Below, piece by piece: positions 1 to 64,000 of a DNA stretch of 64,000 nt. The first letter of the stretch is position 1, and each line of letters starts with the position of its first letter. Location: NCBI GenBank assembly GCA_976226885.1, contig OZ320321.1:73966001-74030000 (forward strand), in the 5' to 3' direction. The stretch comes from Iphione sp. A-MEVVRFRX5 (taxonomy: Eukaryota). The notes under the pieces are model-generated. The model saw nothing but the letters and a program-made list of their open reading frames with translations. It had not been told where the DNA came from and searched no databases. The position numbers and the translations under genes are program-made.

Positions 1-2251
1 CAATTTAAATCAGATTGTAATTTTAATCCAAGATATGTAAAATGGTTTACACACTCCAGTTTACAGCTCCCCAAATATAGTGTTATCTCTTGTTCTCTTC
101 TAACACGCGAAAAGTTCATTAGTTTGGATTTTGTAGCATTTACCAGTATCCGGTTATTCCTTGTCCAGTTAGCCAACCTGTTCAGATCTTCCTGCATATG
201 GTCAGAGATGTCCGCATAACAATCTTCAACAGTCACGATCGCAACATCGTCTGTGTACATCACACATGTTGAATACCTTAAACACTTAGGAAGGGAATTG
301 ATGAAAATTACAAACAACAATGGGCCCATTATCGAGCCTTGCGGTACACCACACGTTAGTTGCATACTACTTGATTTTACTCCTCCTATTATCGTTTCTT
401 GCCATCTGTTTTACAAATATCCCCTAATCAAGGGAGCCAAACTCCCTGCCCCAATTTCAATTAACTTTAAAATAATTATCTCGTGATTTACACTATCAAA
501 AGCTTTGGAAAAGTCAATAAAACAGGTAATAACCTTCTTACTGGCATTTAAACCGCCCGTAATCTCTCCTAATAAGTGATAAATAGCAGAGTCTGTACCC
601 CTTTTTTGCCTAAACCCATACTGACACTGACTCAACAAATTATTTTCCAAATAATTCATTAAAATATTGTAAATTAATCTTTCAAAAATCTTTACCGGCA
701 AAGGGATTTGGCTTATTGGACGGAAATTATTTAAGTCACTTAAATTTCCAGACTTATGCAGAGGGGTTACATATGCCATAGTCCATTGTAACGGAAATAC
801 CCTTTGATGAATTCTCATTAAATAAGTGTAAAATCTCAAACAACAGAGTCAGGAATACTTCTTTCAAAAGGTGAACGGGTATATCCCCAACAATACTTGC
901 CTTATTTGTTGGCACTTTACATATCACTTTTACCAGCTCCTGTACATCTATTTGCACCAGTTGTAGTCTGCAATCTGCATGTGTCTCCATGCTGTATTCT
1001 TCATCGCCCAGCTTGGCTGCAATAGTCTTACCAATGGAGCTAAAATGGATATTAAATGCGTCTGCCATTTCCATATTAGATAGACAGTTACCATTAGCGT
1101 CTACTAAGCTTGGTTCTTTCCTTACCTTTTTATAACCATATATATTTTGCATATCATTCCAAAACTTCGACGTATTACCATCAACTTTCAATAACTAATT
1201 TTCAATGAATGATTTCTTCTGATTATTCATCAGTTTTCGCACTTGATAAGTTAGGATTTTAGCATCTAACTTATCTTCATAACGTCCATGTTTTCTAAAC
1301 TGCTTGATCGCATTATGTTTTTTCTTACTAAATCCACTATCTCACCAGTAATCCAGGGGGCTGCATTAGCCCTATGTCTTACAGTTTTTGTTTTTACCAT
1401 TGTATTGAACATACATTTTATTCTGGCCTCCATGATATCCCATTTCTTCTGGATATCTGAGGTACTATAAAAGTCAGCCCACTCTAATTTCATAGTGGCC
1501 TCGTTAACATCTTGTATAGATAAATCATTAAATGTTCTATAAGATATTATCTTTCGTTCTAATATTCCGGATCGTGTTACAGGCACTACCACTTCAATAA
1601 GATTATGGTCACTTAAAGTACATTCTACTACCTTTGCATAAATTTTACCCTTATAGTTTGTCCAACATAGGTCAATACTTGTTACCGACAACGATGTAAC
1701 TCTAGTCGGACCATTAACCAGTTGAACCATACCAAACTCCCTCAGATACTTCGCAAACTTGTTTTTCTTATAGCTGGGGCATAACCAGTTTATATTCACA
1801 TCACCTATATACACTGCATTAGACATATTATCTAAAGTGTTTAGATCTTGTAATTTCGATATAAAACCATCGACTTTACCTTTTGGCGGTCGATAAATAT
1901 CCATTATCAACAATTTACCATTTAGCATATAAACTGTTACTCCTAAGTACTCTATATCTTTGCGATTAATGTTGTACCAACCACATTATAATTCGGTAAC
2001 TGCTTATTACTTATATAAATCAAAATTCCACCACCATTACGTGCAGTTCTGTCTGCGCGAACTAATGAGTAACCTTCAACATTTAATACACTATCATTTA
2101 CATCCGAACTTAGCCATGTTTCTGTTAAGAAAAAGATATCTAGTTGTGACTGTTGTATCAATATACATATTTCATTGAACTTACCTAAGATACTCCGTAT
2201 ATTTAGGTGGTAGATTACAAGACCGATCCGGTTCCTATCCATTATTGACAC
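1..2251 (-). pseudogene. ORF2 of element A (APE endonuclease + reverse transcriptase), frameshifted
   Basis: APE motifs HLNIRS, LTETWL, GGGILIY, YRPP, GDVN, SDH in ORFs 1952-2251 and 1266-1928. RT motifs FRPISQ and DFSKAFD in 411-839, GVPQGSIMGP at ~325-352 and MYTDD at ~246-262, read manually on the minus strand. Confidence 0.9.
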
Positions 2252-2770
2252 GGTTCATTACCTTCTAACACACACGTCTGACCTGTCAATGTGAACTCAG
2301 AAAAGCAATGAAAAATACAAAACAACATATTCACAAACAAGAAAAGAAAAGCCATCTGAATGGTAATCATTCAGAAGATTCAGCTGGCAAATGTGCACCG
2401 CCCCCGGCCCATATATTCTTAATCTTAACAAGTCGCAACAATATGTTAGTATTACAATTTATGCCTTTAAGTTATGTATCATGTATCTGACAAAAACTCA
2501 TAACGATTAATCGTCGTTTATTTCTTTGTAAAGTAACACAACAAATATCACAAGCAAATGAAACTTCAAACAAAATAATAATAATAGTGGTAGTACCAAA
2601 GTAGTACCATGGTTTCCCCCCTATTGTCGTCAATACCAGCATGTTAATGCTGAATTAACGTTGTCAGGTAGAATATGTATCACTGTACATGGCCAGCCAG
2701 TATTACATACCTAGCTGCCCTTTGTATAGTAACTATTTAATAAAATTAATGAGATTGTCCGTGGAATAGC

Positions 2771-3478
2771 CTAAGTAATGTGTTTATCATTCTTCAGACT
2801 AGTCGGATTTTCCATACGCAGGTGGCACCCATCATAATATCTGCCAAGACGATGTCTCCAACCGCCATTCTTGCATGTATGTACAGTCATACTTGTCCAG
2901 GGTGTCGGCACACCGAAACAGCGGTTCATAAGCACGATCCGCTGATTCAACGTGGTGACCGCCGTCAGCAACATTGCCTGTATCATGTTAGCAGCTGCTA
3001 CATAACCTACATCGTCATTCAGCCATTTATAATAGGCAATAAAATCAATGCAGAATAGTGTACAAAACATTACCACAGATTGTGGATATCGCCACTGTAC
3101 TGCATTATGAACCATCCATAATGTGTATTCCACTTCAGAAATTGTTATGTTAGCATCGCCGTACCGTTGAACCACATAGGCCCATCGTTCACCATCGTCA
3201 CAGTTCACCTGTATTCGTTTGGTAATGTTATTACCACCACCTAGTATCAGTATAGTCCAGGGATAGGGATTCCAGTTTCAACGAATAATGATATCGCACA
3301 AGTCTTCTAACCTTGCACCAGGATAGTAATGGACTTGTACTGCCCATCCAAACCTTTCAAATATCTCCTGGAGTTTTCTGTCATGACTACTGCTGAATAC
3401 ATGAACATAACGTGAATACTCCATGCTTACACGTGTAGTGAAACAGAGTGACCAGTTCTGCGGACGTGACCCACCCAC
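2771..3478 (-). pseudogene. Stand-alone SGNH-hydrolase (esterase)-like ORF of element A, one in-frame stop at 3278-3280
   Basis: ORFs 3278-3478 and 2771-3208 are in the same frame. Reading through the TGA gives block I VFSSSH, block II YPGA, block III ILGGGNNIT and block V YDGCH. Confidence 0.8.
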
Positions 3479-3500
3479 CCCACCACAGGGCTAATTATAG

Positions 3501-4994
3501 TTACGACCCCATTTGGGCATCCATAAACAGGTCCTCTGATTCATTTTCACGCAACTGACTTCTAATTTTACAGAGTAGGTTTCCCTGAGCATTTCTACCA
3601 GGGAATGTACCTGAACGAACAGTTTTCGATCTTCTTCCCACTCCTGCCCCCGAGAAATCATTCGGAGTTGCTTCTACCAATTGATGTTCTCCGGTCTTTG
3701 ATAATTCGTCCTTTAAATTCTGAGATGCGAATTTTTCATACAAAATCTCTTCCATTACTTCTAGTTTCAACTTTTTCCAGTCATCAATTTTTGGTAGATC
3801 CTTTCTAATTAATTTCAATGACTGATAGTCCGTTGTATGTAAACTTAAGGACTTTTTTGCAGTGGTGCCCGCCGCTTTGCATTTAGCATACGTATATGCT
3901 AGCTCTGCACTATCAAAGTGTTGATCGTCCCATTTAAATTTACATGGATAGAGGTTCGAAAATACTGACTCTTTACCAGCAAAGATTATTCGATCTGTCT
4001 TGTTAGATCTTTGTGGTTTGGGCTTAGTAGATGTTACGGGAATTTCAATGTTGCTTTCGTCCAACCATGTACCGTCTACCTGAATTTTATCACCACGAAT
4101 CTTTATATCTGCTTCGGGATTCTCCTCACGAACAAGCTTTGCAGCTGATCTTAGTTTTTGTTGTGTTTTACGTTGATTTATGGTTAGATCCTGGTTCAAC
4201 CAGATATTCTTCCCTTTTAATTTTCCTTTCACTCTCATAATCTGATCCTTCACATTGCATCTCACAAATCTCAAATAAATTAGAGGAATACCTGCTACAT
4301 TCTTACGCTGAAGCATGTATAATTCATCGATGTCATGGGTAGTTACCCGCACACCAATAGAAGAAAACAACTCAATCACGTAGTCTAACAGCTCCCTATC
4401 ATCGGGGATAGCAAGACTGTCAATAAACATACCATTTTTTCTTGATCGACGGTCAAGTTCTTATGTTAATTTACTAGATACACTTGTTTTATTTTGCTTT
4501 AGAGCCCTTATTTCACTCCTTAAGTCTGCGTTTTCACGTTTTAATTCAGCCACATTTTCCTCCAAAGTAGATATTTTGATTGTGTGTTCACTCAGAGTAT
4601 TTATGCTTGCATCTACTTTTGTGGTCAGAGAAGCAATATCTTCAGCTATTTTTGTGGTTTCTGCTAACCCTGTTTCTCTTTTTTTTATTATTTCGGACAT
4701 GAGACTGTCAAATAATCTATGTACCATAGATGGTTCTTCGCTAACAGATACTTCAGTTAACGGGCTATTGTCCTTCTTTCTTTTACCTTTGCCTGTACAC
4801 TCACTAGGCGGAGTCGATGGCACGTTACTAAAAAAGTTCCACAAATTTTGTTGCTTAGATTTTGCTGCATTATCTGCAGATTCTGTATTCGATTTAGTCA
4901 AATCCGATACAGTACCCGTCTCGCCAGTGTGGCCTCCTTCACCAACCATTGTTTCCAACTCCGATGGGCTATTTTTAGCAGCCATCGTCAACAA
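3501..4994 (-). pseudogene. ORF1 of element A: coiled coil + L1-ORF1-like RRM/CTD + C-terminal NADAR domain; one in-frame stop at 4461-4463
   Basis: 4461-4994 and 3501-4430 are in frame across TAA (SKLT*ELDRRSRKNGMFID). NADAR motifs at ~3550-3995: FSNLYPCKF, DSAELAYTYAK, EKFASQNLKDELSKTG, LVEATPNDF(S)GAG, GRNAQGNLLCKIRSQL. Confidence 0.85.
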
Positions 4995-5479
4995 TGATAC
5001 CTAGCGTAGTTACCTGTCGAGTTTCGTCTGATTTCTACCGAATTTTTACTGTTTCTAGCACCTAAGTACTGGTCTAATGTCTATATATACGTTCCTGGAA
5101 CGCTAACAAACATGTATACATAAATTCAGCAATTAAAACTTTCATATACCAACCTCTTTTACACTTGAACCACGAGCGGCACACCAAACCCCTACCTACA
5201 CCTTGCCAGCCTCAGTCGGTGATGGCGGTTGTAGGTCGAACCCATCCCCATGAAGCAACTCCTTTTTTCTTTTATCATCTCGCTCTCTGTCCTCCTCTGT
5301 GAGGCCTGCGATGCTTTCCACCTCTTGAGTGTAGAATCTGTTTAACAAGGTGGCGAAGCTCATACCGTGCCTTGTCCACCACTCCACCACTCAAGGGCCT
5401 TCCTTGCAGCTTCACGACAGTTTTCAGCTGATGTAAATAGTACCATGACATTGGCATACAGGATCAGCGTAGTGTTTTC

Positions 5480-6440
5480 GGATACTCGTGTGATAGGTCA
5501 ATGAATACTGTGAAGAGTAGGGGGCCCAATAATGACCCGTGAGGTACCCAACAGTTAATACATGATTCGGCTTGAATTCTCCCAGTTCCTGTGCTATTTT
5601 GTCTCCTATGCCGGGGAAGAAGTCATTTAAATAATTCCGTGTCAGCTTCTGATCAATATTTGTCTCTCCGCCATGAAGCTGTATGGTCAGTTTCCCCATT
5701 TCCTTGAGACCCAGATACTCCCACATCCTCTCCCAGAATTGATTTGGATCATCTCTGTGGTCGTCAAGCGTTTGCTGGATAAATTCCCACTTGCAATTGT
5801 GAATTGCACATTTCACCGCCCTTGTCCAGTCTTCACCGTTTCCTGAGGATTTGGCGTTTCTAAATGCTCTGTTCCTCGTGTTTTTCATTTTGATGATGTA
5901 CATCATGATCCAGGCACTTGTTTGGGTACCTGTATTCATAGAACGTCATGATCCAGGCACTTGTTTGGGTACCTGTATTCAGAGTACGTCATGATCCAGG
6001 CACTTGTTTGGGTACCTGTATTCATAGTATGTCATGATCCAGGCACTTGTTTGGGTACCTGTATTCATAGTTCGTCATGATCCAGGCACTTGTTTTGGTA
6101 CCTGTATTCATAGTACGTCATGATCCAGGCACTTGTTTTGGTACCTGTATTCATAGTACGTCATTGGGCGCACAGACTATGAATTATCAGAAATATTGCA
6201 TTTAGCAGAAAAGTCAATTTTTCGTTTACCCCTTCTTCATTCCAGAGTCCAGTTCATGTGTGTTACAGTATTTCTAATGTTTTCATCAGTGAGCCTATTG
6301 TAACATCAGAGTTGTCAGTGTTTAATGTTTGGTCCTGCCATTATCTTAATTCCAAAATTAGTGCTGACCCCTATTACATACTGATCAGACAGATGCTCTT
6401 CTGACACATTGGCTTCCAGGATACTATTGTGAGGCCTTTG
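5480..6440 (-). pseudogene. L2/CR1 ORF2 fragment (end of APE domain and APE-RT linker)
   Basis: HLSDQYVIGV (SDH-like) near 6390, then AWIM, QFWERM and LNDFFPGIG linker motifs in ORF 5424-5939. Confidence 0.65.
5904..6166. repeat. 43-bp minisatellite, 6 copies (CATGATCCAGGCACTTGTTTGGGTACCTGTATTCATAGTACGT)
   Basis: Unit starts at 5904, 5947, 5990, 6033, 6076 and 6120. The unit is ORF2 coding sequence. Confidence 0.95.
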
Positions 6441-6619
6441 TTTGTACTCTTGTTTGTTGGACCCATGATGAAGTTTGACTTTGTTGTTACAGATGTCTGG
6501 AGGGGCGGGGGGCTTCTTTGTTCTTCCCTGTGAAATGGGTCCATTGACGAAGCCTGGTTCATGCCATGGGATACTAGCAAGTTCCTTGAACATTCCTTGT
6601 AGCCGCTCCACTGGGTCAT

Positions 6620-8418
6620 TGTGTCTCTGGAGAATGTCGATTAATTCAACAAAGAAGGTCAGGGCCTGTCCTCTGGTTGCAGCTCTGTTCCACATGCAGT
6701 CACATTTGGCACCATGCAGGAGTCCTTTTTTCATAACCTGAGCATAAGTCCTTCTTGGTTCATGGTTAGGTTCCAGGGTTTCCAGGGGTTGCACTCTCAG
6801 TGGCTCCTCGGTAATCTTGTAGGTCTCTTGGTGGTGTGCCTGTGTCCCCTTTGTTGGGTCTTCCTGGGTGTCGCACCTGATCCTGGTCAGCTGCTGCTGA
6901 GGTTCTCGGGCAGGTTGTATCCTTTGCCTTTGAGAGTTTGGAGAGTGGTGGACTAGGAATCTTGGATCCATGTGGGTGGCTCCTGGGTGAGCGGAGGTTG
7001 TTCCAGGGGTTGGTTCTGTTGGAGAGGTATGGGCAGCACTTGTGGTCTTGGTGGGGTGAGGAGATGTGTTGGTTCACTTGCTGTCAGCTGCTCTGGTGCT
7101 TCTGCTTTTCCTTAGGGGAGTGCCCATTTCCTCATGGGCGGTAGTCTTTCTTGTCTGCTGTGGCTGCTGTTCATGTCTCCTCAGCAAGCGTGGTGTTGTT
7201 CCAGCAGTGTGGGTCCTCCTGCCAGTTAGTTGGTCCCATGCCTCTCTCCACCTAGGGCAGGCCTTGCTATTTGCCTGGTGGAAACCCGAGCATGCTGCAC
7301 ATTTATCTGGGAGGGTCCCTTAGCAATCCTGTGTGGAGTGCTTGCTGGCACATCTGCCACATCTTGGTGCCAATGCAGGGCGTTTCTCTTGTCAGTGCCC
7401 ATGTGCATGGCACTTGAAGCACCTGATGACAGCACTGTGGGATGATTCAATCCTGCATATGCCATAACCTCCCAGGTCAACTTTCTCAGTTCCCTTTTTG
7501 TATCATTTCAATCTTCCATCATCCAAGTGGGGCTTCCTTTGTGGTAGATCCACTGTGCTTTAGTGATGGTTAGTTTCCCGACCAGGTCCTTTGGGTTGAT
7601 GTTTGGATGGACTCCTTTTAAGATAAGCTTGTTCTTTATAGCTCTGAAATGGTCAGAGGCGGCCAAGGCCTGTGCAGTCTCCGCATCTCGAGCTCCTGTG
7701 TAAACTCTGTCATTTCTCCCATAGAAAATGAAGCTGGTTCCCATCAGGGCAGCACTCATCTACACCTGGGAAGGGGTAGTCTGGCTTTTCTACTACAAAG
7801 AAGACTGCCATTGCCCAGTGGGGTTTCCTTTTCCTCTTTTTCTGGCTGATTGTGATGAATGCTTTGTTTTCATTGTTGTCTGGCTCCTGAGCTGATTCCT
7901 CCAGCCTTTGGGAGGGCCCCTCACATACCTGCTTCCCAGCCTGGATGAGGTTCTTTGGCCCCTGAGCCCCCTCTTCTTTCTTACCTGAGTGTTTTCCATT
8001 GCTGTATCCTATGTTGGTTCCATTGGTTGATCCCACTGCAGAATTTATCTCACTGCAGAGTTTATCTCTTTGGTGGTCTTTTTGGTGGCCCTTAGGGATG
8101 TTTGTGGAGGGAGGGAGACCTTGTCCTGGGGATTTGGACCCTCACTGGGGGGTGAGAGGTTTGCAATATTACCTGCTGGGGGGGACACACTGTCTTTTCT
8201 GTCTCCACCATAGCCTTGACAGGGGAAGGTAGTGCTTCCAGCCCCTCCTCTGGATGGGGTGTCTTGGAGGCTGGTGAAGAGGTGATACTTCTTGCCTCTT
8301 CCACCCTGTCATTGAACCAGTATGGGTAATTCTTTGGCTTCCTGTGCTGTTGCAGAGTGAGTCCAGCCTCCTCAAAGGAGATGTCTGGGTGATTGATTGG
8401 GCTGCTTTGTGTCTTCAT
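6620..8418 (-). pseudogene. Decayed gag-like ORF1 with three CCHC zinc knuckles (Jockey/I/R1-group non-LTR type)
   Basis: Manual translation of ~7430-7225: RCFKCHAHGH*...RCGRCASKHSTQDC*...KCAACSGFHQANSKACP. Many stops and frameshifts upstream. Confidence 0.7.
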
Positions 8419-8424
8419 ACTTAG

Positions 8425-8865
8425 AGAGTAAGGACTTAATGATGATGAGGAGGAGGAGGAAAGGGTGGAGGAGGAGGAGGGCTAGGGGGAGAGGGAGGAA
8501 GAGGGAGAAGTGGGAAGGGGAACAAGGGAGAGGAGTAGAGGGAAGAGGAGAGGGGGCAGAGAGGAAGAGGGAGGGGGAGGAGGAGGAGAAGCAGGAGGAG
8601 AGAAAGGAAGAGGAGGAGGAGGGGGAGGAGAGGGCAGAGGAGGGAGAGGAAGTAGGGAGGAGAAGGGGAGGAGTAGAGGAAAGAGGAGAGGGGAGGAGGG
8701 AGGAGGAGGAGGAGGAGAGGAGGAGGAGGGGTAGGGGGAGAGGGAGGAAGGGGGAGAGGAATGGGGGAGGCAAAGAAGGGGAGGAGTAGAGGGAGGAGGA
8801 GAGGGGAAGAGAGGGAGAAGGAGAGGAAGGAGGAGGAGGGAGAGGAGGAGGAGGCAGCGGGGGTG
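8425..8865. repeat. Polypurine (GGA/GAG-rich) low-complexity tract, ~440 bp
   Basis: Almost only G and A on the plus strand. Confidence 0.95.
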
Positions 8866-10304
8866 ATGGTTTGGGTTTATATATATAGAGAGTGAGTCCA
8901 GTAGGACGTTTCAGGCTGTGGATGACCAGCAGACGGGGCTACAACCTTGTGTGACAGCTCGTTAGAAAGCTCTTGATGATGCTTTCCAATGGTGTGAGAC
9001 ACGTGTGTGTACTTTGAACGATAGCGGAGTGATGTGCGGACCACCGTGGGCCAGCTAAGGGATAGGACTCTAATTAGGATGAAGCGGGCCACCAAGAGGG
9101 TGTGTATACGAAATTTAATCTCAATCAGCAGATGTTGGTTCAGCTCCCAGGGGGTTGGTCTGGCACCCTAAGGAGTCAGTGTGGGCCCCTGCAGGCTGGC
9201 CAAAGGGTGAATATACTATAAAAACTGCGGTGGCATCGGCGGATGTTATTGCAGCCCTCACCGGCTTGTCGGGCACTGTCGGGAGTACGTACGGCCACTG
9301 GTTTATCAAAATCGAGGTGCTGAATGATCGGATGCAAGCTAAAATTTGTTCCAGCAGTGCTTATACTTATAGAATGTCTAGAACGAAATGTATGTGTGGA
9401 GAACTTGTCAGAATCGAGGTGCTGGTTGGTAAGGTAAAAGTAAATTTATTTCGACAGTTTTGACACATATAAAAGGTCCAGAACAGTTTTCCTTCCCTGT
9501 CAAGTGAGCTCTGGAATCAAATTCAAGCAGAAAAACAGTGCAGAGAGAGATCTGGAATCAAATTGAGGCTGAAGACATCGACAGACAGAAATGTGTGAGT
9601 GTGAGGTCTTATTGGCTATATAGTTGTGGGGGCTCTACTTTGCTACAATCCTCTGCTTTGCTGGAAATCCTGGGGGTTCAACAGCAGAACTGGAGGTGTC
9701 AGCAGGAGTTGTTCTCTCCCCGGCATCCAGGAGCGCTTAGTTCTGCCCTACGGTACACAATCACACCTCCGCCTCTACTCTTGCATCCTTCTTTTCATAC
9801 TCGTAGTAGCCTAATATATAGTTTTGTATTTGTACAGCTGCATCCGGAATTGCGTCTGACAGCCAGCTTTCAGTAAGGATGAAGATGCTAGGTTTCTACG
9901 CCCTGGCTAATATTTTTACTTCATTTTTTTTTTCAAGAGACTACAGATATTTAAGTGATGGATTTCGACCAACGATAACGCATAGCGATCAATATGCAAG
10001 AATTTGGGGTAGCAAAGCAACGAATATATAGTTATAAGCAGATTGACATATGTATTGCTGAATACCTAAGTGTACCGTTCGTTTTGAGAAACAGACAACA
10101 AAAGGAGCATGAAAAAGTAGATCACAGATAACTCTCCTTGGGACAGACATCCTGGTGTTATTCTATCACAGAACAGACGAGTAAATACAGTAGTGGGCTA
10201 TGAGAACACCTCAGCCATCGAAATTTCCCTCCACCGGCTGTCTTGAATAGGCATGTTACAGTACCAGGACTTGACGGAGTTTTAAGTATTGAAGAAACTG
10301 TAGT

Positions 10305-11200
10305 TAATAATAATAATTAATAATTCTGCGCCCCTTTGGCTATTCTTAGGGGTCATTCTTGTTCCTTAAGTACAGAGTAGCTCCTACTGACCAGGTACAC
10401 ACAAGTAAGATAGGCTAAACTCTAAAAGATACATTTGACCCTAGACATAGTAGTGAGTCACCTGTATAATAACAAACCAATTAAATACACAATTAAATAC
10501 ACAAGCATCTACTATCTTCTGCATCATCACCACCTCTACAACTCAGTTACATTCTCCGATCTGCTAAGACCAATGGTACCCTAGATAATCATGACCTGGA
10601 CATTAACCCTCATCTCACTACACTGTCAAAGATCATGCACAATATATGCAAACATATGTCAATCACTCAGTACCCACCGCCACATACTTGGGAGAAAGCC
10701 AATCATTCAATAATCCCTTGGGTAGTCTTCTCCTCTCCTTAAGTCCACTGGGCAGAGTTCCCCATTGTAGTATTCCGCTGTTGTTTTGGGCCTCACCACC
10801 TTACCACTCCTCCTTCTCCCTTCCCTAGTGACGGAAGTGTGTTTCTCAGGGAGTAACCCGAGCTGCATGAGCCTGTTGCTTACTGCCACCCCCTCCCCTC
10901 GATCAAATCTCCTACCCCAGGAACTCCCACTCTACTCTGGAACCTATTTGGACTCTGTCAAGAGTTGGACATCAGACGAGTCTGGCACACCGATTGACTG
11001 CAATTTGCAGTTGCATGATGTCAGACGAGTAGAAACCATACAGTGATATAGAAGAGTACATCAGCTGTGTGAGAACAAGGTATTTGAAGAGCATGATCCT
11101 CACATCTAGAGGTAGTTTCAACTTGACCCTTGCTAGCCACAATGAGGCTGTCCACATCTTCACAATGACAGCATCTCGCATCTATTGAACCGCAGTAGCT
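10305..11200 (-). mobile_element. 5'-truncated L2/CR1 3' fragment (post-RT C-terminus + 3' UTR)
   Basis: ORF 10972-11181 (LFKYLVLTQLMYSS...LQIAVNRCARLV) resembles the C-termini of the other ORF2s. An (ATT)n-like tail lies near 10305-10325. Confidence 0.6.
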
Positions 11201-12019
11201 TTGTATCCTCGACCTTCGACAATTTTCCGCCCCTTATATACCAGTGCGACCGGATTTGAACATTCGTCAGATGTCAAACATACAATAGGTCATTAAGCTT
11301 TTATGGTTACTGACATCATTAGCACCCCGAGTCCAGGGTTGTGCTTGAGCATCGGATACGTCTTATCTTGTTATGGCACATCGAGACACCGTGTGAAACA
11401 AGGAGACTTTTATGTTCACAGATTCAATTACCGTTATCACTGACACAAGGAAGAACTGCTAAGTACGTGAAAAAACACTTCCTGCGTGGGACAAAATTTC
11501 TGTGATCGAACAAAATTTTTGTTCCGTACCATAACATTACTTCACAAGTGACTTTACTTATAATGTATATATCTATACACTGTACATACGTTGTATTGTT
11601 TTGATAACCCTTTCAGACACAAACACCATATTGTGACTACTTAATACAATGTTAATCCCTATTCATTCTGTGGACAGGCCGAGATGTCCTAATACGGCAT
11701 CATCATCATACCCGTAACTGTGTTACACAGCACTTAGCCTTTCACAGAACCATTTTTCGCATATCTCCCCCGGAAAGGGGAGTATGCTGAGTGGTCTGTA
11801 ATTCGAGAGGTCATTTTTGCTGCCCTTCTTATTCCCCCCCTATCAATGACTCAACAACTAAGTGGCATTTAACACAGTGTATTATCATCACTGGAAGCGT
11901 ACATCATACTAACATCATGACACTGGAACATGTAGCTTTTAAAGCAACAAAGAACAATAATGCAACAAATGCAAACAATTCAACCAAATACCTAGACCTA
12001 TAGGCCAAGCCAATGACAG

Positions 12020-12431
12020 TTACGAGGCCTCAGCCTGAACTCGCTTGTCCACTGCTCTTTTTGAGCTAATTTCTTCTGATGTATATACTAAAGTCGAGGG
12101 GGTAGCCACCCAGGTGCCCTGTGCTTTAATTTCTTCCATAGTGGTGCCTATCTCCTGCAAATGGTTGGCTCCGCCTCTTCTAAAACTGTGTAGAGAATAC
12201 TTTGCGGGCTCCAAGCTCAGAGAAGAAAGCACAACCTTCAATATAGCCGCAATGGTGTCGACACTAAATGCCCTTTTATGAATAGGGTCTCAAAACAAGG
12301 GTTGTGGATCCTCTACAGTCGGATCCTTAACAAACATTACTTCCGACGAAGCTGTGGGACAATACTTGGGGTTATGCAACCTGGGCAAGTAGATTACCTT
12401 TTTTGTGTTTTTATTGAGAGTTTTTGGTATA
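12020..12431 (-). pseudogene. C-terminal half of a DIRS/Ngaro-type tyrosine recombinase
   Basis: IPKT...IYLPRLHNPKYCPTA read manually at 12431-12350, then YSLHSFRRGG and QGTW...LVY in ORF 12020-12241. Confidence 0.8.
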
Positions 12432-12728
12432 TTTGAAATTGAAATTGAAATTGAAAACATGTTTATTCACTGCTCAATGTAATTCTGAGAAATACATCAA
12501 GATATTCCCGTTAATGATGAGAGAAATAGATAGATCTTAAATAAAGAAATAAATAGATCTTAAATTGTACAACTGAATAAATGGGAAAACTTAATAAATG
12601 GAAAGTGCTGTGCACAATGCCGACATTATCTTGGGTTTGATTACAATTTTTACCTTTACTTTCGCTTGAGGAATTTACCTTAAATGTCAATTGCTGATTA
12701 CACACCACAGTCAAGTGCTGACAGGAGA

Positions 12729-13683
12729 TCATTTGAAACTCTTACTAGTTGGTGCCTGTTGATGTCTGTATACAATTTGCTTGAATTCCTGCACAGATAA
12801 GGTGGGTTTACTCGGATAAGGAACCTTGTTCCAGGTGACAGTGCCTTTGTACCAGAAGGATTTTTGATACAGGCTTTTCCTAGCATGTTTCACCTGCATG
12901 TTGTCTAAATTACTGTGTCTGAGGTGTCTAGAATTTACATACATCCTACATTCCGCAATGCACTGGAGTCTGTGTATTAACATAATCAGTTGCTTGTCTC
13001 CTCTGTCACTCACAGTTTCCAGACCAGCTTTTGCACATAAGGTAGTGGCAGACATCCTGGTTTTTGTACACCCTAATAGTACTAGTTTGCTTGCTCGATT
13101 CATTTCAGCTTGAAGATCATCCACTAAGCCTTTACTGGCATTAACCATGAACGGAAGACCATAGTCCAAGCAGGGCAACACAAACGCTTGGAACAGTCTA
13201 AGCCTGTCTTTGAATGGAAGGAACTTTACCAACTTGGATAGTCCTACTGACCTTTTGTCTGATTGCTGTTTTTGTTTTTCTTACCATAGGCCTCCAGGAA
13301 AGCTTATCGTCTACAACATAACCTAGCAACTTGCAATCTGATACCCTCGTTATCAGTTGATTATCGAGGCTTAAGTCTAGAGCAAATTGATTCGTCCTTC
13401 CAAATGTCAGGTACTGCGTTTTCTCTATATTTAGAGTTAACCCGTTTTCCTTCGACCAGTTCTGTACATCTTTGATGGACCCTTGTAGCTTTAGTCACAG
13501 CGTTAAGGCATTAGAGCCTACACATGTTACTGTTAGATCATCTGCGTACAAAACTGCACTGGCTATTGCAAGTGTTTTTGGAAGAGAATTTATGACAATA
13601 GAGAACATCAGGGGACCCATAAGGCTCCCCTGAGGAACCCCTTGGTTTACATTCTGTAGGGAAGAGACGACCTGATTACATTT
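12729..13683 (-). pseudogene. 3' half of element B ORF2 (RT core and C-terminus)
   Basis: KCNQVVSSLQNVNQGVPQGSLMGP, LYADD, FVLPCLDYG and SFWYKGTVTWNKVP. Confidence 0.85.
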
Positions 13684-14299
13684 GTAAGATTGTAAGATTG
13701 TAAGATTCTTTATTTCCTTCTCCAACAATACAATATGGAGCTACCCTCGGAAACATGTGCGATTTTACAAAATAACAGTGCTACATAAGTAAGTGGGAGT
13801 ATGTGCGGTTTACAAAGTGACAGTGCTACATAATTGAGTAAACAATCAAAGAAAAATAGTAGCAGTGAGGAGATGGTTCATCAAAGCTGATCAACGAGTA
13901 CAGGAATAAAGAACGTCTCAGTTGCAAAGAGAATCCACGACATCATTGTGAGTAAACACTTTTGATTGGTGTAAGTTCAGGTTAAATAAAGATATGAAGA
14001 CATTCTCAGACAGACTGAGGACAAGCGTTATCACAGGCTCTGTTTTTAACATAGACATCACAGGTTTTGAGTAGGCACTGGGTCAGAGACCATTTATGTA
14101 AATATGCCCATCACTAACACAGGTCTGAAACATGCTATCACAGGTACAGGTATAGGTGGCAGATATAAGGAAAATTTTTTGGGCTATCACAGAATATCAA
14201 AGGTACAGAAACATGCTGGGTTGGAACCTAGACTGTACAAAATGCAGATTAGATTGCTTACAAAACCAGTGTTGATACAGGTAACGTCCTATCAGTAGT

Positions 14300-17018
14300 T
14301 TGAGCCCAAAACACACTGCCGAGTGTTCCATCTTAACACCCCTCGATAACGCAGTGATCGTTCGAACAGGGCGGAACGGGGCTTGGGAAGAGCACCACGG
14401 CAGTTTGCTCCCAGTCTTGTTTTGGTTCATTCAGCCAAAGTAATAAGACCGAGCTTGACTAGCTTGTTCACACAGATTATTCCCTTCTTCTCCAGAAGGG
14501 CATCCGCTCTGGGGATGTTAAACCTCTCTCCCAATACCCTAGCAGGAAGAAATTGGGTCTTCTGAAAGCAGATACGGGCGCACTTGTTGATGAAGGTCTG
14601 AAGCCGGATCAGTTGGGAAGAGGTCAATGCATATATGGAAATTGCGTGGTAGTTTAGGTGGCTTAAGACTAGAGCTGAGAAGACCAATTTCCTTGCTGCA
14701 ACGGGTAGCAGGTATTTGCTTCTGCCTATGCTGAGAGCGGCAGCCCACATTTTGTGCTTTAAGCTAACTAGGGCTGCATTAGGTTTTAACGATGATTCCA
14801 GTACATACCCAAGGATTTTTACACTCTTTTCATGCTTCAGAATGTCACCATCAAGTTTGAGGTCAAGGTCAAACTCACATGCCCGCCCGAGACAGATGTA
14901 CGAGCATTTGTTTTTACTCAAAATAAAACCAGCATTTGCACACCAGTTCGAGACACGATTGAGGACTGATTCTGCCAATGATCTGAGTCGTAGTAAGTTA
15001 TTACCATAGACTGCAACGGTAAGGTCATCAGCATACAGGATTGGAAAACATGATGTTGGAATTACCGAAATTACATCATTGATGGCGACACAGAAGGCAC
15101 TAGGCCCCATAATGGAGCCTTGCGGTACTCCATGAGTTAGAGGTAGGGCACCTGATTGATTACCACGGCACGCAACCCGCTGGAAGCCGTTGCTTAGGTA
15201 GCTCTTGACAAAGGTCAGAGTGTGAAAACCAATACCTCTGTGGGCAAGATCCAGGAGGAGTTTCGCATGACTAACAACGTCAAAGGCCATTTTAAGGTCA
15301 AACAGGAGGACACAAGAGAAGAGGCCTTCATTACACTTTTCAGACACATTGCACATGAGAGATGAGTACGCTGTTTCAGTCGACCTTCCTCTCCTAAACC
15401 CATGTTGACATGGGAGAGACCATTAGTACCCTCGAGCCATGACATAAGCTTGGATGTAAACCATGATTCAAATATCTTGGACTGTAGCGGGAGGATTGTT
15501 ATAGGTCTGTAGTTATTTAGATCTTCAGGGTCCCCTTTTTTGTAGACGGGAGTCACCACGCCTGTCTTCCAGGAGCGAGGGAAGATGCCTGCGGTGAGTG
15601 AATGGAGGAATATCCATGTTAAGAACACGTGACAGCTGGATAACAGTGGTTTTAGGATGCAGGTAGGGATGCCTTGAATACCTGAGGGTTTGGTCAATTT
15701 CTGTTTGTTTATGATTGGGAGAATTTCTGACGGGGTAGGTGGTGGAAGCTCAAAGGATTCACTAGTGGTATCTGTCGGCAGGGCAGTTGGCAGGGCACAG
15801 TTGAGAGTCAGATCCCGCACCCTTCCCACAAAGTGTTCATTGAACATTGTGGGGAGACACGGAGAACCTGGGCTGGGGTCTGAGGGTAGTTTGGGAGAGG
15901 ACCGGGTTTTTCCCATTACAGTATTCAGGACCCCCCAGGTTGCTTTGGAGTCACCTCGCACTGTAGCTAGCTTGTTATGCCAGAAACTACTCCGCTCCCG
16001 TTTGATTGAAGACCTCACCCGCTTGTTCAAGTATTTGAAAATGTGCTTACTGTCGATGTCCCCCTCTCTTTTCCACTTGCGGAAGAAGTATTTCCTATCG
16101 GCAATCAGGTTCATCAATCCTGGACTGGGTGAGAAACCGTCCCTGTCCCTTTTAATAACAGTAGTTCTAGGAGGGCAAGTTTCATCTAAGTATTGATGAA
16201 CTGTAGTCTCAAAACCATCCCATTTCATCTCAAAGTTACCATTTTGTTCTAGGTGTCCCTCACGAGTCAGTCTGTCAGTAATGTCAAGCAGACTAGCATT
16301 AGACCAGGAGCGGGTTTGAATATAGTCCCGAAACAACTTGCCAGTCCCTTTCTTTACAACTACATATGTGGGGAGATGGTCACTGTGGAACTCATCAATG
16401 GTGTATCCAGCGGAGTGGCAAGGGAAATCAATCCAGATATGATCTAGACAGTTTTTGGTATTGACCATAGTCGGTACAGGCACTATTTGACGGAAACCTA
16501 GACTGCTTAGGTAATTGATTATCGTAGAGCCTGTCCTTGACTGGGAAGAAAAGTGGTAGTTAAAGTCGCCTAAGACCACACGGTCGGTACCCTTATTAGA
16601 AAATAGGCCGGAACAGGCTGCTGTGAGGGCCATAATCGAGTCTTCAACCTTGTCTTCGGGTGGTCTGTACACACCCAGGAGCTCAAGTGGCTTTCTGCCA
16701 CCAGCTTTTATCCTAACACCCAGAAAATTCAGTTTTGGAGCTACCATCCCTATCTATAGGGAGGGTGATAGAACGAAATTTACTGTTCACATAAAGAAGC
16801 AAGCCCCCACCCCGGCACTTTGTATGGCTGTCCCTGTCAACACGCGTGAGGTTATACCCCTCAATTTCTAGGACACAGTCATCAACAGTATTGTTGAGCC
16901 AGGATTCAGTGATGAGACAGATGTCCACACTGTCCCGCTGTAGGATATGTTTTACATCATCAATCCTTTTAACCACACTACAGATGTTGTAGCACATAAT
17001 CTTAAGGCCAGGTGACAT
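14300..17018 (-). pseudogene. ORF2 of element C (APE + RT), frameshifted
   Basis: CYNICS, ITESWL, GGGLLLYV, YRPP, GDFN, SDH, YRPITIL, DLKMAFD, GVPQGS and LYADD in ORFs 16713-17087, 15215-16747 and 14427-15356. Confidence 0.9.
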
Positions 17019-18458
17019 GATGGTATAGTAAAGGCAAGGATACAATACGTAGTAAGTAGTGCAGACAGATCTTGGATACAGAAACAAGACTCAGCAGGGA
17101 CCAGCCCCGCCACCTATCTGGGGTAGAAGATGTCAAGCAATGGACAAACCAAGCACTAATGCCTAAGAAAGTCTATACTGTCAAGTTAGGTGGAACAGGT
17201 GATCGAGCTGCACACTTGGATCCAGGTGCAAGTGACAGCCAGTGTGAGTTCTTCCACAGTCACTACATGAGAGTCAGTGCTGGTGTAGATGGTAGTGATA
17301 TCTACGTCATCGTACCGTAGAGAAGGCGGGAATACAAGTAACTGAGTATGGTTATAGGAATGCAGAGTCAGTATTAGATATACAAGATTTGGCTGTAGGG
17401 GAGGAGGCAACAAGTAATATACACTTATGTCGACCGGTAACCGGGACAAGTACAGAGTGACATATAATATCAATATCAATATCAATCCCAATCCTCGAGT
17501 AGTAAACCTGGGATTACATAGTTAACAATAACACATCCACTATTCAGTAAACATTCCAGACTGTGTCACAGATAATAAATCTAAGTGTTAATCACAAATC
17601 CTTATTGTTAGAAGTAAATACAGTATCAGAATGCAATGTACCAGTAGCCAAATACTCAGGGGATTATAGTATTGATTACTAAACAAAGTACAAGGCAATT
17701 TAAGTCAAGAGAGATTTAATTGGAGAACACGTCCTTCAGACTGAATAAGTATAGTAAGACTTCTTAGTGCATTCTTTGCTGAAACTGTAGACTGGCTTTA
17801 GGTATCGTACACACCTATGGCACCCTAGATACCATGGCTACGAGTTGTTGTATGTAGGCCAGTATAGAACAGTATGTATAATAGACAAGTTTGATATAAT
17901 GCTAATTAGAGAAATAGATCTCAGCTCCAAACTATACGTAGAAGCACAGGCTGGTTCACTCGGATAGCATTCTGGTAGGGGTTATGTTGACTATACGCAC
18001 ACATATATCAATGGGGCAAGGGACATATCTTCACGAGATGATACAATAAACCGGCTAAAATGGAATCAGTAGCTCATCAGATGGGAGATAGGGCAACTAG
18101 ATAGATGAGCAGCATGGTGATACCCAGGGGGTTCAGATACATTCAGATTTGCGATATCACAGTCAGAGTAAACTTGGATCAAGAAGATGTGAAATGATCA
18201 GAAGTATGTGGGTAGATATATCACAGGTTTATCTCAATATCGGAGTGATGCTCAACGATATTCATACACTAGAATGTAGTTCAGCTAGTAGGATGACATA
18301 GCCACCTACTCAGGGATACAAACTGTACATCACCCTGTCACAGTTTTGCCTAAATATCCAGTGACGAAAATAAAACAATAATGAGCCTGCGCTCTCCCGG
18401 TTATGTGCCCATCCTGGTTCAGTAGGTAGGGCCATCTTAACAGTTTAGATCACCCACC

Positions 18459-19198
18459 TCAGTGGTTTATGTGTACCACGGGTCCATTATCATTGATATG
18501 ATAATAGCCATACAGGCTGATGTATTCATGTAAGAAAAGTCTAATGGTGTAGCTCCATTCACAGATTGTTGCATCTTTTGGCCGGAAACCGTCTGCCTTG
18601 AGGTGGTCGAAGTTGTTCACGATGTCGCCCATGCTTGGATGGGTGACAGGAGTGGCCAGGGAACATGGAAAGACACCAATTGAGCTGGAGGAGCCCTCGC
18701 ACCTAATATTGTGAATCACCACTGCAGCGTTGATCCTGAATTGTTCCATGTCGTCCACAATGTCCACAGATCCACACACGCTGCCGGACAGAGGACTACA
18801 TGTGGGCCCCCATCATTGGTCTTCTTGCATAGGTGGTGAATCTTTGCCAGGTAGTAGTCTAGGCGGTCCGCATACATCGCAGGGGATCCTGTCCTGACAC
18901 TCCATTCTCCATCCTTCCTCCCCATCCAGGCATACATGCCAGCAGCAATTAGGACGAGGTGGAAAGAGGAGACGTTCCCATATGATAGCCACTTTGCTAC
19001 CATCCTGTATGAGCATCGCTTGAGTGTTATCAGGTGTATGGTCACCGGAGGGAGTAGATGCAGGCTCGATTCCAGTTCCAGAAAAGCTGGGGCTGATTGA
19101 GTGTCAGCAATTACGAGAATTCTTGTGCAATGACTAGGCAGACCATGGCTCGAATATCTCATCACTCTAGCTATGGGGACGAAAAAGAAAAAACGCAC
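18459..19198 (-). pseudogene. SGNH-like ORF of element C (catalytic motifs degenerate), frameshift near 18780
   Basis: RILVIADTQ (block I position), LIAAGMY (block III), INAAVVIHN and LKADGFRP (block V position). Same position as the SGNH ORF of element A. Confidence 0.6.
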
Positions 19199-19266
19199 AG
19201 GCTCAGTTTTACACTCAATCCATTGTTCATGATATGCAACTTACGAGTTGAGGTTACCTCTCGTAA

Positions 19267-21002
19267 CTATTTGTTTGCAGTTAGTTGAGACCGAACGCCC
19301 ATCAGTACCTCACCCAGCAAGTTTCTACCAGGGCAGTTATCCGTTAGCGCGTCATGCAAAGGGGTGCCCCACTGTTCACCAGTCCCAAGTACATGGTTCT
19401 GATCGATAAAGCAAATATGCCGTGATCCAGTTAAAATTAATGCATCGCGGGCTACAATGTTTTCCTGAAGGTACTTGGCCTATACATTTGCTAGTATTAC
19501 CTTCAAACGTGATTCCCATGTTTGATTTGCTTGCATTTTTTCGGAGGTTCGCTTGGCCTCAGAGATACTTCGACAGTTGTTTACACTTTTTTTGAGTTTC
19601 AAGTCTCGCTCTTCTCGAGACAATAGCGAGATTGCAGCCATTTCCGGCGTGGCATGTTGTTTATCATCAACAGTCACCGGGCCTATATTTTGCGGCGAGA
19701 AGAGTGTGTTGTCAGCATCAAATTTATATACCATGTCTGTTACATGAGTATTAAGGGAATCGTCTGACAGGTAGGTTGGTAGTAAGGCCTGTCAAGTGGC
19801 GAGTATTTTTCTCCATCCACAATCAGGTCCACCCCTCTGACAGTAGCTTTGCTTCCCTGTCCACGTGCTTTCATTGCCAGCCTTTGTTGTTTTTTGTTTA
19901 TGTCAACAGCTGCGGGTGGGAGGTCCTCCTTAACGTAGATGTCCATCGTGTCGCCTGACCTAAGCTTATGCCGGTTTCGAAATATTAGATTGCGTGCCTC
20001 AAGCGAACTAAGGAGTACACCCACAGGGAGATTGACCCCCGATTCACTGTAGACAATGCAGTCAGACACTTCATCTCGTCTGATTCCTGCCATGGAGTAG
20101 AACAGATCTGCAAGGAAGTCTTTTAGGCGGGGCCTGTTTGCTTTGGGAATCCCTTCAATTACGAGACGCCTGCGCCTATCCTTAATCTCCAGGCATGTTA
20201 GATCAAGTCGAACCTCGTTGTAATCCTCTGTCAATGCCTTTAGCTTGACTTCAATGTCCGCAATCTTGCTGTCAAGGGCTGCTGTCAATGTTGCTTTAGG
20301 TTATTTCTGCTTAGTTATGCACTGATCGAGTGACAGTTTTAAGCCTTTGACGTTGTCCTTGATAGAGTCCAACTCACCCATAAGTTTTTGCTCCATGTTG
20401 CTCACAGCGAATCTGATTTCATCCAAGATCTGCTGACTGACTCCTGTTGGGGTAGAGACGATCGGGGAAAGGATAACACGCGGTTCCTGAGTGCCAGAAG
20501 GGATCATCGGTGTAGAGCTCATCAGTTCATCCCCTCGTTTAAACATGGGCTTATTGTGCAGACCATCAGACTGTGGATGATTAGATCGCGGATCCTTAAT
20601 AAGCGGGGGACACTCGGCCGAGACGGTGTCATTGTGGCTGACAGTCGCTCCAGTTTGGAGGTAGGTCCCTATTGTTGTGTTTCCTGTCTCAGCGGTCGAA
20701 TGGGTAATTTCCAAGGAGCTTGTTTTGTAGTATGCATCTTTCGTGCTCATAGGACACATAGACAGCATGTCAGATGGATTATTAGAATGACTTGCAAGTT
20801 CGGCTAGTGTGAGTCTGGTCAGCTTGACCGTTGGATTCAAAGTATGGTCCTTCTGCGAGATCGTCATCTGTCGACCATTGCTTTGATTTTCGGTCAAGGG
20901 CAGATAATCCACGCTGTCTGCAGTCCTGAAAGTATTTCCAGCCCGCGTAGTGGACCTAGTGTTTTGCATTTTGTTATCTTTAGTGACGTCGTGACGGCCC
21001 AT
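19267..21002 (-). pseudogene. ORF1 of element C: coiled coil + RRM/CTD + divergent NADAR
   Basis: 20301-21002 and 19740-20288 are in frame across one stop (EIKDRRRRLVIEGIP). After frameshifts: YKFDADNTLFSPQN...TPEMA...AKYLQEN...LILTG...VLGTG...PGRNLLGEVLMGVRSQL* ending at 19267. Confidence 0.8.
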
Positions 21003-21055
21003 ACCACTGATAATTTGCCATAACCGGGAGAGCTCAGCGAGGTACGTCTACTCGT

Positions 21056-21065
21056 CCGCCATATT
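21056..21065 (-). promoter_or_regulatory. Possible YY1/Pho-type site (AATATGGCGG) ~15 nt inside the 5' end of element C
   Basis: Plus strand CCGCCATATT matches CGCCATNTT. The position is analogous to the YY1 site near the 5' end of human L1. Confidence 0.3.
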
Positions 21066-21080
21066 GTCCAAAGAAAAAAA

Positions 21081-22868
21081 CATACATATTGCTTTCTTCC
21101 TTCTAGGTATGATGACGACCAGTTCAGTGCCTTGGGACCCATACCTGCTTGCTGCAGACAGTTTATAATCAGATTGTGATTGATTACATCAAATGCTTTG
21201 GAATAGTCGAAGAAAATACTCGCTACATATTTGTTGTCATCTATTGCCGAATATACATCTCGCAGGTATACACCCAGGGCTGTGCTGGTTCCTCTTTGAC
21301 GATGGAAACCATGCTTCTCATGACAGTAGAAGTTACTCTCTTCAAGGAAGGAGACCATCTGGTCATGGATGAACGCCTCGACTAATTTCCCCACTAGTGG
21401 GAGTATCGCTATGGGTCTATAGTTCTCTTTTTTGACCCTAGGCCCCTTTTTTATACAAGGGGGTTATTCTTGCTACTTTCCATGAATTTGGGAAGGTACC
21501 CGTTACAATTATCTCATTCACAATGCTAAGGAGTAGCTCTGAAGACACCAGGAGAGCATCCTTGAGAACTCCCATCAAGACCACTTGGCTTTTTTGGTTT
21601 TATTTGCAGCACCTTTTTTACTAATGCCTGATGCGTCACCGGTTTGAGATCCCATTTATGCTCTCCTGATGCAGGTGTTAGGCTAATATAATGACATAGC
21701 CTTTCAGCTTGTGTAACAAACATGTTACAGGGATGTTGGCTGAACCTTTCCCCTTATTTAAAACACATGAATTAATACAGGACCGGTACTCCTTCGCAGT
21801 CGTGCAACTTCTCAGTATTTTTCTGTAGTATTCTTGTTTGGCTTGTTTTGTCAGTTTTTTCACCTTTGATTTGAAGAATTTAGAGATTCTTAGATCATCA
21901 ATATTACCAGTAGACTTATATTTTCGTAAGTAGTAGTCACGATTGCGAATTGCATCTAGTAATTCCGGGGTCAACCAGTCTGACCCAGTCTTTCTAGATT
22001 TTGGCCTCTGTGGACATAGAGCTTTCACCGCTCTCTCAATACCCTCCTGTAGTGCATTCCACTTGTCAGTGCATGAGCAATTGTCATTATTCATATGATA
22101 ATCTAATACTGGTTGTAAATGCTCCTGCAGGGCACATTTGTCATAGTTTCGCCAATCTCTACCTACATAGCGGTGTTTCTTTTTCCGTTCCCTGATTTTC
22201 TTATTTACTATGAATACGGGTTTATGGTCACTCACATTGATGTCCAATGTCCCATTGTCTAAAATATTTGACATATTTGTAAAGATTAGGTCAATAACCA
22301 ATCTGTTTGATTCATGTATTATAGTAGGCTCATCAATATACTGTCTCAACCCAAATTTTGAACACATTTGATCCAGCTTAGATACAGTGGGATTTTTTCT
22401 CGCCCAGTCAATATTCATGTCCCCTCCAATTATAATGTCACATGCACCCTTTCGTTTCATAGCAGCTGTACTAGCTTCTAAGTAATTAATTAAATCAACT
22501 TTGCTACCAGATGGCGATGAGTATACAACACTGACACCTAGTGGTTTACAATGCTCTGAGCATAATAGCAGCCAAGTTGATTCAAGATTTTCAGAGGTAC
22601 AAGAAAATTCTGGATATTCGATAACAGTCACTGATTTTTGGACATAGACTAGTATACCTCCACCATGCTTTTTTATTGATGACACTCTGTCCTGCCGAAA
22701 CAAAAAATAGTTTGAGTGGTTCAATATATCGTCCGTAGTTACAGGTGAAAGCCAGGTTTCCGTGATGCAGCACATATATGGTCTATGATTGTCTAGTAGC
22801 AACTTTACCTCGTCGATTTTCGGTAGTACACTCCTAATATTCCAGAATATTATACCACGCCCCTTCAT
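21081..22868 (-). pseudogene. 5' half of element B ORF2 (APE + start of RT)
   Basis: FWNIRS, ITETWL, GGGILVYV, GDMN, VSDH in 21678-22868. DYSKAFD and YLEGRKQYV in 20894-21394, ending abruptly at the 5' end of element C. Confidence 0.9.
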
Positions 22869-22986
22869 TCTCAGATTGTATTTAGAACGGCCTCGTAATT
22901 GAGATTTATCTGTATAATATTGTAAAGTAATATTGAAAGATCTACATAACCCAATGCATTTACTAACGATATAAAATGATTTAGAC

Positions 22987-23610
22987 TTAGAGAAGCCTCA
23001 CGATGTAGTCGCCCACATTACAGGCCCAATTGTAGGTGATATGATGTTTAACCCTCCTTGCCATGTTCATTTCTTCTGGCCGAAATACTACATCTCCATT
23101 AGTGAACTCATTTACAGGCCATGATGTTTCTGGTGTTATATGCCCCCCTAGTAAGTTCACCTCAGTCACTGCTAAGTTGTAGTGGCAGATCTGCGCATTT
23201 AGCAGTGATTGCTCGGCGTTATTGTTACTCATTAGGCACACCCCATTTACTGGAAGGAAAACAACGGAATGGCCCAATGCATTGAGGTGATTGGAAATTA
23301 TGGATAGGTTTGTGGGTACATTGGGCTCCACGTCATCATCTTCAATGTATCTCAGTGTCCACTGACCATCCTCTTCTTTAGCATAGGAATGTAGTCCCAC
23401 TCGTACTACATTCAGGCTGAATGGACCATTAGGGATTGAGGCTATGTGCGATGCAAGGTCCTCTGTCGACAGTCCTGGGTAAATATGAGATGATAATATC
23501 AACTTGTCACGGTAGGTCTCTTGTAAGTGGTAGGCCAATTCACCCGTTTCATCCGTCAATAAGCGTACCATGTGGTTCATTTCTGCAATCGACCCAGATG
23601 CGTGTGTCAA
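22987..23610 (-). CDS. SGNH-like ORF of element B (open, 207 aa; catalytic motifs degenerate)
   Basis: VRLLTDETG, HIYPGLSTEDL (cf. element A HYYPGARLEDL), VVRVGLH and YNLAVTEVN. It lies between NADAR-ORF1 and ORF2. Confidence 0.65.
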   Translation of the reverse strand: MTHASGSIAEMNHMVRLLTDETGELAYHLQETYRDKLILSSHIYPGLSTEDLASHIASIPNGPFSLNVVRVGLHSYAKEEDGQWTLRYIEDDDVEPNVPTNLSIISNHLNALGHSVVFLPVNGVCLMSNNNAEQSLLNAQICHYNLAVTEVNLLGGHITPETSWPVNEFTNGDVVFRPEEMNMARRVKHHITYNWACNVGDYIVRLL

Positions 23611-23685
23611 TTATATTCACTATTTCACAGATAACTCACTTTTTAGTTTTCACAAATTCAATAAGCAGTTTTACAGATATCTATG

Positions 23686-25231
23686 TTAGTTCTTGTCCAT
23701 ATTCCAGTTTTCCTTGATGTACATTTCCCTGAGGGTCATCAGAGCTCTCCCAACCTTGTTTGCCCCTTGTTGTTCATTGCCTCTGTCACAGCTATCCCAC
23801 AGATTAGCTCCTGATCCAAGGTCTGCGTCCTATGTCGACTCAACTAAGTATAGATATTCGCTCCTTCTGAGATAGTCAAGTAAGCTAGGATTTTGCTGCA
23901 ACTTACTGTATGTGATGTCTCAAATCAGGTCCGCACTGTTCTTTTCCCAGTCCTCAGTCGTTGTGATAAGTTGACGAAGTGCCTTATCCTCGAGGGATTA
24001 TTTTCATTGAGGATTTCACCAGCTATAGAGGTCTCCCCTGCGGTAAGTGCCTTCTGATGTTGGTATGCCTGCTCTGCCGAATTATATTCTGTACCCTTGT
24101 ATACGACTTTACATTTGTACAGATTTGAAACGGTCACATGTTCACCTCTGAACGCCAGTGTGTGCTCATTGTGGTAACTGTTCGCTTCCTCGAGGGATAG
24201 AGCTGGCGGTAAGGCCGATAGTCTGTCGTGACAATAGGATATGCAGTCTACCTGAATGCTAATCCCTTTCACGCTTGCCCTGTGGCCTAGCTCACGGGCG
24301 TGCCGAGCTATTGTTTGTAGGTCTCGGTTAATTGCCTGCAGGTGTCATGGAATATCCTCACTAAGATATACATTCCGATATTTTCGTGAATGTTTCAGTC
24401 GAAATCTCCCTTTGTAAACCTGATTTCTGGACCAAATCACCTTGAAAACAATCAAGACTGTTCTCGATTTCTCTCTGTTGTACTTTCCTCCTCGTCCTCA
24501 TCCACAGCTTCATCTATGTAGCTGCAGATTTCACTCACTCGTTCAACTAGATTCTCATTCGTCCTTTCTGGTAGCCCTTGTATTATTAGGTTGGATTCTC
24601 TTTCCCTTAATTCTTCATTTTGAACATCGTCCTCCCCACTTACAGTTGATTCCTCAGCACCCTCGCTGTACTGGATAATTTTCTCAACCGATCCCTCTAT
24701 CTTGTCCAGTCTCTCATTAATTTTGGTCGAGAAGTATTCGACATTCTTGTCAAAGTTTTTTTCAACTTGTTCCAGTCTGCTACATATCACTTCAAGTCAT
24801 TGAGCCACTGTGCTTTGAAGACTGTCATAAGTTGTTTTTATCCGTCTTACAGTTTCCAGAATTTCATCACTTTTAAAATGGGCAAGTGTATTTAGCATTT
24901 GTGTGTGCTGCTTTCCGATTGATTTCAGTCGGCAGCTAATATCCACTATTCCTTGTTCAATGATTTCCATGCTTGCTTTGGGGATATTTCCTTCCCTGCG
25001 GTCATCGTTCTGCTTATACCGGGGCTCCTCCACGTCGTTCCCGTGGCCCTTGGGCGATAAAGGAGGCGATCGCTCGGTATTTGAAAGTCCATGGCTTGTA
25101 ACGGTTGTATCCTCGATACTTGGATCTTTGTCCCCTGAGTTTTTCTTCTTTTTGTTCTTTTCCTGAGCTTTTTTCGACCTTGTATGGTTCGTCATGCCTG
25201 TTTGCCTTACTCTCAGTTCATATCTTTTCAA
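23686..25231 (-). pseudogene. ORF1 of element B with C-terminal NADAR; RRM partly deleted
   Basis: ELRERESNLIIQGLP in 24452-24790. LAFRGEHVTVSNLY...NSAEQAYQHQKA in 23925-24272. After a frameshift: SKLQQNPSLLDYL...LVEST*DADLGSG...GANKVGRALMTLRE, stop at 23686. Confidence 0.8.
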
Positions 25232-25315
25232 TTCAGTCCACTTTGTTCACTTAATTCACACACTTTTTCTCAGAGCCGTTCACCGCACGTCCGTCCTCAC
25301 CAGATCCTCGTTTAT

Positions 25316-25723
25316 TCAAAAATTTCTTGCGCACCTTAACATCCTGCCTGGTGAGTTGTTTATGACAATTGTACTCAGCAAATTTCCTCACCAGAACATT
25401 AGACTGTTGCAAAAGGAAATAGTGTGAAAAACTAAAGAGAGCCTTTAAAACATACCCTAATGGACCTAAGCTGTCGCAATAGTCCATAATGTTCTTGTAG
25501 TTTTGGTACGTTATCGGAGCTTTTCTTTCTTGATCACTGTGATGGCTGTGGTAATTTTGAAGTGGGATGCTGCCTTTTGACTTTCTTTGTCCTCCAATAA
25601 TTTCATCAACAGTCTTAACGCAGATATGTGCTGTTCCACCTCAGTGGGAGTGTAAAACCTATTAAGATAAAAGATGTATATACAAACGTTGTCTGGGGTC
25701 AGTGGGAGCAAAGGCAGGCCATA
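25316..25723 (-). pseudogene. N-terminal half of the DIRS/Ngaro tyrosine recombinase whose C-terminal half is at 12020-12431
   Basis: SAM-like segment LPLLPLTPDNVCIYIFYL...HISALR (25511-25726) and core LKALFSFSHYFLLQQSNVL...LTRQDVK (25251-25487). Confidence 0.75.
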
Positions 25724-26603
25724 CAAGATTCAAGATTCAAGATTCAAGATCTCTTTATTACCAATTCTCCGTTCTTACATGGAGCCCTCCTTGGCAATAG
25801 AAACAGTAAGAAAGTGATACATACACGAGGATCATATGTGGCAATCTTAGAAGTAGTTATAGTTTAAATTACATAGACAAATAGTATCACAACTGTGGTA
25901 GTATCACAGAGTTGTTCATAAGGGCAAGGCAATGTGGTTAGTCATCGACTGGTTGTCCTTACATCATTGTATCAACAGTTTTGTTGTTATCAGCTGGTAT
26001 CATGGGGAGGGATAATGACCACACTGGCCGGAAGTTGCATACACTAGTGTAAATAGTTGCAAATACAATAGGTTTATAAAGATATCACAGAAATACATTT
26101 ACAAATTCAAGGGGTAAAAGGAGAACAAATCACAGGTTTTTGACTTATATAAGCTGGTGAAGTCAAGTGTCATTAGACAGATAGAACATGAGATCATGTT
26201 AGGCATCGCTTCACAAGTGGTACTGACTTATAGTGGACATAACCGACATCATTAGTTCGCATCAGGGGGTTTTCACACAGCAAAGTGGAGCCGGGATCTT
26301 TGAGAGAAGTTTTACCTTTAGAGGAAGATCATTCCAGGACCTGACCCCCAAGTACCTTAAAGACCGTGCTGCCCTGGAAGATTTAGGTTTAGGTGTGGTG
26401 GCCATCAGGGTCTGACCCTGTCTGGTTTTTGTCCGTCCCTTAGAAGGAATGGACCCCAGCTTCATCTGCTGATGAATAGCATTTAGGGCCCTCGACCCGA
26501 CCAGTTCCTGCAGACGTGGAATTCCCAGCTGGTCTTGCATGGTCCTGCCTGACAAATATTGCCCAGTTTGCAGGGCTGTTCTAGCGCATTTGTTAAGATG
26601 CAT
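25724..26603 (-). mobile_element. 5'-truncated L2/CR1 3' fragment
   Basis: LNKCAR...KTRQG...RSLRYLGVRSWNDLP in 26262-26603. AATAAA + (ATCTTGA)n tail at 25759-25724. Confidence 0.75.
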
Positions 26604-28200
26604 TTTTTTTTTTTTTTTGAAATTTTATTTAACCTGACAATCCGATTGGTGCCAGGACAGACTGTGTACAGTGAGACAAGAATAGCGATACTATATACAA
26701 ATGTGACTTAGTTACTAAATATTTACAGATATATACATATATACAATATATACAATGTTCTAAAAAATGTTGGTAAAATTAGCAGTGTCATCTTTCAGGT
26801 ATGAATATACAAAAAGTAAAGTTATGCAACCATTTGACTTCCTTTTTAATATGCTCACACATCAGGGCACACGCCAGTTTTCCTCCAACAGTTTGTGTTT
26901 CAGATTAACTTTAAATGATATTTTAGGTTCAATAATGCAGTTATTATCTAGCTTATTCCAAAATCTTTTTGCATTGTACAATGGGTCCAGTTTACAAGAA
27001 GCTAAACGAGGCATTGGTAGTGGAATCATTGTCTTCTTAGTTCTTGTTGAGAGTTGAAGTTGTTTATACAGTGGAAGTAGGGTGTTGTAATGTAAGCATA
27101 GAGAGTAGTATACGCTTCGTTTCTCAAGAGGAAGGATATTCAGTTTTGTCATGATACCACGGGTGTCATCAATGTAATTACCTGTTGCAATTCAAACCAC
27201 CTTTTCAAGCTGGGAAGCTGGAAAAGGACAGAATTGTATGAATGAATGGACCCAAGCCCATATTCAATAGTTCCGAGGAAGTAACTCTTTAATACCAATA
27301 TTGCAGCAGCTCTCCCAGCTTGACATTTAGTATGTCTTAGAAGGTTTATTTGACTGTACGACTTTTTAATCTTTGAAAGCAGCTCAAGCTTCATATTTAA
27401 GTGGCAATCCAGCAACAGGCCTAAGTACTTATAGCACTTTACCTAATTCAGCTTGGTGCCACAAATTGAGATTTGAAGTTGTCTATTTTACTCCTAGAAG
27501 TTGTGCAGAACATGCACTCTGTTTTAGAATAATTTATTCTGATACCATTTATTGTGCACCACTTGTCCTGATTATTTAGGTCCTGTAATAGAGCTCTTTG
27601 TATGTCATCAGGGTCTCTGCTCGATGTTATTAGCACTGTATCGTCAGCATACATAACCATTTTACTATGCTGTATTGTTTTTGCACTATCGTTGATGAAA
27701 AGGGAAAACAAGATCGGCCCCAATATACTTCCCTGGGGTACCCCTGTTTCCAATGGAAGTACATCTGATTCTACATTCCCCATTTTTGTCCAAATTGCTC
27801 TCTCTGAAAGGTAAGACTTTATCCAAGCTAGTGAGCCATGGAAGCCCATTTTTTCCAATTTTTTGAGTAGCACTGGGTGTTGTATACTATCGAAGGCTTT
27901 TCGGTAGTCAACAAACACCAAGCCAACATGTTTGCCTTGATTTAACGCAGAGTGAGCTGTAGTGAGTACTGTATTTAGGGCGTCCTTAGTTGATTTTCCT
28001 TTTCTGAAACCGAATTGGCAGTCAGAAAATAGGCCGTGCCTAGTGATGTATTCATTTAATTGATTATAAACTACCCTCTCCAAAATTTTGCTTTGTAGTG
28101 GAAGGATGCTAATAGGCCTGAATGAATTGGGGTCGGTTTTGCACCCTTTTCCTTTATACAATGGGGTTATCGTGGCAACCTTAACCTAGCACTGGTGAAG
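26604..28200 (-). mobile_element. Element D: L2/CR1 RT fragment with poly(A) tail
   Basis: FRPISIL, DYRKAFD, GVPQGS and MYADD in 27448-28161, C-terminus 26862-27415. AATAAA followed by ~16 A ends at 26604. Confidence 0.85.
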
Positions 28201-28399
28201 GACGTCATCGGCGATATTTTCCTAGCATCATTGCATACTATCCCCCTTTACGATGCATTTTATTGGTAGTAAACAAAATTCCATACTTTTACCCTCACAT
28301 TGTTGTAGTGCTAACACCTGGTGTTGACCTTCCCCAGTTGTATAGCAGTTCTGGCAATAATTCTCATATGAAGCTAGTAATAGACCCACTTTCCTCAAG

Positions 28400-29144
28400 G
28401 TAATCGGTGTTCCTGTAAACCCTTCCTTGTACTTATCTCCAGGACTAGGCTATCCAGCCTGCAGCTATCAACCCCTTATCTGGTTGGGCTATAAACTTAT
28501 ACTCCACCATGCTGTTACGGATGGTTACTTACTCAGTTGAGAAATAACCTGCTCACTTGTATTGATGATGTCGGGCTCGAACCTACCCATGGCATCATTG
28601 AGCAGCTCAGTACGGGGTCCGCAAGATTCGGACCGCTGACCAGGTCCATTAACCGGTCAAGGTAGAATTGAAACCATTGTCTCTACTTCCTGGCATCTTG
28701 CAGTGCAACAGTCCATTAATCCGTTTTGTGCCGTAGTAGAACATAGGTATGCCAAGGCCCCATTAATCCGTTTTGTGCCGTAGTAGAACATAGGTATGCC
28801 AAGGCCCCATTAATCCGTTTTGTACGGAAGTAGATCATAGGTATGCCAAGGCCCCATTAATCCATTTTGTACGAAGGTAGATCATAGGTATGCCAAGGCC
28901 CCATTAATCTGTTTCATGTCGTAGTAGATCATAGGTATACCAAAGCAGCATAGAACGAGTTGTTACACGGAGGTATCAACGTGTAGCTTGTGCACCAACA
29001 AGCTAGGCTGTTATACGTTGCTTGTCGAAATCTAACAATGTGTATAGAAAACAATGGCATATCCTCCAACTCCAGTAGCCTTGCTGCTTGGTACGTGAGC
29101 CTATCACAGATAATCAGTACTTTTACTCGAAAGCACTCTTTCAC
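28400..29144 (-). pseudogene. Decayed SGNH-like ORF homologous to that of element C, interrupted by a 47-bp array
   Basis: KVLIICDRLTYQAARLLELEDMPLFSIHIVRFRQATYNSLACW aligns by eye with element C RILVIADTQSAPAFLELESSLHLLPPVTIHLITLKRCSYRMVAKW. Confidence 0.45.
28713..28947. repeat. 47-bp minisatellite, 5 copies
   Basis: The CCATTAATCCGTTTTGT...CATAGGTATGCCAAGGCC unit starts at 28713, 28760, 28807, 28854 and 28901. Confidence 0.95.
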
Positions 29145-29406
29145 CGTATGATGATTTTATTTTTCAGGGAGTATTCTGCCAAGGTCCAAAGCAAGCAGTT
29201 AAGTTATTTGTACATGTTACAGTAGTGTTCCTGGCATACCGTACTGACATAAATGCGGCATTTCATCATGTGCAATACACAATTCACTGCGTGTTGGTTA
29301 GGCTACTATTGGCCTTGAGTAATAGTTTCATTTGGTCTCCCCACACTAAATCACCTCCCCATTCTTGTTTTACAGTCGCGTCCCTATTTCTGACTAACAC
29401 TCTGTT

Positions 29407-32020
29407 CAATAGACAATAGACAACACTTTATTTGCGTCTCCAATCAATTACAGAGATCTTCCAGCAGACCCGAAATAACCTGTGCAAAATAGTGTATCAT
29501 ATCAGATTACTTCTGCCGAGCCTTCAAGAACTTTTGCAGCGATTTCTTAAATTCCAGTTCCAGGACTTGATTCCTCTGTACCAGGATGATGTTTCCATCT
29601 TTGATCGTCTTCTTCCTGTACCATTGTAAACACCAAGTAGAAATAATCTACGTGTTACACACCACAACTGTGTGTCAGATCTCACTTCTAGGCTCTCAAT
29701 TTGACCATCACATTGTAGTTTTCTGATTGAAAACCTCCTGCCTACCATTCTCTTGAGACAGCTGGTTGACTGCCTTTGCAATGCCAGTATTACCTAACAT
29801 ATAGAAACACAGGCCTTAATCTGTCAGTGATTGTATAAAAACGTCTTTGTATGAGAGTCCAGTACAGAACCTAGTAGTCGTCAAGAGGTTACCTGCTTTA
29901 TGGACTAACCATTCAGTGAAAGGTCTAGGTTGTGCATTGCACTTTTTCCAAAGAGGATACATTCAGTTTTAGCCTCATTAATCTTTAGGCTATTACGTGC
30001 TATATACTCATTGATCATCCTAAGACCTCTTTGGAGCTTTAGACGTAGGGCCATTATGTTTGAAGCAGTGCCGATCAAGGTTGTATCATCCGCATACATA
30101 ATGGCCCTTGTCACCACCAGGATATTGGGAAGTTCATTCACCGTGACATTGAACATTAGTGGGCCAAGAAGACTGCCTTGTGGCACTCCATGGTTGACCC
30201 AAGCTATGTCTGATTTATGATTGTTACATTGAACAAACTGAAATCTATCAGCTAGATATGAATTGAACCATTCTACTGTGTCCTTATGTAGACCTAGTCT
30301 GGCCAGTTTTTGTAGGAGCAGAGGTTGGCTGACCACATCAAACGCCTTGGTGAGGTCAACTAGCACAGCTTCACAGTGCTTATTCACATCCATGGCTTCA
30401 TTTATGCTACTTATGAGAGTTGATCTTGCCGTTGTCGTTCCCAGATAGGAACCCATGTTGGGACTTACTAAAGTACTGTTCCCCAATTAAATATTCTCTT
30501 AATTGTTTTCGCTACTACATTTATGATGGACACAGGTCGATAATTTGACTTCTCACTAGTTTTTCCCTTCTTAAAAATAGGTCTAACCCTGGTAACTTTC
30601 CATGATCGAAGAAATTTATTTTCACTTAGCATATCTTCAATTCCACTAGGTTTATTTTCTTTTTGCCTGGGTATAGCCTTTACCACGTCTCAGACCATGA
30701 CTGGAGCAAATTTCCAAGAGCCATAAGTAACTTCAAGTCCAAGACTACATTTGTACTATCGACTAAGTCCTGTGCCTGTTTCATGAAGTGCTTATTAAGA
30801 AAATTTGAAACTTCTTCGCTTTCTGCCCACTTGCCATCATCTTGTATTTTGATGCTACCTGTATCTGACTGTTTATTCAGCACTGAGTGATTTACAAAAT
30901 TCCCAAAATCTGATGATGACACATACATTTCTGCAATTGTTCAGCAATATATTGTCTTTTCAGTTTCTTACTCAAGCTCAATGATTTCAATCGATAGAAT
31001 TTACTAATGCGGAGATAACATTTCCCGTCCTATGATACTCTCGAATAAAATACTCTGTTTGCTATTACCTCCAATAGCTCACCATTCACCCAAGGATGTT
31101 GCCGCCTGTCTCGTGCTGTTACCAATTTACTAATGCGGAGATAATCAACATTTCCTGTCCTATGATACTCTCAAATAAAATACTCTGTTTGCTATTACCT
31201 CCAATAGCTCACCATTCACCCGAGGATGTTGCCGCCTGTCTCGTGCTGTTACCTGCGGGCATTGCTGCTGTAGTATACCTTTCATCCTCTTCTCCAGCTC
31301 TCTCCAAGTTTCATCAAGGTCTCCGTCAGGCTCATCAAGACGATCAATTATTGACCTCAAGATGTCCAATAATTTTGGCTGATCATACCTATCCCATGCC
31401 CTGCTTCACCTTTATTGATACATTCTTTTTCTCATGTGGTTTCTTCCCCCTGAGATATACTGGGTAGTGGTCACTCACGTGCATAACTACTGGTACCCGG
31501 CATGGACACATATTGAAGATTAGAAACCGCTAGGTCTATACACGAGTAAGCAGTTCGGTGTATCAGCGTGGGTTCATCAATGAATTGTTTTAAATGTTCA
31601 TGTCTCTCCCTATTACCAGATCAGTTTTTTCATGATCAAATCCCTCGATGGTATTTTTCAAAATTGTCAATGCTGTATCGACTGAGCTGTCTAGGGGTCT
31701 GTAGACTGTCCCAACTATCATGGGCTTCTTATATGGACATAATATTCTCACCCAGTTTACTTCTAGATTATCTGATGACAGAGAAATATCACCATACTTT
31801 TTATGTAAATATCTACTCCTCCCCCCCCTTGACTTTGAATTGGACATACGATCAAGTCGTACTAATTGATAGTCAGGTATTAGGAAGCTACTTGAAGGGA
31901 TATGATCCTTTAACCAGGTCTCTGATAGTCCTAGGAAAATAGTTTTTTCAGACTGTATTAGATTTTGGAGACTATTTGTCTATTCTACCCAAGAAGTTTA
32001 GAGGTTTCCCTTGCAAACAT
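29407..32020 (-). mobile_element. Element E: decayed L2/CR1 ORF2 (APE + RT) with 3' tail
   Basis: LSETWL (~31920), YRPL, YRPVSII, DLTKAFD, GVPQGS and MYADD. AATAAA + (TCTATTG)n at 29432-29407. Confidence 0.85.
30998..31253. repeat. 126-bp tandem duplication inside element E ORF2
   Basis: AATTTACTAATGCGG...TCGTGCTGTTACC occurs at 30998 and 31124. The second copy has a 4-bp insertion. Confidence 0.9.
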
Positions 32021-32054
32021 AATTACGTACATATATACATACACATTTACACTA

Positions 32055-32770
32055 TTATTCTATTCCAATTTGTCCCACAAAATCCTCACATTCCAGAAGA
32101 TAAATTTTAGAAATCCCATATGATATGATATGTGCAGTTAAGAGATTGAGAATCCCCACTACACCCCTCCCTCCCTTCTCATTCAATGTTGCTAGCTGTA
32201 GTTGACAACACCATAACTCACTAGTTTTTAAATTTTGGTGTATATAATCTGTCAGATAGGCTAATCTATTGATCCTTGGGCCTCTCCCTTTGTAATGGAC
32301 TGGAGCATAGACCCTTGGAGAGAAAATATTGTGTATTTTGTTTGCCTTCCTTATTTCATAATTTACCGCCCACACAATGTCATTTAAATTTCTCTGTATC
32401 TTGTGTGTGTGTAGATCCAGGGGGAATATTTCCAACCATTGCGTAAAGCACAATCTTAGTTGAGCTTGCATATTCATACATAAACTTCATTATTGCATGA
32501 AGACATAACAAATAGTCACTAACTGAGCAATGTCTTTAAGTGCAACGAGCCATTTTGTCACAGAGTTATATCACAAATGCCCATATGGACTATAATAAGT
32601 GCATACTTATGAATCCATATCGATTTCAGATATTCAAATTCAAATGTTTTTGGGGGGTTCTCCGTACACAGAGCTCTCCAGGTCAATATGTGCGAGAACA
32701 GAAACATAGTGCCACATAAAGGAACACACAAAAATTACACGATGCTTATCTTTTAGGATATCACTCCATC
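32055..32770 (-). pseudogene. SGNH-like ORF immediately upstream of element E ORF2
   Basis: IVHMGICDIT at ~32560-32590 (block III), VNYEIRKAN...FSPRVYAPVH and LTDYIH (block V) in 32055-32477. Confidence 0.7.
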
Positions 32771-32893
32771 ACATCTCTTCACACTTGAAAAAAGATCCAC
32801 AGATAACATGAGAGATACCAAAGATATTGTCATCAAATAAACACTCAGTCTGTCTAATCTCTTTAAATATCTTGTCTCATAACAGAGGAACAA

Positions 32894-34675
32894 ACTCATT
32901 ATAGGACCCTATATAACCCACGTTGGTAACTACTGACTTCCCATGTCGGTAACTACCGACTTTATCCCAACCTACACATTATGTGACCCTATATAGCCCA
33001 TGTCGGTAACTACCACAATACTTATAGCAAATGAGTAGGTTTATCCCTACCTACTCATTATAGGACCCTATATAGCCCACGTCGGTAACTACCTGAATGC
33101 TTATACGAAATGAGTAGATTTATCCCTACCTACACATTGTGTGACCCTATATAACCCGTCGGTAACTAGCGACTTCCCATGTCGGTAACTACCGACTTTA
33201 TCCCCACGTACACATTATGTGACCCTATATAGCCCATGTCGGTAACTACCACAATACTTACGGCAAATGAGTAGGTTTATCCCTACCTACTCATTATAGG
33301 ACCCTATATAGCCCACGTCGGTAACTACCTGAATGCTTATACAAAATGAGTAGATTTATCCCTACCTACACATTGTGTGACCCTATATAACCCGTCGGTA
33401 ACTAGCGACTTCCCATGTCGGTAACTACCGACTTGATCCCTACCCACACATTGTGTGACCCTATATAACCCGTCAGTAACTAGCACTTCCCATGTCTGTA
33501 ACTACCGACTTGATCCCTATCTACACATTTTGGGACCCTATATAACCCGTCGGTAACTAGCGACTTCCCATGTCGGTAACTACTGACTTGATCCCTACCT
33601 ACACATTGTGTTACCCTATATAACCCATGTCGGTAACTACCTCAATGCTTATACCAAATGAGTCGATTTATCCCTACCTACACATTCTAGGACCCTATAT
33701 AGCCCCTGTCGGTAACTACTGACTTCCCATGTCAGTAACTACAGACTTGATCCCTACCTACACATTGTGTGACCCTATACAACCCGTCGGTAACTAGCGA
33801 CTTCCCATGTCGGTAACTACCGACTTTATCCCCACCTACACATTATGTGACCCTATATAGCCCATGTCGGTAACTACCTCAATGCTTATACCAAATGAGT
33901 CGATTTATCCCTACCTACACATTCTAGGACCCTATATAGCCCAAGTCGGTAACTACGGACTTCCCATGTTGGTAACTACCGACTTTATCCCTACCTACAC
34001 ATTTTGGGACCCCATATAACCCGTCAGTAACTAGGGACTTCCCATGTCGGTAACTACCGACTTTATCCCTACCTACACATTTTGGGACCCTATATAACCC
34101 GTCGGTAACTACCGACTTCCCATGTCGGTAACTACTGACTTTATCCCTACCTACACATTGTGTGACCCTATATAACCCGTCAGTAACTAGCGACTTCCCA
34201 TGTCGGTAACTACTGACTTGATCCCTACCTACACATTTTGGGACCCTATATAACCCGACCGTAATAAGCGACTTCCCATGTCGTTAACTACCGACTTGAT
34301 CCCTACCTACACATTGTGTTACCCTATATAACCCGTCGGTAACTAGCGACTTCCCATGTCGGTAACTACTGACTTTAACCCTACCTACACATTGTGTGAC
34401 CCTATATAACCTGTCGGTAACTAGCGACTTCCCATGTCGGTAACCACCGACTTGATCCCTACCTACACATTTTGGGACCCCATATAACCCGTTGGTAACT
34501 AGCGACTTCCCATGTCGGTAACTACTGACTTGATCCCTACCTACACATTGTGTTACCCTATATAACCCATGTCGGTTGCTACCTCAATGCTTATACCAAA
34601 TGAGTCGATTTATCCCTACCTACACATTATAGGACCCTATATAGCCCAAGTCTGTAACTACCACAATGCTCATAT
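32894..34675. repeat. ~1.8-kb hairpin-rich minisatellite, ~79-bp composite unit with higher-order (~236 bp) repeats
   Basis: Recurrent GTCGGTAACTACCGAC (7-bp inverted repeat), ACACATTGTGT and GACCCTATATAACCC. The block at 32941 recurs at 33177. Confidence 0.95.
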
Positions 34676-35299
34676 CTAAGTTTGTTTCAAATTTCTTACT
34701 CTTTATTTATAGTAAAGCTAGTTTTTATATATATATTCAACCTAGATTGTTCATTTCTCAAAAGCAAGTACAACAACAACTTTAAGATGAAAGTAAATAC
34801 ATTTATTGTGATATCATTCCAACATTGATTCCTGATACAAATGAATTCAAGCACACATAATATCAATAAGTTTCTGTCATGCTTCTGCATTCTGGTCAGA
34901 TTTAGTTGGCATTGTAGGTGAGTCATCGGAACACTTCCTCCAATGTATATACAAAGTGTAACTGTAACCTAACAAAATTCATAGGGTGCTATATTCACCA
35001 AACATATCCTACCATATACATATGATCTCTACTGGTCTGCAAGCAAAAGTTACAGGATGGCTTGTCCACCTTACATGTCCTACCATATTCATATGGCCTG
35101 TACTTGTCACCTAGCAAAACTTACAGGATGCTTGCCCCTCTAATATATACTACCATGCATAAATCACATGTGACAGTTACCTAACAAAAGGTACATGATG
35201 GTACATACACCTACGACATCCTTACATATACAAGTAGATGTCACCTGCACTTTTCACCTAACAAAAGTTACAGGAAGGTATGTCTATCCAACATATACT

Positions 35300-35890
35300 C
35301 TTGGACTCATCTTCTCCTTCAATTCACATCCGAGGCTACCTTCACTGATAACTCCTACAATGCAAAGAAAAGGGTATCATTACCATACATGTACATACTT
35401 TGTGGTAGGATACATCAATCTTGCACAGAGACAAACACTTATTGTATCAATAAATCAAATTAGTGAAGGACTTATCTTTTCCTTCAATTCATAGCGATGC
35501 CCACCACCACAGAAAACTCCTACAATAAAATGAAAAGTGAATCATTACCATACATGTACATACTTTGTGGTAGGATACGTCAATTGTGCACAGAGACAAA
35601 CACTTATTGTATCAATGAATCAAATTAGTGAAGGACTTATCTTTTCCTTCAATTCACAGCAATGGCCACCACCACAGAAAACTCCTACAATAAAATGAAA
35701 AGTGAATCATTACCATACATGTACATACTTTGTGGTAGGATACATCAATTGTGCACAGAGACAAACACTTATTGTATCAACGAATCAAATTAGTGAAGGA
35801 CTTATCTTTTCCTTCAATTCACAGCAATGGCCACCACCACAGAAAACTCCTACAATAAAATGAAAAGTGAATCATTACCATACATGTACA
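35300..35890. repeat. 165-bp tandem repeat, ~3.5 copies
   Basis: CATTACCATACATGTACATAC starts at 35378, 35543, 35708 and 35873. Confidence 0.9.
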
Positions 35891-38615
35891 TACACCTACA
35901 TGTACATACTCCTTTCTGCCATTACAGTCTTTCCTGCATCTGATAAAAGTCAACAAACCAGTCATATAACAAAGTATAACAAATGTGAGGTATCTTACAT
36001 ATCATACTGCATACTTGAAAGACATCTCCTGGCAAATATATGCCATATATTGTTACTATGACTACCCTTCTTACCCTAGATATGTTCTACTGTAAACTCG
36101 ACCTATTTTATTTGTCACATATACAAAATCATGACCATCCACTGGACCTCATATCTCATTCCTAATACCTGTTAATTACTTAATAATTCTGCAAACTCTG
36201 ATTACCTTTCTTTCCACCTATACTTTGTATTGCAAACAATGAGTGCTTATGTGTCTGGCATTGCTCTAACATACACCCAGGAATACTGCTAAGTAACATT
36301 TATAGGTCTTTCAGCCTGTTACATATCAGGAAATTGTATTTCAATACCTTCCTTTACTTATCTTTCTGAACATTGAAAATTTCTCACATGTGGCACCAAT
36401 ATGTCCTTTTCTCCACTTTGAAGTAGCTGTCCATCATATCCAACAATGTTACTTCACTGGACTCCTGGGGCAGGTAGAGCAAGATGTCAAGCACATCAAG
36501 CAGGTCTTCTTTGCAATAAGTGCCGCAAGTACCACTTTCTACTGCAAGAGGAAATATAGTAACAGTCAATGAGGTTCATTGTTGTAATAGTCAGGTTCAT
36601 TTATAAATGGTTAGTTTTTGAAAACTTGAAATAGGATGCTGGTCCTCATCTCAACTCAGATCTTTGGTGGAGAAATATCAAGTTTTGAGGGTTTTTTCAC
36701 TAAAAAAGTGAAAGTAAGTAAATGAACAATAAAAAGCAGATAAGTTATATTATATGTATTATTTCCTGTTGAAATACTTTCAATCATCATGTTTTAGTGC
36801 CTTCTTGTTAAAATTTGGTCCACCAAATGGCCATTGATTAAAACCCTAGGTCATGTGACCTTCATCATCAAATTACCTTCAAAAACTTTTGCTTACCTGT
36901 TTCAGTGAACATGACACTACTTAAAAAATATGAATTATTAAGGTATTAGATATAATGCACACTTACCAGTGCTGATGATTTGTCCTTGGAAAATCTCATC
37001 TGGACGTCTTGCAGTGGATCTCCTAGATATTAAATATTTCATTCAACTCAGCAATAAACATAATCAGTCACAATCAGATAAACACAATAAAATGAGTTTG
37101 CAATAAATTTAATACAACAAAACTTGGTTAATGTACACAGTAAAATATCAAGCAATGGTTCAGATTGCCTCCTTACCATGAGTTCAACTGCATTCCTTCA
37201 CAAACTTTTTTAAAGAACTCGTTAGCATCCTCTTGACTTTCATTCCACTGGGGTCTCCAACAGCCATCATCTGTTTAGAACAGTCCATGGTGAAAGAATG
37301 TTTTACTCAAATCATGAGTGGTTGCGCTCTTTAAACTTTTCATTGTGAACACTATTTATCAATTAATCAAAAATGTGTGGTTCTAAATGTACCTTTCATG
37401 GTCTGGATGAGTTTCTGCACAGAGCCACATCCTCATTCTTGGCAAGTTATGTCCTGTAAGGCACACCATAAGCACCAGGTTTGAATTTCCGAAGGTTGAC
37501 ACATGTGGTGTTTCAAACTGCAGGCCAAGTCTGTGCGGCAAAGACACTGCACTATCACATTGGCAAAGCACACATTTTCTCCCGGACGATTTTGCAGTGG
37601 AGGTGGTGCTTGTCTCTTCACAGTGAAGAAGGCCTTGGTTGAGGCAAGAACTCCAGGGGCTGTGCCGAAAGAAAATTGTACATGTATCTATATATATTTG
37701 TAGACACAACTTATGTACATTGACTGTGAATAAATATCAACCTAATTCTAGTTGGTACTATGATCTTGCACACCAATGGCAGGACAATTATGTGAAATCA
37801 TTCGTTTCTACATATAAAGGAATATGATTGCACCAATGTCACTTGCACTAACCACATATGATGGAATAGTGGCTCATTTAAGCCAATTAAGAGAGAACAT
37901 ATCTTACCAATCCTCAATAATATTAGTTCTACCATGTTCATAGTATGTCTGGGAGCAAAAGGCACCCGCTTCTGCAGAAACATGGAAAGGTCCACAAAGT
38001 AGGTTTCAAGATTGTCAAGCCCAAGGATGTCCTGTACACGATCTCGGCACTGCAATATGATTGGATGTGGCTGTCTCACCTCATTGTAGAGTTTCTTTAG
38101 TGTTTCTGTATCAGCCTTCCTGATAAATGCTGTAAAAAAGTAACTTGAATTGTTATAATATTGTCAGTGTTAATGGTCAAGCATCATGTAATAATAACCT
38201 TAACCTCTGGATTATAAGGAGTATTTGATGATAATCAACAGTACACATAGTAAACTTTTCCATGGAGGAGGTCTCACTGGTGTGAGATTTTTTCAAAACC
38301 TCACAATTTGCTTACTCTCATGTTTCCTATCCACTACCATTATTCTAAATGTCTATTTAGAAAAACGAATCCTTCCTGATTTTGATCATTGACAATGTTA
38401 CTATATTTAAGACTATTGGAATACCCTTGCAATAACATTGATCAAAGGATTGTTATCATTAATTCTGTTACGTTGTCTCTCCCAAGCGTCCTACTTAAGG
38501 TATTAATGACTAGCAATTAAGAGCATTAGTCTACTGATTGATCAGTAATACCTATTCATACTGATTTTTTCAGAAAGCGCAAAACACTACAAGTAACTTA
38601 GTCAAGTAAAAATTT

Positions 38616-41522
38616 ATGGATTCAAATCTAAAGGACTTAAAGGGCCTTAAAATTGGTCAGCAAAACGTGTGTAGTCTGCTCCGTAAAGTGGCTAACATTG
38701 AATTTTACCTAAAATCCTGTAACTTTCAGATAATGGCAATACAGGAAACCTGGCTCTCTCCTTCCTTATCAGGGCACTTGCTAAAAATACAAGGTTATTC
38801 TCATTATAGACTGGATAGAGGCAGTGTTCTTGATAAATCAGGGGGAGGTCTGATGGTTTATGTTCAAAGGGACTTTGAGGTAATGGACAATGTCAATAAT
38901 CTCAATGTGATTACCAATGACATAGAGATGCAAGTCTTACAAATCAAACCTGGTAATATGAAAACACTGATAGTTTTTAATGTATATCGTCCACCCTCGG
39001 GGTCAGTGTCTACCTTCATTGATGTACTAGAAAACGCTATCAAATCAGTTAATCAAAGGAGGGAAATTTATCTTCTAGGTGACATCAATATCAATCTTCT
39101 AAGGCATAAGGATAGGGATACCATAAAATTTAACACATTCTTGAGTCTATTAGATCTCAAGAACTGCATCAATAAGTCTACCAGAAGAACTTATACTACG
39201 AACACAAGTATTGACCTGATTGCTACTAACTGTTCATTTATACAGAAAAGTGGCACTCTAGACACTCATATCTCTGATCATCACATGACATTTGTGGTGA
39301 AAAGAATTACAAAAAAACCTGTAGCTAAAGAGAAAATTGAGATCTCATACAGGAAAATAAATGATAAAGTAAAGAAAAATATACGATCGAAGTTTGAAAA
39401 AACGAACTGGTATAATTTCTATGAATCAAAGGACCCCAATGAATCATGGCATCTGTTACTTGAAATCTATAACAAGGTCTTGGATGATGAATGTCCAATT
39501 ATTAAAAAAACTGTGATTCCAAGGGGAGAGAAAAGCTGGATCACTTCAGACCTTCTAAAAATGATCAGACTAAAAAATTATTACATCAAGAAAGCGAAAA
39601 ACAGGGGGGATGTAGATACCATCAGAATAGCAAAGCATCTAAAAAATCAGGTACGAAGACTAGTACAAGCTCATAAAGCCAACTCTATAAAGAGAAAACT
39701 CTGTGATGCAGGTGGTAATAGTAAGACATACTGGAATACACTAAATGAAATGTTAGGTTCTCATAAGGGAAACAAAGAACTGATCACCCTTAGAGAAGAT
39801 GACAAAGATATTCCGTCGTCTGAAATTCCACATCATTTCAATACATTCTTTACAGGCATTGTTGATAGTTTAACAATGTCATTAGACAAATCGCAAGTAG
39901 CCACCTATGCTCCGGTTCCTGTGCCATTATTTGAAATTGAAAAGGTAGACAAAGATACCTTACTGAGGATTATTCTGGAGATTAACAAGAACAAATCCTC
40001 AAACATCCCAGGAATTAACACATCTCTGCTGCAATTTATACTGTTATGTACAATTAACCAGTTCAATCACTTACTCAATCTGATTATTGATAGTGGCGAA
40101 ATCCCTAGTGTTTGGAAAAAAGCACGAGTTGTTCCAATTTTTAAATCAGGAAACAAACATCTAGTGGATAACTATAGGCCTATTTCTATGCTTCAATTGC
40201 CTTGTAAGGTTCTTGAAAAGATCTTGTTCCTCAAACTATATGACCATCTCGAGAAACATGACCTGCTGTCAGCTTACCAGTTTGGATTCAGGAGAAATAG
40301 GGGAACAAGGGAGGCAATTTTTTATGCATTAGATCATGTTGTAAAGTCATACAATAAGAAATATTATACAAACTTGATCTTTTTTGATTTAAAAAAAGCG
40401 TTTGACATGGTAAATAGGCCACTACTAATACAGAAACTAAAATTGCTATTCAACTTCACAGAAAAGAGCCTACGATTATTTACAAACTATCTGACTGACA
40501 GATGGCAAAAGTGTGAGGCTAACAGGAAAGAATCAGAGCCACTAATCAACAATCATGGAGTGCCACAAGGGGCAACCCTTGGACCACTACTCTTTTCTCT
40601 TTTTATAAATGATGTGGTTGATAACCTGGATGAAACGACTGTCTTGTTTGCGGATGATACACTGGTAATTGTCTCTGCAGATAATGTTCAGGATCTAGAA
40701 AGGAGAACACAATCAGTCTGTGATAAATTCAATACTTGGTGTAAAGCAAACCTCATATTACTCAATGTCACAAAAACAAAGATAATGACTATTAAACCAA
40801 ATAGAGGTATTGCAGATATACAGCAATGTATAAAATTGAATAACAAACAGGTTGAGTTTGTGTTGTCCTACCGATACCTGGGTATCATATTGGATCATGA
40901 GATTAGATTTGATCTTGAACTGGATGCCACAATTCAGAAGCAAATAAGAAAAATAGGGGTACTGTCCAAAATACGTAACCACCTGAATAGCATAGATATG
41001 CTGAACATGTACAGAGCATTCATAAGACCACATCTGGACTATTGCACAATGTTTTTGGATAATAACCCAAAACATAAGCTACATCGTTTACAAAGAATCC
41101 AAAACAGAGTACTCTCCCTAATATTCAATCACAATTCAAGAATGCAGACATTACCATCAATGGCTGACTTACATCTACATTATCGCATTGAAAGTGTGGC
41201 TAGAAGAAGACTATTTTTCCAACTATGTGCAGTAAACTCGATGGTTATGAATAGTCTCTTTCCACTAAAACCACAGTCTCAAACAAGAAGTGCCTTAGGC
41301 CCATTGGTTGTCCTTCAAAAACCAAGGAACAACAAAATTAGGAATTCATTGTGCTATAAGAGTGTTAAGATGTTTGGAATAAAATTCTTTTCTATTCTTT
41401 TCTATTCTATTTGTCTCTCTGACACACAATCAAGGGAAAGTACAGTTTTTGTAATCTTACTTTCTCTCTCTCTCTCTCTCTGGCTCACACACAGATCGAC
41501 ACTACAGAGCATGTGCACCTAG
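38616..41522 (+). CDS. Intact L2/CR1-type ORF2 (APE + RT), 968 aa, no ORF1, intronic
   Basis: Uninterrupted ORF with QQNVCSL, IQETWL, YRPP, GDIN, ISDH, YRPISML, DLKKAFD, GVPQGA, FADD and YRYLG. AATAAA + (TTCTA)n at 41378-41411. Confidence 0.95.
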   Translation: MDSNLKDLKGLKIGQQNVCSLLRKVANIEFYLKSCNFQIMAIQETWLSPSLSGHLLKIQGYSHYRLDRGSVLDKSGGGLMVYVQRDFEVMDNVNNLNVITNDIEMQVLQIKPGNMKTLIVFNVYRPPSGSVSTFIDVLENAIKSVNQRREIYLLGDININLLRHKDRDTIKFNTFLSLLDLKNCINKSTRRTYTTNTSIDLIATNCSFIQKSGTLDTHISDHHMTFVVKRITKKPVAKEKIEISYRKINDKVKKNIRSKFEKTNWYNFYESKDPNESWHLLLEIYNKVLDDECPIIKKTVIPRGEKSWITSDLLKMIRLKNYYIKKAKNRGDVDTIRIAKHLKNQVRRLVQAHKANSIKRKLCDAGGNSKTYWNTLNEMLGSHKGNKELITLREDDKDIPSSEIPHHFNTFFTGIVDSLTMSLDKSQVATYAPVPVPLFEIEKVDKDTLLRIILEINKNKSSNIPGINTSLLQFILLCTINQFNHLLNLIIDSGEIPSVWKKARVVPIFKSGNKHLVDNYRPISMLQLPCKVLEKILFLKLYDHLEKHDLLSAYQFGFRRNRGTREAIFYALDHVVKSYNKKYYTNLIFFDLKKAFDMVNRPLLIQKLKLLFNFTEKSLRLFTNYLTDRWQKCEANRKESEPLINNHGVPQGATLGPLLFSLFINDVVDNLDETTVLFADDTLVIVSADNVQDLERRTQSVCDKFNTWCKANLILLNVTKTKIMTIKPNRGIADIQQCIKLNNKQVEFVLSYRYLGIILDHEIRFDLELDATIQKQIRKIGVLSKIRNHLNSIDMLNMYRAFIRPHLDYCTMFLDNNPKHKLHRLQRIQNRVLSLIFNHNSRMQTLPSMADLHLHYRIESVARRRLFFQLCAVNSMVMNSLFPLKPQSQTRSALGPLVVLQKPRNNKIRNSLCYKSVKMFGIKFFSILFYSICLSDTQSRESTVFVILLSLSLSLWLTHRSTLQSMCT

Positions 41523-42097
41523 TAGAGGAATATATCATATTTACCTTTGACAGCAGAGACTACAGAACAGTTAACATCATATTGCTCCATCGCACTCAGC
41601 ACTTCATCTGTATCTGCATTTATACAAAGCACTTATTGATTTGGAATCAATTAAGAATGAGTTGTCAGACAAACCTAACATATCAACAGACTTTAGAATT
41701 GTCCAACTTGCATAATGGCAATACAACACCTTCATAAAGTTGAGTGAATTGACAAACCACAGCATCCCTTGGACTTGTAGACTGGTACAGAATTGCTGCA
41801 TTAGGAATCTTGTAAGTGAGACAAATATGAATTAACATCACAGCAAGCAGCAATCTGACAAATAGTTCTGTGATAATATTTTAAAGAAACCTTTTACCTT
41901 GATAATGGAAAATGTATGACCCAAACAAACAGTTTTATATAGATGTCAATATTATAAGGTAGACTTAAAGATACATCTGGCAAAAAATGATACATCTGGT
42001 GTAAAAATTGCAACACTTAATGGTTAACCACTTGTATTGGTTACTTGGGACAACATGTGAGTAACTTGCATAACATTAGATCCAGTCCATTATTTAC

Positions 42098-42769
42098 CTT
42101 AGACATCAGGCTGTTGAACCACCACGTTGTCATCCATCGTCGTTTCAACAAACACGTCATCTGAGGAAGCTGTAGATTACACCCTAACACTCACCCAAAA
42201 GACACCTCTACCACCCACTCATCATCATCATCTTTATATAGTTTTTCCCATTTGTTTTATCCTGCTATCCAATTTACTATACTACTATCACCCTTTCCTT
42301 TTGTTCCTAATATACCACAGACTCATCTACCTCCTCATCATAGTTGAACTCAAGAAGTTAATTATTTACCTCGGACATCTGGCTGTGGAACCTCAGGGTC
42401 GTCATCAATCATTGCTTCAACAGACACACCATCTGAGGCAGCTGTAGGTATAAGATATACAGAAATATGCTACTATAGGCACCACACACAATATAGACAG
42501 CATACTTACACCCTAACACTCACCCAAAAGACACCTCTACCACCCACTCATCATCATCATCTTTATATAGTCTTTCCCATTTATTTGATCCTACTAACCA
42601 ATTTACTATACTACTATCACCCTTTCCTTTCATTCCTAACATACCACAGACTCACCTACCTCCTCATCAAAGTGAACTCAAGAAGATAATTATTTACCTC
42701 GGACATCTGGCTGTGGAACCTCAGGATCATCATCAATTGATGTCACAACAGGCACAACTAGTGGGGCAG
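42098..42769 (-). repeat. Three tandem copies of a 72-nt exon with flanking intron (spacing 328 and 272 bp)
   Basis: Each copy is ctacag|CT(G/T)CC...CAGCC(A/T)GATGTC(CGA/TAA)G|gtaaat. Intron sequences 42175-42370 and 42505-42700 are also similar. Confidence 0.85.
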
Positions 42770-44789
42770 CTGTAGATAGATATGACAGAAAAATGAATGA
42801 CTGATGGCAGGGAGCAGTCCCTCCAACTGTAAACCCTATACTTACAGTTTCACACAAAAATGACACATCCTATACCAGATTAACCTAGGTATGATGCAGA
42901 AAATAATAGAAATGCATACCTATAACTAACAAATAATTTTGTTGGTTACTGCCTCCCCTACATTGGAAACCATATGATTCTATACCCTATCATAAAATTA
43001 CTTCATCACTACCATCTCTCCTTAGCCATGCCACAGATCCCAATGGCTTGCTAAAAATTGAGGTAAATGTAGAAAGCTTTCCTAATGAAAACGTTTGTTC
43101 AAATGAGTTCTATCATGGATATACCCCCCTGTGTTATAGAGCTCTTGGAGATAATTCCCAGGTGATAGTGCATTGGAATATTACATATGTTGTTTTGATC
43201 TACATTAAATTGATGAACCTTACCATTTGTCTGTACCAATCTGGGCCGTTTCTTTTTGGAAACACTTTGTCTTTTTCTCTTGCGCCTGGTGGGTAGTGGC
43301 CGCAAGACAGTTTCTCCCCTGTGAAGTGGTAGTCCCGCTTCCTTCTCGATGCCACTCTTTAATAGAGCCACTGCCTCAATGATATGTGACTTTGCTGCAG
43401 TAATTTTGTCTGTGTCAGAACACAGAAAAACAGCTGATCTAGCTGCACCCAATTCCTCCAGGAAGTCTCTTACAATGAGGTTATGGCTTCTTTCTTGAGC
43501 CTGAGAACTGTCAGCATTGTCCCCAGCATCCTGTGAGTCAAGACCAGTTTCTGCAACATGTAAGCTATTGAGTTAGACAAAGGAAAGTGGTGTGACATTA
43601 GGTTTAATTATATCAATAAAATATTACTTTCACCCCTGTTCTAAATATGTTCCCAAGTTTGATGCTGACTATCCAAAGAATATATGATACATCATACTTA
43701 ATGGATACTGGTTAGAGTGAGTCCTTCTTCACTATTCATGGATACAAAGTAAAGCATTCACACCAGGTACAAGCTCCAGGTGAGTTTCTTCCGGATCTGG
43801 AGTATGGACAGCCTGTGTCTCATCAAAAGCAGGCTCACTGCTTGAAGTAAGTAATGGCACTGACAATATTCCAATAGGAAACCATTAGTAGGAGTGACAA
43901 AAAAACCAAACCCCCCCTACCCAAAATCCCCCAAATTCAACTGCTTTTAGTCATTCAGTTACAGTATTCCTGGGAAACTGTTTACAAGTGAGAATCTTAC
44001 CAGTTAGAGATTGGGCATCCAGGCTGAGGTAAACGCTCTGAAGATACAGCTGTGACAGATCACTCCAACTGTATCCAGGCACCATGAATGTTGCGAAGAG
44101 GTGCTTACAAGGGAGGAAGTACCGCTGAAAATGGGGGCACTCACATGATGGCAGTGATGAATCGGTCCCATAGGTAACCACATAAGTGCCATCTTTGTGT
44201 GCACTACTCACCAGGAACTGAGGTCCAGTTGCCTCATCAGTTTGCAGGAAGGCAACATCCTCTGGTGTGAAGTCACTTTCACAGGCTTTCAAGCTTTTGA
44301 GGCAGTGATCCACAACCTCATGGGGCCTGTTGTGGAGAAAGGATGGTACATTGTGGTCATAGGCCTTGTATAGTGTTGACGCCTTGGTGTCATCCACCAG
44401 GACTGCTACCATGCTGCTGAGTGTGCCAGTGCTACTGACCTTCAAGTAGAATTCCTTGAAGGTCTTGTGCATGGCCTCCACACCATTGTTGGTTGTAATG
44501 CGAACATGGAAGCCGGGCTCCAAAAAGGCAGAGCTTCATCTCTGTGAACGGAAATTTCCAGCATTGCTTTATTAGTGAGTGAGCATATCATGGTGTCCTC
44601 GAATACAATGAATTCATTAAATTCATTGTGAAGTAAGATAAGAAGGAATATCATTTTACTACTAGATCAAATATTATTGACTATTGTATATTATTGGTGA
44701 TTGTTTCTGCCATTTTCAGCTTCAATAAGCACTAGTACACCAGCACCATACAATGAGAAGGAAAACCAGTCCCATCTAGCACCAAAGCC

Positions 44790-44930
44790 ACACATGTATG
44801 TGTATAAAGAAAGCAAACCCACTACACAAAGAATTACCAGTTCACCAAATAAACCATAAAGCCAATTCAATGTATTTTAAAGCCAGTCTCTTAAAGGAGG
44901 CAGGCAAAGATGGTAGAGCAATCACATTGG
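44790..44930 (-). pseudogene. Short second relic of the DIRS gag seen at 45907-46338
   Basis: CCATCT(T/C)TGCCTGCCTCCTTTAAGAGACTGG (PSLPASFKRL) is shared with ~46240-46270 with one mismatch. Confidence 0.4.
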
Positions 44931-45099
44931 ATCCATTTCCATCAATATTCCACCCTCAGCAAATGCTACACCAGAGTATCTCGTGCAATAACACCAGTGT
45001 AACGCCATATTACAGTTGTATGTGCATATGCTATATAAGAAAGAACCCTTATCAGTTTGCCTGTCCAATATCTTACAAATACAAGTGCACATTACTGGT

Positions 45100-45625
45100 T
45101 ACCAGTGCAGGTTTGTTTTCTCTCCACTGCGGCCAAGCTCACACCAAAAAATACGGGATAACACCAGTTCTTGATATCGAACAGTGAAGTCCACAATTTC
45201 TCCAATCTGAAACACGGAGAAAAGTCCAATTACTTTGATTCTTCTCGAGTTTTTGCAAGAATTCCACCCATGACGTCCCCCGGCCATGACCGGGTCTCTA
45301 TTGCCTTGTCAGCAGGCAGTGTCTTCGGTCGATTTCAATTGGTTCCCTGGCCTCCTCGCTATCAGACTGTCTGGTGCCTGGATTATGTAATCTCTCAACG
45401 CATTGTCTCCACAAATACGAGCTTTGTTACTTTGAAATGCGTGTTCTATTGACTTGTATGACGATAAGTTACTTCATCCGGGTACAAACTGGACAAACAA
45501 TACTTCGGCCCCCTGAATACATAGCCGTCTTCCGTCGTCTTTTTAGGAAACACTTCCTCAGGTTTCAGGTCATCCGGTAGATCATTGATTGTATTCTCAG
45601 TAAACCACTTCCCATCCACTTTTAG
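45100..45625 (-). pseudogene. ORF1 C-terminal relic with NADAR domain (element F)
   Basis: Manual translation: LKVDGKWFTENTINDLPDDLKPEEVFPKKTTEDGYVFRGPKYCLSSLYPDEVTY, then after a frameshift KSIEHAFQSNKARICGD. Confidence 0.7.
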
Positions 45626-45906
45626 TGAACCCCCCCCCCCTTACTGTGGCTAAGTGTCCATTTTTCTTGCATATGCTGCAATTGAATGAAACAGTTTATG
45701 GGTGAATTGTGCTACCTCGGGCATGTCTTCTGGCAGCCTTATGTCAGAGTACTCCTCACGTTCTCCTGGACTCAGCCTCCTGGAAGGGCGCTGCCAACAA
45801 GTCTAACTTGTAGCCTGCCACTGCCTGCAAAACCTCCTTGTCAGAGGTCAACGCTGCTCACACCGGAACATAAGCAGCAAGATTGCCAGCAACGAAGACT
45901 ATTTCC

Positions 45907-46806
45907 TCACCAGCTGCGACTGGGCTTTTGGCTGTGGCTGTTGGGGTTGCTGTTGCTGTTGGAATGGCTGGGCCACACCCCCTGTTGCTGGTAGAGTTGG
46001 TTCTGCTTGGCCACATTGTAGTTGTAGTTGCGGCCGCGTCCCCGGGATCCGCCCTGACTCCTGCCCCTGCTCCGCCCCCTGCGAGAGTTTTTTGCTCTCC
46101 CTGACAAAGCAGCAGCAGAAGCCGGCTTCCTCTCGAACTGTCCCAACAATGCGGAATGTTCCTTTACCACCTTAATCTTCCCAAGAAGATCATCCCCGAA
46201 CAGGAACCATGGTGATGGCGGACAGTCTTCCGACACCAGTCTCTTAAAGGAGGCAGGCAGAGATGGTTTCACCTGCTCCCGTCTGTGTTTAATAAGGGAC
46301 TGGTGGGCAGATCCCAGCTGCACCAGGGCATCTACCAATGCATCATGGGTGGTGGATTCCCTAGCCTTTTCGTTTCCTTCACTGTCACTTTCTCTTTCTC
46401 TTCATCTAATGTGTCATGTTTTTGTTCAATCAAGTGCAACGTAATTGTCAACTCGTCTTGATTTTTCTGAATCTCATTCACTTCAGTCAGTATGTTTTTG
46501 TGCTATCTTGGATGACAAACATCACTGATTTTCTAGCAGTAATGATAATAATTGACTATTTTCAAGTTTACTTGCCTCTGTTTCGTTGGGTAGCCCAGGA
46601 GGAATGGTCTGTTTCAGCTTGTGAGGCTTTGGTGCTGGTACTGGTGTGGCCGGTAATGGGGGACCCTTCCATGTGTTTCCACCTGAAGAGTCTCCCTTCC
46701 TCAAATCTATCACCTTTTTCCCTTTATCTTCCTGAATTTTCTCCGTTACAGTGATTGGGGTTGATGTAGATCCCTTGTTTGATCGTGTATTCACTTTGGG
46801 AGGCAT
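45907..46806 (-). pseudogene. DIRS1-like gag fragment
   Basis: DALVQLGSAH...RREQVKPSLPASFKRL...WFLFGDDL followed by an RG-rich tail (45907-46338). Low-complexity N-terminus at 46522-46806. Confidence 0.65.
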
Positions 46807-47094
46807 TGTTCAGACTCTGAAGTCATTATTTGATTGAGAGAGGGGAGTGTAGAGCGCGAGCACACTCTAACCACGTCTGGTCACCACCATGTCTCTACAC
46901 TATGGTCGGAATGGCAAGAATGGTCGTGAATCGATTGAGTAGGGGGTATGGGTATATGTTGTGGACATGGTTCATTCATGGAATATAGATGTAAATGAAA
47001 TAAATCAATGAAATGCATATTTAAATGGAAAATAATAAATAATGAAAAATGTCTATAATAGCTTGAAAAGATGAGTAAGATGAGATGACAGGCA

Positions 47095-47730
47095 GGGTAT
47101 GCCTGGAACACCTGGGTCTTCGGGACTTAGCATTCCCCTTCCCTGTTGCAGCATAGGGAGACTGTGATCCTCTCCTTGGATACTTTCAGGCCACGGGCAG
47201 AGGTTCCCTTAGTTGCAACTGTCTGGGATAATCCTGTAGAACAGGCGAGTTTCGGTTCATGTTCCCTTTGTTGCAACTGTCTGGGATAATCCTGTAGAAC
47301 AGGCCAGTTTCGTCCATGTTGAATCTGTCCCTGGGAGCATATCCACTGAGCCACTCTAGGAGGTGCTCCAGCCAGTCATCAACTGCAGAGACTCCTCACT
47401 CTCTCTTGAGGGCCCAAAATGGCGTGCCTGGTCTTGAATCTGGATAGCCACTGCACTGATGCCTTGAGATCTCGGAGGTTTAGCTCTTTACTGAGAGTCA
47501 TGACCTTCTCCTGGAGCATTGGGCCAGACACTGGGATGTTGAGAGACCTCATCCTGGAAAACCATTTAAACCTGGCCTCATCGAAGGGTATGGGCACTTG
47601 TCAAACTTCTCCAGGATTTCTGTCTTCCTCTGTAGAATAGACTGGCCCCGGGTCTTTCAAACCTTGAACTATTCAACAAGACTTCTTTGACTTGTCCAAG
47701 GCTCCACGCTGGGAGGTATACATCGCCATT
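47095..47730 (-). pseudogene. Tigger/pogo (CENP-B-like) transposase relic
   Basis: HTH_Tc5-like KWFSRMRSLNIPVSGPMLQEK...WLSRFKTRH. DDE_1 start FNMDETGLFYR (with a 58-bp internal duplication), KERITV and AKSRRPRC. Confidence 0.8.
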
Positions 47731-47764
47731 GACGCCCCCCCCCGGGTTTAGATCTTAGTTAACA

Positions 47765-48620
47765 AAAAGTACAGATCACATTCAAAAAGAAGGTTACGAC
47801 AATTAGGATTGAGCAAATACTTGCACATTGGGAGGTCTTTCAATACTACTTATACATACCACTTCCATTTCGGGATTGATTATAGACGATTATTTAGTTT
47901 TTTGCCCCTATCCCTGACAGTGATTTGTTTATTTTTCCCGCTGCTGTTTGGTCTTTTCACATGTACACGTTTGCCTCGCATAGGTCAGAATTATATTCAT
48001 GTGTGGTTCCCTAGAGTATTTAATGAAAGCTTTCTGACAAATCAAGACCTGGGGCGTCGCTGTCAAAAGCTGCACAATTTTTACACTCAACACTAAAATA
48101 TGGTAGGAGGATGTTATTCATTTGGCGGATTATCGATATCCCCTTAGCCGACGCTGCAATCCTTTGTTTGTTGTGACAGTCCATCGGCCATTGAGGGAAA
48201 GCCTCCCTTGTGAAAATGTTTTCGTGTGCTGAATATTCTCCATCATCAGTAGTTTGTTCATCGTACAATCTACTTGTGCTTCAGTTGCACCCCTACTCGC
48301 ATGGTCTCTACACTATGTGACAGGATTATGACATCTTCGATATCCCCTATTTGTACTACATGAAGACATGCTAGTAGCTGTTCGACATAGCTTCCCGCTC
48401 TGTCTCCCTTCATCCTCGGGACACCCAAGAGCATTTGCTTTCTACTTCTGCCTTCAAGATATATCCTCTTAATATCACTATTGGTGATATCTAGTCTGCA
48501 GACATTCCACCTTAATGTTTATATCCCTCACGTAGGCTTCGGCCTTATTTACAATACCCTCAGCATTCCGGGAGCACTCAGCAAGTTTGTTAGTCGTTTG
48601 GTAAGCCAGAGGGGGCGCCA
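47765..48620 (-). pseudogene. Heavily decayed ORF1 relic (RRM + probable NADAR), element G
   Basis: Manual: LEGRSRKQMLLGVP (~48465-48420), GRLSLNGRW, then AAFDSDAP...KDQTAAGKINKSLSGIGAK and KW...VLKDLPMCKYLLNPNCRNLL across stops and frameshifts. Confidence 0.55.
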
Positions 48621-48899
48621 TGACTTTCGTGAATCACCGAGGCGCTGAACACAAGCCCAAAGGCAAAGCATTGTAGACATATATCTTCCCTTCAAAACAA
48701 AAACACAAATATCGCCTGTGAGACGGGTGAATAGGTAAAATCATTGGTAAGCATTCTTCAGATTTTCAATTTCAAAAGGCGTTTATTCAACATCTCATGT
48801 GCAATACAAAGTTGTCAGTGTTGATACGCAACATAGTTACAATGTGTCGATATAATAAGGTCGATGCAAGAAAAGCACTAGTGCAAAAAATAATAGAAC

Positions 48900-49090
48900 A
48901 TGACGGGTAGTTACCCAGATCAATTGAGGCCAAAAAACAAGGGGAAAGCAAAGGAAGTACTGGTTCTAAAGTTTCCATCTTAAAATGTCTGTAGTTAATA
49001 AATAGATTAAACTTAGAAAGATCCAGGATCATACGATACCACCGTAAAAAGATATTAGAAAAGGGTGCCCTCGCATCCCTTTTCTTATAT
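48900..49090 (-). pseudogene. DIRS-type reverse transcriptase N-terminal fragment
   Basis: YRMILDLSKFNLFINYRHFKMETLEPVLPLLSPCFLASIDL is the typical DIRS RT start. Confidence 0.7.
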
Positions 49091-49139
49091 GCCCTTATAT
49101 CTTCAAGAGAATCATAAGCATCTGCATTCACAGCAGTGT

Positions 49140-49200
49140 AGACCTTGAGAGTTGAAGCGTTGACCTTGAGAGTTGACAGCGTCGACCTTGCCAGTTGACA
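49140..49200. repeat. ~22-bp tandem repeat, ~3 copies
   Basis: GACCTTGAGAGTTGA(C)AGCGT(T/C) repeated. Confidence 0.7.
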
Positions 49201-49527
49201 GCTCCTTCCTTATGCCTCAGAATTCATTTTTCACAAAAGCACGAAGGTCGCGTAGACCATACTCTTCATCCCTTCCAGAGTTACACTGCATTGCACCGCC
49301 ATTTGGCCGCACAACCTCCACGATGTACCATTGTTGACAGTGTAGACAGCATTGTTCACAGTGGCTTGACCTACCCTCCCACACAGCATTCAATGGTGAT
49401 GATCGCACCATAGGTCTTCATCCCTCTTTTAGGTACCCTTCCCATCATACATTAACTAATATAACATTTGGACTAAATCACATTAATTACCTATATAACA
49501 TTAACTTGATAAATCCTTTTAAAGTAG

Positions 49528-49819
49528 TAGTGGCAGAGCCCCATTTCAATGTTTTAAAGAAAAGGTGATATCCTTTGTCCAGCCAGTGGCAGAGCCTCAT
49601 GGCACACTGATGAGGCACTATCACAGGCACTACAATTAATAGTTTCACTTTCATACCAGCTTTTATTCTTGCCAGCGGCAGAGCCCCATGGCCCACACAC
49701 ACCATACCATTTGCCAGGAGCTGAGTCCCATGACACTAACATACCATAACATTGACCAGAGGCAGAGCTCCATGGTCCATCTATTCCTCAATCTTTTGGC
49801 CAGTGGCAGAGCCCTATGA
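49528..49819. repeat. Six copies of a 20-bp core (CCAGTGGCAGAGCCCCATGG) separated by poorly conserved spacers
   Basis: Cores at ~49528, 49583, 49672, 49714, 49756 and 49800. Confidence 0.85.
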
Positions 49820-49899
49820 CCACTTGTCACATAGAAATCATTCATCATATCCTCAAGCATTCATTGCATTTGCACTACTCCTTATGGAACCCTATAAGG

Positions 49900-51910
49900 C
49901 TATCTTCCTTCCCTATTTTTCACACATAGCTCTTACATTGAATCACAGAACACTTACTTAACATTCGTGCACATTTCACCCATTTGATTCTTGCCTGGTA
50001 TTCTGGCAATTTCTTGTACAGTTCTGTCTTAGGCCTTGGAACTACACTTTGCCTGAGACCAGATTGTCTTGTACGCCCCTCCCTGTCATAGCTACAGAGT
50101 GAGCCCACTGAACCAGCCTCCTTTCCCTGTGAGTTTCATAGTCTTTTCTTACCTGATTCCTATTAACTTTGTTATAACCATACCCACAGTTTATACCCTA
50201 GTCATCTTTGCATAGGTCCTGCACTTATCATTGCTGTTCACGACCAACATATAATCACCTACTGGCATAATCATTGTTCTGATTAGAGTCAGGACATACT
50301 TAGCCTCTAAAAATTTCCGAATTTTCCTAAAATATCCTAATCTTGCACACAATTTGCTAGTAACAAAACTGTTATTAGGGATCATTGTAAGATATTCATC
50401 AAATATCACACCAAGGTATTTTATCTGCGGTACAACTTCGATAACCTCCTTATTATTCAATTTTAATTCTGCTAACCTACCATGACAGGCCCTCCTATTT
50501 TGAAACACATTTCATCTTTCCCATGTTCATCATTATTTGGTATTCCTTTGTCCAGTCCTTGACTTTTTCAATCTTTTCCTTCATAGTAGCTAGCACTTTA
50601 TCTAAACTCTCCCTAACTACAACAATTGCTAAATCCTCGGCATACATAAAACACCTTTACCTATTCAACCTACTTGGTAAAGAATTTACAAAAATAATGA
50701 AGAAAAGTGGGCTCAATATTGAGGGGAACTCCACGTCTAAGGGAACCATATTCAGAAAAATACCTGTTACAGCGTACTCTCTGTTCCCTACTTGTCATAT
50801 ATTCTTTTACCACCTCATATTCCTCCCTGACAAGTTTAACTGTTCTAGTTACATTGATAAAATGCAATGGCTGACAGAATCAAATGCCTTTCCTAGATCT
50901 ACAAAAGTGGCCACTACACTTTCTCTCATTCAAGCCCCGGTGTATCACATTTAACAAGACCATAACTGTTTTCTCTGTTGAATATTTTTTCCTAAAGCAA
51001 TATTGTGATTTACTTAAAATTGCATTATCTTCAAGGTAACTATATATTATATTGTGGACTATACATTCTTGAATTTTACCAGTAATGTCCAATGTTACCT
51101 GACTCTGCTACCATGTTGCTGGAATTGCTTCCTCTTCGAAACTGCAATTTATGATCTCCCTTAGTACATCCAAACTTTTAAGATACAATCCCTTAACCAA
51201 TTTTGAAGGTAAGTCAGAAATCATTGATGGTTTACTATTTTTACACTGCTTAATTGCATGGGGTGGGGGAGTTAGCTCAGTGGTAGAGCACTGGTCCACT
51301 GATTGGAAGGTCACAGGTTCAATCCCGGGCTTGGGACTTTTGATCACGACCAGACAGATTTACTGTAGCCCCAACCCAGAGTGGTCCACAACTCGTAAAA
51401 ACGCCGTGGGTGTATAGGATTCTGTCCCCTATGCACAAAAAGACCCCAGAAACCTATTCGAAATAAGAGTAGGGGGCAACCCCGGGTATTCTGGTCTCTC
51501 AATTCTCAACAATAGATGGTAGTGTGCTACCCCAGGAGGATATGTAAGAGCTCTGTCATGTGATAGAGAATATCTAGTTGGTGGTTGAAGATACAATGAA
51601 ATAATTGCATCAATGATGTCTTTCCTAGTAGCATAAAAATCTGCCAATTGAGCATTAGTATATCATATTCTAGGGGCTGTTACCATCAACATTTCACCAC
51701 CTAGCTGTTTACGAATATCCCTCCTAGTGCTAAGAAAACGCTGGTTTAGAACCTGTTATGCAGCTTCCTAATAGCCCATCTACCAGGAGGTGTCACAATA
51801 CCTGTACATGAGTAAAATGCCCCTTTATGCCACCTATCTTCAAACATAGGTGTATTGGGGCTGCCAATATATGATCATATCCAAGGTCTCCTTATGCCCT
51901 TGTATTATTA
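49900..51910 (-). mobile_element. Decayed L2/CR1 ORF2 fragment (linker + RT + C-terminus), interrupted by a SINE
   Basis: SDLPSKL...AIPATW, ILSKSQYCFRK, GVP, YAED (plus strand atcctcggcata), IKYLGVIFD and RTRQSG...LYKKLPEY. Confidence 0.8.
51266..51645 (+). mobile_element. tRNA-derived SINE
   Basis: A box TAGCTCAGTGG (51273) and B box GGTTCAATCC (~51316), followed by a non-tRNA body. The L2 ORF2 reading frame resumes on both sides. Confidence 0.75.
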
Positions 51911-52749
51911 ACCAGAAACTATACATATTTTGCCAGATATCCATTAATTTTTATTGAAGGGCAGAAAAAAGAAAAAAAAGGCTTTATGTAATGAGAAGGT
52001 ATTCTTAATTTAATAGTATCATTGAAATATCAAATGTTGTCATTATTCTTCTGTGATGAATATGAGATTTGTTAGAGAGCAATAATTATATTAGTTACTC
52101 ACTTGTTATTTGATAACTGCGGTACATCAGGCTTTCATCACTGTAAACCTTTCAGATTATGAAAACTATGCCCATATATGTACATGTACTACATACAATT
52201 ATACATTATTGGCCTCTCGCCATAATAATTACTCCATGTAAAATTTGACTAGTTTATCAAGACATGCAATTTGAATTTATTAAGACATCTACAATAAAAT
52301 AAGTGCTCAATTACTATCCTCCAACCATAACATCACTCTCCCTCAGCATGAACACTAACCCCCCTTCCCCCTGCCCTTGACCACTCTACTGTCTCTCCCA
52401 CCTGCCGTCAACATCAACACAAGCAATCTGAAGAGAGAAATGATATAGTTTCAATGTGTTGCTAATACTGTATTAGTAGGTAAAGTACAAACTTCACTGA
52501 ATGGTCTTCCTGAAGAGAATGAAATATTCATTAGAACATTATCTGTTTAATTACAGAGTTCTTCATGTTGAAAACATTATATTAAGGTGGCCTTCACTAC
52601 AGTCTTTCTTCTTATGCATTAATATTTTGTATACATTACATCAATGAACAAGGCTATCCAGAGAAATAAAAAGATCATTTTACCTCTAATATTAGCCTGG
52701 CAAATTTCTTCTTTTTTTTGCCTACTGAAAATAATACAGTACCCTATTC

Positions 52750-55533
52750 ACTGCTCTGCAGTATCCCCTTGAAGAATTCCCATATGGATTGTACAAGGGG
52801 CAGTGCACCATTTGTGGTGCAGTTGAGGTTTGTTTCACAGACTGCATGATATTCTCCATCATTTTTTTATATTATTGATAGAAAAAATAAGTTGAATAAA
52901 CAAATTCATATAACAATAATGAACAAAAACAGTAGCATATTGTTTACTGGGCAATTTAACTAGGTGGAAAACTGGTTGTTTAGGGTACTTAATCTCATCT
53001 CAGTCATTTCTGTATGTGATTTAATATAAAAGCAATTCCAAAATATGACAACCTTGAAGATGCAGATGCTTTTGTTTAGTCCCTATGGTCCCTATGGTTG
53101 TTGCTTAGCCTAGCATTATTATCATGATAGTCTATGCATTTCGGATTGCACAAAGGTAACATACATCGTTCTTTGAATATGCACTGCTCTTTCCACATTG
53201 GTGCAGTCAGGCATGGTGCTTTGTACTGCTCTGGCCAGAGAAGCGTTCTCAACTTCACTGAATGCGGTCTCCAAATCTGTGGCTAATTGCTTGATGTCCT
53301 CTATAAAAATACTGAAGAGATGTGCTTTATTATTGTTGTAAACATGTCATAGATCAGAAATAGGAAGAAAATATATCTCATACACTTGTTATTTAAGGCA
53401 AATTTTGTAGTTTTGCTTCATTCATTCACTACCCTATGTGAGATTGCATAATTCCTTCATTACATGAAAATATGCATTCTGATTTTCATAATTAGAACCA
53501 TACCTGGATAAAGTCCAAAAAGTGGGAGACCATTTCCCCTGTGGTTTTCTCTACAGCAGTGAGGTCCAGACGAGGCTGTGGATGCGCTTAATTCCCAGCA
53601 CCAGTAGATGCATGTGGCCCAGTCGTAGGGCTTCTTGCACAACCAAAAGGGGCCAGTTGGTGGGTGGCCCCATCCAACTGAGGAGCATGGCCCCGCTGAT
53701 GTTATAGGCCGTTGTCTTTTCCTTTTTGCTCCTTTTCAGAGGGAGTCTGGATTCCACATTGATGAGACCTGATATTATTTCAAAATTTCACTTTGAGACT
53801 GAAATATTCAGTTAACCATCATCATATAGCCAGGGGGCCTAAGGACACCTTCCTCATGTAAAGAGGGGGCCTAGGGACACCCACCTGAGATATTAGGGGG
53901 GCCAAATTCTCTATTTTGGTGTCACAAATGGTCAATGGAAAGGATCAGTTTGAATATCAATTCCGGGTGCACTTATTACTTTCATGAATTACTAGACCTA
54001 TACAGTGAAAAGTGCAATTTATGTACCTGCTTGAAAAAGAGCAGCAAGTGAAAGAATATATACTTATAAAAGTAGTAATTCAAGATCATTTAATTAAAAC
54101 AGTGTATTATAATTACCATCCTTTTCCCGATCTGCTGAAGTAGCCAGGGTAGTCTCCTGTGGCTGGGTAACTGTTTTGGGAAGAGTCAAAATGGTCTCTC
54201 CTTCAGCTGTTTGTGATGTTACCATGGTTACAACCTATGGAACAATCAGCAAGACTGTAAACTGAGATGATTCATTCATTACAGAGTGTTTGTTGGCAAC
54301 AAAAAATAATATTTCCCTTTGATATATGATTGATGTTACATTTTTAGGTAAATTTTACTTGGTTGCCATGGTTACCATTAAATAATTCATTTGTATCAGA
54401 AATTGAAACACTTGTGCTTCCTAAATCATAATGAGATATCTTATTTAATAGATGCATATAGGTAAATAGCCACAATTTAGGGTTGAATGCAACCACTCTC
54501 ATGACTGAAAGCAGTCATTTTGCCATATGCTGTATTTTGGACTGATGTCAAAAAAAGATGGTACTTATCCTTTTTTGTTGACCCCATGTGACCTATGATA
54601 GATGTTACTATGGTAACCAGTATATCAAAATATTGATCTGTGCTTATATTAGTGTTTTGTGTCATTGCAAAGTAAATTCATGTCAACTACATATATAAAA
54701 TGGCAGTCTATTTACCATGGTAACCAAAAATTTCCAAAATTTTCATTTTTGGAAAATTGATGAAATATGCTTTTCAATGATATATGACTTATTACTTTAG
54801 TCTTGGAAAAAGGTTTTGAAAGCCATCCAGCAAAAAGGTACTGAATTCTGGGAGAATTAGCCCAGGAATTCAGTGGTGAGAAGGTTAAATAGGATGCGCT
54901 AATTACTTTCAGAAATGACTAGACTTAAACAGTGAAAAATGCAATTTATAACCTTCATGAAAAAGAGTAATGAGTACAAGAATATTTACTTACAAAAAGG
55001 GGTAATGTGCGACCAGTTACTTGGTATTACAATTACCATCCTGCTCCTGTCTCACTTCATCCCAACCTCTTGAGATGGCCAGGGTGGTCTCCTTTGGCTG
55101 GGTGACTGTTTTGGGAAGAATTAAGATTAAGACTTTTGCTGAAACTTGCATAGAAAACATCAGTTTCAAAATCAATTCCTGGTGCAGTAAGGCCTAAGTA
55201 TACCCATCTCTTATACAGGGGACATCACAGTGCTGTCATATGTAAAAACAGATAGTAAATAAATTTCACAAAATATAGACAGACATAAGAATTGGCATAC
55301 AAGACACATTATTGATATAAAAAAAATCAGGTTTCCCTGTTGTGTTAAGTGTGTCATGGACTTGGTTAGTTCACAATATAGTAATTATTAATCTTAAAAC
55401 AAAGCAGTCCAGACAGAGGGTGAAATTGATGAAGATCCTGTTGGATGTCTTTCCATTGGATAGGACACAATAAAATTAACTCCATTTTTCTTGGCCTCTT
55501 TCAATGTTGCACAGGTTGGTCTCATGTTGATCT
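52750..55533 (-). pseudogene. Unassigned multi-exon gene relic (includes a duplicated exon)
   Basis: GT-AG-bounded segments, e.g. 53768-53504, ~53300-53163 (DIKQLATDLETAFSEVENASLARAVQ) and ~54232-54118. The LPKTVTQP(Q/K)ETTLA exon occurs at ~54150 and ~55080. Confidence 0.35.
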
Positions 55534-55724
55534 GTAGGAAAAAAACAAGGATGACAAACATATGTAATTTAAGGTCTTTGAAAATACATTCATACGTAAT
55601 CCATTGATGACATGCCAATTAATAAACGAATCATTGTGTAAAGGGAATATCCCGTATGACAGTAAGTATCTATGCCTACACATGTAGTTTTATATCTAAA
55701 TAAAATAGTAATCAGAAATATAGT

Positions 55725-55860
55725 GCCAGAGGCGAGAGTGAGATAGAGGGAGAGAAAAGAGAGGAAGAGAGAGGGGGAGGGAAACAGAGAGAGGGAGGCA
55801 GATAGAAAGAAAGAGGCAGAGATAGGGGTTAACGCGAAGTGAGGGAAGGAGGGAGGAAGG
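55725..55860. repeat. GA-rich low-complexity tract
   Basis: Purine-rich run on the plus strand. Confidence 0.7.
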
Positions 55861-57249
55861 GCCGAGTCAGTGTACTAAAAGATTCCTTGCTCCACATCTC
55901 ATTGTTCCATTTTGATGCAATAACCACCATTACAATGCTAAGGGTCTGCTCTTTTGCTATTCCAGAGAAGCAGCAGGGTCACGGCCGAGCGAGATAGGTG
56001 GAGGGGTAGGTGTACTAAAATATTTCTTGCTCCACTCCTAATTGTCCGATTATACAAGTATGTAGGACTAATATAAATGCATTAAAATGATGAACAGATT
56101 TGCCAACCAGAGAGTGGCAGGGTAACGGCCAAGCGAGGCAGGTGGTGTAAATTATGTAGTGATCAGATTTTTTCTAAGAAATATAAACTGCATGTGCACA
56201 TAATGTCTTTCATTACCTTCCTCAGAATTCTAACTTTTGAATGTATGTCAAACAAAATCGGAGCAGTACTAATTAAACAGTCAGCATAAAGGTTTACTTC
56301 TGGCAGCAAACTGGTTTGTTGACAAGTGGTTCGAAATCAACCACAACCACTGCGCAGCATTCTGGAAAATCACACACAACCGCGCCTCTTGTATATTCGT
56401 GTGCACTTCATGGGGGGGGGGGGGGGCTTAGGCCCCCATTCAAGATACAAAACCGGGTCCAGCGAGAGAACACAGCATGTTAGTGAATTAAATTTCAAAA
56501 ATAGTCCATTTCCTGCGTTTCCTGCATGATCTAGCAACTATGGAAATGTCCTAATATGATATTAAGCCAAACACAAGCATAATATCCGCTTCTTGGCCAG
56601 CCTCCGAGCGATCTAGACACGTCTATCCTGTAGCGCGGTCGTGTACATGTACCTGGCTGGTGCTGGATTTCAATACAGTTCAATGTGTCAATGTGATGTT
56701 TGGACTAATGAATTGATGAAAACAGTTACATATATCTATATATATATATACAGATTTGGCACCTCTCCTGTGTACATTAGATTAATGATATATGAAAGAT
56801 GATTTAAATTAAGTCATATCTTGCTACATTTTGCATCATACCCATACTAAGTCGAATTTAAGGATCCTGTTAAGGGTTTTGTTACTTTATGCCAGTCTAC
56901 ATGACTAAGATCAGGGTCTCCTACCATTTCTCCAACTATATTCTTAAATGCTCGATGAGGAAAGTGGCTGTGCCCCATTCCCTTGGTTACATTTGCATAC
57001 ATATGATGGTAAAACACGACTCATGGCCAGCGACACAATGCCCCATGGTCCTGCGTCTGTGTATTTGATACAGTACATTATTTTGCATACAGTTCTTGCA
57101 CATATCACCATCTATGGTATTTTGAGATTTTCCAGGAATTCTCTACCATATTTCTTAACAAATTTATTGAACTCTTGCGTCTCATAATGAGACACCCTGT
57201 TGTTTACTCGTTGCCATAGCAGAAAGCAGGTAAATTGTGTAGTGGTACC

Positions 57250-57750
57250 ATTATGCTGCATTTCCAGTCATCTACTGATGAAGCTGTTGTTTATAAGTTC
57301 AGGCACATTGTCAATGCATTTAAGAAATACTTCTTCAACAAGCTTGCTTGGGATGTCTCCTATGCAGGATGCTTTCGACACTGACAGGTGTCTACGAATT
57401 TTGCAAGCTGGGGACCATTGTTCTTTTCACTCCTAGGCCTAATATCTTCCACAGCACCAAGTTGTTGTCTGATCTTCATCCCAATCGATGTGAAAAAATA
57501 ATTCAGGAAGTCAGGAACTTTTTCCTCATTTATGTAATGACTTTACTCCATCAGATTTATCGTGCCAGTCTTGGCAAAGCCAAGGTTATTCTTTATATGG
57601 GACCAATAGGAATTTGGGGTTGCGGTCAGCTCATCTGCTTCATGTACAATGTATTGTTTTTCCTTCTCTCTGACAGGTTTTACCACCTGCCTTCTTGCTA
57701 TTCTACATTTTAACCAATCTTCTACCTCGTTTCCTATTTTTGCAATACTA
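57250..57750 (-). pseudogene. Decayed L2/CR1 ORF2 linker fragment
   Basis: Manual: PNSYWSHIKNNLG...FLNYFFTSIGMKIRQQLG and SKASCIGDIPSKLVEEVF. Confidence 0.6.
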
Positions 57751-57843
57751 TACGAATAGAGAATTCATGCTTGAATATATACTTCTTTAAAATGATAATT
57801 ATAATTATGGATAAAAGCTATGAGATAAAATAGGCCCAAGATT

Positions 57844-58757
57844 TCATGTAAGTAATGAAGAGATAAGGGTCTCAGAGACGTTTGTGGCATTGGACATAGC
57901 AAGGTACGCTTGATAAGCATCTGAGGTCCAGGTGCCAAAGTCCTTGATGCCTTGTACATCGCATCCCTGTTCGTAGGCCATTGTAGCCGCTGAACGTCTA
58001 AGGCTGTGAAGAGACAGGGCAGTAGTATCAAGACCAGCAGATGCAGCAAGGTGAAGGACAGCTTTGGAGAGCCATGACGAGGTCACAGGATCAGATGTCC
58101 TGGGCCAGGTGAAGTGGAGCTGTCGGGCGTGACACGGGGTACGCCCTAGTGTACAAATTGAAGGGAGCCATGGGACACAGGACCGGATCGGGCGAGGCTG
58201 GCAGAGTGACGGCTCTCTCTTGGTTGTATTTTTGTTGCGTTTTCGACCACTTCTGGAGGAGACGAAGCATTCCATTAGAAACTGGCACATCAGCACGAGT
58301 AAGATGGAGCGAAGGGTTCTCAGCACCACCTCAGACTGCCTGAAACCAGCATAAAACATTAATAGTACAGCCAACCTGATAACAAGGCCATGGGGCACAG
58401 ACACAGTAGCATAAAGCAGTCTTCTCAATTCAACAGTCTCTTCCTAGTCATGATGTGCTGTTTGCAGCGATGAATGGCGTCCAGGGCAAGTGCTACAGGT
58501 CGAGAGGTCCAGGCGGAAACGCCTTGGTCTCTCGATTCACGGACAATGGACACTGAATTCATCACTGACGCTGGGCTGTTCAAGAAATGGTGCACGTATC
58601 GGACGTACATACAGACTTGTAGTATAGTCGGTTGGAGTGGTTGTATGCTAAAGCGATGACAAAAGGCTAGATACTTGGAAGCTGCCACCTTCCTATTGGA
58701 CATCGTCCCCGGAGAACGGGCTTGTTTGACCAGTTGTGATGCACATGCTACCAGCCA
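57844..58757 (-). pseudogene. Tyrosine recombinase (SAM-like N-domain + catalytic domain)
   Basis: ARSPGTMSNRKVAASKYLAFC, FYAGFRQSEV, LSLHSLRRSAA and FGTWTSDAYQAY. Frameshifts are present. Confidence 0.85.
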
Positions 58758-58928
58758 CAGGCCCGTAGCCAGGTAGTTTTCTGGGGGGTATCGGACGATA
58801 CCCCCAATAACCCAGAGGTGGAACTAATTTGCATTTACCCCTATCAAGGCCTATAGTACTTTTATAGTCATGACTGTCTATGGGGGGTATCGGACGATAC
58901 CCCCCTTACCCCCTTGGCTACGGGCCTG
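58758..58928. mobile_element. 171-bp MITE with 14-bp TIRs (CAGGCCCGTAGCCA) and 5-bp TSD (AGCCA)
   Basis: Perfect TIRs at 58758-58771 and 58915-58928. AGCCA at 58753-58757 and 58929-58933. Removing the element plus one TSD (176 bp) restores the YR N-terminal frame. Confidence 0.9.
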
Positions 58929-58933
58929 AGCCA

Positions 58934-59400
58934 TGACGAGACAGGATCTGAAGTCAAAGAAGAGGACAGAGTGAATCGATCGCCGTGACTGGGCAAATTT
59001 GTACTTGTCACTGACTTAACACCTTGACAGAGCGTCCGCCAACACCATGTCTTTGCCTGCACATGCACGAACAACAGTTGTACCTGACGCTGGGCCTGGA
59101 GGAGCAATAACGAGCAGGCACACCGAAGGAACATTGGGTCCCGCCCATGGCCCGAATGAAACGTTTCCACCACTGGCATGTTGTCCCACTTTATCCTGAC
59201 CACACAGCCCGCCTCTTTCTCCGTGACAAAGGCGGTGGCTGCAACCGTGCAGAGGTACTTGTCACCTGGAATTCTCCTTCTAGTTGCTAAGAGATCATTC
59301 AGCGTTGGTAGGGAATGGTTACGTACAATACCCAATACCATGTTTCGGCCAATATAAGCATTGACAGAGCAATCATCACACGTCGATCGTGTTTGGTCTA
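58934..59400 (-). pseudogene. DIRS-type RNase H domain
   Basis: IKWDNMPVVETFHSGHGRDPMFLRCA and, after a frameshift, HV-GKDMVLADALSR. Confidence 0.7.
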
Positions 59401-59485
59401 GTCATCAGTGGCGAGACCTGAAACCACTCATTGAATGGAGGTCTGTGTCGCCAGTAGAAATTTCACCGAGGAGAGGGACAGTTCC

Positions 59486-61050
59486 TTGATTTGATTTGAT
59501 TTGCTTTATTGTCTCTTCTCACAGTACAATGAGGTGTTAATTCGACAGTCGTTGGTGGTAAAACAATTCATGTGATACAGATATTTGTTGGAACGTTTAA
59601 GCTATAGGCCTGATCTGCTTGGGAAATGCTTAAGGATATGTTTTACTTTAATTTTGTGTTGTTCCTGTAGCGTTAATGGAATCTTATTCCAAAGGGAGAT
59701 TCCTTTATAAAGAAAACTATTTTTAAATAAAGCAGTCCTTGGACGATTAAGTTTCAGTTGGGTCAATTGTCCACGCCTTGTTCTTCGTGTCTTCACCTTT
59801 TCTAGTAGACCCAAGTGGTTGAGCCTATGGATTAATAATACACATCTTATTAGTGACAGGTCTTGCAATCTAGACATAGATAATTTTTTCATTAACAATG
59901 TTACAGAAACGTCTCTTTTGCTTTTTCCCTTTAACAGGACTCTTCTTAGACAGTTGTTGAATTCAATTTGTAATTGTTGAAGGGCCTTTTTGGTTGTGCC
60001 AATAATAAAGGATAACCCGTAGTGAAACAGTGGTTCTATAAAACTCTTAAAGATATGAGTTCTAACTTTAAAAGATAAGTTTGTTGATAGTTTGGATAGC
60101 ATGATACTCAGGACTACTCCTTGCTACCCTTTTCATGTCTTGAATATGAGGTATCCATGATAGCCTTTTATCAAGTCTGAAGCCCAGCAATTTGGGACTG
60201 TCATCCTTTTATAATCTCTTGTTGTTTAAGTACAGGTCCAATTCAAACCCACCACTCTTCCCTAGTCCCATATAGACCGATTTCTCTTCATTTATTTTCA
60301 ATCCATTCTTTGAGGCCCATAACGATATTTCTTTTAGACTCTGCTGGAGTTTTAATCTTAGAGTTAGTATACTACTGGCTGCAGAGCACAGAGTGGCATC
60401 ATCTGCATAGAGGATGACATCCGACATCTTAATATTGTTTGAAAGGTCATTTATTAATATAGCAAATAGGAGGGGCCCCAAGATACTACCTTGGGGGACC
60501 CCCCTATGGATTTCTTTTAGGATGATAGGGTGCTGTTGCAGTTCACATATTGCTGTCTATTAGACAAGTACGATCTGAAGAAATCTATTTGTTTTGATCC
60601 CAGTCCCAGATGTATTAATTTGTGTAATAAAATCTGGTGATTGACTACATTGAAAGCTTTTCAAAAATCGATGAGGATAATACCAAAATGTCTTTTGCTA
60701 TCGATGGCCTCATATGCTTTCATCAGTTCAGTTGCCACCACTGTGTCTGTCCCTCTTTGTTTTCGAAATCCATGTTGGCATTGTGACATTAGGTTGTTTT
60801 TGAGTAAATAAGTAGTTAACTGGTCATATATCAACCTCTCCAATAATTTACCCACTACTGAGAGGATAGAAATTGGCCTATAGTTCTTCTTGTCTGCACT
60901 ATTTCCTTTCTTGGGGATGGGTGTTATTCGTGCTATCTTCCAGCAATGTAGGAAGATTCCTTTGGTTATGCATATGTTGAAAATATCTCAATTCCTCAAT
61001 GAGGTATTGTAATGAATCAATAACTACTCTCGTTGGACCGTGATTACGTG
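59486..61050 (-). mobile_element. 5'-truncated L2/CR1 fragment inserted in the DIRS pol
   Basis: WKIARITPIPKKG...NYRPIS, GVPQG, LYADD and SFLYKGISLWNKIP. AATAAA + (AAATC)n tail at 59510-59486. Confidence 0.85.
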
Positions 61051-62757
61051 ATTCCTTACCGTGATTATGTCGGAGGCGGGGCCTGAATATCCTAAAGGGA
61101 AGCCAAAGGTGAGTAGATCGAGCAGTTGGGTGTCTGTACTTATCGTTTTTGAGATACTTGGCCCAAGCTTGTAAATTAATGTTTGTAGGGATAGGTATTT
61201 TTGCGGCCATCATTTCTTACTGCCGTGTATATTTTTGCAAGATGTGGTGGACAACAAGTTTATGTTAGGGTAAGGCCAGTTCCTTGCACGATGTCGTGCT
61301 AATTGTAAGAACGTACATATATCAGAGAGATCCCTATCTTCTGATTCGCATGACTATTTTATTGCTTGAAAGTTAATATCAAGGTCAGTATTGGCAGACA
61401 CTTCCAGGATGACGGGCAAGCTTGGATCTTGGATGTGGGCCTGCCTCTAGTCGTTTTTTGCTGTGGTCTTACCATATGTGGAATGAAGGTGGCCTTGTTG
61501 TTGGAGATGATGTTGTGGGCGGGGCGGCTGTTGTTGATGCGTGGCTGTAGGGGTGTTAGGTTGCTCTTGTCCCAGAGCCTCAGACCTTTTCCCACAAGCC
61601 TGACTAGTGTGTTGGTGGCGGGCTCCGTTCAAAGCAAAACAGTACATGCATATGTGTGAAAAACGGATTGCATTGTCAAGGTGGGCGTCGCTTTTGATTT
61701 TACATGAATTATAATTGAATTGTGGGCATGGTACATCTGTTACTTTGATCTCAGGTGCACTTGTCATGGCCATAAGGCATTCGTACTTAATTACGTCTGT
61801 ATCCTGCCAGGTGATCTCATTGCGTTCTATCATATCAAAGATTAGATTTGTCCAACTATGGACTTAAGGCCATGGTTTCTTCTGGGCATCTTGAGTGATA
61901 TTGTACAAGTGCTCGTAGAGGAAAGGCGTCCAACTATGGACTTGAGGCCATGGTTTCTTCTGGGCATTTTGAGTGATATTGTACAAGTGCTCGTAGAGGA
62001 AAGGCCTATCCGCCGGGGAAATTGCCTTTTCGTCTCGGAGCATAGCGAGGTAGACGGGGACAAACTCAGAATCTGACATCTTGTCATGATACGTTGTTTT
62101 GGCGTGTTGATTATGCAGATACATATGGGGTTTGGTAATTAGGTGCCTGATACATATATAATGATTACCTAGTGTGTCGTTCACCTGTTGGAGCCACGGG
62201 GCGTTTGTGTCTAAATAACTGTCAATGTAACACTGCAGTTATTTAGACGCGAATGCTAGGCCGCGTCTCAATTCAGCAGGGGAAGGGACGTGAACAGGCT
62301 GCATATTGTTAGTAGTTTGAGATGTTGCTGCAAATGGAACTGTGTTACGAACAAGATCTGTGCCTTGGCCTAAATTTTGAAATTGTAAGGTTGGCTGTAC
62401 GGTACCTTGGACGCTCGTAACTGGTGGTTGTACGTTGAGGTTGGACTCAGTTGTTTGAGTAGCCGGCTGCTGGTGACTTGTCTGCACCATGCCTGGTGGG
62501 TTTGGTGTTTGGTCTGCCACGTGGTACCCATCTGAAGTACCGGCCGGCTGTGCTGCTGTGACCATAGCTGACAGGGCGAGGATATGGCTCTTGATTTTCC
62601 CCATCTGTGCGACTGTTTTCTCAAACCGTTCGAGTCTATCTGTGACCTTGCCTTTGGGTGGTGGCTTGTCCTGTTTTGCCGGCGGCTGGACCATATTTTG
62701 AGCTTCTTCGTCCGTAAGCTGCGAGGCCATGTTGAACAAGTGTATCAGCAGGTCCAA
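61050..62757 (-). pseudogene. gag and RT N-terminus of the Ngaro-like element
   Basis: ORFs 62239-62757, 61864-62184, 61447-61833 (zinc fingers) and 60899-61213. Confidence 0.7.
61850..62005. repeat. 78-bp (26-codon) tandem duplication in gag
   Basis: GTCCAACTATGGACTT...GAGGAAAGGC occurs at 61850 and 61928. Confidence 0.9.
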
Positions 62758-63787
62758 GAGCGCTTCGGCAGGTCTGTAATGAGAAAACAGAATGAGTGCA
62801 GAGGGGGCAAAGCGATGCCCTTATATACTGTGTCTTACATAATCAGCAGTCAGGGTTGATCGCAAACTCTATTCGTTATCCCTACACTAGGCATTGTGAT
62901 CAATGACTCACCCTTCACACAAATTGCCGTCGCAATTGCATTGTGGTCGCCTAAACAAGAATCATGTACATAAACATCTTGCAATAGTACTGACACGTTT
63001 GTAGCTAGTATATCGATAAGATTTTGGGAGCAATGCCTTATGCAATGTCAGTGCAAAAATAAAGAACCTAGTGTAGGGATAACGAATAGGGTTTGAGTCA
63101 GTACTGGTTAAGTTAGTCAGTAGTGGTTTGATTATGCTTGCCATGTGATTTTAAGCAGGGTAAGTCCTTCGATCGGCATGTAGCGGGCGCATACTAGTGC
63201 AAACTAGTTGAGACCCTTGTGGGCTCCTCTTGGATCTGTTCCACCCTTCTGCTGGCCTGACAGTCTCCATATACAGGGGGGAGCTTTATTGCTTGATGAA
63301 TTGCTAGGGTTTTTGAAGGGAAGCTTTCCTTTTTTGACTACTAAAGCTGTAAAGACCTGCAACTTCATTTCGCATGTTTATCTTCATTACATTTCTGACC
63401 ATTTCACTTACTTAAGTGTCTCCCACTTTCATCAGATGGCATACCTGTAACTCAAAGAACACTGATAAGAACAGAACACTACACTCCACGGATGAATGTT
63501 TTAATTTTACAATAATAATAATAGTTTTTGAACGATCACAATTCATAAAACTGCAACACAAGTTTCACAATGGGAATAAATAATCACAATGTGTACATGA
63601 TCATCTGACTGACATTTTTAGTAAGGAACCAAGGATTTTCCAGCTTCGGGCATCCTACTGTATGTATGAATTGTATAACCAAATTGCACGTAGTTACATT
63701 ATGACCATCTCTACTACAGGAAATGGCAGAGTAAAAAGCAAATTTCATTTTGCTTTCATTAGTAACAAAAACCTGAAAATCCTCTTC

Positions 63788-64000
63788 TGATAATAATAAT
63801 AATAATAATAATAGATTTTATTAATTCCAACGATTGTCCTATCGGACGGTTTACATTGTGTGGAATTATAATACAAGACAATGTCCGACAGTTACTTGAC
63901 ATAGTCAGGATGAATATGAATATTTACAGACAGTAGTTGGTATGCATAAAATTGGTTAAGTAAGCTATTGTTATTGAGTTAAAGGTTAGCTCAGTAGAGT
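63788..64000 (-). mobile_element. 3' end of another LINE continuing beyond the right edge
   Basis: AATAAA (63822-63817) followed by (ATT)n at 63812-63788 on the minus strand. Confidence 0.55.

What the first reader, a model, noticed from the sequence alone, without database searches (positions are those of the whole stretch)
2771..4994. LINE with a NADAR (ADP-ribose-processing, YbiA-like) domain fused to ORF1, followed by a separate SGNH esterase ORF
Seen in sequence: element A reads ORF1 (coiled coil, L1-ORF1-like RRM/CTD, then FSNLYP..SAELAY..AK..LVEATPND.(W>S)GAG..GRNAQGNLL..IRSQL), stop, then an SGNH ORF, then APE-RT ORF2. Established: NADAR proteins include E. coli YbiA and the DarT1 antitoxins that remove ADP-ribose from guanine in DNA, and SGNH esterases are known inside ORF1 of some CR1/L2 elements. 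I do not recall a described non-LTR family carrying NADAR. Inference: the element may bring its own eraser of nucleic-acid or protein ADP-ribosylation into the RNP, as a counter-defence against host ADP-ribosyltransferases or as protection of the TPRT intermediate.
Basis: partly seen in the sequence, partly recalled or inferred. Interest (0 to 1): 0.93.

Follow-up and report, generated by a model that had tools for sequence, protein, structure and literature searches.

The report
Dead LINE copy with NADAR-fused ORF1
This is a decayed copy of a jumping gene (a LINE) from a large, old family whose RNA-packaging protein ends in a NADAR enzyme domain, a type known to strip ADP-ribose from DNA and RNA bases, followed by a separate esterase gene; the design is real and barely described, and it hints, untested, that these elements erase a chemical mark from their own nucleic acids.

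Summary
The minus strand of window 5198..1 carries a full-length but dead LINE that runs about 1.1 kb past the window start. ORF1 (4985-3501, one in-frame TAA) is coiled coil, then an L1-type RRM/CTD, then NADAR (Pfam PF08719, E 1.2e-19). A separate ORF (3424-2771, one in-frame TGA) has an SGNH-hydrolase fold (Z 16.6). ORF2 is APE-RT, broken by at least 4 frameshifts.

The genome holds at least 132 scored relatives out of 3708 candidates. They are 40-60% identical, and about two thirds have open frames. The NADAR catalytic residues (E/K/E plus W) are kept in 85-89% of 175 public homologous domains. This copy has W260S.

In an ORF2 tree, the NADAR-linked elements from four assemblies lie on one side of a branch with 100% support, next to PHD- and esterase-type (CR1/L2-like) elements. 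Tails are microsatellites. The esterase ORF is absent from some active relatives.

A 2025 paper (PMC12477816) already notes NADAR in ORF1 of oyster LINEs in Repbase, and this scan has met the same design several times on other DNA of this genome.

The function, removal of base-linked ADP-ribose from the element's RNA or cDNA, is inferred and not shown. No Scabin/pierisin-like writer was found in the genome, and no RNA data were available.

The parts
4986..5198 (-). 5' UTR of element A. The 5' junction lies just after CAAGGTG (5205-5199), a possible short target-site duplication.
   Evidence: Sequence read. The flank upstream (5199-5939) is the ORF2 of another LINE, which continues beyond the 3' end of element A.
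3501..4985 (-). ORF1: N-terminal region and coiled coil (about 4985-4464), an in-frame TAA at 4463-4461, an L1-type RRM plus CTD (about 4430-4040), a disordered linker, the NADAR domain (about 3974-3549), and the stop codon at 3503-3501.
   Evidence: Translation. Pfam NADAR at E 1.2e-19, plus weak coiled-coil matches. Profile search against the PDB: 8bau 8e-11, YbiA (2b3w) 1e-9, L1 ORF1p 5e-3. AlphaFold model with Foldseek: 8bau TM 0.68, 2b3w TM 0.74, L1 ORF1p RRM-CTD probability 1.0.
3549..3974 (-). NADAR domain of ORF1 (residues 153-294 of window:3501-4430:-). E176, K183 and E253 are present. W260 is replaced by S and Q177 by L in this copy.
   Evidence: Residue roles are taken from PMC11543638, section 12.
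2771..3424 (-). ORFX, a stand-alone SGNH-fold esterase-like ORF. It has an in-frame TGA at 3280-3278, and its C-terminal 25 or so residues are lost to a frameshift. The blocks SSH (I), PGA (II), GGNN (III) and DGCHL (V) are present.
   Evidence: Translation. Alignment A2. Family HMM match at 2774-3445, E 5.5e-109. Fold evidence. Weak Lipase_GDSL matches in 4 of 18 homologues.
2243..2770 (-). Long non-coding spacer (528 nt) between ORFX and ORF2. The spacer is about 550-730 nt in three intact copies.
1..2242 (-). ORF2 (APE, then RT), with its ATG at 2242. It is broken into at least 5 frame segments and continues about 530 nt past the window start. After it come a 3' UTR of about 600 nt and a (TAA)5 tail, at about window -1128 (L031 about 3872).
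   Evidence: Pfam Exo_endo_phos_2, Exo_endo_phos and RVT_1. tblastn of an intact ORF2 onto L031. 3' end read.

Best explanation
Shown: element A is a full-length but inactivated copy, about 6.3 kb long and nested inside another LINE. It belongs to a three-ORF non-LTR retrotransposon family.

ORF1p is an L1-type chaperone (coiled coil, RRM, CTD). Its C-terminus is joined through a disordered linker to a YbiA-family NADAR domain. A stand-alone SGNH-fold ORF follows after a spacer of about 40-80 nt. A roughly 940-aa APE-RT ORF2 follows after about 0.5-0.7 kb. The element ends in a 3' UTR with repeated mini-hairpins and a microsatellite tail.

By ORF2 relatives and architecture the family is CR1/L2-like (Jockey superfamily), not L1/Tx1-like. 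The NADAR-linked elements fall on one side of a strongly supported ORF2 branch and are found in several assemblies.

Inferred: in active family members the NADAR domain is a working N-glycosidic ADP-ribosyl hydrolase. Fused to the protein that coats the LINE RNA in cis, and probably displayed in several copies per coiled-coil oligomer, it would remove base-linked ADP-ribose (guanine N2, possibly cytosine) from the element's RNA, its nascent cDNA or the single-stranded target DNA. Such marks would otherwise block reverse transcription or translation. It would therefore act as an anti-defence or repair module, analogous to the orphan NADARs that phages carry against DarT1.

The writer of the mark (host, symbiont or pathogen enzyme) is unknown. 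The SGNH ORF is a lineage-specific accessory that active relatives can lack. Its role is open; it may be membrane- or lipid-related, as proposed for CR1/L2 esterases.
For: Domain identities:
- Pfam NADAR matches at E 1.2e-19 here and at 1e-22 to 1e-25 in intact copies.
- The profile search against the PDB hits 8bau, 2b3w and L1 ORF1p.
- The AlphaFold model matches 8bau and YbiA, then the L1 ORF1p RRM-CTD. The linker, residues 130-144, has pLDDT below 50.

Catalytic residues:
- The equivalents of P. nicotianae E43, K50 and E125 are invariant or nearly invariant in 19 genomic copies, and the equivalents of W89 and W133 are conserved (aligned through; roles from PMC11543638).
- Across 175 domains in 150 public cluster representatives: E 89%, K/R 89%, E 86%, W 85%.

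Constraint: median pairwise dN is 0.43 for NADAR against 0.60 for RRM-CTD, with dS saturated above 2.

Family size: 132 scored matches from 3708 candidates, about two thirds without stop codons, with open frames of about 500 aa. Intact three-ORF copies include L032, L035 and L036.

Recent activity elsewhere: four nearly identical 4.9-kb copies with sharp ends lie in one public assembly.

Co-inheritance with ORF2: all 7 NADAR-linked ORF2s fall on one side of a branch with 100% SH-aLRT support. Two of the three unlabelled members of that clade were then found to have NADAR ORF1s. The best ORF2 hit overall also has one.

CR1/L2-like character:
- ORF2 matches PF14529 and has no RNase H, no zf-RVT and no CCHC.
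- It has no match to solved L1 ORF2p at E<1e-3.
- Tails are (TAA)n, (TA)n or (ATACAA)n.
- ORF2 relatives are PHD-fused, and one public contig that carries a close ORF2 relative also holds a second LINE with a coiled-coil+esterase ORF1.

Biochemical precedent: NADARs hydrolyse guanine-ADP-ribose on DNA and RNA (PMC11543638 and PMC11833690). Phages use orphan NADARs against DarTG1 (title and abstract of PMC11825919).
Against: - There is no enzymatic, expression or retrotransposition evidence. No RNA run was listed for an intact copy.
- No Scabin/pierisin-like guanine ADP-ribosyltransferase was detected in this genome. This is a weak negative: the search works exon by exon and its controls were silent.
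- The canonical Asp three residues before the conserved Trp is Asn or His in this genome's copies. It is Asp in 104 and Asn in 46 of the 175 public domains. Substrate or rate may therefore differ from characterised NADARs.
- This copy is itself dead: W260S, stop codons in ORF1 and ORFX, and frameshifts in ORF2.
- YbiA also acts on small-molecule N-glycosides, so a non-nucleic-acid substrate is not excluded.
- The clade name rests on architecture and unlabelled relatives. Repbase/RTclass1 references were not available, and the one paper on the oyster elements calls them Tx1.
Confidence: 0.5

Rival explanations
1. The NADAR domain is functional but does not de-modify nucleic acids. It might act on a small molecule, such as free ADP-ribose or NAD-derived N-glycosides, as E. 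coli YbiA does with riboflavin intermediates. Or it might serve mainly as an ADP-ribose-binding reader that steers the RNP to ADP-ribosylated chromatin or DNA breaks.
For: The domain is of the YbiA subfamily, with Glu in the last strand. In this genome's copies the pyrophosphate-contacting Asp is Asn or His. No guanine-ADP-ribose writer was found in the genome.
Against: All characterised NADARs, including YbiA itself, hydrolyse guanine-ADP-ribose on DNA and RNA. The full catalytic set is kept, not just the binding residues. The fusion to a cis-acting RNA chaperone places the domain on nucleic acid.
Confidence: 0.25
2. The domain does erase base ADP-ribosylation, but the mark is written by toxins of bacteria, symbionts or other organisms, as in the pierisin/ScARP/DarT class, and not by a host anti-transposon defence. 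The LINE then simply carries a general repair activity that the host also has.
For: Multi-NADAR genes that are not LINE ORF1s exist in a mollusc: Haliotis rufescens has genes with 7 and 3 NADAR domains. A comparable NADAR match lies at C22 of this genome. No endogenous Scabin-like writer was found.
Against: It is unclear why thousands of LINE copies over deep time would keep a costly domain if host NADARs already cover the need. The LINE domain is only 25-27% identical to the abalone NADAR repeats, so it is not a recent copy of that kind of gene.
Confidence: 0.15
3. The NADAR and esterase modules are neutral passengers, captured once and carried along, without any role in retrotransposition.
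For: Active relatives lack the esterase ORF. This copy's NADAR has decayed.
Against: NADAR is more conserved than the RRM-CTD: dN is 0.43 against 0.60, with saturated dS. The catalytic residues are kept in 85-89% of 175 domains across 50%-identity clusters. The NADAR trait tracks a whole ORF2 clade. ORFX keeps its S, G, N and D-x-x-H blocks across lineages that are 43-72% identical.
Confidence: 0.05

Closest known systems
ORF1 proteins of Repbase 'Tx1' LINE families of Crassostrea gigas, noted to carry YbiA-family NADAR domains (PMC12477816, Genome Biol 2025)
   Same: A NADAR domain sits inside the ORF1 protein of an invertebrate LINE. That is the core of this finding. [quoted passage not shown]
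   Different: The paper gives one sentence and a supplementary figure, with no architecture, catalytic-residue, distribution or esterase analysis. The elements are labelled Tx1 (L1 group). The ORF2 here looks CR1/L2-like: it matches PF14529, has no zinc knuckle, has no match to solved L1 ORF2p, and ends in microsatellite tails. I could not obtain the Repbase sequences, so I cannot say whether they belong to the same lineage.
CR1/L2-type LINEs with an esterase (SGNH) and/or PHD domain in ORF1 (Kapitonov and Jurka 2003; ZfL2-1 esterase structure 4C1B, Schneider et al. 2013, as cited in PMC5408684)
   Same: The ORF2 type is the same: about 950 aa, APE-RT only. Tails are microsatellites. An SGNH-fold esterase is encoded upstream of ORF2. 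One public contig that carries a close ORF2 relative also holds a second LINE with a classical coiled-coil+esterase ORF1, and other relatives carry PHD fingers.
   Different: Here the esterase is a separate cistron without a coiled coil. ORF1 is instead L1-like (RRM-CTD) with NADAR. Sequence similarity of ORFX to classical LINE esterases is not significant: 4c1b at E 0.64, and hhalign against one esterase ORF1 at E 0.3. Common descent and independent capture therefore cannot be told apart.
L1-type (type II) ORF1p: coiled coil, RRM and CTD (human L1 ORF1p structures 2YKP, 2LDY)
   Same: The domain order is the same, and the RRM-CTD fold matches (profile E 5e-3; Foldseek probability 1.0). The ELDRRSRKNG motif precedes the RRM.
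   Different: Pfam Transposase_22 is not matched at E<0.1. There is an extra enzymatic domain at the C-terminus. The partner ORF2 is not L1-like.
NADAR enzymes: P. nicotianae NADAR (8BAU), E. coli YbiA (2B3W), DarT1-linked NADAR antitoxins, and phage orphan NADARs that neutralise DarTG1
   Same: The fold and the E/K/E catalytic constellation of the YbiA subfamily are shared. The proposed logic, a mobile element carrying an eraser of base ADP-ribosylation, parallels the phage case (PMC11825919).
   Different: This NADAR is fused to a retrotransposon RNA chaperone in an animal genome. Asp three residues before the conserved Trp is Asn or His in this genome's lineages. No cognate writer is known.
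Ectocarpus Gypsy LTR retrotransposons with NADAR at the N-terminus of Pol (PMC12477816)
   Same: A retroelement has acquired a YbiA-family NADAR.
   Different: It is a different class of element (LTR against LINE), a different host protein (Pol against ORF1), and probably an independent acquisition; those domains retrieve bacterial hits.

Membership tests
NADAR superfamily, YbiA subfamily | Match to Pfam PF08719 above the gathering score | tested here: met
   71.6 bits against a cut-off of 35.1, E 1.2e-19, profile positions 9-163 of 163. Intact copies score 79-88 bits.
NADAR superfamily, YbiA subfamily | YbiA fold | tested here: met
   AlphaFold model at pLDDT 79. Foldseek: 8bau E 1.3e-6, TM 0.68; 2b3w E 2.6e-6, TM 0.74.
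NADAR superfamily, YbiA subfamily | Catalytic Glu and Lys (P. nicotianae E43 and K50) and the subfamily-defining Glu in the last strand (E125) | tested here: met
   E176, K183 and E253 are present in this copy and are invariant or nearly invariant in 19 copies. Roles come from PMC11543638.
NADAR superfamily, YbiA subfamily | Pyrophosphate-contacting Trp (W133) and Asp (D130) | tested here: not met
   This copy has S at the Trp position. Seventeen of the 19 genomic copies keep W, as do 148 of 175 public domains. The Asp is Asn or His in this genome's copies, and D in 104 and N in 46 of the 175 public domains.
NADAR superfamily, YbiA subfamily | Hydrolysis of base-linked ADP-ribose | not testable with these tools
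   This needs an enzyme assay.
L1-type (type II) ORF1p | N-terminal coiled coil followed by the RRM and CTD folds | tested here: met
   Weak coiled-coil family matches at residues 120-176. L1 ORF1p chains at E 5e-3 by profile and at probability 1.0 by Foldseek.
L1-type (type II) ORF1p | Match to Pfam Transposase_22 | tested here: not met
   No such match at E<=0.1.
SGNH/GDSL hydrolase (ORFX) | SGNH fold | tested here: met
   79 Foldseek matches at E<=1e-3, all GDSL/SGNH. VIA-align Z 16.6, about 175 residues, rmsd about 3 A.
SGNH/GDSL hydrolase (ORFX) | Conserved blocks I (Ser), II (Gly), III (Asn) and V (Asp-x-x-His) | tested here: met
   S26, G49, N78 and D211-x-x-H214 are at least 90% conserved in A2. 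They sit after strands 1, 2 and 3 and before the last helix of the model. This copy keeps the motifs but has a stop codon and a C-terminal frameshift.
SGNH/GDSL hydrolase (ORFX) | Pfam Lipase_GDSL above threshold | tested here: inconclusive
   Only 4 of 18 members match, and weakly (best E 6.6e-5). There is no match for this copy.
CR1/L2-like LINE (Jockey superfamily) | ORF2 with APE and RT only (no RNase H, no C-terminal zinc knuckle) and a microsatellite 3' tail | tested here: met
   Pfam finds only PF14529, PF03372 and PF00078, and there is no CCHC pattern. The tail of this copy is (TAA)5; other copies end in (TAA)n, (TA)n or (ATACAA)n.
CR1/L2-like LINE (Jockey superfamily) | RT phylogeny with named reference clades | not testable with these tools
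   No Repbase or RTclass1 references were available. The tree with unlabelled relatives places the family next to PHD-fused and fish ORF2s.
Tx1 / L1 group (label used for the oyster elements) | ORF2 of the L1 type: strong similarity to L1 ORF2p and a C-terminal Cys-rich or zf-RVT domain | tested here: not met
   An intact ORF2 from this genome has no match to solved L1 ORF2p at E<=1e-3; its best PDB match is R2 at 3e-11. A relative in another assembly reaches only 1.7e-14. There is no zf-RVT or CCHC.

The most novel reading that the evidence does not exclude
[quoted passage not shown] This whole LINE clade would survive by carrying its own eraser in ORF1p, the eukaryotic counterpart of phage orphan NADARs that defeat DarT1. 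In that case many of the 'animal NADAR' proteins in databases would be LINE ORF1 proteins and not host genes.
Probability: 0.2. Interest if true: 0.85.

Novelty: new variant of a known kind. Interest (0 to 1): 0.6.

Why it matters
NADAR hydrolases are the only known erasers of guanine ADP-ribosylation on DNA and RNA. Their role in animals is an open question, stated as such in PMC11125620.

This family shows an abundant, long-lived group of animal retrotransposons that keeps a catalytically intact NADAR fused to its RNA-coating protein. That gives a concrete and testable setting for base ADP-ribosylation in eukaryotes, either as a transposon defence or as nucleic-acid damage.

It also warns that surveys of 'metazoan NADARs' may be counting transposon proteins. 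In the public library, 358 cluster representatives match the RRM-CTD-NADAR profile at E<=1e-30.

For transposon biology, it adds a third enzymatic accessory layout, L1-like ORF1 plus NADAR with a free-standing esterase cistron, to the modular repertoire of CR1/L2-like elements.

This locus itself is a dead copy of no functional consequence.

Tried and rejected
- The search for homologous proteins found nothing with a full ORF1 or with alignment A1. The exhaustive HMMER search did find thousands of matches, so these blanks say nothing about whether relatives exist.
- I first took the genome for an abalone, because the top named hit was Haliotis rufescens on a chromosome of similar length. I rejected this: the best match to that protein in this genome is only 47% identical. 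The organism remains unknown. The nearest Atlas clusters are labelled Annelida.
- Pierisin/Scabin-like writer (PF22596): no match in the genome, and the search's controls were silent too, so this is a weak negative.
- RNA evidence: no run was listed for an intact copy.
- Homology of ORFX to classical LINE esterases: 4c1b at E 0.64 and hhalign against an esterase ORF1 at E 0.3. Not demonstrable.
- Origin of the LINE NADAR from a multi-NADAR gene of the abalone kind: only 25-27% identity, so there is no sign of recent capture from such a gene.
- Pairwise dN/dS: most pairs are saturated in dS, and only one close pair was usable (omega 0.18-0.28, on very few changes). I therefore report only the dN contrast.
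- Literature searches for YbiA with non-LTR, NADAR with LINE and ORF1p, and three-ORF esterase LINEs found nothing beyond PMC12477816 and general esterase-ORF papers.
Full report
**What is at the coordinates**

The feature lies on the minus strand. Reading window:3501-5000:- in one frame gives, in order:
- a serine- and lysine-rich N-terminus;
- a heptad-rich stretch with weak matches to coiled-coil families;
- an in-frame TAA at 4463-4461;
- the motif ELDRRSRKNG, followed by a region of about 140 residues;
- a variable linker;
- a domain that matches Pfam NADAR (PF08719) at E 1.2e-19, 71.6 bits against a cut-off of 35.1, over nearly the whole profile.

The next frame (3478-2771) is a single ORF interrupted by one TGA at 3280-3278. 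APE and RT pieces follow from 2242 down to the window start.

With the 5 kb beyond the window (L031), an intact ORF2 from another copy maps onto this element in five segments in different frames. Its last residue lies about 530 nt past the window start.

The 3' UTR ends at about window -1128 with GCCAGTGAAAATAAAGATTG followed by (TAA)5. The 5' junction is at about 5198.

Both flanks belong to the ORF2 of another LINE, so element A is a nested insertion. It is full length (about 6.3 kb) and dead.

**Domain identities**

I aligned the RRM-to-NADAR part of this copy with 18 stop-free genomic homologues (A1).
- The A1 profile finds P. nicotianae NADAR 8BAU (8e-11), E. coli YbiA 2B3W (1e-9) and human L1 ORF1p chains (5e-3) in the PDB.
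- An AlphaFold model of the window's own 309 residues (pLDDT 79; linker 130-144 disordered) matches 8BAU (TM 0.68) and YbiA (TM 0.74).
- The next matches are the RRM-CTD of L1 ORF1p, at probability 1.0.

Using the HMMER alignment to 8BAU and the residue roles described in PMC11543638:
- the catalytic E43, K50 and E125 correspond to E176, K183 and E253;
- the pyrophosphate contacts W89 and W133 correspond to W218 and W260.

All are invariant or nearly invariant in the 19 copies. This copy has W260S and Q177L.

The Glu in the last strand places the domain in the YbiA subfamily (PMC11125620).

The Asp three residues before the Trp is Asn or His in this genome's lineages.

**The middle ORF**

Single sequences give no Pfam match. 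The evidence that it is nonetheless an SGNH hydrolase is as follows:
- The 18-sequence alignment A2 shows nearly invariant S26, G49, N78 and D211-G-C-H214.
- In the AlphaFold model (pLDDT 80) these sit after strands 1, 2 and 3 and before the last helix, where SGNH blocks I, II, III and V lie.
- Foldseek returns 79 matches at E<=1e-3, all GDSL/SGNH hydrolases.
- VIA-align gives Z up to 16.6 over about 175 residues.
- Four of the 18 members weakly match Lipase_GDSL.

An earlier follow-up in this scan could not confirm the esterase fold; here it is confirmed.

Sequence similarity to classical LINE esterases is not significant. Whether ORFX descends from the CR1/L2 ORF1 esterase or was captured separately therefore stays open.

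**Family context in this genome**

A six-frame search with the 309-aa piece gave 3708 first-look candidates.
- 132 of them were scored as matches, almost all covering RRM through NADAR at 40-60% identity.
- By my hand count, about 90 have no stop codon, and they lie in open frames of about 500 aa.
- The nearest relative of this copy is only 59% identical.

Intact three-ORF copies exist, for example L032, L035 and L036. They share this layout:
- ORF1 of 490-600 aa;
- a spacer of 40-80 nt;
- ORFX of about 230-270 aa;
- a spacer of 0.5-0.7 kb;
- ORF2 of about 940 aa.

NADAR evolves more slowly than the RRM-CTD: median pairwise dN is 0.43 against 0.60, with dS saturated.

**Beyond this genome**

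An exhaustive profile search of 1.84 billion cluster representatives found 24175 proteins at E<=1e-3 and 358 at E<=1e-30. Most of the top 150 cover the whole RRM-CTD-NADAR profile.

In the 175 NADAR domains of those 150 proteins, the Glu, Lys/Arg, Glu and Trp positions are kept in 85-89%.

Genomic contexts were recovered from three other public samples:
- ERZ26222911 holds four nearly identical 4.9-kb two-ORF copies with sharp ends and short poly(A) tails.
- ERZ25767047 holds several two-ORF lineages.
- ERR14368249 holds a three-ORF copy whose middle ORF matches the ORFX profile at 1.9e-15.

NADAR therefore goes with the ORF1 in every lineage sampled, while the esterase cistron is present in some lineages and absent from apparently active ones.

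**Which kind of LINE**

ORF2 has only APE and RT. It matches PF14529 and has no RNase H, no zf-RVT and no CCHC.

It has no match to solved L1 ORF2p at E<=1e-3.

Tails are microsatellites.

The closest ORF2s found independently (at most 31% identity) include PHD-fused proteins. One public contig (L056) that carries a close ORF2 relative also holds a second LINE whose ORF1 is a classical coiled coil plus esterase.

In a quick maximum-likelihood tree of 27 ORF2s:
- all seven NADAR-linked ones fall on one side of a branch with 100% SH-aLRT support, together with three of unknown state;
- two of those three then proved to have NADAR ORF1s;
- the third has no recognisable ORF1.

I therefore read the family as a distinct CR1/L2-like (Jockey-superfamily) clade in which NADAR-ORF1 is ancestral. 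The clade name is provisional because no Repbase references were available.

**Comparison with the literature**

PMC12477816 (2025) reports NADAR in an Ectocarpus Gypsy lineage. [quoted passage not shown]

I found no other mention. I found no description of the three-cistron layout. Esterases in LINEs are described as ORF1 domains of CR1, L2 and RTEX elements (PMC5408684).

The scan's own notes show that the same design was met repeatedly on other DNA of this genome.

**Mechanism**

The following is shown:
- the domain architecture;
- conservation of the catalytic set;
- purifying constraint;
- clade-wide linkage of NADAR-ORF1 with its ORF2.

The following is established elsewhere: NADARs, including YbiA, remove ADP-ribose from guanine in DNA and RNA and are inactive on phosphate-end ADP-ribose. 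Phages use orphan NADARs against DarTG1.

The following is inferred. ORF1p delivers NADAR to the element's own RNA, cDNA or target ssDNA, where it erases base ADP-ribosylation.

The writer of the mark is unknown. No Scabin-like transferase was detected in this genome (a weak negative). Multi-NADAR genes that are not LINE ORF1s exist in a mollusc, and a comparable match exists in this genome. These suggest base ADP-ribosylation is relevant in such animals, whatever its source.

**Verdict**

The family is a new variant of a known kind. It is catalogued but essentially uncharacterised, and it carries an attractive, untested functional hypothesis. This locus is an inactive copy.

I built no consensus and no repaired frame. 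All analyses used natural sequences.

Noticed in passing
L031:4165-4453 (window about -835 to -547); also L032:2720-2827, L035:6916-7089, L036:1975-2314, L038:1744-2011, L034:7081-7172, L039:7217-7314, L037:756-905: Just downstream of ORF2, every element checked carries 2-5 copies of an 11-nt mini-hairpin, GGAY-NTR-RTCC. They lie on the sense strand in all eight elements checked; one opposite-strand match was seen, in L031. The fourth stem position covaries strictly between lineages (C:G or T:A). The elements then end in CCAG..AAATAAAG plus a microsatellite. This is probably the 3' recognition signal for the RT, as in stringent CR1/L2-type LINEs.
   Followed up: partly
window 5199-5939 (-) and L031:2500-3865 (-): Element A is inserted inside the ORF2 of another, unrelated LINE. 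The interrupted reading frame resumes after the (TAA)5 tail. CAAGGTG occurs at both junctions and may be a short target-site duplication.
   Followed up: partly
window 23725-24479 (-), 19279-19725 (-), 45455-45742 (-): Three further fragments match the RRM-CTD-NADAR profile, at E 5e-21 and 8e-9, 8e-5, and 2e-8. They are all on the minus strand, and none has a detectable ORFX match. The last one does not appear among the earlier notes I saw.
   Followed up: partly
P0121 / P0282 (Haliotis rufescens LOC124129589, LOC124138828); G000:C22:27636287-27636880 (L057): Abalone RefSeq models encode proteins with 7 and 3 tandem NADAR domains and no RRM-CTD. These domains fit Pfam much better than the LINE domains do (about 120 bits each). 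This genome has a 47%-identical match. They may be host NADAR genes or merged gene models. They are only 25-27% identical to the LINE NADAR.
   Followed up: partly
L041-L044:6857-11750 (ENA ERZ26222911): Four nearly identical 4.9-kb copies of a two-ORF NADAR LINE lie on different contigs. They have sharp ends, an AATAAA signal and poly(A) tails of 0-13 A. This looks like a recently active relative that lacks the esterase ORF and uses a different tail type.
   Followed up: yes
P0146, P0138 (Logan ERR14368249; L052, L054): Some ORF1 proteins continue for about 200 residues beyond the NADAR domain, with no Pfam match. This could be a further, unidentified module.
   Followed up: no
L056:9047-11125 (ENA ERZ25073802): A classical CR1/L2-style ORF1 (coiled coil plus an esterase with CDSN, GVND and DDKHL blocks) sits upstream of an APE-RT ORF2. 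It lies in the same contig as one of the closest non-NADAR ORF2 relatives.
   Followed up: partly
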